Source: Mobula hypostoma
Lineage: Eukaryota
DNA: 64,000 bases
Assembly: GCF_963921235.1 (NCBI RefSeq)
Contig: NC_086106.1
Span: 17,174,001 to 17,238,000 of the forward strand
Direction of reading: 5' to 3'
The notes below the pieces were generated by a model. The model was not told the origin of the DNA and did not search any database. It saw nothing but the letters and a program-made list of their open reading frames with translations. Positions 1-64,000 of this stretch are shown here, in pieces. How positions within the stretch are numbered: position 1 is the first letter of the stretch; each line of letters opens with the position of its first letter. Made by a program: the position numbers and the translations under genes.

Positions 1-1685
1 ACGGGAGGGTGCGGAGGGAGTTTCTCTCTGTGACTGACGGGAGGGTGCGGAGGGAGCATCTCTCTGTGACTGACGGGACGGTGCGGAGGGAGTTTCACTC
101 TGTGACTGACGGGAGGGTGCGGAGGGAGTTTCACTCTCTGACTGACGGGAGGGTGCGGAGGGAGCTTCACTCTGTGACTGACGGGAGGGTGCGGAGGGAG
201 CATCTCTCTGTGACTGACGGGAGGGTGCGGAGGGAGTTTCACTCTCTGACTGACGGGAGGGTGCGGAGGGAGTTTCACTCTGTGACTGACGGGACGGTGC
301 GGAGGGAGCTTCACTCTGTGACTGACGGGAGGGTGCGGAGGGAGTTTCTCTCTGTGACTGACGGGAGGGTGCGGAGGGAGTTTCACTCTCTGACTGACGG
401 GAGGGTGCGGAGGGAGTTTCACTCTGTGACGGACGGGACGGTGCGGAGGGAGCATCTCTCTGTGACTGACGGGAGGGTGCGGAGGGAGCGTCTCTCTGTG
501 ACTGACGGGAGGGTGCGAGGGAGCGTCTCTCTGTGACTGACGGGTCGGTGCGGAGGGAGTTTCACTCTGTGACTGACGGGAGGGTGCGGAGGGAGCTTCA
601 CTCTCTGACTGACGGGACGGTGCGGAGGGAGTTTCACTCTCTGACTGACGGGAGGGTGCGGAGGGAGCTTCACTCTGTGACTGACGGGAGGGTGCGGAGG
701 GAGCTTCACTCTGTGACTGACGGGACGGTGCGGAGGGAGTTTCACTCTCTGACTGACGGGAGGGTGCGGAGGGAGCTTCACTCTGTGACTGACGGGAGGG
801 TGCGGAGGGAGCATCTCTCTGTGACTGACGGGAGGGTGCGGAGGGAGTTTCACTCTCTGACTGACGGGAGGGTGCGGAGGGAGTTTCACTCTGTGACTGA
901 CGGGACGGTGCGGAGGGAGCTTCACTCTGTGACTGACGGGAGGGTGCGGAGGGAGTTTCACTCTCTGACTGACGGGAGGGTGCGGAGGGAGCTTCACTCT
1001 GTGACTGACGGGAGGGTGCGGAGGGAGCTTCACTCTGTGACTGACGGGACGGTGCGGAGGGAGTTTCACTCTCTGACTGACGGGAGGGTGCGGAGGGAGC
1101 TTCACTCTGTGACTGACGGGAGGGTGCGGAGGGAGCATCTCTCTGTGACTGACGGGAGGGTGCGGAGGGAGTTTCACTCTCTGACTGACGGGAGGGTGCG
1201 GAGGGAGTTTCACTCTGTGACTGACGGGACGGTGCGGAGGGAGCTTCACTCTGTGACTGACGGGAGGGTGCGGAGGGAGTTTCTCTCTGTGACTGACGGG
1301 AGGGTGCGGAGGGAGCATCTCTCTGTGACTGACGGGACGGTGCGGAGGGAGTTTCACTCTGTGACTGACGGGAGGGTGCGGAGGGAGTTTCACTCTCTGA
1401 CTGACGGGAGGGTGCGGAGGGAGTTTCACTCTGTGACTGACGGGACGGTGCGGAGGGAGCTTCACTCTGTGACTGACGGGAGGGTGCGGAGGGAGTTTCT
1501 CTCTGTGACTGACGGGAGGGTGCGGAGGGAGTTTCACTCTCTGACTGACGGGAGGGTGCGGAGGGAGTTTCACTCTGTGACGGACGGGACGGTGCGGAGG
1601 GAGCATCTCTCTGTGACTGACGGGAGGGTGCGGAGGGAGCGTCTCTCTGTGACTGACGGGTCGGTACGGAGGGAGCTTCACTCTG
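1..1685. repeat. 36-bp minisatellite (GTGACTGACGGGAGGGTGCGGAGGGAGTTTCACTCT), about 47 copies, runs off the window start
   Basis: Direct tandem periodicity; 12-aa repeats in ORFs 9..536, 533..1723 and 419..1681. Confidence 0.97.
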
Positions 1686-2023
1686 TAGATGGGGATCGTC
1701 CCGTGTCGAGTGTGGGTCAGTAATTCTCCACTGGGACACTCTCTCAGGCGACCCAGAGTTGAACGGGCCTGTGATGTGCTCCTTCCTCACTCGCCCGGTC
1801 CCATCCACGTTCTGGTCTCTCTCAGCCCGGGGTGGTCCCGGGGAGACTCTGGGTCAGGGTGGGGCCTGGATGTAGGAGGCAGAAAGGAGATGTCAAGGGC
1901 CGGTCATCCCAGTCCCCTCGCCATTGACCCTACCCCTTCTCCCTTCAAACGCCCCCAGCCCTCCTCCCCACTCTCACCTTCCCCATCTCCCTCCCTCTCC
2001 CGTCGATTCTTGGGCCCAATCCC

Positions 2024-2294
2024 GTTGCTATGGCGATGGGGCATGACGGGCCATCTGGTTGCCGTAGGAACAGGCTTTGATCTGGGCCATCAGCAGTTTC
2101 CATGGTAACGGGTTTGCGTTGGACGTCACTCCCTGGGACACGCAGACCGACTTCGGTGCTTGGGGGCTGCTTGGTGCTCCCTCCCGTTTCTATAGTAACA
2201 GACTGTCGGGGGCTCTGTTGACTCACTCCTGTTGCCATGGTGATAGGCTTCGTCAGTCCTACTTCCATGGGCGAAGACAAGTTGCCATGGTAAT
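2024..2294. promoter_or_regulatory. Cluster of six RFX X-box-like palindromes
   Basis: GTTGCTATGGCGAT 2024, GTTGCCGTAGGAAC 2058, GTTTCCATGGTAAC 2096, GTTTCTATAGTAAC 2186, GTTGCCATGGTGAT 2231, GTTGCCATGGTAAT 2281. Confidence 0.65.
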
Positions 2295-2379
2295 GTGGCT
2301 GGGACGATTGTATTGGCCGACTGGAGACAGGATCCAGCTGGACCGGACCGGCCCAGTCGAGTCTCGATAAAGACAGAGC
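2126..2379 (-). CDS. RBM23: RBM23-like putative terminal coding exon
   Basis: In frame; SVFIETRL and SCLQSANTIVPAT resemble RBM39 FVIDLQTRL and QCFQLSNMFNPQT; weak acceptor; TGA at 2128-2126. Confidence 0.6.
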
Positions 2380-5300
2380 CTGGGGTCCCAGCAGATTCCC
2401 CTCCCCACCCCACAAGCCCCCCAGCCCCCGTTCCGCCCTGTCCTGTCCTGGGTAGCCCAGTAGAGCCCTCACCTGCGGCTGTCGGCATTAGGATCCCGAA
2501 GGGATAGATGTTCTGGAGCTGGAGAGCGGCCTGTGTGGCCGGCGGAATTTCCAGTCCGGATCCTGGGGAGCGAGAGGGGGAAAGCTGAAATCAAGGGGTT
2601 CAGATCGCTCATACTACAAGCCCCGAATCACTGGATCGGATCCCAGCCTGTAACCCACTCCCGGGCATCTGTTATTCTCTATATAAACCACCGAACCCCT
2701 GGATCAGATCCCAGCCTGTAACCCACTCCCAGGGATCTGTTATTTGACAGATAAACCCCCTGAACTCCTGGATCAGATCCCAGCCTGTAACCCACTCCCA
2801 GGGATCTGTTATTTGACAGATAAACCCCCTGAACTCCTGGATCAGATCCCAGCCTGTAACCCACTCCCGGGGATCTGTTATTCTATATATAAACCCCCAA
2901 ACCCCTGGATCAGATCCCAGCCTGTAACCCACTCCCGGGGATCTGTTATTCTATATATAAACCCCGAACCCCTGGATCAGATCCCAGCCTGTAACCCACT
3001 CCCAGGGATCTGTTATTCTCTATATAAACCCCGAACCCCTGGATCAGATCCCAGTCTGTAATCCACTCCCAGAGATCTGTTATTCTATATATAAACCCCC
3101 GAACCCCCGGATCAGATCCCAGGCTGTAACCCACTCCCGGGGATCTGTTATTCTATATATAAACCCCTGAACCCCTGGATCAGATCCCAGCCTGTAACCC
3201 ACTCCCAGGGATCTGTTATTTGACAGATAAACCCCCTGAACTCCTGGATCAGATCCCAGACTGTAACCCACTCCCAGGGATCTGTTATTCTCTATATAAA
3301 CCCCGAACCCCTGGATCAGATCCCAGCCTGTAACCCACTCCCGGGGATCTGTTATTCTATATATAAACCCCCTGAACCCCTGGATCGGATCCCAGCCTGT
3401 AACCCACTCCCAGGGATCTGTTATTCTCTATATAAACCCCGAACCCCTGGATCAGATCCCAGTCTGTAATCCACTCCCAGAGATCTGTTATTCTATATAT
3501 AAACCCCTCAAATACCGGGATCGGATTGCAGCCTGTAACCTACGCCCGGGAATCTGTCATTCTATATAAAAACCCCCGAACTCCTGGACCAGATCTCATC
3601 CTGTAACCCACTCCCGGGGATCTGTCATTCTATATATAAACCCCTGAACCCCTGGATCAGATCCCAATCTGTAACCTATGGCCGGAGATCTGTTATTCTA
3701 TTATACATATAGATCCCCTGGATCAGATGTAATCCACTACCGGGAATCTTTCGTTACATAAACGCTCTGAACCGCCGGATTAGCCCCGGAACTCGTTCCC
3801 CCCTCCACCCGCTCCGTCGAGCAGACCAGGCCTACCCTTAGCGAGGCGAGCCATCAGCTGGAGACGACTGCTGGGTCCCAAGCTGATCCCGGGGCGCTCC
3901 GTGTCCTCGGTGTCCAGGACGGAGGCGGCGGGGTCCGGCTCCCAGCGATCCGTCACCGGGCTCAGCCTCAGCGGCTTCCCCGCCAGCTCGAAGCCCTGCA
4001 GCTGCTGCAGAGCCCGCCGTGCACACTCCGAATCCGCAAACTGCTCCGCGGGGAGGCGGGAGGAAGGGAGAAGGTTCAGGCCGCTTGTCTCACCCCTCGC
4101 CTCCCCTCCCACCCGTCGGAAAGAATCAGGGGCCCGTGTGGTGGCGGCGAAACGAAGTGGGGCTGGCGGAGGGGCGGAGGGGCGGTAGCGACAGAGTTGG
4201 GGGAGACGGACGGTGAGCGGGGTGAGGATGGGGGGAGGGTTGGTGTGAGGGATATAGGATGGAGAGGTGAGGGGGAGTTCCCAGTGCTGCGGGGTGTGAG
4301 GGGGGACACTCACCGTGACGAACCCGTATCCCTTGGAAATTCCGGTCTGTGGGTCCTTAATCAGGTGCAGACTGTCAATCTGTAGGGTTAGAGGCGGGGA
4401 GAATCAGTGGGTGACTGTGAGGGAAGAGAGGGAGGGAGAGGAGCAGAGGGATGTGAACGGGGGACTGAGGTGGACAGAGAGGGAACGGAGGAGAGGGTGG
4501 CAGGGAATAGGTCAGGAGGAAGGGAGCTCCCACCTTGCCGAAGGGCGTGAAGATTGCCCTCAGCATGTCCTGGGTGATGTTGGCATGGAGCGATCCCACG
4601 TAGAGCCTGAGCGGACCATCTCCCGCAATCTGCGGGTGTCCGACCCCGGGGTCTGGACGGTTCTTCTCTGCCTGGCGGTGGGGAGAGGTAAGTAGGTGGT
4701 CAGTCAGCCTGGCTCAGGGTGTACCGGAAGATACCGTCACCTTCCCCCACCCCCATCCCGCGAAACTCCTTCCTTCGTCAAGCTCCCCCCCCCACCCACT
4801 CAGCCTCCCCGCCCCATCGTGCTCGCTGCCCCACGCCCTCCCTACCTGGGATGCCTGAATGATGATGGGGACTCCTAATAATTTTGTTCCGGAGAGACTG
4901 ATCGCCTGCGGGACGCTGTCTACACTGTAAAACTCCACATACGCAATGCCCTTCGATCGCCGGGAGCTGCGGTCCGATATGATCTTCACGTCACGGACCT
5001 GCCAGAGAACCAAGGCGTTAACGTCCTCCCCCATTACACACTCTCGGGGTCAGACACAGAGTGAAACTCCCTCCACACCCACCATCCCATCACACACTCC
5101 TGGGGTCAGACACAGAGTGAAACTCCCTCCACCCGTCGCATCACACACTCCAGGGGTCAGACACAGAGTGAATCTCCCTCCACACCGTCCCATCACACAC
5201 ACCCGGGGTCAGACACAGAGTGAAACTCCCTCCACACCCACCATCCCATCACACACTCCCGGGGTCAGACACAGAGTGAATCTCCCTCCACACCATCCTA

Positions 5301-8300
5301 TCACACACTCCTGGGGTCAGACACAGAGTGAAACTCCTTCCACCCGTCGCATCACACACTCCCGGGGTCAGACACACAGTGAAACTCCCTCCACACCGTC
5401 CCATCACACACTCCCGGGGTCAGACACAGAGTGAAACTCCCTCCACACCGTCCCATCACACACACCCGGGGTCAGACACAGAGTGAAGCTCCCTCCACAC
5501 CGTCCCATCACACATCACTATTCCTGACCTTTCCGACGGAGGAGAAGAAACGTTCCAGATCCCCGGGTCGGATCTGTCCTGAGAGTTGTAAGCAGAGAAT
5601 GGTGCACGCATCTCGCTCTTCTAGAGTGCGTCCGTATACACGGTCCCTGTCCAAGAGAGAGAGGCACTGTGAGGGAGAATCGGAGCATCCTCTCCGTCAG
5701 CCCCTGCTCAGTGACACCACCCTTCCCCAAACCCCTCACTTTCTCTGTGACCCCCGCAGCCCCTTCCATTCCGCCTCTCCCGTCCCCGTGACCCTTTCCA
5801 TACATTCCTCTCCGTCTCCCTGCCCCTTCACCCCACTTGAGACACCCTCTCCCTACACAGCACCCTATCTCTGTGAGCCCCCCCTCCCTGTTCCTCGTTC
5901 CGCAGGGGACCAGCCCGCTGAATTCCGTGACCCTGCTTTGGGAGCCAGACGCCGGATTTCTAAACCGGGGCGAGCGCGTGTGGTCCAGGCACGGCTCTGC
6001 AGCCGGAGCCGGAGCCGGAGCCGGAGCCGCCGTTCGCCCATTTGACTGGGATTTTCACCTGCTGATGCTCCTGGACCTGTAGCGAGGGCTCCTGCTCCTG
6101 CTAAACCTCGGGCTCCGGCTGTGCGATGCGTGGTGCCTGCAAGAGGTGGGCAGCAGAGGTGAGGTGTGGAATCGCCCGGGGAGGGGGGTGGGGGGCGAAT
6201 GTCAGGGTGGCTGCGGAGCGGCTCTTCCCACCTGTGCCTCGCCCGCTCCCTTCGGTGTCGCCCACGGTGGTCCCTGTGACGAGTGCGCCGGCCGCGCGTC
6301 CGCCCTCGCCGTCGGCTCCCGCTCCTCTTCCTCCGCCTCCGGGACCGATGCTGGGATGAGTACCGAGCACGCTCCGTGCTCCCACTGTGTGGGGATAGGG
6401 TAAAGAGAGGCAGGATGGCAGTGAACGAGAGCAGGAAAGAGAGAGAGAGAGGGGGCGAGAGGGGAACTGAGAGACACCGGTCAGTGGACAGATCTCCCCC
6501 TGAGAGACACCAGTCAATGTACAGATCTCCCCCTGAGAGACACTGGTCAGTGTACGGATATCACAAATATCTGTGGAATTCAGTGCCTGTTGAGGCCAAG
6601 TCATTGAGTATATTTAAATCAGAGGCTGGTGCATTGTCGATTAGCCAGGAGAAGGAGAAAGGGAGAGAGGGATACTAAATCAGGCGTACTGGAATGGCGG
6701 CGCAGACATCTGTCAGTGTGCAGATAGGAGAACAGGACATATCAGGAATACCTGCTGTGGCTCCTCAGTTGACTCCCACTCCGATCCCTGGACCTGCGGC
6801 ATTCCCGACTCCCACTCCGATCCCTGGACCTGCGGCATTCCCGACTCCCACTCCGACTGCTGCGCTCACTGTGTCGACCGGAAATTGGAGGCTGGGAACA
6901 GGATCAGACGGCACATCCCCGCATCTATTGTTCCCTTCGACCCCCTACTCCCTCCCCGTCTCCGTGATCTCTCCCTCCCCGTCTCCGTGATCTCTCCCTC
7001 CCCGTCTCCGTGATCTCTCGCTCCCCTACACCCCTCCCCGTCTCCGTGATCTCTCCCTCCCCTACACCCCTCCCCGTCTCCGTGATCTCTCGCTCCCCTA
7101 CACCCCTCCCCGTCTCCGTGATCTCTCCCTCCCCTACACCCCTCCCCGTCTCCGCGATCTCTCCCTCCCCGTCTCCGTCATCTCTCGCTCCCCTACACCC
7201 CTCCCCGTCTCCGTGATCTCTCCCTCCCCTACACCCCTCCCCGTCTCCGTGATCTCTCCCTCCCCTACACCCCTCCCCGTCTCCGTGATCTCTCCCTCCC
7301 CTACACCCCTGCCCGTCTCCGTGATCTCTCCCTCCCCTACACCCCTCCCCGTCTCCGCGATCTCTCCCTCCCCGTCTCCGTCATCTCTCGCTCCCCTACA
7401 CCCCTCCCCGTCTCCGTGATCTCTCCCTCCCCTACACCCCTCCCCGTCTCCGTGATCTCTCCCTCCCCTACACCCCTGCCCGTCTCCGCGATCTCTCCCT
7501 CCCCTACACCCCTCCCCGTCTCCGCGATCTCTCCCTCCCCGTCTCCGTGATCTCTCCCTCCCCTACACCCCTCCCCGTCTCCGTGATCTCTCCCTCCCCG
7601 TCTCCGTGATCTCTCGCTCCCCTACACCCCTCCCCGTCTCCGCGATCTCTCCCTCCCCTACACCCCTCCCCGTCTCCGTGATCTCTCCCTCCCCTACACC
7701 CCTGCCCGTCTCCGCGATCTCTCCCTCCCCTACACCCCTCCCCGTCTCCGCGATCTCTCCCTCCCCGTCTCCGTGATCTCTCCCTCCCCTACACCCCTCC
7801 CCGTCTCCGTGATCTCTCCCTCCCCGTCTCCGTGATCTCTCCCTCCCCTACACCGCTCCCTGTCTCCGTGATCTCTCCCTCCCCGTCTCCGTGATCTCTC
7901 CCTCCCCTACACCCCTCCCTGTCTCCATGATCTCTCCCTCCCCGTCTCCGTGATCTCTCCCTCCCCTACACCCCTCCCCGTCTCCGCGATCTCTCCCTCC
8001 CCGTCTCCGCGATCTCTCCCTCCCCGTCTCCGTGATCTCTCCCTCCCCTACACCCCTCCCTGTCTCCATGATCTCTCCCTCCCCGTCTCCGTGATCTCTC
8101 GCTCCCCTACACCCCTCCCCGTCTCCGTGATCTCTCCCTCCCCTACACCCCTGCCCGTCTCCGCGATCTCTCCCTCCCCTACACCCCTCCCCGTCTCCGC
8201 GATCTCTCCCTCCCCGTCTCCGTGATCTCTCCCTCCCCTACACCCCTCCCTGTCTCCATGATCTCTCCCTCCCCGTCTCCGTGATCTCTCGCTCCCCTAC

Positions 8301-11300
8301 ACCCCTCCCCGTCTCCGTGATCTCTCCCTCCCCTACACCCCTCCCCGTCTCCGTGATCTCTCCCTCCCCTACACCCCTGCCCGTCTCCGCGATCTCTCCC
8401 TCCCCTACACCCCTCCCCGTCTCCGCGATCTCTACCTCCCCGTCTCCGTGATCTCTCCCTCCCCTACACCCCTCCCCGTCTCCGTGATCTCTCCCTCCCC
8501 GTCTCCGTGATCTCTCCCTCCCCTACACCCCTCCCTGTCTCCGTGATCTCTCCCTCCCCGTCTCCGTGATCTCTCCCTCCCCTACACCCCTGCCCGTCTC
8601 CGCGATCTCTCCCTCCCCTACACCCCTCCCCGTCTCCGCGATCTCTCCCTCCCCGTCTCCGTGAGCTCTCCCTCCCCTACACCCCTCCCTGTCTCCGTGA
8701 TCTCTCCCTCCCCGTCTCCGTGATCTCTCGCTCCCCTACACCCCTCCCCGTCTCCGTGATCTCTCCCTCCCCTACACCCCTGCCCGTCTCCGCGATCTCT
8801 CCCTCCCCTACACCCCTCCCCGTCTCCGCGATCTCTCCCTCCCCGTCTCCGTGATCTCTCCCTCCCCTACACCCCTCCCCGTCTCCGTGATCTCTCCCTC
8901 CCCTACACCCCTCCCTGTCTCCATGATCTCTCCCTCCCCGTCTCCGTGATCTCTCCCTCCCCTACACCCCTCCCCGTGTCCGTGATCTCTCCCTCCCCGT
9001 CTCTGTGATCTCTCCCTCCCCTACACCCCTCCCCGTCTCCGTGATCTCTCCCTCCCCTACACCCCTCCCCGTCTCCGCGATCTCTTCCTCCCCTACACCC
9101 CTTCCCGTCTCCGTGATCTCTCCCTCCCCTACACCCCTCCCCGTGTCCGTGATCTCTCCCTCCCCGTCTCCGTGATCTCTCCCTCCCCTACACCCCTCCC
9201 CGTCTCCGTGATCTCTCCCTCCCCGTCTCCGTGATCTCTCCCTCCCCTACACCCCTCCCTGTCTCCGTGATCTCTCCCTCCCCGTCTCCGTGATCTCTCC
9301 CTCCCCTACACCCCTGCCCGTCTCCGCGATCTCTCCCTCCCCTACACCCCTCCCCGTCTCCGCGATCTCTCCCTCCCCGTCTCCGTGATCTCTCCCTCCC
9401 CTACACCCCTCCCTGTCTCCGTGATCTCTCCCTCCCCGTCTCCGTGATCTCTCGCTCCCCTACACCCCTCCCCGTCTCCGTGATCTCTCCCTCCCCTACA
9501 CCCCTGCCCGTCTCCGCGATCTCTCCCTCCCCTACACCCCTCCCCGTCTCCGCGATCTCTTCCTCCCCGTCTCCGTGATCTCTCCCTCCCCTACACCCCT
9601 CCCCGTCTCCGTGATCTCTCCCTCCCCTACACCCCTCCCTGTCTCCATGATCTCTCCCTCCCCGTCTCCGTGATCTCTCCCTCCCCTACACCCCTCCCCG
9701 TGTCCGTGATCTCTCCCTCCCCGTCTCTGTGATCTCTCCCTCCCCTACACCCCTCCCCGTCTCCGTGATCTCTCCCTCCCCTACACCCCTCCCCGTCTCC
9801 GCGATCTCTTCCTCCCCTACACCCCTTCCCGTCTCCGTGATCTCTCCCTCCCCTACACCCCTCCCCGTCTCCGCGATCTCTCCCTCCCCGTCTCCGTGAT
9901 CTCTCCCTCCCCTACACCCCTCCCCGTCTCCGTGATCTCTCCCTCCCCGTCTCCGTGATCTCTCCCTCCCCTACACCCCTCCCCGTGTCCGTGATCTCTC
10001 CCTCCCCGTCTCTGTGATCTCTCCCTCCCCTACACCCCTCCCCGTCTCCGTGATCTCTCCCTCCCCTACACCCCTCCCCGTCTCCGCGATCTCTTCCTCC
10101 CCTACACCCCTTCCCGTCTCCGTGATCTCTCCCTCCCCTACACCCCTCCCCGTGTCCGTGATCTCTCCCTCCCCGTCTCCGTGATCTCTCCCTCCCCTAC
10201 ACCCCTCCCCGTCTCCGTGATCTCTCCCTCCCCGTCTCCGTGATCTCTCCCTCCCCTACACCCCTCCCTGTCTCCGTGATCTCTCCCTCCCCGTCTCCGT
10301 GATCTCTCCCTCCCCTACACCCCTGCCCGTCTCCGCGATCTCTCCCTCCCCTACACCCCTCCCCGTCTCCGCGATCTCTCCCTCCCCGTCTCCGTGATCT
10401 CTCCCTCCCCTACACCCCTCCCTGTCTCCGTGATCTCTCCCTCCCCGTCTCCGTGATCTCTCGCTCCCCTACACCCCTCCCCGTCTCCGTGATCTCTCCC
10501 TCCCCTACACCCCTGCCCGTCTCCGCGATCTCTCCCTCCCCTACACCCCTCCCCGTCTCCGCGATCTCTCCCTCCCCGTCTCCGTGATCTCTCCCTCCCC
10601 TACACCCCTCCCCGTCTCCGTGATCTCTCCCTCCCCGTCTCCGTGATCTCTCCCTCCCCTACACCCCTCCCTGTCTCCATGATCTCTCCCTCCCCGTCTC
10701 CGTGATCTCTCCCTCCCCTACACCCCTCCCCGTGTCCGTGATCTCTCCCTCCCCGTCTCTGTGATCTCTCCCTCCCCTACACCCCTCCCCGTCTCCGTGA
10801 TCTCTCCCTCCCCTACACCCCTCCCCGTCTCCGCGATCTCTTCCTCCCCTACACCCCTTCCCGTCTCCGTGATCTCTCCCTCCCCTACACCCCTCCCCGT
10901 GTCCGTGATCTCTCCCTCCCCTACACCCCTCCCCGTCTCCGTAATCTATCCCTCCCCGTCTCCGTGATGTCTCCCTCCCCGTCTCCGTGATCTAACTCTT
11001 CCCTACACTACACCCTCCCCTCTCCAACTCACTCCCCTCGCCTACACTCTTCCTCGTCCTCGTGACTCCTCTCTTTCCTACACCCCTCTCCTTCTCCGTC
11101 ACTTCTCCCTCCCCTACAGCCTTTCCTATCTCCCTCAACCCCTCCCCTACATCCCCCTGCCTCCCCATCAGCCTTTCCCTTCTCCGTCACCCCCTTCCCT
11201 CCTCTACACCCCTTCCCATCTCCGTGACCCCTTCCTCTCCCTACACCCTTTCGCTTCTCGTGACACCCTGCTCCCCTACTCCCCTCCCCGTCTCCGTGAC

Positions 11301-14300
11301 CCCCACCCTACCCTACAGACCTCCGCGTCTGGTTACCCCTCCCTCCCCTACACCCCTCTCCGTCTCCGAGACCGTCTTGCATCCCTACCCGTATCTGTGA
11401 CCTCTTCTGGTCCCTACCACTCCCCCCGCCCCACGACTTTGTAATAACGGACACTGTCCCATCCGGATTTGGGACTCTCCCCCACCCCCCCTCACCTGCC
11501 GGTGTTTCCTTTGACCTGTTCCTTCTTGTTCAGGTGCTTCTCCTGGGTGGCAGAGAGGGAATTACTGAGCCTCCCTTCCCGACAGGTTCTCCCGACTGCG
11601 GGCGGGCCACAGGGCAGCGGACAATTCCCGGGCCTTGTCCGCGTCCGGCCTTCCCCTTCCTCCTGCGCTCCCCCCCCCTCGCCTCTGCATGCTCCTCCCC
11701 AGGGCTTTCCGGGATCGGATGGGATGTGGGGAGTGGTCTGTTTGGGAATGAACCCCAGGTACGGGATCAGATTGTATCGCGCAGTGTGGAATTGGGAATG
11801 GACCTCGGGAATTTGGGAAGGTGTCACAACTGTGGGTGGGATCAGGGCGTGGGAAGTGGTTGGGATTGGGGAGAAATTGGGATTGGCAATCAGATGGAGA
11901 AGGGGGTAACAGATTGAACTGGATTTGGGAATGGGAATTAGGAGAGGTGAGAGTGGAAACGAGGGAGAAGGGGCGGTATTGGAAAGCGGTGTGATTGATA
12001 TAGATTGGGAATCGATATGGGATTGGGGGTACAAATGGGAATCAGATTGGGTTTGCGCAAGGGAAAGTGACAGGGAAAGGAACAAGATCCAGGAATGATA
12101 ACGGGATTTCCATTCGGGAGTGGAATTCGTGAAAGGGTTTGGACTGCGGGAAGTGCAAAGGGGGTTTGGAATTGGGGATGGGACGGGTGGAGGGATGGGA
12201 TTGGAAAGGAAAATTGGGATTGAGTGTGAAAGCGTCAGTGGGAAGGGCGGTTAAGATTTGCAAGCAGGTGGGATCGGGAAGAGGGGACTAGGGAAGGGCC
12301 GGGGATAGTAGGTGGGAATTCCAGGGGAAGGGTCATTGAGAAAGGGTTGAGAACGGGAAGGGGCGCAGGGAAAGGTGAAGGAATTGGGATGGAGAGGGAA
12401 AACGGGAGACACCTGGAAACCTACCGCGCCTCCACACAAACATTCTCGCACACCCCCCTCTCTCGTGCAGCGAATCTGGACGCTCTGAGGGAACCTCGGG
12501 GAAGGAGCCGCAAGGAGGGAGGTTGTTGGGCTGAGCAGCAGAGGCGGAAGAGGCCGGGAGGTGGGGTGGGGGTGTGGAGAAGTGCAGACCCCGACTGCTG
12601 GAAGGGGGGTCTCCCACCCTCCTCCACCAGCACCCCCCGACACTCGCTCACGTACAGTACCTGGGATCTTGCTATGCATCACCACGGGGCAATGTCTCGG
12701 TGCATCCTAACCCTGCGGCAACACAGTACATTCAAGAGAGAGAAGAAAATGGTCAAACGGTTTGCAGTGAACAGCTGGGAGGGTGAGGGAAGGTACGGAG
12801 GGAGAGGGAAGGTGAAGGAGGGAGAGGAAAGGTAGGGAGGGTGAGGGAAGGTAAGGGAGGGAGAGGAAAGGTAAGGGAGGGAGAGGGAAGGGAGGGAGAG
12901 GAAATGTAAGGGAGGAAGATGGAAGGTAAGGGGGGTAAGGGAAGGTAGGGAGGGTGAGGGAAGGTACGGAGGGTGAGGGAAGGTGAGGGAGGGAGAGGAA
13001 AGGTAAGGGAGGGAGAGGAAAGGTAGGGAGGGAGATGGAAGGTAAGGGAGGGTAAGGGAAGGTAAGGGAGGGAGAGGGAAGGTAGGGAGGGTGAGGGAAG
13101 GTAAGGGAGGGAGAGGCAAAGGAGGTAGAGGAAAGGTAGGGAGGGAGATGGAAGGTAAGGGAGGGTGAGGGAAGGTAAGGGAGGGAGAGGGAAGGTAGGG
13201 AGGGTGAAGGAAGGTAAGGGAGGGAGATGGAAGGGAGGGAGAGGAAAGGTAGGGAGGGAGAGGGAAGGGAGGAAGAGGAAAGGTAAGGGAGGGAGATGGA
13301 AGGTAAGGGGGGTAAGGGAAGGTAGGGAGGGTGAGGGAAGGTACGGAGGGTGAGGGAAGGTGAGGGAGGGAGAGGAAAGGTGAGGGAGGGAGAGGAAAGG
13401 TAAGGGAGGGAAGGGGAAGGGAGGGAGAGGAAAGGTAGGGAGGGAGATGGAAGGTAAGGGGGGTAAGGAAAGATAAGGGAGGGTGATGGAAGGTAAGGGA
13501 GGGAGAGGGAAGGTAGGGAGGGTGAGGGAAGGTAAGGGAGAGAGAGGGAAGGTAGGGAGAGTGAGGGAAGGTAAGGGAGGGAGAGGCAAAGGAGGGAGAG
13601 GAAAGGTAGGGAGGGAGATGGAAGGTAAGGGAGGGTAAGGGAAGGTAAGGGTGGGTGAGGGAAGGTACGGAGGGTGAGGGAAGGTGAGGGAGGGAGAGGA
13701 AAGGTAAGGGAGGGAGAGGAAAGGTAGGGAGGGAGATGGAAGGTAAGGGAGGGTAAGGGAAGGTAAGGGAGGGAGAGGGAAGGTAGGGAGGGTGAGGGAA
13801 GGTAAGGGAGGGAGAGGCAAAGGAGGGAGAGGAAAGGTAGGGAGGGAGATGGAAGGTAAGGGAGGGTGAGGGAAGGTAAGGGAGGGAGAGGGAAGGTAGG
13901 GAGGGTGAAGGAAGGTAAGGGAGGGAGATGGAAGGGAGGGAGAGGAAAGGTAGGGAGGGAGAGGGAAGGGAGGAAGAGGAAAGGTAAGGGAGGGAGATGG
14001 AAGGTAAGGGGGGTAAGGGAAGGTAGGGAGGGTGAGGGAAGGTACGGAGGGTGAGGGAAGGTGAGGGAGGGAGAGGAAAGGTGAGGGAGGGAGAGGAAAG
14101 GTAAGGGAGGGAAGGGGAAGGGAGGGAGAGGAAAGGTAGGGAGGGAGATGGAAGGTAAGGGGGGTAAGGAAAGATAAGGGAGGGTGATGGAAGGTAAGGG
14201 AGGGAGAGGGAAGGTAGGGAGGGTGAGGGAAGGTAAGGGAGAGAGAGGGAAGGTAGGGAGAGTGAGGGAAGGTAAGGGAGGGAGAGGCAAAGGAGGGAGA

Positions 14301-14801
14301 GGAAAGGTAGGGAGGGAGATGGAAGGTAAGGGAGGGTAAGGGAAGGTAAGGGTGGGTGAGGGAAGGTGAGGGAGAGGAACGGTAAGGGAGGGTGAGATCT
14401 GTTGCTGGAGATAGTAGGGTGGCGGGGGGGGAGGGTGTTGGGACGGGGATGGGTGCAGCTTGATAGGGCGTGTCAGATTCCGTGGGACTGTTGCTGGTGT
14501 GACAACCTCACAACACGTAACGTGACGTGTTGACATAGAAAATCCTAATGGGTCCGGACGTTGACAGAGGAATTCCCAATGGCGAGAGGAGGGATGATTG
14601 TGGGGTGGGTGGGGGTGAAGGAGTGGAGAGGGGTGGGTGGGAGTGGGGAACAACTTCCAGGAACTCTGAGAGCCAAGGAACCAGGAGCCCGAGAGGGAGG
14701 AGGTGGCGGGCTTTAAACAGTCCGCCCGTTACCTTCTTCTGGTAGGGAGCTTCCAACATCGCCTCGATGACGAGGTCAAAATCGTCCGACGATGACATCA
14801 T
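2126..14801 (-). CDS. RBM23: RBM23-like (RBM39/CAPER family) splicing factor, about 456 aa; coding exons 14801-14733, 11542-11496, 6384-6232, 6136-6059, 5646-5529, 4998-4846, 4671-4534, 4379-4314, 4040-3836, 2562-2473, 2379-2126
   Basis: All introns are GT-AG with consistent phases (1371 nt in total). N-terminus SSDDFDLVIEAMLEAPYQKK matches RBM23 (MASDDFDIVIEAMLEAPYKK). RS region, RRM1 (KGIAYVEF), RRM2 (LYVGSL, KGYGFVTF, ECARRAL). No third RRM/UHM. RBM23 versus RBM39 orthology needs a tree. Confidence 0.88.
2473..2562 (-). CDS. RBM23: RBM23-like exon (SGLEIPPATQAALQLQNIYPFG...)
   Basis: Similar to RBM39 TGLQIPPAAQQALQ; strong polypyrimidine acceptor, donor CAG/gtgagg. Confidence 0.88.
2625..3780. 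repeat. About 68-bp intronic minisatellite (CTGGATCAGATCCCAGCCTGTAACCCACTCCC...TATATAAACCCC)
   Basis: Tandem units at 67-69 bp spacing. Confidence 0.95.
3836..4040 (-). CDS. RBM23: RBM23-like RRM2 end and linker exon (FADSECARRAL...RLQLMARLAK)
   Basis: 205 nt; matches FSDSECA(K/R)(K/R)ALEQLNGFELAG...RLQLMARLAE. Confidence 0.95.
4314..4379 (-). CDS. RBM23: RBM23-like RRM2 RNP1 exon (IDSLHLIKDPQTGISKGYGFVT)
   Basis: 66 nt; acceptor ctacag, donor ACG/gtgagt. Confidence 0.93.
4534..4671 (-). CDS. RBM23: RBM23-like linker/RRM2 exon (AEKNR...RLYVGSLHANITQDMLRAIFTPFGK)
   Basis: RNP2 motif; 138 nt; canonical splice sites. Confidence 0.95.
4846..4998 (-). CDS. RBM23: RBM23-like RRM1 C-terminal exon (VRDVKIISDRSSRRSKGIAYVEF...LLGVPIIIQASQ)
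   Basis: Strong RBM39/RBM23 similarity; 153 nt; within ORF 4714..5034. Confidence 0.95.
5030..5515. repeat. About 52-bp intronic minisatellite (CACACACTCCCGGGGTCAGACACAGAGTGAAACTCCCTCCACACCGTCCCAT)
   Basis: About 9 tandem units. Confidence 0.93.
5529..5646 (-). CDS. RBM23: RBM23-like RRM1 N-terminal exon (EERDACTILCLQLSGQIRPGDLERFFSSVGK)
   Basis: Similar to EERDARTVFCMQLAARIRPRDLEDFFSAVGK; 118 nt with canonical splice sites. Confidence 0.92.
6059..6136 (-). CDS. RBM23: RBM23-like RS exon (HSRSPRFSRSRSPRYRSRS)
   Basis: Acceptor cctcttgcag, donor CAG/gtgaaa; 78 nt, frame preserving. Confidence 0.82.
6232..6384 (-). CDS. RBM23: RBM23-like Arg/Ser-rich exon
   Basis: Acceptor ccccacacag, donor CAG/gtggga; 153 nt; RSRRRRKRSGSRRR. 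Confidence 0.82.
6950..11000. repeat. About 4-kb C-rich minisatellite of mixed 36-bp and 23-bp units (CCGTGATCTCTCCCTCCCCTACACCCCTCCCCGTCT / CCGTGATCTCTCCCTCCCCGTCT), degenerate to about 11400
   Basis: Direct inspection. Confidence 0.97.
11496..11542 (-). CDS. RBM23: RBM23-like coding exon 2 (EKHLNKKEQVKGNTG)
   Basis: Acceptor ctctctgccacccag, donor CAG/gtgagg; 47 nt, phase 0 to 2 fits both neighbours. Confidence 0.75.
12652..12712 (-). other. Candidate poison (PTC) cassette exon of the RBM23-like gene, 52 or 61 nt
   Basis: Strong acceptor ttttcttctctctcttgaatgtactgtgttgccgcag/GGTTAG with in-frame TAG at 12709-12707; donors CAG/gtactg (12661) or TAC/gtgagc (12652). Confidence 0.7.
12777..14395. 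repeat. Polypurine (plus) / polypyrimidine (gene-sense) low-complexity tandem array with a 701-bp internal duplication
   Basis: GGGAAGGTAAGGGAGGGAGAGG-type units; identical ORFs at 13165 and 13866. Confidence 0.95.
14733..14801 (-). CDS. RBM23: RBM23-like first coding exon (MMSSSDDFDLVIEAMLEAPYQKK); the exon starts at 14827 with 5' UTR
   Basis: Acceptor tttcccag/G at 14827, donor AAG/gtaacg; conserved IEAMLEAPY motif. Confidence 0.93.
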
Positions 14802-14924
14802 CCACTGGTCCGGAAGGGACGTCTGGCCTGGGAAACGTAACAGAGACCTGCGCCAACGAGGTCGGTAAATACCCGCTCAACACATCACCGGTATACAGTA
14901 TCAGAGTACCAGCACGCCCTGATT

Positions 14925-15680
14925 CCCTGTAACCCACTCCCGGGGATCTGTGATTCTATATATAAACCCCCCGGAACCCCTGGATCAGAAGCCAGCCGGT
15001 ACCCCACTCCCGGGGATCTATTATTCTTTATATAAACTTCTGGATCAGATCCCAGCCTGTAACCCACTCCCAGGGATCTGTTATTCTATATATAAACTCC
15101 TGGATCAGATCCCAGCCTGTAACCCACTCCCGGGGATCTGTTATTCTATATATAATCCCCGAACCCCTGGATCAGATCCCAGCCTGTAACCCACTCCCAG
15201 AGATCCGTTATTCTATATACAAACCTCTGAACCCGTGGATCAGATCCCAGCCTGTAACCCACTCCCAGGGATCTGTTATTCTATATATAATCCCCGAACC
15301 CCTGGATCAGATCCCAGCCTGTAACCCACTCCCAGAGATCCGTTATTCTATATACAAACCTCTGAACCCCTGGATCAGATCCCAGCCTGTAACCCACTCC
15401 CAGAGATCCGTTATTCTATATACAAACCTCTGAACCCGTGGATCAGATCCCAGCCTGTAACCCACTCCCAGAGATCTGTTATTCTATATATAAACCCCCG
15501 AACCCCTGGATCAGATCCCAGCCTGTAACTCAGAATTTCGGTGGGGTTTGTATATGGAACAACAGAGACGCGGGACTGGGTTACAAGATGGATCTAGACT
15601 AGGGTTCGCAGGGTTATGTACAGAATAACCGTGTCCCCGGGAATGGGTTACAGGCCGGGATTTGATCCGGGGGATCGGAG
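14925..15680. repeat. Second array of the 68-bp minisatellite family (about 14925-15530) followed by about 2 degenerate inverted units
   Basis: Same unit as 2625-3780; GGGTTACAGGCCGGGATTTGATCCGGGG is the reverse complement. Confidence 0.85.
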
Positions 15681-15928
15681 TGAGTTAACGCGTGAAATGA
15701 TACCTTGAGAGAAAAATCATCGGCCTCCGGAGATCAGTTATTCAATATATAATCCCACAAACTCGCAATCTCTCTCCCTCTCTTCCTCACCTTTCTATCT
15801 CTAAATCCCTTCTGCTCTCTCTTTCTTTCCAACTTCTACACCTGTTCATTTCTCCTTCACTCCCTCGCTTCCTGCCCTTTCTCCATCTCCCCCTCCTCAT
15901 CCCCCTCCCTTGAGCCCCAGGCTCTTAC

Positions 15929-16127
15929 CTTGCTCTCCCACCCTCTGCTCCCGAACCCCCTGCTCTCCTTTGCGGAAGGGGTCCCGCGTGTGGACTCTCG
16001 GGGGCTACGCCCGGTGCAGAATCTTCCTGGGTGGTTCCGGGACCGGCAGCTGGGAGCTGGGAGCCCACGAAAGCTGGCTGAGCGGAGGGACCCCCGTCCT
16101 GACCACACTGGATTTGATCCACGGCTG
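15929..16127 (-). other. Putative 5' UTR exon of the RBM23-like gene
   Basis: Pyrimidine-rich NAGNAG acceptor (tcagcag), consensus donor AAG/gtaaga. Confidence 0.5.
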
Positions 16128-16399
16128 CTGACGACTCCGGGGGTAGGCGGGCAGGGAGGGAGAGGCGGGGAGACGGCTGAAGGCTACAATATTCCGAGAG
16201 TCCGGAACGCCGGGGGATGTTGTTTACACCGGGAGGAAGTTCCGATCGACTCAAGGTCGTTGAATTAACACGCTGGAGATTAAGCCTCAGCATAAGGTTA
16301 CACCGTCTAGCCACACGGGAGAGGGGGTGGGGTGGGGAGAGTCGTATTATCACTGGGATCATCCCTCGATTCACTCCCCACACCCCGACCCCGCCATCA

Positions 16400-16770
16400 C
16401 CTGGACCCTCACCGAAGGAGCATCGGCTTCTCGCCAAACACGCGAACAAACTTCCACAGATGTCTCGTTGGGAATATGCGGACTGGTCTGGTACGGCAGC
16501 TCGAACGCGCAGGAACGTGAGAAGCCGAAATCAGGCGCGGACCCAACGCAATAGATCACCCGCACATCCCTCCCCACCACCGGGAGTATCTACAGGAGGC
16601 GCCGCCTCAAGCAGGCAACACCCACCGTCAAAGATTCCCCCTCCCCCGCCCCCGCCCAATCCGCGCCACGCCACCTTCTCACAGCTCCCATCGCGCAGCA
16701 GGTACAGGACCCACCAGGAACCATTCGGCTCCTGAGCCAATTTACGCAACTCCGATCACTGCCTCGGCCC
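16400..16770 (-). promoter_or_regulatory. CpG-rich putative promoter / first exon of the RBM23-like gene
   Basis: CpG density; tandem GC boxes plus CCAAT (CCCGCCCCCGCCCAAT about 16645-16660); candidate donor CG/gtgagg near 16412. Confidence 0.5.
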
Positions 16771-17024
16771 AGCAACACTGTGACAACTTTACATTGGCAA
16801 CAGAATTCTTTTTGTACTCTATTCTTTATTTTTTGTAAACACTGTGCATGATTTATATTTAATTTTTAAGTTCCTGGGTGTCCACATCTCAGAGGATTTG
16901 TCCTGGGTCCAACATGTCCTAATTGCGCCGCAGACCTATACATTCCTATGCAACTCATTAACATAAATTATGTATAATAGAGTCCCCTTTGGTGCAATCA
17001 CAAAGAAGGCAATCCGGTGACGAC

Positions 17025-17630
17025 GCAAACACGAGGAAATCTGCAGATGCTGCGATTTCAAGCAACACACATAAAAATTGCTGGTGAACGCAGCAGGCCA
17101 GGCAGCATCTCTGGGAAGAGGGAACATGTTTCGAGCCGAGACCCTTCGTCAGGACTAACTGAAGGAAGAGTTAATAAGAGATTTGAAAGTTGGAGGGGGA
17201 GGGGGAGATCCAAAATGATAGGAGAAGACAGGAGGGGGAGGGATGGAGCCAAGAGCTGGACAGGTGATAGGCAAAAGGGGATACGAGAGGATCATGGGAC
17301 AGGAGGTCCAGGAAGAAAGACGGGGGGGGGGGAACCCAGAGGATGGGCAAGGGGTATAGTGAGGGGGACAGAGGGAGAAAAAGGAGAGTGAGAGAAAGAA
17401 TGTGTGTATAAAAATAAATAACGGATGGGGTACGAGGGGGAGGTGGGGCATTAGCGAAAGTTAGAGAAGTCAATGTTCATGCCATCAGGTTGGAGGCTAT
17501 CCAGACGGAATGTAAGGTGTTGTTCCTCCAGCCTGAGTGTGGCTTCATCTTTACAGTAGAGGAGGCCGTGGAGAGACATGTCAGAATGGGAATGGGACGT
17601 GGAATTAAAATGTGTGGCCACTGGGAGATC
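17025..17630 (-). mobile_element. Penelope-like element 3' end / pseudo-LTR with a degenerate hammerhead
   Basis: Minus strand AGTCCTGACGAAGGGTCTCGGCTCGAAAC; shares sequence with 27865-28005 and 34050-34180. Confidence 0.7.
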
Positions 17631-18150
17631 CTCGTCAGGAGTCTGAGGAGATTTGTTACGTCACCAAATTTCTACAGATGTATGAAGAGAGCATTCTGAC
17701 TGACTCCCACCCCCGAGGCTCCAATGCACAAGACTGAAGAAGGCTACAGACCGTCAGCTCCATCCCGGGCACAATCCTCCCCACCATGGGGGCATCTCCA
17801 AGAGGCGGCGTACCATGAAAGCAAAGAGCCCACCGTTCGGGACAGGCCACCTTCTCCCGTCGGGCAGGCGTACAGAAGCCTGAAGCCTTACACGACCAAG
17901 TACAGGAACAGCTCCTTCCCTTCAACCAATCGGTTCATGCACCAGCCGGCACAGCCCTGATCACTTCCTCAGTGCGGTAACACCTTGGAAGACAACAGTC
18001 GCTTTTGTTCTAATTGTGTTTTCTTGTAAAATTCGTGCACAACTCACGCCTTCCTTGCGAGTGCTGCTTTTCTGATACTGTGTACCCGTGATGCTGCCGC
18101 GCGTTTTCCGTTGCGCCTGCCCACGCGTGCAGTCGTGCACACTTGGCTTC
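17630..18150 (+). mobile_element. Decayed Rex1/Babar-like LINE 3' fragment
   Basis: Similar to other Rex1-type 3' ends in the window (TACAGAAGCCTGAAG...AGGAACAGC). Confidence 0.55.
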
Positions 18151-18873
18151 GACATGGAGAGGCAGCGGTAGGGCAGACCCCCGGTATCTGTGTCGCCAGA
18201 GGTCGAAATGTGTAACACCAGAGGGCATGTATTTAGGGTGAGAAGGGGGTAAATTCAAAGAGAATAACGGGGCAACTGTTCTCCCATAATGTTGTGCCGA
18301 TCTTGATGCCTCATTACTATATATCCTACATTTTATTGTGTTTTTCAAATTATTCTTTGTCCTTTAGCCTGTGTTTTTGTGCCGCACTGGATCACCAGTA
18401 ACAAGTTTTCATTCTCCTTTACACTGAGAATGGCATTAAACCATTTTGGTAAACGCTCCAATCCCTCAGTATTCATCAGCCTCTCCGAAACCCTTAAACT
18501 CCATCAAAAGTGCCATCCCAGGCACCTATCACTGTCCGCGTCGTTAAACTTTCCCGATCTCACATCGCTACCCTGGGGGAAAAGATTCTGACTCTCTGCC
18601 TCCCTTAATTGCAAAAAGAACACTTCGATCAGGTCTCCCCTCCGCCTCCGCCGCTGCAGAGTGAACCACGAAGCGTGTCCAGACTCTCGTCAGGGCTCAG
18701 ACCCTCGAATCCAGGCAGCGTTCGGGTGAACCGCTTATCCTTCCCGTAATGGGGAGCCCACAACTGCAAGTGCTGTCTGACTAAAGTCTTCTATAAGCGC
18801 AGCAGGACTTCCTTATCCTGGAAACCGGTCCCCTGTCAATGGCATACGTCTCTTTTATCACCTTCGAAAGCTC

Positions 18874-19300
18874 TTGACGGGGATGTTGCCTGGATTGGGG
18901 AGCATGCCTTATGAGAATAGGTTGAGTGAACTCGGCCTTTTCTCCTTGGAGCAACGGAGGATGAGGGGAGACCTGATAGAGGTGTATAAGATGATGAGAG
19001 ACATTGATCGTATGGATAGTCAGAGGCTTTTCCCCAGGGCTGAAATGGCTAACACGAGGGGGCATAGTTTTAAGGTGCTTGGAAGCAGGTACACGAGGGA
19101 TGTCAGGGGTGAGTTCCTCCCACTGAGAGTGGTGGGTGCGTGCAATGCACTGCCAGCGACGTTTGTAGACGTGGATACAATGGGGTCTTTTAAGAGACTC
19201 TGAGAAAGATACACGAGCTTCGAAAGAAAGAGGACTATGCAGGAGGGAATTCCAGGCAGTTTCTGGAGTAGTTCCATGGTCGGCACAACGTTGATTAACC
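18874..19300 (+). mobile_element. CR1 LINE 3' fragment
   Basis: MLPGL..YENRLSELGLFSLEQRRMRGDLIEVYK; near-identical to 52770-53180. Confidence 0.88.
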
Positions 19301-19380
19301 ACTCACGAGGTCACTCCCAGTGACTGCAGACTTACAACAGTGAATGGGAGGGGCCTGTTAACTGAATGGGAGGGGCCTGT

Positions 19381-20183
19381 TGTGATGGGGTCCTGAATTA
19401 CCCCTATTAACTGTGCTTTTAAAAGAGAGAGAGAGAGGTGTCCAACACAGACACCTTGTTATTAAGAGAGAGGGAGGCGAAGACTGCTTTGAGATGCTGT
19501 TATGGTTTCTCTGCAGCACTTTTACACTTCTGCAGGGACACTGCCAGCTTCTGAGTTCCTGCAGAGAGAGAAGGGAGGAGCTACTTGATGGACAGCTGGT
19601 GTTCAGCACGGTGAGATAAATAGGTCAGCTGGTAGACTGACAGACACATGGTTTTGGACACTGGATGAGCTTTGTTGTGCCCACAGAAAGGTGGGTTTTG
19701 GAGGATCGATCAGTGGCTCTCGCAGTGTGAAAAGGGTGTGACTGGTGGGGAGTTATTCGTGTGTCTAACTCTCGCCTGGGTCGATAATTCTACCACAGAA
19801 GAACGGCACCCTTTGTTGTGGTCACAGTCGGTGACTTCTAAAGGATTTCGGAGGACAACGAGAAGATCCACGGCATCAGCTCACCTGAAGAACCAAACAC
19901 CTCTCTCTCTCCATCACTGCTCAACTCAATACCAGGAACTGAACTGAACTTTACTCATCACCGTAAGACGGTATCCACTTACCCCTAGGCTTCAAGAAAC
20001 TTGGTTTCTATATCTGCACACTTTTATACATATATATCATCATTGCTAACCTGTTTGATATATCTGAAATTACATTACTGTATTGCATAGTTACTAATAA
20101 ATACCATTAGTTAGCAGCAATACCGGACTCCAAAGTGTTTTACATTTCTGCTGGTTCTTTAACCCGTCACGGGGTACGTGACA
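19381..20183 (+). mobile_element. Probable solo LTR
   Basis: TG...CA termini, CTGT/CTGA near-TSD, internal AATAAA; interrupts a 24-bp tandem repeat. Confidence 0.55.
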
Positions 20184-20403
20184 CTGATAACAGTGAACGG
20201 GAGGGGCCTGATGACAGTGAATGGGAGGGGCCTGATAACAGTGAATGGGAGGGGCCTGATAACAGCGAATGGGAGGGGCCTGATAACAGTGAATGGGAGG
20301 GGCCTGATGACAGTGAATGGGAGGGGCCTGATAACAGTGAACGGGAGGGGTCTGATAACAGTGAACGGGAGGGGCCTGATGACAGTGAACGGGAGGGGCC
20401 TGG
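20184..20403. repeat. 24-bp tandem repeat (CTGATAACAGTGAATGGGAGGGGC), about 9 copies; two more at about 19335-19380
   Basis: 8-aa periodic ORFs. Confidence 0.93.
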
Positions 20404-20769
20404 TGAGAGTTTGTGGAACGTAAGTACCGAGGAGGACAAGCGCAGAGTTTGCGGAGGGCAGCCTCACAGGAAGACGGGCGCTGGCACGCTGGCCTTCACC
20501 CGTCAGGGCATTGGGTACAGGCGTTGGGTCGTCACATTACCGCTGTATAAGACCCTGGTGACACCTCACCTAGAGTACTGTGTCCAGTTTTGGTCACGCA
20601 GTTATTAAACTGGAGATAGTGCATAAAAGATTTAGGATGTTGTCGGGACTGAGCTACAGACGGAGGTCGGGACTTTATTCCTTGGAGCGTAGGACACTGA
20701 GATGACCTTATAGAGGGAGATTATCAGTGGCATAGTCACGGTTCCTTCTCCCGGGACTGGAAAATCAGT

Positions 20770-20995
20770 GCGGGCGAAACGGTAGTGTAGTGGTTACATC
20801 ACCAGAGACTCGGGTTCAATTCCCGCCGCTGCCTGTACGTTGTCCCCGTGACCGCCTGGGTTTCCTCCGGGTGCTCCGGTTTCTTCCAAAGACATACCGG
20901 TTGATAAGTTAATTACCAGGCTAGGGTTAAATCGGGAGTTGCCGGGCCGCGCGAAGGGCTGAAAGCGCCTATTCCGCGCTGTATCTCTCTAAATG
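20770..20995 (+). mobile_element. tRNA-derived V-SINE
   Basis: A/B-box head (GGTAGTGTAGTGG, GGGTTCAATTCC) plus V-domain GGGTTTCCTCCGGGTGCTCCGGTTTC. Confidence 0.8.
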
Positions 20996-22137
20996 AACTG
21001 GAGGAGAGAGCGATGACAGTCGGGGAATGATGTATTAGGGACATTTAAGACTCTGAGATAGGCAGATGGATGAAAGGCACATTGAGAACTAGTGGGAGCG
21101 GAGGGGTAGAAAGACCTTGGGGCACATCGGAGCCCTTAGGGTCTAATCTGTGCAGGTCTACGATCTCCAGGAGGGGTGGTGCAAATAGCAATTTATTTAT
21201 TTCCAAACGACATTCACCAGTTCTGGAGGTGTACGCTTTAAGTTCAATTCAAGAGTCGAGTTTATTGCCCCCCACCCCTGGGGATAACTTACAGACGACA
21301 ACAAGTACGGACCGTTCAGAGACCTTACATTCCGCCGGCCGGCGGTGTCCACGCTCTTGTTCACCGCTGCGTCCCAAAGTCTTCTCGTTCCCGGGATAAA
21401 TCCAACCCGACACCTGATCCCAAACACATCGTACGCGCTTCGTGTCCCCAGCCGGGGATCCAATGGGGATACGGGATGCCATGTCTCCGAGAGGGAGAAA
21501 AGTTTCCAGGCGAGGTGGAGGAGAGCGGGCGGCTGCACCGTGGTACTCAGGAGAAACCGACGCGGGCCAGGGCACCATCCGCGGAGTCGAGAGACGGTCA
21601 GCCGACGCTTCGGCTCGTGGGACCCTTGCTCCGGTCTCAGCTCCCGCTGTCCTCAGTCATTCGACCTCCGTCGCCTCCGGAAATAATCTCCAGCGAGGGG
21701 GGCAGAGGGTTGCCGAGATAAACCGCCGTCCGGTGCTATTTCACCGGCTCCGCACGCCGTTAGGACGTCAGGGTTAGGAAGGAATTAGCAGTGGTCGCGG
21801 CGAGGGCGTGCATACTCCAAACACAGCGCTGCCAGGTCGGGGAGCAGCGGCGAAACGACCGCTCTCCGACTGCGGACTTGCCAGAGTAGTGGCTTGCGCA
21901 CCTCCCGAGGCGTCAGCCGGCTGTCCCGCTGCAGAACGTTCTGCAGGAACAGCCCGTTCGACAGTGAATAGGGCGTTACTCAGAACTACGGCCGACACGT
22001 TTGCCAAAGACTTCCCCGGCTTCGGCGCCTTGAGGTGAGCCCCGGGTCGTTCCACGCCCGCAAACACAATGGAGCGGCCGACGCCCCGCCCGATCACAGG
22101 GGTTCCGAGGGTGTGGGGGAAGAGGAGGAGAGGAGGC

Positions 22138-22920
22138 TCAGTGGTGAGCGTGTCGGTGCTGGGACAGATCGGGCAGCCGGGCGAAGATCGCGCCACACTC
22201 GGAGCAGGAGAAGGGACTCCCGGCGCCTCCGGGCTCCTGACTCCGGGCAGGGGGAGCGGGAGATACACCCCTCAGGAGCCGCTCCCCTTCCCGGTGGGTC
22301 CGCCGGTGCGAGGCCAGGTTGGAGGAGTTGGCGAAACGGCGGCCGCATTCAGGGCAGGCGTAGGGCCGTTCCCCGGTGTGGACCCTCCGGTGGGTGGCGA
22401 GGTAGGAGGATTGTGCGAAGGCCTTGCCGCATTCTGTGCAGGGGAAGGGCCGCTCGCCGGTGTGGACCCGGCGGTGGGCCAACAGGTCATAGGAACGGGG
22501 GAAGCGCTGCCCGCACACCAGGCAGCGGAAGGGCCGCTCGCCAGCGTGGACGCGCCGCCGGTGGGCCAGTAGTTCGGCCGAGCCCCCGAAGCAGCCCCCG
22601 CAGTCAGGGCACGGGCGCAGTGCGCTGGGCGAGTGGGTGCGCCGGTGTCGCCGCAGGTGCGAGGACTGCGCAAAGCGGCGACCGCACAGCGGACAAGCGA
22701 AGAGGCGCTCTCCGGTATGGACGCGCCGGTGCCGCAGAAGGTGGGAAGACTGGGCAAAGCGCTTTCCGCACTCATGGCACGGGTAGGGCCGCTCGCCGGT
22801 ATGGACCCTACCATGGGTGAGCAGGTTGGCCGCTCGGCGGAAGCGCTTTCCACAGACAGGGCAGGTGAGCGGCTCCCTGCTGCTCCCTCCCATCTCGGGC
22901 GACATAACAGAGTCCGTCAT
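22138..22920 (-). CDS. C2H2 zinc-finger protein, 8 fingers, 260 aa, no KRAB
   Basis: CxxC..HxxxH fingers with TGERP linkers; ATG in GCCATGA context; upstream acceptor near 23161; minus-strand AATAAA near 21195. Confidence 0.9.
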   Translation of the reverse strand: MTDSVMSPEMGGSSREPLTCPVCGKRFRRAANLLTHGRVHTGERPYPCHECGKRFAQSSHLLRHRRVHTGERLFACPLCGRRFAQSSHLRRHRRTHSPSALRPCPDCGGCFGGSAELLAHRRRVHAGERPFRCLVCGQRFPRSYDLLAHRRVHTGERPFPCTECGKAFAQSSYLATHRRVHTGERPYACPECGRRFANSSNLASHRRTHREGERLLRGVSPAPPARSQEPGGAGSPFSCSECGAIFARLPDLSQHRHAHH

Positions 22921-23599
22921 GGCCTCAGGGGATTTCCCCCTCCCTCCCTCGGTCCAGAACCCAATGCCCAAGGACGTTCTCCCTTCTCTTCTTCCCGGAC
23001 GACTCGGTACAGGAAATCGGCGGGCCGATCAGCGTCTGCGGATGGGTGGGTGGGAAATTCCTTCTCTTCGTTCCCCGGGCCGGAGGGGTGGAGACGTGTT
23101 GAACTCTCTATGATTGGGCCTCCGAAGGTCACCTCTGGAAAACTGCAGCCTACCTGCGATCCTGGGGAAGGGAAGGGGGGGGGGTTGTGGGAAGCAGGGT
23201 AACGGAGTTAGAAGGGGGCAACCGGTCGGGCGGATCCTCCCGCGCGGCACCTGATACAGCGCTTTCGGCCCGACTCGTTCAAGCCAACCTGATCTGGATC
23301 CATTTTCCTGCGTTTTGCCGGTTTCGCTCTAAACCTTTTCCGTCGGAGTACCTGTCCAAATGTCTTTTAAATGTTGTTAATGTACCTGCCTTAACCTCTT
23401 CCTCTGGAAGCTCGTTCCATATACGGACCAGCCTCTGTATGAAAAAATATGCCCCTTGGATCCCCATTAAATCTCTCCCTTCTCACCTTAAATCCGTTCC
23501 GTCTAGTTTTAAACTCCCCTACCCGGGGTAAATAACTTTACTCATCTACAGTATCTATATCTCATAATTTTATAAACTTGTGCCTTGTGCCTATCTCCA

Positions 23600-24010
23600 C
23601 CTCTCTTCACCCTCTGAGCCTCCGGATCGGAGTTGCTCTCGATCAGCGCGGACTCCACTCCGTCAATGGCGACTACTGCTACCCACAAAGCCCTGCGCGC
23701 GTGAAACCGGTCTGCAGGCAAACCAATACCGCGCATGCGCACTGTCCGACAAAGGCCCCCCGCGGCTGCGGCAGCCAGCGGTCTCCGACCATCGCGTCTG
23801 GCTGCCGCCGACTTCACTGGAGCCTGTAGGTGGCGGTCAGTGCCCCCGGAACTCGACCGTCACCTTCCCCCCCGGGTCACCCGGCGCCCCCGCCATCGCT
23901 CACCCGTCCGCCGGCCGCACCCTATCGTGGCTTGCGCGCATGCTTGGAAGCCCCGACATGCGTACTGACCGGAAAACCGTTCCTGCGCCTCATTGCATAG
24001 ACGTATTCCA
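23600..24010 (-). promoter_or_regulatory. CpG-island promoter / non-coding first exon of the ZNF at 22138-22920
   Basis: CpG-rich; NRF1 palindrome GCGCATGCGC at 23731; donor GG/gtgagc near 23903. Confidence 0.6.
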
Positions 24011-24179
24011 GTGCGCAAAGTAGGCTGGGTAGTATAGCGGCCATTGACAACCAGCGCATCAACATCAGATTTATCAAAGTTCAAAATAACTCTATTATCA
24101 AAGTACATATATGTCACCATATGCAACCCTGAGATTGATTTTATTGCGGGTAATAACCATAATAGAATCAATTAAAGAC

Positions 24180-24730
24180 CGCACTAACTTGGGCGCACTA
24201 ACCAGTGTGCAAAAGACAACAAACTGCAAATGAATAAAGAAATTAATAATAAATAAGCAATAAATGTCGAGAACATGAGATGAAGAGTCTTGAAAGTACG
24301 TCCATAGGTTTCAGGAACATTCAATGATGGGGCAAGTGAGGTTGAGTGAAGTTATCCCCTTTTGTTCAAGAGCCTGATGGTTGAGGAGTAATAACTGTTC
24401 CTGAACCTGGTTTTGTGAATCCTAAGGCTCCTGTACCTTCTTCCTGATGGCGGTAGCGAGAAGAGAGCAAGTCCTGGGTGGTGGGTACCCTGATGTAGAT
24501 GTGCTCAGTGGTGGGGAAGCCTTTATCTGTGATGGACGAATTGTAGGATTTTCCGTTCAAGGGCATTGGTGTTTCCATACCAGGCTGTGATGCAGCCACT
24601 GAATACACTCTCCACTACACATCTATTGAAGTTTGTCAAAGTTTTGATGTCATGCTGAATCTTCGCAAAAGTCTAAGGAAGTAGAGGTTTCCTCTTAGTT
24701 GCACTTACGTGCTGGGTCCTCGGAAATCAT
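24180..24730 (-). mobile_element. Rex1/Babar-like LINE 3' fragment
   Basis: Same family as 54400-54750, inverted. Confidence 0.65.
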
Positions 24731-24819
24731 AACGCCGAGAAAATTAAAGTTGCTGACCAGTGAGGACTGGCTCATGGACCTCCGGTTTCCACATCCTGAA
24801 GTCAATAATCAGCTTCTTG

Positions 24820-25290
24820 GTCTTCTTCTATTCCATCCTCTGGCCTCTTACCTCTTCTCCTCTCCTGTCTATCACCTCCATCCCTCGTAGCCCTCCTTCT
24901 TCCCCTTCTCCCACGATCCACTCTCCTCTCCTGTCAGATTCCTTCTTCTCCAGCTTCTTGCCTTTTCTATGTTTCACCTCCCAGCTTTTTTCAGCTCCAG
25001 TCCTCCGCCCACCTGGCTTCTCCTGTCACCTTCTTGTCCCCCTTCCCCTCCACCATCCTTTTTTGTTATTCCAGCAGCTTCCACCTTCCCTTTCCCCATC
25101 CCCATTCCCCAGTCCTTTCCCCTTCCCCTCTTCAATCCCCTTCTCCATCCATCCTCTTCCTCTCTGCCATCCTTCCCCATCCATTTTCCAGTCCTGATGA
25201 AAGGTCTCGGACCGAAACCTCGCCTGTTCAGAGACGCTGGCTGACCTGCTGAGTTCCTCCGGCATTTTGCGTGTGTCGGCTTGGATTTCC
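24820..25290 (+). mobile_element. Penelope-like pseudo-LTR with a degenerate hammerhead (CTGATGA 25194 ... GAAA 25214)
   Basis: GTCCTGATGAAAGGTCTCGGACCGAAAC...GCTGAGTTCCTCC family motif. Confidence 0.65.
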
Positions 25291-26339
25291 ATTCTCGGGT
25301 GTTTAGATTTATTTACGCCGACTTAGGTTATATGAAATCTTTTGCTTTGCGGCAGAAACGCGGTGCAAAGAAATAAAGTTACTAAAAATTACAAAAAATA
25401 AATGGCGCTCAAATAGGAATAATGCGGGGGGGGGGGGGGTTCATGGGTTCATTGGCCGCTCCGAAATCTGCTGACGGAGGGGGAGGAGGTGTTGTTGTCG
25501 TGAGCCCTGCGGGCCTCTGCGGGGCGCCGTAGAGCATTGGGCGCCTAGGTTTACTCATTGTTCCTTTAACAAGAGTCGTTAAGCCCTTTTCTTTCTGGTT
25601 GATCTTGTCAGTTAATTGTGACTGTCACGGGTTTCCCGCACTTGAAGAGGACTCCCGTTTAATGCCTCCGAGGAGTCAAGCTAAAAAGGTTCAAAGGTTT
25701 AATTTATTGTCAGAGTACGATACAATTCTGATATTTGTCTTCTCCAGATAGCCATGAAATACAGGAAAAAAACCATGCTGTAGATGAAAGAAAAGGCATC
25801 AACCCCGCTCGCCTCCCACACCGCCGGCATGAAAAAGAAACAAAACTCGCAGTCGTCTCCCTCGCAGCAAAATAAAAATCAGCGACAGTAACAGTCGCCG
25901 ACCCCGTCACCCGCAGGGGAACAAACCATTCTGTTGGAGAGAATGCGTTCCTCCGAGTATCTGTCGGCATTCCGATGTCCAGCCTATCGTCTCCGGCTCT
26001 TGCCGGGGAATAGCCGCCCTCCGCTCCTGGGGTCGAGTCATTGTCATCACTCCCTGTGACCGAGTTCAGCTTCCGCCGAACCCGGGTTGAGTCGGTGCCA
26101 GCGACTGCCGTCCCTCCGCCTTTGGGCCGAGCCCTGCGAGCGCGCACCGTGACCATTCCTGAATCGTTCGCAGTTGGAAGTACATATATTATCAAAGTAC
26201 GTATCTGTTACCGTCTTCTACCCTGAGATTCACAGCCGGAGGAGGATCAATGGAAAATTACTCACAGACCGATAGACAACGGACATGCAAAGGAATACGG
26301 CAAAATGCTGGAGGAAGTCTACAAACTGCACAAATATTA

Positions 26340-26680
26340 ATGATAATATTAACCGTACCGATATAATAATACAGGATAAGCAGGCAAGAACAGTTGATCT
26401 AATAGATATAACCATTCCAAAGACACATAACATACAGAAATCAGTAAGTGAGAAACCCCAGAAATGTGCTGAAGTAAAAGAGGAAATTGATGGACTATGG
26501 AACATGAACATTGTCATTCATTGTCCCAACAGTAATATCTACATCCGGTGTCATCCCAAAGTCAATAGACAATAGCATTAAACAAATAGGCTTACACGGT
26601 AATATCTGTGCAAGCATTCAGAAAGCCATTATACTAAACACCACTGGAGTAGTCAGAAGGTTTCTAGCAATTGACAGATG
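26340..26680 (+). mobile_element. R4/Dong-like non-LTR element, restriction-like endonuclease C-terminal remnant
   Basis: NRTDIII.DK...V.LIDITIP...EK..K..E..EEI..LW, a PD-(D/E)xK RLE pattern; frameshifted. Confidence 0.7.
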
Positions 26681-26729
26681 ACGTGCTTCAACCTGCTTCG
26701 AGAGGGCAACCAGCGCCCGGGAAGACCGG

Positions 26730-27800
26730 GGTGACTACCGACCAGTAGCATCATCTACAATGATGAAGTACTTTGAGAGGTCGGTTATAGCTAGAATTAA
26801 CCCCTGCCTCAGCAAGGATCTGAACCCACTCCAGTTTGCCTGTCCCCACAATAGGTGTACAGCGGATGTGAACTCATTACATCACATGGACGATCCAAAT
26901 CCCTGTATTGACCACAGCTCAGCGTTTAACACCATCATTTCTAAAGTTCTGATCAGAAAGGGGCAGGACCTGGGCTTCTGTGCCCCCCTCTGCAACTGGA
27001 TCCTCGAATTCCTCACCAGAAGACCACAATCTTCGCGGATCAGAAGTAACATCTTCACCTCGCTGACGATCAACACTGGTGCACCTCGGGGGGGGGGGGG
27101 GCGGTGTGCTTAGCCCACTGCTCTATTCCTTCTACAGCCATGACTGTGCGGCCAGGCACAGCTCAAATACCATCTCTAAATGTGCTGATGTTGGAACCAT
27201 TGCTGGCAGAATCTCAGATGGTGACCAGAGGGCGAAATACGCCACCCAGTGGAGTGATGTCACAGTCACAGTCTCGCACGCAACGACGCTGAGACTAAAT
27301 AACTGATTAACTAAATAACTTCAGAAAGGGTAAGTCGAGGGATACACGCCAGACCAGAAGTGGAGAGAGTGAGCAATTTCATGTTCCGGGGTGCCAAGAT
27401 CTCTGAGAATCTAACCTTCGCCCAACGCAGCAAGAAAAAGGACACCACAGTGGTTACATTTCATTAGGAGTTCGGTTTGTCACCGAAAGCACTCACTAAT
27501 TTCTACGGGTGTACGGTGGAGGGCATCCTAACCGGCTGCATCACCGTCTGGTGGTGAGGCGGGGGCGGGGGGGGGGCGGTCTACTGCACAGGGTCGCAAT
27601 CAGCAGAAAATTGTCATCTCAGTGAGCTCGATCGTGGCCTCCGCGGTATCCCGGACATCATCAGGGAGCGATGGCTCAGAAAGGCGGCGTCCACCAGTGA
27701 GGACCCCCATCACCCAGGACATGCCCTGTTCTCAGGAAGGCGGTACCGGGAGCCTGAAACCAAACGCTCGGTGATTCAGGAACAGCTTTGTTCCCCCTTC
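26730..27800 (+). mobile_element. Decayed Rex1/Babar LINE RT region
   Basis: MKYFERSV...LNPLQFA...SSAFNTI...LCNWILEFLT.RPQ. Confidence 0.82.
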
Positions 27801-27919
27801 TCTCTTTCTGCTGTGTTTGTTTAACTTTATATATATTTATAATTAACAGTAATTTACAGTTTTCGGATCTTCCCCTCCCCCTCCCACTTTCAAATTTCTT
27901 ACTATCTCTTCTTTCAGTT

Positions 27920-27955
27920 AGTCCTGACGAAGGGTCTCGGCCCGAAACGTCGACT
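27920..27955 (+). ncRNA. Minimal type I hammerhead ribozyme in a Penelope-like pLTR fragment (about 27865-28010)
   Basis: AGTC-CTGACGA-A-GGG(TCTCGG)CCC-GAAA-CG-TC-GACT: intact core, stems I and II, palindromic ACGT stem III. Confidence 0.75.
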
Positions 27956-30900
27956 GTACCTCTTCCTAGAGATGCTGCGTTCACCAGCATTTGTGAGTGT
28001 GTGTTGCTGTAATTTATAGTTGTTATTATTTATGTATTTCATTGTACTGCTGCGCAAAGACAACACATTTCATGAGATATTGGACCGAATTCTGATTTTC
28101 AATCCCCTCCTGCATGCTGATTCATCACCGCCTTTGGTTCAGCCAAAACCAGTGGGGTCGTCAGCAAACTTAAATACAGCGTTGGAGCTGTGCTTACATT
28201 CACGGTCCGAAGCGTAAAGCGAGTCGAGCTGGGGGGCTAAGCACACAGCCCGGTAGTGTGCCTGTGCTGACTGGGGTCCGCAACTGAGGAAATCGAGGAG
28301 CCAGCAGCACAAGGAATTGTGGAGGCCCAGGCCTCGGAGCTTATTGATCAGTTTAGAGGGTCGTCGGGTTTGAGTCTTCCCGACGAGGAGATACATCCCA
28401 GGCGGTCGAGCAGCGTACCTGGAGGCAAAGCGCAAATCCAAGATCTCAGCCGGAAATAGACAGGTCAATGTTTCAGATCGAGACCTTTCATCCGGACAAA
28501 TGCAAAGCGCCGAGTGTCCAGTTTCCTCCGTGGGCCGCTGACTCCTCCGGCTTTTCGTGAGTTGCTTCAGATCCCAGCCTCTCACACCGAAACATCAACC
28601 ACCCGATTCCGCTGGGTTCCCGGGGCAGTTTGTTTCCTTAAGCGGAGCAACACCAAAGCAATAACGAGATAAACCCCTGGAAGAACAATGGTGCCCGAAC
28701 CCTTCAAATATGGCCGCAGTTTCTCCCCCACCCGGCAAGTTCGCCGGTGTGGGTGTGTGAGAGAGTGTGAGCTGTGTTCCAAGCCCTTGTCTCCGTCTCC
28801 CTCTGTCACACGTTCCCAGAAGGAGATGTTACGATACGCAGCCAAACGCGCCATTCCACTCTGACCCTCCGGAACGTGCATAGCCGCCGCGGCCGCGTTA
28901 TGACGACTCCAGGCCTTCCCGCTCACTGGCTGCCAGGTTTTGCGGCCAGGATTTCAGTGTGGAAGAAGCACCCGAACGGAGTTCCAGGGCTCAATCGTAA
29001 ACTCAACTTGGGTTACCGTCTAGCGTCTTGTTTAGTGCCCAGCTCTCGTTTCAGTCCCGCACCGTGTCTCGATCCCGGTCTCAGATACACCCGCACTAGG
29101 GTCCTGACATTCCTCGTCAAGGTCTCTCGTCACAGGAGGAGAGACACCGGCCTTGAGGAACAATGTCATCGGCCACAGCAGTGAGAATGTAAATGACACT
29201 GGTTTTCTCACGGCCCGAGCAGCAACTCCACAATAAAAAGCGCCCGGGACACCGCCTTCAGGTCTGGAGACGGTCCATCACGAGGGCAAAGAGCAATTTT
29301 TTTGTGTGGCACACCCTGCCAGAGCCTCGGCGACCTCCTTTCAAGTGTTTGTCTAGGAGGAAAGATTCTGTGAGCGGTCCTCCACGCCCTTCTCACTGCG
29401 CTGTTTTTTTTACGAGGCCGAATTGCGAGCTCGACACTCAACCCGGCACGGATGGAAAGCGTGCCCGGGGAGCGGCCCGACTGGATTCGAACTGGGGAAC
29501 CTTCGCTCCGGAGTCCGGCGCCGATGTCACTGCAAAGAGCAATAACGCTCAAAAAAGTCAGAACACCGATCTGAAAATCATGCCCGGCGCATGCGGCTGG
29601 GCATCGCGGGGAAACAGCGTCCACTGCACCAGTGACACCTCCCCATCTGAAACACGAACCAACTTCCACGCACGCTTCGAGGCATGCCAGCCACGAAAGC
29701 CGCCCCCTCTCCCGGGTGAGCAGCCACGGTCTGTAACAGCAGCGGACGTGAGAAGGTCTCCGCAGAGAGTCAACCCCCCACCCCCCACCCCCGTAAGGCG
29801 GCCGGGCCAGACAACATCCCAGGCCGAGCGTGCCCCCCACCAGCTCAGTGGCCGTCTCCTCGGACACCTTCACTCCTGCAGGCTGCTGTCCCCGGGCGCT
29901 TCAAATCAGCCGCCACCATCCCTGTGCCAAAGAACTCCCCGGTTTCAGAACTAAATGACAAATCGCCCAGACGCACCGACGCCAATCGCCATGAAGTGCT
30001 CTGAACTCTGAACGGGGTGTAATGCAGCTCCATTGCAGGGGGCATTGGACACTCACCAACACGCTTACCCACAGAACCGCTCCGGACAGATGCCGCAGCA
30101 TCTCGGTCTAAGTCATTGTGGACTTAAGAACCAACAGATCTCAGAGAGTCAGGATGCATAACCGCTCCTCCCTCCCCACCCCCGGGCTGTGCGTCTGAGC
30201 TTGTTGCTGTTTACTCTGCAACTTTACACACAAACTCCCGAGTTCCCCAGTGAAACCACAAATAGCGAGACGGCCCACAGGGAGCAGGTGTAAGAGCCCG
30301 AGGTCTGGCGCCGGGGGAATAATCTCTCCATCGTTGCCAAGACAAAGGTGGTGGTTACCAGCTTCGGGAGAACTCGCGACACAGTCTCACGCCGCACTCC
30401 ACATCGGCGGCGCAGCGGTGGGGACTGCGAGCGATTTCAGACTCTTGGCACAGCCTCTCATGGCCCCAGAACACAACACACACGATCGGGTAAGCTCGCC
30501 GACGCTACTTTCTGAGGAGGCTGGTGGCACGTCCGTGCCGGGCCACCCTACAGACACGCCGCGGCGAGCAGCCTGGCAAACTGCATCACCGCAGAACCCC
30601 GGCTCCAGCCGACCCGCCATCAAGGACACTTGTACAGAAAGGATCCGGAACATCAGGAAGGACCTCACCCACCCTGCTCACGGACTCTTTCTCCTCCTCC
30701 TGTCAGGGAGGTCCACGCCACGACCACCAGACTCATACTTTCCACAAGCAGTAAAGCCGATCAGCACCCCCACCACCATTATTACCTTTGTCACCTTTTG
30801 TAGAGACTCCTGTGTCCTGCGTCACTTTGTGGGCGTACAATCCATCTATATAAATTTATATTTGTGTTTTTATAAAACTTTTTTGTTATCTTATTGTATT

Positions 30901-32148
30901 TTTCTTGGGGGAGGGGGGCTGCATCGGATCCGGTGTCACAATTACCTTTCTCCTTTACACTGAGGTACTGGAAGTGACATTGAACAATCTTGAAGACGAA
31001 GCATCCATAGTTTAAATTTAAATTTAATTTCTGAAAAAAAAAACATCAGCAGTTACATCTGTTTTGGGCCTCTCTGTACATTAACTATACACCGAGGAAG
31101 CACCTCGGGAACGAACCGACCAACAGCAAGGATTGGCCGGCTGCTCTTCTGGAGTCGATGTCGGCTACCAGTCCGACTTGGAGACATTGTCCTGGCCGTC
31201 TCCTCTGGAGGTCCCGGGACACGCTGAGGTCCGCGTTCACGGAGAAATCCCCCTTAGTCGGGAATTGTGTCACTCCCCACGGCATGCTGACACGCGGGGT
31301 GGACATCAGTTTCCGGCGGTGATCGGAATTCCTTTCGGGAAGACAGTTCCCAGCACAGCGTGTTAGTGTGGATTATTGGCGGGGCTGTTCCGGGAGCACC
31401 CGTGCTCTGTTCCCATCTCCCCTATCCTCTGGGTCAGACGCACACCGGAGGTCACTGTGCCACAGTTCAGCTCTTCGGTACAGATATCTCCAAGGCATTC
31501 TGCGACACTGGATGAGGTTACGTCTCCTGGAGGTTGAAGACAGGATCGGACATCGAGAAGACATTACACGTCAGATACCGGGGGCAGGTACACAATACGA
31601 GTCTGGCTCCCTGAAGACTGGGGGGGGGGGGTAACAGGGGCGGAGGGGTAGTGACAGGCGCATGGGGGGTGGGAGAAGAGGCGAAATGGGTTGTATGTGG
31701 AAGAGAGAATTCCAGCCCCCCATGACATTTCCAGCGTCTTTCTACCATCCCAGCGAACTATCTTTTCATGGAATCCTCCTGCAGTGCAGGGAGACCCCGA
31801 CACCCTCTGGTGGCCGGGAGGTGGCATTGACCCCCTTTCTTGTTCCCCCAAACACCTCTTGGTGGCCGGGAGGTAGCATTGTTCTTTCCCGCACGCCGAC
31901 TCCCCTTGGTGGTATTAAGCCCTTCCTCTGTCCCTCACGTCCTGGTCACTGGGAGAGTATTCCCGCATCCCGACATCGCCTAGTGGTTGGGAGGTGGTAT
32001 TAACCCTCCTTCCCGCACCCTGGCGCCCCCGGTCACTGGGAGGTGGTATTAACCCCTTCCCGCACTGACACTCCTGGCGGCTGAAAGGTGGGAGGTGACA
32101 TTGGCCATCACCCTCCCCGCAGCCCTTCCCCACCCAACCACCGCTACC

Positions 32149-33168
32149 TCAGCAGCCCGCACCTGCCAGCCCCTGGTCCTCTGCCTCGCCCCGGGCGGTG
32201 TGGATACGCTGGTGCCGCAGCAGGTTGGACGAGTACATGAAGCGCTTGCCGCAGCGGGTGCAGCGGAAGGGCCGCTCGTCCGTGTGCACGCGTTCGTGTT
32301 GGGTCAACTCCTTGGCGCTCTTGAAGCGCTTGGCGCAGAGCGGGCAGCCGAATGGCCGGCGGTCGGTGTGCACCCGCTGGTGGGTCAGCATGTCGGAGGA
32401 GCGGGTGAAGCGCTTCCCGCAGCGGGCGCAGGTGAAGGGCCGCTCGCCGGTGTGGATGCGCTGGTGCATCATCAGTTCCTTGGAGCTTTTGAAGCCTTTG
32501 CCGCAGTCGGGGCAGGCGAAGGGGCGCTCGTCGGTGTGGACCCGGTGATGGGTCAGCAGCTTGGAGGAGCAGGTGAAGCCCTTGCCGCACAGGGCGCAGG
32601 TGAAGGGCCGCTCGCCGGTGTGGACCCGCTGGTGAGTCAGCAGGTTGGAGGACTGGGTGAAGCCCTTACCGCAGACGGCGCAAGTAAAGGGCCGCTCGCC
32701 GGTGTGGACCCGCTGGTGTGTCTCCAGCTCCGAGGGGTAGTTGAAGCGCTTGCCGCAGTCAGCGCACTGGTAGGGCTGCGCGCCCGTGTGGCTGCGCCGG
32801 TGCCGGGCCAGGTTGGAGGAGCGCCCGAAGGTGCGTCCGCAGGCCCCGCAGGGATAGAGCTTACCGGGGACCCCGGGAGCGCGGGGTCGGGGGGAGGGCG
32901 CCGGGCATAGGAGGCGCAGGGGCTGGCCCAGGGCGTAGGTGGGGCCCGGCAGTCCAGGGCCGGCGGGGAAGAGGTAGCGGAAGGGCGGGGCAGTGGCGAC
33001 GGCCGGGGTGGAGGAGGCGGGGGGCGGGCACCGGTGGCTTCCCTGGTCCGTGGGCGGTCCGAAGGCCAGGCCGCATCCTGAGCAGATATACAGCCTGCCG
33101 GCGCCCGGCGTTCCCCCTTCGTCTTCCTGCGGAGGCTCCGGGCGCCGCCCTCGCTCCGGGCTCCCCAT
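32149..33168 (-). CDS. C2H2 zinc-finger protein, 8 canonical plus 1 degenerate finger, 339 aa, Pro-rich N-terminus, no KRAB
   Basis: Within ORF 32149..33429; acceptor ttgctttgcag at 33178 just before ATG 33168; TGERPF linkers. Confidence 0.9.
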
Positions 33169-34049
33169 GTCCCGGCCCCTGCAAAGCAAGAACGGCAGCG
33201 GGATTAGAAATCGAAACGGGGAACGGGTGAGGCCCCTCGCTCCCACCCCGACCGCTCTCCCCTTCTCCTCCCGGGAGAGAATTGGTTTGCAATGATCATA
33301 GACAACGAGGTACAGTGAGAACCCTTCACATGCGCTCCGTGACTGTCTGCGGAATGCAGAATAAAATATCGTGGTTACAGAGAAAGTGCCCTGTGGGTTA
33401 CCAGTTAGATGGTAAGGGCAATAATTCATCTAGGGGACCGTTCAACAGTCTTACAACAGCGGGGCAGGAGCTGCCACTGAGCCCGATGGGACGAGCTTTC
33501 AGGCTTTCGTAGCTTCTGCCCGAGGGGGGAAGGGAGGAGAGAGAATGTCCGGGTTGGGTGGGGTCTTTGATTCTGCTGTCTGCTTTGCCGAGGCAGCAAG
33601 GAGTGTCGGCGGAGTCCACGGCGCGGCAGGCCGGTGTCCGTGACGGGCTGCGCTGCGTCTGCGGGAGAGCGGTCGCCCGACCGAGCCAAGATGCGTCTGG
33701 ATAGGATGCTTTCTGCGGGGCGTCGGTAATGGCTGGTGAGGGTCAAAGGGGGAGACGCATAAGAGGGGAAAAATGCATGCAGAATGAAGTGCTAGAGCTA
33801 CAATGAAAGCGCAGCGCAGATGCAAGGGCCCCGACGAAGTCGATTGCGAGGGCGAGGACAAGATGTCTGGTTCGCCCCCTGGTGGGAGCTTGATTCGGGG
33901 GACAAAGGTGCGTTTGACCTCCCACAGCGCAACGCCTCACACTCGTCCGGGTCAAACTCTCCACCCACATGTCCAGAGGACACTTTAGCGGCTCGTTAAT
34001 GCAAATATCTAATCGGCCGAACTCAAAAGCAGAGATGGTGCAGTTACAA

Positions 34050-35370
34050 ACAAGAGAGAATCTGCAGACGCTGGAAATCCAAAGCAACACACACAAAATG
34101 CCGGAGGAACTCAGCAGGCCAGGCAGCACCTATGGAAAAGAATATTGTTGACGTTTTGGGGTAAAACCCTTCGGCAGGACTGGACGAGAGGAACCCTATT
34201 CCGGGTAGGGTAGCGTAAGAGCAGACGTGCGTGGAATGGAAGAGATGCGGTTGAGGGCAGCGTTGATGCTGGAGGAAGGGAAGCCCCTTTCTTTGAAAAG
34301 GGAGGGCATCTCCTTCGTTCTAGAGTGAAAAGCCTCATCCTGCCAGCAGGTGCGGCGGAGACGGAGGAATTGAGAGAAGGGGGTGGCGTTTTTACAAGTG
34401 GGAAGCGGTATGGCCCAGGTAGCTGTGAGAGTCCGTGGGTTTATAACAGACATCGGTAGATAAGCTGTCTCCAGACGTAGAGGCGGTGAGATCAAGAAAG
34501 GGGAGGAAGGTGTCGGAAATGGACCGGGTAAATTTGAGGGCTGGGTGGAAGTTGGAGGCGAAGTGGATGAAGTCGACGAGCTCAGAGTGGGTACAGGAAG
34601 CAGCGCCAATGCAGTTGTCGATGTAGCGAAGGAAAAGTGGCGGACAGGCACCAGTGTAGAACAGAGATTGTTCCACGTAACCGACAAACAAGCAGGCACA
34701 GCTGGGAACCACGTGAGTGCCCATGGCTACTCTTTTCGTTTGAAGGAAGTGAGAGGAACCAAAGGAGAAATTGTTTACAGCGAGGACAAGTTCCGCTCGG
34801 CGGAGGAGAGGAACTGGTTGGGTCTGATGTCCAGAAAGAAACGGAGAGCTTTGAGGTCTTCCTGGTGGGGGACGGAGGTGTGTAGGGACTGGACATCCAT
34901 AGTGAAAATAAGATGATGGGGGCCAGGAAACCTGACATCATTGAAAAGATCCAGTGTGTGTGAAGTGTCACGGGTGTAGGTAGGGTGGGACTGAAATGGG
35001 GGCCAGGGGGATAAAACTGAGTCGAGGTATGCAGATATGAGTTCAGTGGGGCAGGAATAAGCTGAAACAACACGTCTACCTGGACAGGCAGGTTTATGGA
35101 TCTGGGGTAGGAGATAGAAACGGGAGGTGCGGGGTGCGGGAACTAAGAGGTTGGTGGCAGTGGATGGGAGATCCCCAGAGTCAATAAGGGGAGACAATGG
35201 CCTGATGTTCTTTAGTGGGGTCCTGTTCGAGGGTTAAGTAAGAGGAGGTGTCTGAGAGTTGGTGCTGGGCTTGAGAAAGGTAGAGGGTCAGTACACTGGA
35301 CTACTACAGCAACCCCCTTATCTGTGGGTTTGATGGTGAGGTTAGGATTAGTGTGGAGGGAGTGGAGACC
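34050..35370 (-). mobile_element. Penelope-like retroelement RT fragment, frameshifted
   Basis: IKPTDKG; FYLLPQIHKP; MGT...ACLFVGYVE; RYIDNC; FHPALKFT; KPTDSHSYL; pLTR at the end. Confidence 0.88.
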
Positions 35371-35379
35371 ACTAAACAA

Positions 35380-35598
35380 GAGACAATCTGCAGGTGCTGG
35401 AAATCCGAGTGACACACACAAAATGCTGGAGGAACTCAACGGGCCAGGCAGCATCTCTGGAAGCGAGTACAGTCGACATTTTGGGCCCGAAACCCTTCTC
35501 CAGTCAGGCCGAAGGGTCTCGGCCCAGAACGTCGACTGTTTACTCTTTTCCACAGATGCTGCCTGCCCGCTGAGTTCCTCCAGCATCTTGTGTGTGTT
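35380..35598. repeat. Inverted pair of Penelope pLTR fragments (about 90-bp arms)
   Basis: ACACACAAAATGCTGGAGGAACTCA...GTCGAC...CCCTTC / GAAGGG...GTCGAC...TGAGTTCCTCCAGCATCTTGTGTGTGT. Confidence 0.8.
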
Positions 35599-35599
35599 A

Positions 35600-36019
35600 C
35601 CAAGAGGTTCAGTTGTTGTTCAGACCAAACATCAGAAGGGGAAAAAACGCGGTCTAAGTGACTTTGATCGTGGAATGATTGTTGGTGCCGGATGGGGTGG
35701 TTTGAGTATCTCAGAAACTGCTGATCTGGGATTTTCACGCACAGCAGTCTCTTGCATTTCCAGAGGATGGTGCAAAAAGCAAAACAAAAATCCAGTGAAC
35801 AGCAGTTCTGTGGGCAAAGACGCCCTGTCAATGAGAGAGGTCAGGGGAGAATGGCCAGACTGGTTCAAGCTGGCAGGAAGGTGACACGCGTTACAACAGT
35901 GGTGAGCACAACACCATCTCCGAATGCACAACACGTCGAACCCTGAGGTGGACGGGCCACAGAAGTGGAAGACCAGACTGGTTCCAATCCTGTCCCCGTT
36001 AAAGTGGCCACAGAGTGTA
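35600..36019 (+). mobile_element. Tc1-like transposon remnant
   Basis: LSDFDRGMIVGA...GLSISETA HTH; terminal AAAGTGGCCACAGAGTGTA TIR plus TA. Confidence 0.75.
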
Positions 36020-36121
36020 CGTTATTGATCTGGATTGAAATGTAGACTGCTGCAGTGACAAATAAGTGGACGATCCCAGGGTTGGTGCAGGTGTGAACAG
36101 TTGTAAAAAAAACCTATCATA

Positions 36122-36614
36122 CGAGGGGTGATTGATAAGTTCGTGGCCTAAGGTAGACGGAGTCAATTTTAGAAAACCTAGCACATTTATTTTTCCTACA
36201 TTTACACACTTAGTCCAGCGGTCATGGAGCAAACGGATCCTTTCTTTGTAGAAGTCGGTGTCTTGGACCTCCAGAGAGTGGTCCACAGCAGGGGTGATTG
36301 ATAGGTTCGTGGCCTAAGGTAGAAGGAGATGAGATATTAACTTCAAACTTTCTGCATTTTCACTCAAAGAGTTGACCTACACGTGCATATAACGAAACGA
36401 GATTGGTATAACTAATCTCCTACTACCTTAGGCCAGGAACTTATCAATCACCCCCGCTGTGGACCACTTCTACAAAGAAGGGATCCGTATGCTCCACGAC
36501 CGCTTGACTCAGTGTGTACATGTAGGAGGGGGACTATGTTGAAAAATAAATGTGCTAGCTTTTCTAAAATTGATTCCTTCTACCTTAGGCCACGAACTCA
36601 TCAATCACCCCTCA
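36122..36614. mobile_element. Mariner-derived palindromic MITE with TA TSD
   Basis: TA-CGAGGGGTGATTGATAAGTTCGTGGCCTAAGG ... CCTTAGGCCACGAACTCATCAATCACCCCTCA-TA; FYKEGIRMLHDR..CV..GG.YVEK transposase tail. Confidence 0.85.
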
Positions 36615-36759
36615 TAGGATACACAGAGATGTCGATCAGTTGCAGCTGAGGACAGAGAAAGGCCAGGTGCATTTTAATCTGCGCAAGAGCAAGGTGTCCC
36701 ACCTTGGGAGCTCCAGTGCAGTGAGATGCAGTGAAAAGCTTTTGTTTGACAGGTGGAGG

Positions 36760-37590
36760 GGCAGGTAGTGTCGAGGAAGATCAGAGTCTGCAGAAGGACT
36801 TGGACAGATTAAGGGAACGGCCAAAGAACTGACCGCTGGAGTACAGTATCGGGAAGTGTAGGGTCATGCTCTTTGGTAGAAGGAATGAAACCTTAGACTA
36901 TCTTCTAAACGGGAAGCGAATTCAGAAACCAGAAGTGCAAAGGGACTTGGGAACCCCTGTGCAGAACACCCTGACGGTTAATTTGCAGGTCGAGTCGGTG
37001 GTGAGGAAGGCAAATGCAATGTTAGCATTCATTTCGAAAGGACTAGGATATAAACGCAAGGACGTAATGCTGAGGCTTTATGAGGCTTTGGTCAGACCAC
37101 ACTTGGGAGTATTGAGAGCAGTTTGGGCCCGGTATCTCGGAAAGGATTTGCTGGCTTTGGAGAGGTTGAGAGAATGATTAATGTAAGAGGAGTGTTTGAT
37201 GACTGGGCCGGTACTCACTGGAGTTTAGAAGAATGAGGGAGAAACTCATTCAAACCTATTGAAAGGCCGAGAGAGAGCGGGTGTGGAACGGATGTTTCCT
37301 ATAGTGGGGGAACCTCGGACCGGAGGGCACAGCCTCGGAATAGAAGGATGTTCTTTTAAATCAGGGGTAAGGAGGAACTTTCTTCAGCCTGTGGGATTCA
37401 CTGTCACAGACGGCCGTGTAGGCCGAGTCACTGGGTGCATTTACAGAGGATGTTGAGAGGTTCCTGATTAGTAAGCTTGTCAAAGGTTACAGGGAGAAGG
37501 CAGGAGAGGGAAATTATATCTGCCGTGATCAAATGGTGTAGAAACCATGGGCTGAATGGCCTAATTCTGCTCCCATCTCTTATGGCTTGT
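36760..37590 (+). mobile_element. Decayed CR1 LINE 3' part
   Basis: QRDLG...KANAMLAFI...LRLYEALVRPHL. Confidence 0.82.
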
Positions 37591-39429
37591 GTGCCAGAGT
37601 GTTCTTGCCCGAACGTGACAGAGCAAGGGTGCCGCACGGAGGCCAGGGCTACGAGGAGCTAGACCGGGAAGTCTTCAGTGTCTGCAAAAGGTCAGAGGGT
37701 ATGGGTCAGTTACAGATGGCGGGTCACACAGCGAAGCAACATGGCTACTGACCCTCCAGCCCAAACAGTCCACCTCGACCGCAGTTCCCACCCAGCCGGT
37801 CCCAATGTTCTGTGTTTGGCCCAAATCTCTCCAAGCCTTGCTCCTTCATAGCTTCTCCTAATGACACTATTGTTCCTGCCTCAACCACTTCCCCTCATTC
37901 CGTAAACTCACCGCCCTCTGGATGGAAAAAGTTGGCCTTCAAGTCCCTTTTAAATATTTCCTCTCTCTAGCTAAACCTATTTCACCCCCTCCCCTTCATT
38001 TTGGACTCCCCCACCCTGGGGGAAAGTCTGTCACCGTCCACCTCAAATATGCTGTTTCTGTAAGGTCACCCCCTCATCCTCCCGCATCCCAAGGGATAAA
38101 GCCCTCGGCTGGCCAACCTCTCCTCTAGCTCAGGCCCTTGAATCCTGGCAACGGGGGTGAAGTGTTGCCCCTTCGAGAGGTAAAACGTTAAGGGGCAGTA
38201 CAAAGTTAGTGGCAGGTCCCTGCTGATGGGCACAGAGATCTCAGGGTGCAAGTTTACAGCTCCCGGAAAGTGGCCACACAAGCAGACGGGCTGGTGGGTT
38301 GCTGAGAGCGGAGGGACACGGCAGGAGGGATTGGTTTACTTCAGTCTGCGTTTACGGGTTCAGTTAGTCCGACACAACACTGCGGGTCGACGTGCCCTGT
38401 TCCCGTGCTGTGCTGTCTGGGTGGCGGTGGGACAGAAGCTGTCCGCAGTCTGCTGGTACGTGTTCCCAACGTCGGAAAGCGCAAACCAGCTGAAGAACGA
38501 ACGACCACACAGCAAAGACCCGACCGCCCACAGTGTCTGCAGCGAACACCACGCAGAATCCAACTCAATCTCTGAGAGGCATGAAGCAGTATAGCAGAGA
38601 AACAAGGCCCTTCAGCCCATCTGGTCTGTGCTACACCATTAAACTGCCTCCTCCCACTGACCTGCACCGGGACCATCGCCCTCCGTACCCCTCCCATCCG
38701 TGTACCCATCCAAACTTCTCTTAAATATTGAAATCGCACCCACCACATGTGCTGGCAGCTCATTCTGAGTCCAGAGGCTCCCCCTCATGTTCCCCTTAAA
38801 CATCCCACCTTTCACCCTTAACCCATGACCTCTGGTTGTAGTCCCACCCGACCTCAGTGGAAAAAGCCTGCTGTACCTCTCATAACTTTGTATACCTCTA
38901 TCAAATCTCCCTTCTTCTACGCTCCAGTACATAAAGTCCTAACTTATTCACCCTTTCCTGCCCACCCTGGTCCCCCAAGACCCAGTGACATCTTCTGCCA
39001 GTGTGTGGACCATGTGCCGGCAGACTGAGTGCCTTTTAAAAGCCTTTATCTTTCCCCCACCACCACCCTTGGCAGGATACTCCAAGCATTTCCGCTGCAA
39101 AAAAAAGGTTGCCTTGCACTTTTCCTTAAAATTTAAGCTAATTACACCCTGGGAGTTTTTCCGTACAATAATAAACTTGAACTTAGTCATCCCTCCTCTC
39201 ACGTGAGATGCTCACTCTCGTGTATTTATGAAAAAGATACCGGCTGTCTGCCTGTACAGCAACACAGAAAATGCTGGAGGTCAGACAGCATCTGTGTTGA
39301 CGTTTCGGGCCGAGAACCCCTCATCGGGATTCATCACCCTATAAACTTCGATCTGGTCTTCCCACACCAGAGAAAACAAGACAAGTTCCTTCTTGCAGCT
39401 CCTCCCGGGATCCAGGCAGCATCCCGGGA

Positions 39430-40940
39430 AACTCGCAGGGCTTACGGACCAAGACGAGGCCGACTACAGCATGTCCCTTCCTGATCACCTTAACGCGTTC
39501 TCAACAGAAGGGAACCGCATGTCGCCACCCACCCACCCAGGGCGCCTGAATCTTCAGCCACCGTCGCAGACGCAAGGTCCGTCTTGTGGAGGGAGAACCC
39601 TCAGAGAGCATCGGGCCCGCACGGCGTCCATGGCCGCGTTCGTAGATCCTGCGCGGATGGGCTGGCGGGGGTGTTTAAAGCTCTCGCCGCTTCAGGCTGT
39701 GGTTCCCTCCTGCTTTAAGACCGCGATCAGCCCACTACTGCCTTAATGACTGCCGACCAGTGGCTCTAACACCTAAATCTACCACCGTGAAATGCTTCGG
39801 AGAGGCTGGTCGCGGTACACATCCGCTTCCAGCTTTCCAGAAAACCTCCACCCGCTGCAATTCGCCTACGGCCAAAACTGGTCAACGACAGGCGCCAACT
39901 TCCTAGTCCTGCACTCGTCCCTGGACCGTCTGGCCAGTAAAGACACCCATGACAGACTCTTGGTTATTAATTACAGTTCTGCCGTCCACACTGTGATTCC
40001 AGGCAAACTCATCACCAAACTCCCAGCTCTGGGACTCAACGCCTCCCTCTGCAGCCAGATTCTGGACTTCCTGACCAACTGACCGTAGCCAGTGAGGATA
40101 GACACCCCCCACGATGACTCTAAACACTGGCATACCTCGGTCGTGTTCCCTCCCGACTCCCTGTTCACTCACGGCTGAGTGGCCCAGGTTCAGCTCCCCC
40201 TCCACCTACAAGTTTTGCAGGCGATACCGCCGTAGCAGGCCACGGCACAAAGCACAAAGAGCCGGCGTACAGGAAGGAGAAGGAGAGGTTACTGACATGG
40301 CCACAACCTTTCCTCACTGTCAGCAAAAGAGGTTGTCATTGACTTCAGGAAGAGGTGGTGGGGAGCCGGGGTTAGGGGGGGCGCAGGAGGGGGAAGGTGA
40401 GAGGGTCGACAGCTTCGAGTGCCCAGGTGTGCACGTGCCCTGGTCCAATCACGACGGCATCACCAGCACCTCTGCTCACTCAGGAAGTCTGGCACGTCCC
40501 CATCTCTCTCAACGGGAAACCGCTTAACAGGACAACTGCTCTGCGCATGGCAAGAAACTGCGGCGTGTTGTGGACACAGCTCCCCCTCCATGGACTCGTT
40601 ATGGATCTTGTGCACCAATCAAAGACTTTCCAATCACCACCAACACACTCTCTTCTCCCCCTCTCCCCACCAGCAGAAGAAATGAACGTTTGAAAGCACA
40701 TTCCACCAGGCTGAAGACAGCTTCTTTCCCACTGTTCGCAGATTTCCTGTACAAATTTTGGCCTCACAGTCTACTTCACTATGACCCTGCAGTTTAACGT
40801 TTACCTGTGCTGCACTCTCTCCTCACCGCTGCACCTTATTCTGCACGGTTATTGTTTCAGACTTCTCTACCCCAGTGCACCGTGCAGTGATTTGATCTGT
40901 ATGAACAGTGGGCAAGGCGAGCTTTTCACCGTATCACGGC
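39430..40940 (+). mobile_element. Decayed Rex1/Babar LINE
   Basis: LHPLQFAY..N.ST...NYSSAVHTVIPGKLITKL..LG...LCSQILDFLT. Confidence 0.75.
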
Positions 40941-40944
40941 ACGG

Positions 40945-41215
40945 GTGACAGGTGGTCAGCACGGCGCTTTGCCGTACCAGCGACCCGGGTTCGATTCCCA
41001 CCGCCGCCTGGAAAGTTTGTACGTTCTCCCCGTGACCGCGTGGGTTTCCTCCGGGTGCTCTGGTTTCCTCCCACAGTACAAAGACGTACCGGTCGGGAGG
41101 TTAATTGCTCTTTGTAAGTTGTCCCGTGATTAGGCTAACTTGAATCTGCAGGTTGCGGGGCGGCCCAGCTCAAAGAGGCAGACGGGCCTGTTCCGCGATG
41201 TATCTCACTGAATAG
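40945..41215 (+). mobile_element. V-SINE
   Basis: B box GGGTTCGATTCC plus V-domain. Confidence 0.8.
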
Positions 41216-41584
41216 ATGGACAATGGACATCGAGCTTTCCCCCCCACCCTCCCTGAAGCCGCGACACCCTTCCCGTAACGAGCTGGCCATCGGGCCTGCC
41301 TCCCCGTCCACCTCCTCCTGGCTCCTGCACTTTGCTGGCCCACCCCTCCTTCGTAACCCAAGGCTCGGCACGGCGTTCCGACTTTCCCATCACCCACCCA
41401 AGTGTTCAGAAAGTTCCCAAGGAAACTGGCGTCACCGCGTACAACCCCGAGGTTCACTTCCTTGCAGGCATTCGCAGCTGAACAGAGAGTCAATGAGATA
41501 CCGCGCACAGATGAAGACTGACAAATAACCTTCGTGCAAAATTGTGCAAATGCTAAAAGAACTTAATACTTTTTTTTAAAAAGG

Positions 41585-41806
41585 GTTACGGTACGGTGAC
41601 AGGACCTTCCAACCCAACCAGCCCCCACCTTCCAATTACACCCACGTGACCAATTAACCTACCAACCCTTTGGACTGTGGGAGGAAACCAGGGCACCCGG
41701 AGGAAACCCACGTGGTCATGGGGAGAATGTGTAAATGCCTCACGGGCAGTGGCGGGAATCGAACCGGAGACACTGGTGCTGTAATAACGTCACATTGACC
41801 GCTACG
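41585..41806 (-). mobile_element. V-SINE
   Basis: Reverse complement of the V-domain (TGTGGGAGGAAACC..GCACCCGGAGGAAACCCAC) plus B box. Confidence 0.75.
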
Positions 41807-42979
41807 GCCTACTGAGAACGCGATTTGTGGAGACCTTGAAAACCAGTCCGTAGGCTGCGGAATCGGTTCACGGAACCGAGGACCAGAGCTAAGCCATTCG
41901 GCCCATCGTGTCCACTCTGCCGTTCCATCACGGCTGATTCATTAACCCTCTCAACCCCATTCTCCTGCCTTCTCCCCTTTGATGGCCTGACTAATCCTGA
42001 TCCTATTAACCTCCGTGTTAAATAAACACAATGACTCGGCCCCCCCACAACCATCTGTGGCAATGAATTCCACAGAAATTTCTCCTCATCAGCCAGTCTC
42101 AAAGGCCATCCCTTTATTCTGAGGCTGTGTCCTCTGGTCCCAGACTCCCCCACCACCTTCTCCACATCCGCTCTATCTCGTCCTTTCAATATTCAATTGG
42201 TTTCAATGAGGGATCCACCCCCCCATTGTTCTAAACTCCAGTGAGTACAGGTCCAGAGCCGTCAGACATTTCTCGTACATTAACCCCTTCCTTCCCAGAA
42301 TCTTGCTCGTGATCCCCCCACCGGACCTCTCCCCGATTTTTTCTTAAGATAAGGAGCCCAAAACGGCTCGCAATGCTCCCCGTGCAGTGCTGAGATTGTC
42401 CACACTGGCTCACACACTCCTGGACGGCAGTGATTTGTCTGGACAGCATACAAACATTCTTTCCCCTCACTGTACCTCGCGGTACACGGGGGAATCATGA
42501 ACCAGTAACAGTACGTAAGTGATACGACATACAACCATAGTGGTATCAGTGTGGCAGAACGGGGCAGGTGTGGGGAGCACGAAGGAATGGCGAGGGAAAG
42601 CACAGTCATGGAAGAGGTCGGGTTACGGGTTTGAGAACGAGGAGCACTGACAGGAAGGGGATGTGGAAAATTGCTCCAGGAGTCTGATAGTCATGGGGGG
42701 AGTGGGGGAGGGGGGGAATTCTTCGGTCTGGGCATCCAGGCTTTCAAGCTCCAGAATTGTGCCCCAGAAGCGAGGAGAGAGAAGAAAGGGACTGGCCCAC
42801 GGTGGCAGGCATCCTTGACTGTAACGAACTTCCTGAAGTAGGTTTCAGCCTGGACTAGAAGGGCTGAAGGGCCTGTTTCTGTGCTGTACTTCCCTGTGGC
42901 TCTAGGATCATTCGCAGCCTCATTATAGAAAGGATGTGGAGGCTTTAGAGAGAGTGTAGAGGAGGTTTAGAAACACACA

Positions 42980-43480
42980 GCATAGAAATCTACAGCACAT
43001 TACAGGCCCTTCGGCCCACAACGTTGTGCCGACCGTGTAACCTACTCTAGAAACTGCCTAGAATTTCCCTACCGCATAGCCCTCTGTTTTTCTAAGCTCC
43101 ATGTACCTATCTGAGAGTCTCTTAATAGACCCTATTGTATCCGTCTCTACCACCGTCGCCAGCAGCCCATTCCACACACTCACCACTCTCTCTCTGAAAA
43201 ACTTACCCCTGACATCCCCTCGGTACCTATTTCCAAGCACCTTAAAACTGTGCCCCCTCGTGTTAGCCACTGCAGCCCTGGGGAAAAGCCTTTGACTATC
43301 CGCACGATCAATGCCTCTCATCATCTTACACACCTCTATCAGGTCAGCTCTCATCCTCCATCGCTCCAAGGGAGAAAAGGCCAAGTTCGCTCCACCTGTT
43401 CTCATAAGGCCTGCTCCCCAATCCAGCCAACATCCTTGTGAGTCTCCTCTGCATCTTTTCTATGGTTTTCACGTCCTTCC
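42980..43480 (-). mobile_element. CR1 3' end inserted into another CR1 fragment
   Basis: ORF 43058..43405, RMRADLIEVCKMMRGIDR. Confidence 0.82.
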
Positions 43481-43979
43481 AGGATGCTGCATTGGACAGC
43501 ACATCTTACCAGGACCGGTTGAACAAGCTCAGGCTCTACTCTCTGGAGAAGAGGGGATGAGGGGTGACTTGACAGAGGTGTAGAAGATAAGAGGCAGAGA
43601 CAACACCTTTTCCCCAGGGCGTAAATGGCTAATATGAGAGGGCGTCGTTTTAAGATGGAAAGTCCAGAAGGGGATGTCAGGTTTTTTTAAACAGAGTGAT
43701 GGTTGTGTGGAACACACAGGCAGCGGTGCTGCTAGAGGCAGGTAAGTTGGGGACATTTAAGAGACTCTTAGAGAGGCGCGCAGATGAAAGACAACGGGAG
43801 GGAGGGGTTAGGTTAATCTTGGAGTAGGTTAAAAGGTTGGCACAATATTGTCGGCCGAAGTGCCTGTACTGTTCTAATTTTAACTCCTGTTGAAGGTGAA
43901 CGGGGTGGGAGTAGGTGTGCGTGGGAGGAAAGCCCAGCAGGTGTGGGACACGGGAGTCCGCAACCCCTCTGGTACTGGG

Positions 43980-44493
43980 CCCTATGCTGAGGATGTTCTA
44001 TGAGTCTGTGGTGGCCAGTGCTATCATGTTTGCTGTTGTGTGCTGGGGCAGCAGGCTGAGGGTAGCAGACACCAACAGAATCAACAAACTCATTCGTAAG
44101 GCCAGTGATGTTGTGGGGATGGAACTGGACTCTCTGACGGTGGTGTCTGAAAAGAGGATGCTGTCCAAATTGCATGCCATCTTGGACAATGTCTCCCATC
44201 CACTACATAATGTACTGGGTGGGCACAGGAGTACATTCAGCCAGAGACTTATTCCACCGAGATGCAGCACTGAGCGTCATAGGAAGTCATTCCTGCCTGT
44301 GGCCATCAAACTTTACAACTCCTCCCTTGGAGGGTCAGACACCCTGAGCCAATAGGCTGGTCCTGGACTCATTTCCTGGTATAATTTACATATTACTATT
44401 TAACTATTTATTGTTCTATTACTATTTATTATTTATGGTGCAACTGTAACGAATAATTTCCCCCTGGGATCAATAAAGTATGACTATGACTAT
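43980..44493 (+). mobile_element. Young 5'-truncated Rex1/Babar LINE 3' end
   Basis: Uninterrupted MFYESVVASAIMFAVVCWG...SHPLH...TERHRKSFLPVAIKLYN; AATAAA plus (TATGAC)n tail. Confidence 0.88.
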
Positions 44494-45259
44494 GTATAGT
44501 CTCTCCCCTCGTTCCGTGGGGACACCCCCAGCTCTGCCGCACCAGCCGGCCACGACTGAAGTGGAGCGGTTGCCGAGTTGCACACGATCCCAGCTGAGAC
44601 AGCGCCTCACCGTGGGAGGGATCACCGCGGGAGGGGTGGGCGGTGATGAGGGAGCGCCCCGCCGCCACTCTGAGACAGGCTCCAAGGGGTTGGGACGATC
44701 CCACACATCGATGTCAGCAGCCGCCGACTTCTCCCACCGGGACCCGGGGGCTGCACGTCAGCCCACCACCCAGCAGCACGAAAGCTAAGAGTGGGAGTCC
44801 CCACCGTTGTGGAACTTTTTGACAGCCTCGGCTGCGCTTCCGGTCGTCACATTGCAAACAGAGAAAGTTGGGGCTGACAGAGCGGTGACGGGCGGTACAG
44901 TGAACGCTTCGCTTACGGTGGGACGTGGGACGTTCAGCGGGGGCCGGAATCGGAAGCCCCCTCGGGAGAGAGGAGGTGACGGCCGGTGGGGGCTTCCCTT
45001 TAAATGTATGGGCGCAGGCGCTGATGGTTTTGATTGAAAAGCAACGCGGAGGTCAAGCAGGGGGGGAAGCTCTCCCCGGATACTCACAGCAGAGGCAGGA
45101 GGAAGGTCTTTGTCCCTTTAAACTGGTTCCACACTAGTTTGCAACCCCCCGCCCCCTCAATTCTCAGCGGTCCCGGGACCCTCTGTGTACAGTCCCGGCC
45201 ACCGAATTCCGACGCAATGCAACAAATCCAACCATCTCCTTAACCATCCAGCTGCATTT

Positions 45260-45800
45260 CTTCGCCGCGAGCATTTAAAACACAACTATGAAGCCCGTCA
45301 AGGCGCAAAAACGCCCTGCCCCCCTATATCAGACAATGAAGGCAGCCAGCGGCCTGCGCCCATGACGTCATCGCACCGGGGAACCCGCCCATCCGCTCTC
45401 CCGATTGGCTGGAAGTCTCCGCCGCCGCCGTCGCCGATTGGCTGCCGGCTCATTTCTGTTCGCGGGAAGCACGTAAGGTCGGTTGACGGGCGTACGTGAG
45501 GGCAGACACAATACAAGCTCTCCCCCTTCGGTTTTACTCCATTCACCAAGGATTTGTTTTTTCACGGGAAACCATTTAGAAACTTTTCCACATCAATTCC
45601 AGCGCTCAATGAGCTCGGCGTTGACTGCGCTTGCGTAAAGTTGCCCACACTGAGCCCGTCGAGGCGACCGCCCCTTTCCACCTACGGACCAATCAGGAGA
45701 GGGAAGTGTGGGAAGCGTAAACTGTCTAGCGCCGTTGGGCCGACGTGATGCCCATCAGTCGGTGATAGCCAATAAAGGACAAGGTAGGCGGGGCTATGCG
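45260..45800. promoter_or_regulatory. CpG-rich, probably bidirectional promoter
   Basis: CRE ATGACGTCAT 45362; ATTGG 45404 and 45437; CCAAT 45689 and 45769; GC box 45787; GCGGGAA 45462. Confidence 0.65.
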
Positions 45801-46330
45801 GGGAATTGACACATCGGTCAGCCGGGCATCTGTTCAGTGGAGACGGGGATGAAATCAAATCTGAACCCCTGAAGGAAATTAGCCCCTTCCTGAACGAAAT
45901 GAACCCACAATGAAATAAAATTCACCAAATCATAAGGTCTATGGCGGACGCCACCTCCCTGGCGCAACATATCGATGCAGCTATAAAGAATGTATGTTTA
46001 ATTGTGAGCTTGAGGAGATTTGGTTTGTCACCCAAAACACTCAAAAACTTCCACCGATGTAACGCGGAGAGCGTTCTGGCTGTCTGCATCACCGTCTGGA
46101 ATGGGGGGGGGGGGAGGAGGTTACTGTACAAGATTGAAGTAAGTTGCAGAAAGTTGTAAAATTAGGCAGCTCCATCATGGGTACTGGCCTCCGTCTTTTC
46201 CAAGACATAGTCAGGTGGAAGCGGCGACCCCGTCCATCACCCAGGGCATAGCCTCTTCTCACTGTTAGCATCAGGAAGGAGGTACAGGAGCCTGAAGGCA
46301 CACGCCACTTATTTTAACTTAACTATTTAA

Positions 46331-46935
46331 TGGTCGGCATCCGTCTGTCTCGAAGGACAATGGGTGATGATCGTCATCACGAGCCGGGGCGGAAGGTGTG
46401 GAGATCCTGAGAGGCCCAGTCGTCAAGATCCCCCCCTCGGCCTCACCAGTCCAAAGGAAAGCTGATAAAGCGATACGTTAGGCACCAGTTTGGCCGCAGG
46501 AGCTGCCGGAAGGATGTTCAATAACGTCCAGCCGCCTTAGGGGCGCCACTCCGGATTTGCTGCCTGGGTTTACTCCCGTAGCCTTCGTCCCTCCCGAGGC
46601 TGCCCACAAGGCAGTGGGGCTATCTACCCATAGCCGGGGATCTGGTTCACGAGCACCAGGGCGTGTCCACACACCGGTGGGCCTGCGTGCTACGTGTGCA
46701 GGGGCCTGACCTCCTCTCCGTCCTCTGTAGTTCAGCCCGAGTCCGAAAGGAGTTCCGTTTCTGTGTGGCGCCGGCGAGGAGGCGCTACATGAGGCTTGCC
46801 GTTGGACAGACGATGTACTGGCAGGGAGAGACTTACGCATTCATCTCTCCTGTTCGCAAGCCTGCTAGCCAGCGGTGCAAAGCTGAAAGACAGAGTGACA
46901 AGCACTGCCCACTACAGCACCACACTAGACGCATC
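46331..46935 (-). mobile_element. Non-autonomous RTE-like element with a 9-bp TSD
   Basis: ACTATTTAA at 46322-46330 and 46936-46944; shares CTCCGGATTT...GGGTTYACTCCC..AGCCTT with 53460-53500. Confidence 0.65.
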
Positions 46936-47453
46936 ACTATTTAATATACACATATAATTTCCGTAATTCATTTGTTTCTATATCACAGTATCATGTATTG
47001 CATTGTACAGCTGCCGTAAAGTTATCACGTCTCACGACACATGTTGGTGATATTAAACCTGATTCTCATTGGCTACAGCTGTGCCACCTGTGCTCCCTCA
47101 CCAAACCCCGAGACCCCGGACTCAACACCTCCCTCAGCTACCGGACACTTGACCAACAGACCAGGATGAAGGGTTAGGTAGGCCGCCCGCTGCAACCGTC
47201 CTGAGCACGGGTGCTCCACGAGGCTGCGTCCCTCGGCTGTCTGCTCTTTGAGCACTCAAGACCGCGTGGCCAGATTCTTCTGTAAATTTGCGGGTGATGC
47301 CTCCATAGCGGGCCGCACCTCAAATAATTAAACTGTCCTCAGGGTCTGCAGAGCGGAAGAGTTGGACATTAATGTCATGAAGCAGGGGTCGGGGGGGGGG
47401 TGGAGGCTGGGGTTCACATTCAAGGTCAAGTTAATTGACATTCAACCAGACAC

Positions 47454-47844
47454 TGTTGCAAGGGCGTGGCGGTGGTACGAACCCAAGTGCCAAACACAGG
47501 CGCGGAGGCCGAGTCGGGAGGCGTTATGGTCGTAGCGAGCGTGGAATTGGTGTCCAGAGAGAGTCTTTAGCCGAAGTCTTGGCTTTAGTAGAGAATTCAG
47601 GAACGATGGTAGACTTAGAACTGATGTCCTAAGAACCACGGACCAAGGCTACTCATACAAGAGTCGACCAACGAACTGGCAACTCCGTGTTGTGGTCACA
47701 GGGTCTTTATCCTGCAGTTTCTGATGGAAAGCAGGTGTGTGCAGTTACTGGAACCTGGGAGTGATTGGAAATTAAACGAGGGGATTGAGGCCCAGTTCCT
47801 GAGGTAAATGGCATGGTGGGGGATTGCCAGAAGGGACCATGACA
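47454..47844 (-). mobile_element. Solo LTR, 391 bp, 5-bp TSD GACAC
   Basis: TG...CA termini with GACAC on both flanks. Confidence 0.8.
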
Positions 47845-48043
47845 GACACACATGTACCGTCAAATGAGATAGTGCACAACACGGTATACATTATTACATA
47901 CAACACTTTAAATGATGTTGACACAATAATATTGACAGATAATTAAAAACTGTAGATATTCAAGTTGACATAAACTGCATATAGGACATACAGTTCAATA
48001 AATAAGTGTAACCGTACTGGCGCGATCACAAATGTGCACCTGC

Positions 48044-49150
48044 TGTCATGGTCCCTTCTGGCAATCCCCCGCCTTGCTAGTGTAAGGGGTTTCTTCTTTC
48101 ATGTTGCTGCTAAGACGAATGAAAATGTCTTCTTTGCTATCTTAGAATAAAATGGCTTCTTTGTTATGTTAACTGCTGAGAAAGTGTTTCTCTCTCGCGG
48201 CTTCTTTGGGTTATAATTACCGATAAGAGGATTGTACTCATTTACTAACCAATATAGACGTTATTCTTTCTTGTGTGTCTGTAAGCTATTGTTTCGCGGG
48301 CTTTGGGGCAGAAGGCGCGATGGGGACGGAGAGAGGAGACGCGATGCTGTAAGCTGGGTGGCGGGACGGACCCCGAGCGGGAGTCCGAGGCCCAGGGTCT
48401 TCGGCGAGGAGAGGAGACGAAGATAGACTCGTGTGGAGCGTCCGGCTGACCACCGTGGTTGGACCCAGGCGACGGGTCGAGGGGGTCGGAGGGAATCGAA
48501 TGGCGGAAAGAAGACTCCGTTAATCGAGCTCCAACTGTTGTGCATGAAGTGGTTGAACTTTGATAAGTTTGGCGCCTTTTACTTTCCTTTTATATTTTAT
48601 CTCTATTAATTACACAGTTCCAGTAGTATCTATAAAGTGTAATCATTTAATCGCATATGGTGTATTGTCTGTTATTTGGCGGGATGCGGTACATCACACA
48701 GCATCCACACAAACTTGATGACCCAGTTTGGCGGGGCCGAAGGCTGCTCCCCCTGGACGAAAGCGAGCTGAGCGAGCCTGAAACTTACCAGGAGGCTACA
48801 CTAGTTACCTCAGGAATTGGGCCTCAATCCCCTCATTTATTTTCCAATCATTCCCAGGTTCCACTAACTACACACACCTGCTTCCCATCAGAAAATGCAG
48901 GATAAAGACCCTGTGATCACAACAAGGAGCTGCCAGTTCGTTGGTCGACTCTGGTGTGAGTAACCTCGTTTCATAGTTCTTAGGACGGTCAGTTCTAAGT
49001 CTAGCATCGTTCCTGGATTCTCTCCAAACTCAAGACTCCGAGTAAAGACAATCCTGGCTACCGATTCCACGCTCGCTACGGCAATAACGCCTCCCGACTC
49101 AGCCCACCGCGCCCGTGTCCTGCACTTGAGTTCGTCCACCGCCACGCCAT
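48044..49150 (+). mobile_element. Second, inverted copy of the same LTR, split by a nested insertion
   Basis: 48044-48080 plus 48801-49150 is the reverse complement of 47454-47844. Confidence 0.78.
48081..48800 (+). mobile_element. Solo LTR, 720 bp, 4-bp TSD CTAG, nested
   Basis: TGTAAGG...GGCTACA with CTAG at 48077-48080 and 48801-48804. Confidence 0.85.
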
Positions 49151-49774
49151 GCGGAGGATTGAGAACTCAAATTCCGAGGAGTAAGCATCGCTACAGGCAT
49201 ATGCCGGGCCAAATCACCTACCCACCGCGGCCGAGAGAGCTCACCGACACCCTGTGCCTCCTTAGGGGTCTAAAGATATGTGTCATGCCCCGATCGGCCC
49301 CGGGAATTCATACCGATGCGTCGCGGCTTTGCATGGCTGCCAGAAACTGCGGCGAGTTGTGGGTTACAGAGGCCAGCTTTCTCTCCACGGACTCCGTCTA
49401 CACTTCTCGCTGCTCAGTAAAGCAGCCTGCATAATCAAAGATTCCTCCCACTCCCTTCTCCAACCCCCGTACCCACCCACCCTCCTATCAGCCAGAAGTT
49501 ACAAAAGTCTGAATCGCACACCAACAGTCCGAAGACAGCGTTTATCTGGAGTTACATGACTATTAAACGGTCCCCGAGTACAATAGGTTGTTCGTTTGTC
49601 CTCACAGGCTTCCTTGTTATCATCCTGCACCTCACTTTCCGAATGAACACTCCACGGTTGTCACCGACTTTATGTAAAAAAAACACAGTCGTCGATGGGT
49701 GTGTCGCCACAAAATCACTCAGAGCCGCCCGCCAACCAGAAACCCCGCGTGAACTAGGACACCCGCAATCTACT

Positions 49775-50105
49775 TTTATACTTTATTGTCGCCAAACAAT
49801 TGATACTAGAACGTACAATCATCACAGCGATATTTGATTCTGCGCTTCCCGCTCCCTGGAGTACAAATCGATAGTAAATGTTAAAAGATTAAATTATAAA
49901 TCATAAATAGAAAATAGAGAAAGGGAAGTAAGGTAGTGCAAAAAAAAACCGAGAGGCAGGTCCGGATATTTGGAGGGTACGGCCCAGATCCGGGTCAGGA
50001 TCCGTTCAGCAGTCTTATCACAGTTGGAAAGAAGCTGTTCCCAAATCTGGCCGTACGAGTCTTCAAGCTCCTGAGCCTTCTCCCGGAGGGAAGAGGGACG
50101 AAAAG
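49775..50105 (-). mobile_element. Short Rex1-like 3' end with TCTACT TSD
   Basis: TCTACT at 49769 and 50106; GAAGCTGTTC...CTCCTG family motif. Confidence 0.55.
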
Positions 50106-51119
50106 TCTACTGAGGGAGAACCGGATCAGAGGCGATCAGGTCTGGCGGCCAAGAAAATTACAAGAGGTCTCGGCACCATCTCCAGAAAGCCGTCTCAGGG
50201 GCGAAGTGGCAATCCCGGTCTAAACCCGGATCAAAGAAGAATGCTCGACAGTTGTAGCAGGACCCTAATGCTCTCACTTCTTATAAAGGAAAATCAAGCG
50301 ACAACAGGGGTTCATTTCCAGGTGAGCTCGATGCCTTCTGTGTTGGCTTTGACCGTGAAAACAACACGGACTCCCACAGCCCCCGATGATGCTGCGATTC
50401 CGGTCCCGGAGGCCGATGTGACAGCGGCCTCCGGGAAGGTGAACCCAAGGAGAGCGTCCGGCGCAGATGGGGAACCTGGCCAAGTACTGAAGACCTGTAC
50501 TGATCGGCTGGCTGGAGTGTTCACCGAGATCTTTAACGTCCCGCTTCGGCAGACCTGAAGCAGCCAGCTGCTTCAATTATACCGGTGCCTAATATCTATC
50601 ACCCAGTACACCTTACGTCCGCAGTGATGAAATGTTTTGAGAGAAGTTGGTGATGAAACACATCAGCTCCCGTCTGGGAAGTGACTTGGGTCGGCTCCAT
50701 TTTGCCAAACGGCACAACAGGTCCACAGCAGACGCCATTCTCATTGGTTCTTCAATAAAACAAAGTTCAACGTAAAATTTATTAACCATATAACAATTAC
50801 AGCACGGATACAGGCCATCTCGGCCCTTCTAGTCTGTGCCGAACTCTTACTCTCACCCAGTCCCACCGACCTGCATTCAGCCCGTAACCTTCCATTCCTT
50901 TCCTGTCCATATATCTGTCCAATTTTTTTAAAATGACAACATCGAACCTGCCTCAACCACTTCTGCTGGAAGCTCGTTCCACACAGCTACCACTCTCTGA
51001 GTAAAGAAGTTCCCCCTCGTGTTACGCCTAAACTTTTGCCCCTTAACTCTCAACTCATGTCCTCTCGTTTGAATCTCCCTTACTCTCAATGGAAAAAAAA
51101 CTTATCCACGTCAACTCCC

Positions 51120-53225
51120 AGTGAATTATTCTCAGTGAAACGCACGGCAAAAATATGGCAAATGTTCAGGGAGTATTTGCATGGAGTTCTGCATAGGTAT
51201 GTTTCATTGCGGCAGGGAAAGGATGGTAGGGTAAAAAAAAACATGGTGGACAAAGGATGTAGAAAATCTAATTAAGAAGAATAGAAAAGCTTACGAAAGG
51301 TTCAAGAAACCAGGCACTGTTAGAGCCCTAGAAAAGCTAGGATGGAGCTCAAGAATGAAATTAGGAGAGCTAGAAGGGGCCATGAGAAGGCCTTGACGAG
51401 CAGGACAAAGGAAAACCGCAAGGCATTCTACAAGTATGTAAAGAGCAAGAGGATGAGCTGTGTGAGAATAGGACCACTCAGGTGCGATAGTGGAAACGTG
51501 TGCGTGGAGGTGGAGAAGGCAGCGGAGGGACTTTGCTTCGGTATTCACCAGTGGAAAGGACCTTGGCAATTGTAGGGATGACTTACAAATGGACTGAAAC
51601 GCTTGAGTATAGACAGTAAGAAAGAGGTTGTGCTGGAGCTTTTGAAAGGTATTACGTTAGATAAGTCACCGGGACCAGACGAGACATACTCCAGGCTTCT
51701 CTGGGAAGTAAGGGAGGAGATTGCCGAGCCTCTTGCGATAATCTTTGCATCATATATAGGGACGGGAGAAGTACCGGAGGATCGGAGGGTTGAAAACGTT
51801 GTTCCCTTGTTCAAGAAAGGGAGTAGAGATAACCCAGGAAATTCTAGACCAGTGAGTTTGACTTCAGCGGTGGGCAAGTTGTTGGAGAAGATCCTGAGAG
51901 GCTGGATTTATGAGCATTTGGAGAGATATAACCTGATTAGGGAGAGTCAGCATGGCTTTGTCAATGGAAAGTCGTGTCTTACGAGCCTGAATGAATTCTT
52001 TGAGGATGTAACAAAACAAATTGATGAAGGTAGAGCAGTGGTTGTAGTGTATATGGATTTCAGCAAAGCATTTGATAAGGTTCCCCATGCACGGCTCCTT
52101 CAGAAAGTAAGGAGGCAGGGGAATCCAAGGAGACCTTGCTTTGTGAATCCGGAACTGGATTGTACACAGAAGGCAAAGAGTGGTTGTAGACGGGTCATAT
52201 TCTGCATGGAGGCCGGTGACCAGTGGTGTTACTCAGGGATCTATTCTGGGACCCCTACTCTTTGTGATTTTTATAAATGACCTGGTAGAAGAAGTAAAGA
52301 GGTGGGTTAGTAAGTTTGCTGATGACACCAAAGTTGGGGGTGTTGTGGATAGTCTGGAGGGCTGTCAGAGGTTACAGCGGGACATCAATAGGATGCAGAA
52401 CTGGGCTGGGAAGTGGCAGATGGAGTTCAACCCAGATAAGCGTGAAGTGAATCACTTTGGTAGGTCAAATTTGAACACAGAATATAATATTAATGGTAAG
52501 ACTCTTGGTAGTGTGGAGGATCAGAGGGATCTTGGGGTCTATGTCCATAGGACACTCAAAGCTGCTACACTGTTTGACAGTGTTGTTAAGAAGGCACATG
52601 GTGTGTTAGCCTTCATCAACCGTGGGATTGAGTTCAAAAGCTGAGAGGTAATGTTACAGCTATATAAGACCTTGGTCAGACCCCACTTGGAGTGCTGTGT
52701 TCAGTTCTGGTCACCTTACTACAGGAAGGATGTGGAAACTATAGAGAGAATGCAGAGGAGATTTACAAGGATATTGCCTGGATTGGAGGGCGTACCTTAT
52801 GAGAATAGGTAGAGTGAACTTGGCCTTTTCTCCTTGGAGCAACAGAGGATGAGAGGTGACCTGATAGAGGTGTATAAGATGATGAGAAGCATTGATCATG
52901 TGGATAGTCAGAGGCTTTTTCCCAGAGTCGAAGTGTCTACCGTGAGAGGACATAATGATAAGGCACTTGGAAGCAAGGACAGAGTTAAGTGTCAGAGTTA
53001 AGTTTTTCACACAGAGAGTGGTGGGTGCATGGAATACACTGCCGGTGATGGTGGTGGAAGTGGATACAATAGGGTCTTTTAAGCGCCTCTTAGATAGGTA
53101 CACGGAGCTTAGGACAATAGAGGGATATGCGGTAGGGAAATTTTAGGCACTTTCTAGAGTAGGTTACAATGTCGGCACAACATTGTGGGCCGAAGGGCCT
53201 GTAATGTGCTGTAAATTTCTATGTC
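51120..53225 (+). mobile_element. CR1 LINE, about 2.1-kb 5'-truncated copy, RT frameshifted
   Basis: KSPGPD...VPLFKKG...RPVSLTS; YMDFSKAFDKV; QGSILGP; KFADD. Confidence 0.95.
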
Positions 53226-53236
53226 CTATTATCAAG

Positions 53237-53790
53237 CTCTGTCTGAGGCCTCCATTGGTCAGAGCTGACCATGGTCGTTGTGACCCAGCGGTCTAAATAC
53301 GCAAGCCAGGGCTGTACAATATGGAGAGCAAGCTTCCCCTCTCCACACATCTGATGAACCCAACGGAACGGCAGAGACCGATACAGTTTGGTACCAGCGA
53401 CATCGCAGGAGTTGTCAGTCAGCATTGAACTCAACGTGGGACTGCCTCAGGGACTGCAGCTCCGGATTTTTCCCTCGGGGTTCACTCCCGAAGCCTTCCC
53501 CATGAGTGGGTATAACCGCAAGGCAGCGGAGGTTTGAGACCAGAGTTTTCCTTCTCCTAGATGAGCTGCCAACCACGGCTGACGAGCCCCATCTGACCGA
53601 AGCGACTGGTTTTAAGGCGTCAGTAACCCGCCTTCGCCCCTTCTCCTGTTAGTAGAAACCGTTCCGCGGGGCTTAGTGGCTAAGCCACGCGTGAAGGCCG
53701 GGAGCTGGACTTGGTTGTCAGAGGCTATTTGAGATGCATGGCATTGGGAGCATTTAATAGGTAGTGGGAGCTCGTCCTCATCACAACCCT
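53237..53790 (-). mobile_element. Non-autonomous RTE-like element
   Basis: Non-coding, shares motifs with 46331-46935. Confidence 0.55.
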
Positions 53791-53819
53791 ATCAGACTAC
53801 ACACATCTCAAACCTGGAA

Positions 53820-55020
53820 CATCTGGGCAGGATGTTCTCTATCAACTGCAGCTTGGCATTCAATACTATTATCTCTTCAAATCTCACCAATAAGCTTCAG
53901 GATCTGGGCCTCAATAGCTCCTTGTGCAATTGGATCCTCGATTTTCTCACTTGCAGACCCCAGTCAGTTCGGATTGGCAAAAACATCTCCTCCACGATCT
54001 CCATCAGCACAGGTCCACCACCGGGCTGTGGGCTTAGCCACCTGCTCGACTCACTTTGCACTTCGGGCTGTGAGGCCAAGCACAGCTCCAATGACATATT
54101 TAAGTTTGCTGACGACCCCGCTGTCATTGGCCGAATCAAAGGGGGCGATGAATCAGCATACAGGAGGGAGATTGGAAATCTGGCCGAGTGGTGCTACAAC
54201 AACTACCTCTCACTCAAGGTCAGCAAGACCAAGGAGCTGATTACTGACTTCGGGAGGAGGAAACCGGAGCTCCAGGACCCAGTCCTCACTGGGGGATCAG
54301 AGTTGGAGGGGTCGGCAACTTTAAACTCCTTGGTGTTAACATTTCAAACGACATGTCCTGGGCCGAGCATGTAAGTCCAACCACGTAGAAAGCACAGCAA
54401 CGCCTCTAGTTAGGAGTTTGCGAGGACTCGGTACGACATCTATAACTTTTACTAACATATATAGATGTGTGGTGGAGAGTACAGTGTATTGACTGGCTGT
54501 ATCACGGCCTGGTATGGCAACACCAATGCCCTTGAACGGAAAATCCTACAAAAAAACTGTAGTGGATACGGGTAAAGCCCTCACCACCATTCATCACATC
54601 GATATGAAACGCTGTCCTTCATCAGGGACCCCCACCACCCAGCTCATGCTCGCTTCTCACTGCTGCCACCAGGAAGAAGGTACAGCATTCTCAGGACTCT
54701 CACCACCAGGTTCAGGAACAGTAACTATCCCTCAACCATCAGGTTCTTCAACAGAAGGCGGTAACTTCACTTGCCCCATCGTTGAAATGTTCCCGAAACC
54801 TGTGCGCTCACTATCTCATGTTCTCCACATGCTTTGCTTATTTGTTGCGGTTATCTTTCTCTTTGTATTTGAACAGTTTGTTGTGTTTTACACTCTGGTT
54901 GTTCGCCCTGTGGCGCGGTCTTTCATTGACTCGATTATAGTATGCCCGCAAAAAAAGAGAATGTCAGGATTGTACTTTGATAACGAAGTTATTTGCACTT
55001 TATTCTGCACTCTGTAATTG
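53820..55020 (+). mobile_element. Decayed Rex1/Babar LINE RT and 3' end
   Basis: AFNTII...[15 protein letters not shown]; KFADD; KTKELI.DF. Confidence 0.85.
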
Positions 55021-55409
55021 TCTACCCGTATTACCTCAACGGACTGTGCAATTGTTCGATCTGTTTGAACTGTAATGCTTCCACTAAACCAAGTAAACCA
55101 ATCCCAATTCTCTCCTAAAACTACCCAACTCAAACGCCCAAAAGGACCCCCGCTCTGAACTCTGACTCTTGAAAACACAGACCATGCCCAAAAATGCGAA
55201 CAGTCACCCTGCAAACATGCAACTCCCTCCCTACAGAATAGAGGAGGCTATGAAATACGTTCCTCCCAAACTATAGGCTCCACCCAGAGAAAATACAGCC
55301 TTTTTCTGCAAAAACAATTAGCTACCTCACCCAATACAGCCCCCAACAACATGCATACTTCGAATCATTTCCTTAAGCCATCCTGAAAATGCCTCGCACG
55401 TCCTCCGGC

Positions 55410-56400
55410 CCCTACACCCCTCCCCGATCGTGACCTCCTCCCAGTTTCTGTATCTTCCTCCAATCTACATCTCTCCCTGTCTCTGTGAACTGCCACCCCC
55501 CACCTTTACCAATATCTGTAATCCGTCCGGCCCCTCCCCATTTCTGTGACCACGTCCTCCCCCATTTCCAGCATTCCAGTGACACCCCTTCCCATACTCC
55601 TTGCGTCTGTGACTCTCTCTGGCCCGTACACCCCTGCCTGTCTCTGTGACCTCCTCCGGCCACTACACCCCTCCCCATCTGTGCCCCTCCTTGTCTCTTA
55701 TCTCCTTCACCCTCAAACCCTCCCCATCTCTGTGAGCCCTCCACTCCTACATCCCTCCCTCTTTGTAATCCCCTCCAGCCCTTACACCGCTCACAATCTG
55801 CGTAATCTTTTGGTTCCTACACACCTCCCTCACCGTCTCTGTGATCCCCTCCGGCCCCAACACTGCTGTTCGCCTGATAGCTCCTCTGGCCCCTCCATTC
55901 CTTCCTGTCTCTGCAACTTCCTCCACCCCACACCACTCCCTGTCTTTGTGACCCCCCCTACATCCCTCCGTCTCTGTGAGCCCAATCTCTACAGCCGTCC
56001 ATGATTCTGTGACCTCCTCCACTCCCATTCATTGCCACCTTACCCCTGCACCTCTTACCATCTCTGACCCCTCCCTCCCCTTCTTTTCCACCTTCCAGTC
56101 CCAAGACCTCTCCCTTTTTCAATAAACCCTGCTGTCCTCCCCCGCCCACAAACTCTGCAACCCCTCTGATCTGTAACCGTCTCCACACCTCCTCCCCCCT
56201 TGTAAGACTGTCCGACCCCCACATCTGTTCCCACCTCTGATCACCTCCTGCCCCTACTGTGCTCCTTGTATGGGTGAACACCTCCCCTCCTTCACCCTGC
56301 CCCATTTCTAAGGCCTCTAGATCCGTGACCTACTACACCCCCCCCCCCATCCAGTGACCTCTTCCAACCCCTACAACCATTCCCCATCTCCATAAGCCCC
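55410..56400. repeat. Degenerate C-rich low-complexity repeat related to the 6950-11000 unit
   Basis: Recurring CCTACACCCCTCCCC / TCTCTGTGACC. Confidence 0.6.
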
Positions 56401-59400
56401 TCCGGCGCCCAGTTACAGCAAGACCCTCCTGAATGATTTCTCTCTACTTTCTGATATAAAGGTCACGGCCTCACTCACTACCCGGACAGTCTGCCGTTTT
56501 AGCCGCGGGCCTAAATGTCGGCAAGTGAACAGTATCTATCTCTGCATTGCCAGTCAGTGAGCACTTCCCCTTTCTCACCCGTCAGTATTTCTGTCTCACC
56601 CCCACCCCAGCCCCCGAGTACTGAACGAGGCCTGTTGTTCGGCTCATGGTTTCACTCACGAGTCAGAAGGCGTGCAAAGGTCACTTTGTTGGGTGCGCCA
56701 GTACAGCAGCTCGCTCATGCAAATACCGAATCGGCCAAGGTGCCGCAGATACCTCAGGTAGGAGCTAACCGGGTCACTACAAGCGGTCAGGTGGCCAGTG
56801 AGTGGAGTTGTAACTCCACGGTGATGTTTGGCATCAGACTGATAAGGAAGGACAAAGAAGGAAACAGCAAGACAGATCAGCACCACCACCCAAACTTAGC
56901 CAAACTACTTTACCACTTCCCGGCAGTCACCTTATGTACAGGTGCCGCTTTATGGACATACAATAAATCCACTTCACGTAGTTACATTCATTGTCTTTTA
57001 TTTATAACCGCTTTCTTTATCATATCGTGGCCTTTTCTGTGCCCGCAGGGGATCTGGAATAACAATGATCTCATTCTCTTTTGCACTCGTGTGCTGGAGA
57101 TGACACAAAACAACCTTGAATCTTAACGGCAGTGGAGCGAGAAAGGGAGGGAAGCCGGTTGCTGTGCGTAGGAATGGGGGACTCTTGAATTTACTAACGG
57201 GAGCTCGCTTGTAAGTCGGGGTGTCCCGAAGTTGGCAGTTCGTAACCCTGGGATGGTCTGTAAGGGTCTCTATCGGATAGTACGCTTTCTAACCTCAAAC
57301 TCGGGTACAAGTCACCTTCAGTGCTGGAAAGGGTGAGCAGCCCCAAGTTCCCATTTCAGAGGATCTGTCCCGGGCTCCTGTCACACACATTCTCGCCTGC
57401 TCCAACAGTGCTGAGGTCGAGAGGGCCAAGAACTTTCAGCTGCACGGGTATGATCATCACCAGCAGTTGTCCTGGACGAACCACACAGACGTCACGGGAA
57501 AGAAAGCCCGCCATCTTCCTCGGGAGGCCGAGCTGACCGATCTTTGCAGATGCAGCACAGAAAGCATCCTATCCGGTTGCGTCAGGGGTTTGGAACGGCA
57601 ACTGCTCTGCCCGAACCCACTAGAAACCGCAGGGCTGTGGACAGAGCTCAGCGCATAACGGGAACCAGCCTCCCCTCCATGGCCTTCCCTCTGCAATCCC
57701 CGCTTTCTTGGTGAAGCAGCCATAATCAAAGGCCGCCCCCACCCCGGACATTCTCTCTTCGCTCCTCTCCCATCGGGCAGAACAAACAACAGCCTGGAAG
57801 CTCGTTCCATCAGGCTCAAGCACGCCTCCCACCCTGCTGTTATAAGACGACTGAATAGTTCTCCAATTCAATAAGACAAGATTATTGACCTCACAACCCT
57901 CTCATTTGACCCTTGCACTTCATCGCCTGCCTGCACTGCACTCTCGTGTAATTGTAACACTTTATTCTGCAGTTATTGTTTTTCCTCGGGCTACCTCAAA
58001 GCACCGTTGTTATGAAATTATTTGTATGCAAGCTAAGTTTTTCACAGTATCTCAGTACCTGTGATGACAATAAACCCAATTTAAATGACTAATTTTTCCC
58101 GAATCTGTCTTATTCCTTCCTCTGACTTTTCAGAGTTGTATGTTCGGGGAGGGGAAGGCTTCGTCAGTGTTCATTGGATCAATAGGGCAGTTTTTGCACT
58201 GCATGGCCTTCTGGGTAAAACTTGCCACCATTGCCCAGCTCCCACCAAACCAATTTCTAGGTACACCCCGGCTTGGAGCAGGATTCCCAGCAGAACCACC
58301 CAGACCAGAAAGGGCATCGTCTCCGCACGTTTAGGAAACGCCACGCTCACTCTCTCAGAACAAGTCAGCGGTCATGTCATGGTTTCGATGAGTTTATTCA
58401 CAGGGAGGATCCAGGTTTCATTCAGAACCGTGGCCATCAGTTTACATCAGGAAGAAGCAGTTACAATGCTGGTCGACAGCCCTGCCTGTGTCCCTCTGAC
58501 AGCAGAGGCTTCGTACATCTCCTCCTGCTCAGCGACCCTCCACTGTCCCCCGACTCTTCTGGTGAAGTCACAGCACATCAAAGAAATACGATTCTTCCTG
58601 GAGAGACACGAGAGGCTGGTTTGTTCTCCCAGGAGAGGCAGAGGTTAGGAGGGGACACAATTAAGGTACATAAAACTGAGAGACATATAGACAGGGGAGA
58701 ATGCCAGAATGCTGAAAATGAATTCTTTATCTCCCAGTCTATTGCATTGCAGCCCTTGCACTTTCTCTGTAACTGCAATGCTATTTGTGAGTCTCACAGC
58801 ACAGAAACAGATACAGAGCAAGGGGGTAAAAGATTGAGGGGATCTGGGGTGGGGGTGGGGTTCTCCTTCACCCGGAGTGTTGGTGAGCAGCTGAACGCAC
58901 TGCCAGAGGGACTGACAGAAGCCAAGTCCATGAAAGCACTTAAGAAGCGTCTCGATGACACCCGAATCACCCAGGCACCCAGGGAAGGCTACAGGCCAGT
59001 CGGTTCTCCCGATGCAGCCTGCTCCACATTGGTGAGACCCGACGTAAATCGGGGGAGCGCGTCCGCCAGAAGCGTGACTCCTTCCCAGTGGCCAGCCGTT
59101 CCAATTCCGATTCCCGCTCGGACACGGCCGCGGCCACCTCTTGCGCCAAGGGGAGGCCGTCCTCAGGGTGGAGGAGCAACTTTATATCCCGTCTGGGTAG
59201 CCTCCAACCTGAGCATCGGTCTCTCCTGCTGGTAAACACATTCCACCCCCACCCTTCTGCAGGAGGGATGGAAACGAGGTAGGGGGGGGGACACCTCTAC
59301 CCTGTGAAAAGATCCTGACGATCTACGCTTCTCGTAATCTTATAAACCTCCATCAGGTCTCCGCTCAGCCTCCAGAGAAAACAACTCAAGCTTGTCCCAC

Positions 59401-59561
59401 CTCTCCCAGCAGCACATGCCCTGCAATCCAGACAGCATCCTTCCTGTGACAGGGCGCCCAGACCTTCAGGCAACCGAGACCAGAATCAGGTTGAGTATCA
59501 TTGTCTCCCATGGCACAGGATTTGTAATTTATTTGCAACACCGCTGGAGCCTCCCCTCGCC

Positions 59562-60752
59562 TCAGCAGGCTAGGTCCCCAGGTGGAGTCCCCACCCCCAG
59601 GCTGGCGGAGGGAGGCTCTCTGTCTGCCGGCTGCTTCGCCCCCTGGTGGACCCTCCTGTGCTTTAGGAGGTTGGTGGAGTGGGTGAAGCTCTTGCCACAC
59701 TGAGGGCAGGTGAATGGCCGCTCGCCGGTGTGGACGGTGCGGTGGGCCAGGAGGCTGGAGGAGTGGGTGAAGCTCTTGCCACACTGAGGGCAGGTGAAGG
59801 GCCGCTCGCCGGTGTGGACGGTGCGGTGGGCCAGCAGGCTGGAGGAGCGGTTGAAGCCCTTGCCGCAGACGGGGCAGGCGAAGGGCTTCTCCCCGGTGTG
59901 GATGCGCTGGTGGAGCAGGAGGCTGGAGGAGTGGGTGAAGCCCTTGCCGCAGACGGGGCAGACGAAGGGCCGCTCGCCGGTGTGGACCCGCTGGTGCTGC
60001 AGGAGGTTGCAGGACTGGGTGAAGCCCTTGCCGCAGACGGGGCAGGTGAAGGGCCGCTCGCCGGTGTGGATCCTCCTGTGCTCCATCAGGTGGGAGGACT
60101 GGGCGAAGCCCTTGCCGCACTCGGGGCAGGTGAAGGGCCGCTCGCCGGTGTGGACGGTGCGGTGGGCCAGCAGGCTGGAGGAGCGGGTGAAGCCCTTCCC
60201 ACATTCGGAGCAGGTGAAGGGCTTCTCCTTGCTATGCACGGCCTGGTGCTCCAGCAGGCTGGAGGAGCGGGCGAAGGCCTTGCCGCAGACGGGGCAGGAG
60301 AAGGGCCGCTCCCCCGTGTGGGTGCGCCGGTGCTGCAGGAGGCCAGAGGACTGGACAAAACACTTCCCACATTCAGGGCAGACAAAGGGGCGTTCTCCGG
60401 TGTGGGTGCGCTGATGCTCCAGCAGGTTGTTGGACTGGGTGAAGCCCTTCCCACAGACGGGGCAGACGAAGGGCTTCTCCCCAGTGTGGACCCGCTGGTG
60501 GGCCTCCAGCAGGCAAGGGTAGAGCCAGGCCTTGCCGCATACGTTACACTCGTACCACCGCTCCTCCTTGGTGTGTACAGTCATGTGATCCTCAGCCTCG
60601 GCTGAACGGTGGAAGCCCAGCCCGCACACAGAACAGAGGTGGAGGTCTCCGGTCAGGCTGCTCCCACCCTCCATGGGTGAGAGGCCAAGGGTGTGCGAGT
60701 CCTGGTGAATCAGGTGAGTCCTTCCGACAGCAACAGCAGGCTTCCTGCCCAT
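59562..60752 (-). CDS. C2H2 zinc-finger protein, 12 fingers, 396 aa, no KRAB
   Basis: ORF with tandem HTGE(R/K)PF.C..CGK.F; splice acceptor near 60771 just upstream of the ATG. Confidence 0.92.
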
Positions 60753-60821
60753 CTACGCTCCACGTCCAAGCCCTGAGGAGGGAATATAGTAGGTGTGAGA
60801 GGGAGCAGATCTTTCCCCTCC

Positions 60822-61796
60822 CAGACATCCCACCTCTCCTGGAAATTCCGGGAGTCTCCTGCATATTGATAGCAGCTCCCTGACGCCCACAAATCATATA
60901 CAATATCCTGGAAATCAATTTTTCTGAAAATGAGTGGGGGGGGAGAGAGAGAGATCTTTGTGCTAAGTAGACCTATCAGTTTTCTCTGTGGGCGGGCTTT
61001 ACAGTCGACCTCTCTCTCTCTGTCGTTGTCCATCAGTTCAGTTTAGTGTCCTCCAGCGCCATGGCAAAGTGTTCCAAAAATAGAAAATATAAAACGTATG
61101 TCACCACAGACTACACTAAAGTGTACCCCTGCCTAATAGGGGTCAAAAATAATGACAGTGTTGCTCACTGCACTGTTTGCAACAGTGACTTCTCTATTGC
61201 CCATGGTGGGTTAAATGACAGTAAAAGATATGTTGAGGTGAGTTTAACAGGTGTTGTTCGTTCATTAGCATAGCAAACGTTATTTAAACTAGCGGGCTAG
61301 CTGCTAAGGAACTACTCTATTGATGTCCTACATCATGAGGCCAAACTTCCTGTAGACTTGCTTAAAGTTGTAATAAAATAAAAAAAAACAACTCCATGAT
61401 AATATTATATAATTGTGAATCCGATGCCTTACAAAATTAAAAAAATCATTGACAACTGCTATGAGGTTGAGACTTCCGGCAAAATGCTCAAATCTGCCAA
61501 GCAAGCCACATCACAGTACAAGGAAAGGTTGCAAAAGAAATAGAAAAGCTCTTTGCATTAGCATTTCGCTATTACCATTGAGCCTGCCAACAAAATACTC
61601 AACAAAGAGTATACATATATATATGTGTGTGTGTGTGTGTGTAAATAGTTTGAATATGTGATCAAATAAATTGTTGTGTTCTTTCATAATCAAATGTCCA
61701 GTATACACTCACCCTTGGAGGGGGGATACGGGGTTGCACGGGGCGGGGGTGGTGGTGCTATCTCCCTGAAACGAGATTTGCAGGGTAGGATGTCTG
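60822..61796 (+). mobile_element. Internally deleted hAT-like DNA transposon
   Basis: TIR CAGACATCCCACC / GGTAGGATGTCTG; CCCTCC on both flanks; BED-like AHCTVCNSDFSIAHGGLND followed by donor GAG/GTGAGT. Confidence 0.7.
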
Positions 61797-62049
61797 CCCT
61801 CCCCCAAGGCCCACGCCACTTACAGCTGCAAACCGGGAGGGAAATGGCCTTAATACCACTTGGAATGGGTGGAGACGCCGCGCTAGGTAGAGCCCCTGCC
61901 TCCGGCCTCCGGCCTCCGGAGACCCAGGTTCGATCAGCTGAGAGAGGCACTGAACTTGGTCCATTCCGCCCCAAAGGATGCTGGGATTGTTGCCCACAAT
62001 TCCTTGCGGTCGGGAAACCAGCCCATCAAGGCTACAGTTGCAGCGGGTT

Positions 62050-62510
62050 CCGCTCCCGCAACTCAGCCGAGGCCTCGCCTGCTGTCAGCAGATGCCCCGT
62101 CAATGCACCACCGACGTGGCTCGCCCCGTTAGACAGCGCGTCCGTGTATCGCGCCCCGCTGCAGGGCCACCCCCGCGCCTGCGCACTGCGCCTCCCAGCC
62201 GCACAGACTCCTCCCCTTCCCCCCCACGGGATCTTCCCGTGCATTAGCTGGGGAAGGCGGTCGATGTGCCCGCCGGCCCCGGGAATCGGGGAGCTGCAAG
62301 CTCGAGTCGGGGTGAGAGGGGAGAGGGGAGAGGGGAGAGGGAGCACCCACCTGCCCGTCCGGCGGCCCAGCACCGCCCGCTCACGTGATGCACTGACGTC
62401 ACCGCCCACCGCATGACGCGACGCCGCGACGTCATGATTGACGGGCACGGAGGACGCATGTCCCGCCTCCCTCCCCGAACGGGACCCTTGAGCGGGTGGC
62501 CGATCGCATA
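62050..62510 (-). promoter_or_regulatory. CpG-island promoter / first exon of the ZNF at 59562-60752
   Basis: CRE TGACGTCA 62394; E-box CACGTG; donor CAG/gtgggt near 62350. Confidence 0.6.
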
Positions 62511-62679
62511 GTTTTATTACTTAATCGGTAGACGTTTTATCTCGAAGATCGTGTTACCTTATAGGTACAGAATCAGGTTTAATATCTCTGGCATACGTCG
62601 TGAAGTTTGTCGTCTCGCGACACCAGTACAATGCAATGCATGATTTAAAACACTATAAATTGCCATAAGATGTTTGCAT

Positions 62680-63093
62680 ATACTGCTGGTGGCTGGTAAA
62701 AAGACCATTACCGGGAAATGGTTATCACAGGAGAGCCCAACTTTAAATGTATGGATGGAAATTACAATGGACATTCCCAAAATGGAGAAGATAACAGCAT
62801 CTGTTGGAACAATTTGATTCATACTGGGAAAAATGGTTTAACTACATAACACCTCAGGCCTGATTTTATTCTCACAAGTCAATGAATATGTTGTAAAAAA
62901 CATCACTCCCTACTCTGTACATAGTTTTCTTCGTTTGATTGTTCTTTCTTTCCTCTCCTTTCTATAAGTGTATACCTCAGATAAATATTATGTGGAGATT
63001 TGTGACAAATATGGTTATATGTACAGTATCTGAAATACATCCTATGGAAATGTTGTTTGATGAACATCAGTAAAAAATAAATTACAAAAAAAA
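62680..63093 (+). mobile_element. L1/Tx1-like LINE 3' end with A-rich tail
   Basis: AGKKTITGKW...PTLNVW....MEK ORF2 C-terminal pattern; AATAAA then A-run. Confidence 0.65.
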
Positions 63094-63539
63094 GATATTT
63101 AGAATTAAATAGATAATACACAACCAGTAAAAAAATAAGAAAAAATATTATGACCCGATGAACGGTCTTGGCCCGAAACATCGTCTATTTACTCTTTTCC
63201 ACAGACGCTGCCTGGCCTGCTGAGTTCCTCCAGCATTGTGTCTGTGTTGCTTTGGATTTCCAGCATCTGCAAGTTTTCTCCTGTTTAAGAAAAAAAAATG
63301 GTTAGGTCCATTCAGAAGAGCGATGGCAGAGGGGAAGAAGCTGTTCCTAAACTGTGGACCGTGTGCCTTCAGGCTCCTGTACCTCCTCCTGGACAGTAGC
63401 AATAAGAAGCGGGGATGTCCTGAGTGATGGGGGGGGGGTGCTGAATAATGAAAACTGCCTTTTTGTGACATTGCCTTTCATCCATCTACTACCTATTTAT
63501 TTATCCATGTATCTATTTATTTATTTAGTGATTCAGTGC

Positions 63540-63745
63540 GAAGTAGACCCTTTCTGCCCTTCGACCCCCACTGTTCCAGCAACCCCACAACCGGGATTAA
63601 CCCTAACCCAATCATGGGATTAATTTCAAATGACCGCTGCTTGTTTCGACTGTGGGGAGGAAACCGGAGCACCAACATTCCACGGGGAGAAGGCACAGAG
63701 ACTCCCGATGGGACGGCACCAGAACCAAACCCCGAACTCTGGAGC
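63540..63745 (-). mobile_element. V-SINE remnant
   Basis: TGTGGGGAGGAAACCGGAGCACC reverse V-domain. Confidence 0.65.
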
Positions 63746-64000
63746 TGAAACATCAAAGTCCAAAGTAAACTTATTATCAAAGTGCATATGTGTCAACACA
63801 GGCAACCCCAAGATCCGTTTCCTGTGGGTATAAACACAATCAAATGGATGAAAGGCCACACCCAACACGACGGACAAACAACCAGAGAGGGCAAATGATA
63901 ACAAGCTGTGCAAATGCAAACAGAAATAATAATAATAAATAAATAAATGAAGAAGAAGAAAGCTCTTATCTCCGAGTGGAGTCATCGGGACACGGTCATT

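What the first reader, a model, noticed from the sequence alone, without database searches (positions are those of the whole stretch)
12652..12775. Candidate poison exon suggests RBM39-style NMD autoregulation in an RBM23-like gene
Seen: in the intron after the first coding exon, between low-complexity tracts, is a short unique island. It has a strong acceptor (ttttcttctctctct...ttgccgcag), the exon GGTTAGGATGCACCGAGACATTGCCCCGTGGTGATGCATAGCAAGATCCCAG(GTACTGTAC), and two donors giving 52 or 61 nt. In the phase-0 frame its second codon is TAG, so translation stops after 24 codons, far upstream of the later junctions. Known: RBM39 autoregulates through a conserved poison exon (exon 2b) in the equivalent intron. 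From memory the human exon starts GGTTAGGATGCA and contains CAAGATCCCAGGTACTGTA, but I cannot verify that here. Inference: the poison-exon circuit predates the RBM39/RBM23 duplication and survives in this paralogue, possibly allowing cross-regulation by RBM39.
Basis: partly seen in the sequence, partly recalled or inferred. Interest (0 to 1): 0.85.

Follow-up and report, generated by a model that had tools for sequence, protein, structure and literature searches.

The report
Conserved candidate poison exon, ray RBM23
A short stop-codon-bearing exon-like element in an intron of the devil ray RBM23-like splicing-factor gene is better conserved between rays and sawfish than the gene's own coding exons, so it is probably a real "poison exon", but it is unrelated in sequence to the known RBM39 poison exon and no transcript evidence could be obtained.

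Summary
The sequence is there as described: minus strand, acceptor AG, a 52-nt exon at 12712-12661 whose second codon is TAG, and donor GTACTG. The window is Mobula hypostoma. The gene is its RBM23 orthologue: 424 aa, no UHM, and it groups with tetrapod RBM23 in a tree.

Splice-site quality and the stop codon alone are no better than chance. Conservation is the real evidence. The island aligns to the orthologous intron of the sawfish Pristis pectinata at 88% over 156 nt (exon 92%). The gene's coding exons are only 66-85% identical. The acceptor AG, the GGT-TAG stop and the GT donor are all kept. A 1-nt indel (52 vs 51 nt) shows the element is non-coding. The second donor (61-nt form) is not conserved.

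The authentic RBM39 exon 2b was located in hamster using the published human primers, and it is 81% conserved to medaka. It has no detectable similarity to the island by BLAST or nhmmer. The recalled motif GGTTAGGATGCA is absent from it. [quoted passage not shown] Only the intron position is shared.

RNA contigs showed neither the exon nor the neighbouring constitutive exon, so inclusion is untested.

Verdict: a plausible, lineage-restricted new member of a known class.

The parts
12661..12712 (-). Candidate poison cassette exon, 52 nt (51 nt in Pristis). GGT at 12712-12710, in-frame TAG at 12709-12707.
   Evidence: Sequence read. Translation E1+exon stops after 24 codons. 92.3% identical to Pristis L001 3596-3646, with one 1-nt indel.
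12713..12772 (-). Conserved upstream intronic flank. It holds a branch-point-like UUUGAC about 41 nt from the AG, the pyrimidine tract UUUUCUUCUCUCUCUU, no other AG before the acceptor, and the acceptor AG at 12714-12713.
   Evidence: 89% identical to Pristis. Alignment A1. Branch point and AG-free zone were read directly from the sequence.
12641..12660 (-). Conserved downstream flank with the 5' splice site CAG|GUACUG. The Mobula-only second donor GTGAGC follows at 12651.
   Evidence: 18/20 identical to Pristis. The second donor reads GCGAGC in Pristis.
14733..14801 (-). Conserved start codon and first conserved coding exon (MMSSSDDFDLVIEAMLEAPYQKK), ending in phase 0.
   Evidence: Only 85% identical to Pristis.
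11496..11542 (-). Next constitutive exon (47 nt, EKHLNKKEQVKGNTG). It is skipped in the RefSeq model but is needed for the 424-aa ORF that matches the sawfish architecture.
12777..14396 (-). 1.6-kb minisatellite (20-nt unit, about 85 copies), pyrimidine-rich on the gene strand. It fills the intron between the first coding exon and the island.
   Evidence: Tandem Repeats Finder. Pristis has only a short CT-rich stretch at this position.
1822..6868 (-). Remaining ten coding exons: 6868-6752, 6384-6232, 6136-6059, 5646-5529, 4998-4846, 4671-4534, 4379-4314, 4040-3836, 2562-2473, 1865-1822. They place at least 10 exon junctions downstream of the premature stop.
   Evidence: The splice-consistent model reproduces the C-terminal 387 residues of RefSeq protein P0001 exactly.

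Best explanation
The island is a regulated cassette exon of the batoid RBM23 orthologue. When it is spliced in between the first conserved coding exon and the 47-nt second exon, translation stops at a TAG that is the exon's second codon. That stop is 24 codons from the conserved start and upstream of at least 10 exon junctions, so the mRNA should be removed by nonsense-mediated decay. The likely use is dosage control of this splicing factor (unproductive splicing).

Shown here: the element exists, and it is single-copy and non-coding. It is more conserved than the coding exons. Its AG, GT and TAG are preserved across two batoid orders.

Inferred: that it is actually spliced in, that the product is degraded, and that inclusion responds to RBM23 or RBM39 levels.

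The exon is not a recognisable sequence homologue of RBM39 exon 2b. Only the intron position is shared. It either arose separately or has turned over completely since the RBM39/RBM23 duplication.
For: - Island 12794-12641 matches Pristis L001 3512-3666 at 87.8% (E 4e-48). The first coding exon region is 70.6% and the second exon region 68%.
- Per-exon table: candidate exon 92.3%, flanks 89-90%, coding exons 66-85%.
- The acceptor AG, GGT-TAG and CAG|GTACTG are invariant. A 1-nt indel inside the exon rules out coding.
- Genomic contigs of two further related species keep 12574-12790 at 97-98.6%. Their adjacent intron is 85-94% identical or not alignable, and depth is single-copy.
- The stop falls after 24 codons, with at least 10 downstream junctions.
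- No Rfam family and no significant fold, so a structured RNA gene is unlikely.
- Precedent for paralogue-specific, non-homologous poison exons: Lareau & Brenner 2015 (PMC4379411).
Against: - There is no transcript evidence. Four RNA-type runs that hold a downstream exon of the gene gave no contig on the candidate exon. They also gave none on the neighbouring constitutive 47-nt exon, so the test had no positive control.
- Splice signals are weak by a crude score.
- Conservation is shown only within batoids. Shark and chimaera DNA could not be fetched.
- Bird and frog RBM23 lack the element.
- A stop this close to the start codon can weaken NMD (general knowledge).
Confidence: 0.55

Rival explanations
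1. The island is a conserved intronic regulatory element that is never spliced in. It could be a splicing enhancer or silencer that helps define the small 47-nt exon or the long repeat-filled intron, or a transcriptional enhancer. On this reading the AG, GT and TAG are incidental.
For: No RNA contig covers it. Splice scores are weak. Conservation extends about 60 nt upstream of the putative acceptor. The second exon is tiny and lies in a repeat-rich intron.
Against: The conserved block is centred on an exon-sized unit that has a pyrimidine tract, an AG-free zone, an AG and a GT at its edges. This profile, with the exon most conserved and the flanks slightly less, is that of conserved alternative exons. 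Under this reading the in-frame TAG at the second codon is kept in both species for no reason.
Confidence: 0.25
2. One reading: the exon is the direct descendant of the ancestral RBM39/RBM23 poison exon and still works by the RBM39 exon 2b mechanism. In that mechanism RRM2 binds at the 3' splice site and the UHM recruits U2 snRNP. The sequence would have diverged beyond recognition.
For: It lies in the same intron, entered in phase 0 after the …EAPY(K/Q)K(K) exon, in Mobula, Pristis, hamster RBM39 and medaka RBM39. A BS2-like heptamer (CCGUUUG in Mobula, CCAUUUG in Pristis) is conserved 43-49 nt upstream of the acceptor.
Against: RBM39 exon 2b is about 81% conserved from hamster to medaka and 98.6% from human to Xenopus (PMC6547761). 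Even so, BLAST (word 7, E up to 0.05) and profile nhmmer --max find no similarity to the island in either direction. The recalled start GGTTAGGATGCA occurs only in the sawfish RBM23 locus. No N(G/U)NUUUG abuts the AG. Bird and frog RBM23 have neither element. The ray protein lacks the UHM that the RBM39 mechanism needs (Campagne 2023).
Confidence: 0.07
3. A chance pseudo-exon in neutrally evolving intron.
For: Crude scanning finds other AG…GT pairs nearby with equal or better scores. A stop in a 52-nt random exon is expected.
Against: 88-92% identity against about 70% background between two batoid orders (binomial about 1e-7), and higher than every coding exon.
Confidence: 0.03
4. An intron-hosted small RNA (for example a mirtron-like hairpin or snoRNA) explains the conservation.
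For: Sub-threshold Rfam hits to mirtron families at 12549-12645, next to the exon (E 0.17-0.9, 19-23 bits against gathering scores of 60-105).
Against: The hits lie outside the conserved block, which ends at 12641. The fold z-scores are +0.94 for the island and -1.0 for the hairpin. No compensatory changes are seen.
Confidence: 0.03

Closest known systems
RBM39 exon 2b poison exon (Campagne et al. 2023, PMC10477243; Pervouchine et al. 2019, PMC6547761)
   Same: A short cassette in the intron that follows the …EAPYKK coding exon (phase 0) of a member of the same gene family. It carries an in-frame stop, has weak splice sites, and shows very high nucleotide conservation with conserved intronic flanks.
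   Different: The sequences are unrelated: 73 nt running ACTTGCC…CATAAG against 52 nt running GGTTAGG…CCCAG, with no BLAST or nhmmer hit. The island has no CUCUUUG site at the acceptor and no ACCUUUG inside the exon pairing with the donor. The stop is at codon 2 rather than codon 24 of the exon. The host protein lacks the UHM. Autoregulation was shown experimentally for RBM39 and is untested here.
Ultraconserved poison exons of SR and TRA2 genes, and their turnover among paralogues (Lareau & Brenner 2015, PMC4379411)
   Same: A splicing-factor gene with a non-coding cassette exon that is more conserved than the coding sequence. The paralogues carry non-homologous poison exons.
   Different: Here the two paralogues use the same intron position, whereas most SR paralogues use different introns. 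Conservation is shown only within batoids. No EST or RNA support is available.
BRD2/BRD3 independently evolved unproductive splicing (PMC10789245, title and abstract only)
   Same: Paralogues that reach the same regulatory end by elements that evolved independently.
   Different: Those cases depend on conserved complementary RNA structures. No significant or covarying structure was found here.

Membership tests
AS-NMD poison cassette exon | Bounded by an AG acceptor with branch point and pyrimidine tract, and by a GT donor | tested here: met
   Present in Mobula and invariant in Pristis. Crude strength is below that of the constitutive exons.
AS-NMD poison cassette exon | In-frame premature stop more than 50-55 nt upstream of the last exon junction | tested here: met
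   TAG at 12709-12707 in the frame set by exon 1. At least 10 downstream junctions. The TAG is kept in Pristis, where the exon is 51 nt, so the stop rather than a frameshift is the conserved feature.
AS-NMD poison cassette exon | Non-coding constraint at nucleotide level, equal to or above that of coding exons | tested here: met
   92% for the exon and 89-90% for the flanks, against 66-85% for the coding exons. A 1-nt indel lies inside the exon.
AS-NMD poison cassette exon | Inclusion seen in transcripts | tested here: inconclusive
   No contigs from four RNA-type runs lay on the exon or on the adjacent constitutive exon, so there was no positive control. The first set of holders were genomic.
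AS-NMD poison cassette exon | Inclusion isoform stabilised when NMD or translation is blocked | not testable with these tools
   Needs an experiment or matched public data for a batoid.
Homologue of RBM39 exon 2b | Located in the homologous intron and phase | tested here: met
   The preceding exon ends …EAPY(K/Q/R)K(K) in phase 0 in Mobula, Pristis, hamster RBM39 and medaka RBM39.
Homologue of RBM39 exon 2b | Sequence similarity to exon 2b and its flanks | tested here: not met
   blastn (word 7, E up to 0.05) and nhmmer --max profiles run in both directions found no hit. The four-way alignment shows no shared block. GGTTAGGATGCA is absent from the hamster RBM39 locus.
Homologue of RBM39 exon 2b | RRM2 site CUCUUUG / N(G/U)NUUUG directly before the acceptor AG (BS1) | tested here: not met
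   The acceptor context is …guguugccgcag. The only UUUG heptamers are CCGUUUG (Mobula) and CCAUUUG (Pristis), 43-49 nt upstream, and both have C at the G/U position (motif).
Homologue of RBM39 exon 2b | [quoted passage not shown] | tested here: not met
   There is no such heptamer in the exon. The predicted stem instead pairs the acceptor with the middle of the exon. It is rich in G-U pairs, shows no covariation, and the island fold z-score is +0.94.
Homologue of RBM39 exon 2b | Inclusion depends on RBM39 protein | not testable with these tools
   Needs a minigene or knock-down experiment.
RBM23 orthologue (host gene) | Groups with RBM23 rather than RBM39 in a family tree | tested here: met
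   When the tree is rooted on invertebrate RBM39, the chondrichthyan genes join Latimeria 'RBM39-like' and tetrapod RBM23 on the far side of a 99/98 branch from vertebrate RBM39. Long branches call for caution.
RBM23 orthologue (host gene) | Two RRMs plus the RBM39 linker, with no C-terminal UHM | tested here: met
   The 424-aa model ends 40 residues after the linker. Pfam families on the product are RRM_1 and RBM39linker only.
RBM23 orthologue (host gene) | Synteny with PRMT5 and the MYH6/7 neighbourhood | tested here: inconclusive
   Parrot RBM23 is next to PRMT5. The stingray orthologue is next to a myosin heavy chain gene. No PRMT5 3' exons were found in this window by tblastx.

The most novel reading that the evidence does not exclude
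RBM39 and RBM23, the two paralogues left by the vertebrate duplication, both keep a poison exon in the same first coding intron. This would be a positional relic of a pre-duplication circuit whose sequence has been completely replaced in the RBM23 line. Because ray RBM23 lacks the UHM needed to recruit U2 snRNP, its exon would be read by RBM39. RBM39 would then set RBM23 dosage by cross-regulation rather than autoregulation.
Probability: 0.1. Interest if true: 0.6.

Novelty: new member of a known kind. Interest (0 to 1): 0.38.

Why it matters
Poison exons are the main homeostatic control of splicing factors and are being pursued as drug and antisense targets. RBM39's poison exon is well studied. 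No RBM23 poison exon turned up in the paper library.

If the batoid exon is real, RBM23 joins the list. It would also give a clean example of two paralogues with unrelated poison exons in the same intron, which bears on how quickly such circuits are replaced after gene duplication.

The practical lesson for the scan is different.

Tried and rejected
1. RNA support. The first run search with the island returned only genomic contigs of related species, with no joints. The second search with a downstream exon found RNA-type runs, but nothing lay on the candidate exon or on the 47-nt exon. This is uninformative rather than negative.

2. Orthologous loci of stingray, electric ray, white shark, catshark, and the sawfish RBM39a. 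Depth of conservation beyond batoids and the chondrichthyan RBM39 exon therefore remain unknown.

3. An N-terminal-region protein search meant to list more chondrichthyan orthologues was swamped by RS-repeat words.

4. An exact 24-mer scan of metagenome contigs gave no hit.

5. Structured-RNA reading. Rfam gave only sub-threshold miRNA-family hits beside the block, and the fold z-scores are not significant. A predicted stem over the acceptor has no covariation.

6. Splice-site strength as evidence. A crude position-weight scan showed the candidate is not exceptional.

7. Supplementary files of Campagne 2023 do not print the exon sequence. Its primers were used instead to fix the exon in hamster.

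Full report
**What is in the window.**
The order is:
- a pyrimidine tract;
- about 20 nt of mixed sequence ending …ttgccgcag;
- a 52-nt unit at 12712-12661 that begins GGT TAG;
- a donor GTACTG;
- nine bases later, a second donor GTGAGC.

The upstream coding exon (ATG at 14801, MMSSSDDFDLVIEAMLEAPYQKK) ends in phase 0 at 14733. The next exon begins at 11542 and ends at 11496, so it is 47 nt long. Joining exon 1 to the candidate gives 24 codons and then TAG.

**Host gene and organism.**
An exon-10 peptide found a 100% identical RefSeq protein, 'probable RNA-binding protein 23 [Mobula hypostoma]' (P0001). It also found a 76% identical sawfish protein (P0002, Pristis pectinata).

A splice-consistent model of 12 coding exons gives a 424-aa protein. 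It reproduces the last 387 residues of P0001 exactly and has the same architecture as the sawfish protein. It has two RRMs and the RBM39 linker but no UHM.

In a maximum-likelihood tree rooted on invertebrate RBM39, the chondrichthyan genes sit with coelacanth 'RBM39-like' and tetrapod RBM23. A branch with 99/98 support separates them from vertebrate RBM39. Calling the gene RBM23-like is therefore justified. Long branches call for some caution.

**Is the candidate more than chance?**
On splice signals, no. A crude position-weight scan scores the acceptor at 2.5, against 3.5-4.5 for this gene's constitutive exons. The donors score 4.1 and 4.5, against 7-10. Other AG…GT pairs in the same unique island score higher. 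A stop codon in a random 52-nt insert is expected.

The island is not a known RNA family, and it does not fold better than shuffled sequence (z +0.94).

**Conservation is the real evidence.**
The sawfish locus (L001) aligns to window 12794-12641 at 87.8% over 156 nt (E 4e-48). The region of the first coding exon aligns at 70.6% and that of the second exon at 68%.

| Segment | Identity to Pristis |
|---|---|
| Candidate exon | 92.3% |
| 60-nt upstream flank | 89% |
| 20-nt downstream flank | 90% |
| Coding exons | 66-85% |

With a 70% background, the binomial tail for 137/156 matches is about 1e-7.

In alignment A1 the following are invariant:
- the branch-point-like UUUGAC;
- the pyrimidine tract;
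- the AG-free stretch and the acceptor AG;
- GGT-TAG;
- CAG|GTACTG.

The exon is 51 nt in the sawfish, because of a 1-nt deletion. It therefore cannot be coding, and the conserved 'poison' feature is the TAG rather than a frameshift. The second in-exon TAG and the second donor (GC in sawfish) are not conserved. The 52/51-nt form is the relevant one.

Genomic contigs of related species support this (runs X1-X4, no joints, so DNA). Two of them keep 12574-12790 at 97-98.6%. Their neighbouring intron is 85-94% identical or not alignable. Depth is single-copy, so the island is not a dispersed repeat.

**Comparison with the real RBM39 poison exon.**
Campagne et al. 2023 describe exon 2b as follows: a CUCUUUG site (BS1) directly before the acceptor AG, and an exonic ACCUUUG (BS2) that can pair with the donor.

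Their human primers dj777 and dj778 match a hamster RBM39 locus (L002) perfectly at 2220-2241 and 2506-2525. Between them lies …ctctttgtag | a 73-nt exon at 2340-2412, running ACTTGCC…CATAAG | gtagta. It contains ACCTTTG and an in-frame TAA. This is the authentic exon.

It aligns to medaka RBM39 (L005) at 81% over 158 nt (E 1e-34). That fits the published 98.6% identity between human and Xenopus (PMC6547761).

The ray/sawfish island shows no similarity to it:
- blastn with word size 7 and E up to 0.05 found nothing;
- nhmmer --max, with profiles built from each pair and run in both directions, found nothing;
- a forced four-way alignment shows no shared block;
The later blastn and nhmmer searches with the island likewise found nothing in the frog and medaka loci.

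The recollection was wrong, and no BS1-type site abuts the acceptor.

What is shared is position. In all four genes the preceding exon ends …EAPY(K/Q/R)K(K) in phase 0. Parrot RBM23 (L003, next to PRMT5) and frog RBM23 (L004) contain neither element. The parrot intron is pure minisatellite.

**Transcript evidence.**
None could be obtained. Four RNA-type runs that hold exon 10 of the gene yielded no contig on the candidate exon. They also yielded none on the constitutive 47-nt exon. Only a 160-nt intronic piece was laid. The result is therefore uninformative rather than negative.

**Most likely mechanism.**
I read the island as a conserved, weakly defined cassette exon. Its inclusion puts a stop 24 codons into the ORF, ahead of at least 10 exon junctions. 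That would commit the mRNA to nonsense-mediated decay and so set the level of this splicing factor.

- *Shown:* the anatomy and the constraint.
- *Inferred:* inclusion, decay and feedback.

Who reads the exon is open. The conserved pyrimidine tract, extended in Mobula by a 1.6-kb CU-rich minisatellite, would suit PTB- or PCBP-type repressors. A BS2-like CC(G/A)UUUG overlaps the putative branch point. The ray protein lacks the UHM that RBM39 uses to recruit U2 snRNP. If a family member is involved, RBM39 is therefore the better candidate. All of this paragraph's second half is speculation.

**Evolution and novelty.**
The claim that the circuit predates the duplication and 'survives' here is not supported. 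Turnover or independent origin is at least as likely, and has precedent among SR gene paralogues (Lareau & Brenner 2015, PMC4379411).

The paper library holds no description of an RBM23 poison exon. The scan's notes for this genome list other poison-exon candidates but none for RBM39 or RBM23.

I class the element as a probable new member of a known kind. Interest is moderate.

Noticed in passing
window 11496-11542 and 6868-6891; upstream exons at 21482-21294, about 18185-17931, 16272-15928: The RefSeq protein for this gene (657 aa) skips the 47-nt second exon and uses an acceptor 23 nt upstream of the one that fits the sawfish architecture. Its 230-residue N-terminal extension comes from three upstream exons that orthologues do not translate, and is probably 5' UTR read as coding.
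   Followed up: partly
window 6900-11000: A roughly 4-kb minisatellite inside the second intron is open in all three minus-strand frames and reads as RS-like 'GRERSRRRGGRDHGD…'. It mimics the RS domain of the host protein and is a trap for gene predictors.
   Followed up: no
window 12777-14396: A 20-nt-period, 85-copy minisatellite, pyrimidine-rich on the gene strand, abuts the conserved island. The sawfish has only a short CT-rich stretch there. It could act as a large binding platform for pyrimidine-tract proteins next to the candidate exon.
   Followed up: partly
window 14926-15498 and 2621-3787; L001 2135-2990 and 8096-8742: A 68-nt tandem unit flanking and inside the gene is shared with the sawfish locus at 85-92% identity, at the same two places (upstream of the first coding exon, and in the intron after exon 10).
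   Followed up: no
window 12549-12645: A GC-rich hairpin just downstream of the candidate exon gives sub-threshold Rfam hits to mirtron-type miRNA families (19-23 bits, E 0.17-0.9). Its fold z-score is -1.0 and it is poorly conserved in sawfish.
   Followed up: yes
window 2016-2294: Another first-reader note calls this the last coding exon and 3' UTR. In the model that reproduces the RefSeq protein it lies in the intron between exons 2562-2473 and 1865-1822.
   Followed up: partly
L003 3070-4540 and 4750-5200: In the parrot, the RBM23 intron after its first coding exon, and a downstream intron a few exons later, are filled by a roughly 20-nt GGGGTTAATGGGGTCCCAAT-type minisatellite. Repeat-filled 5' introns seem to be a recurring trait of RBM23 genes.
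   Followed up: no
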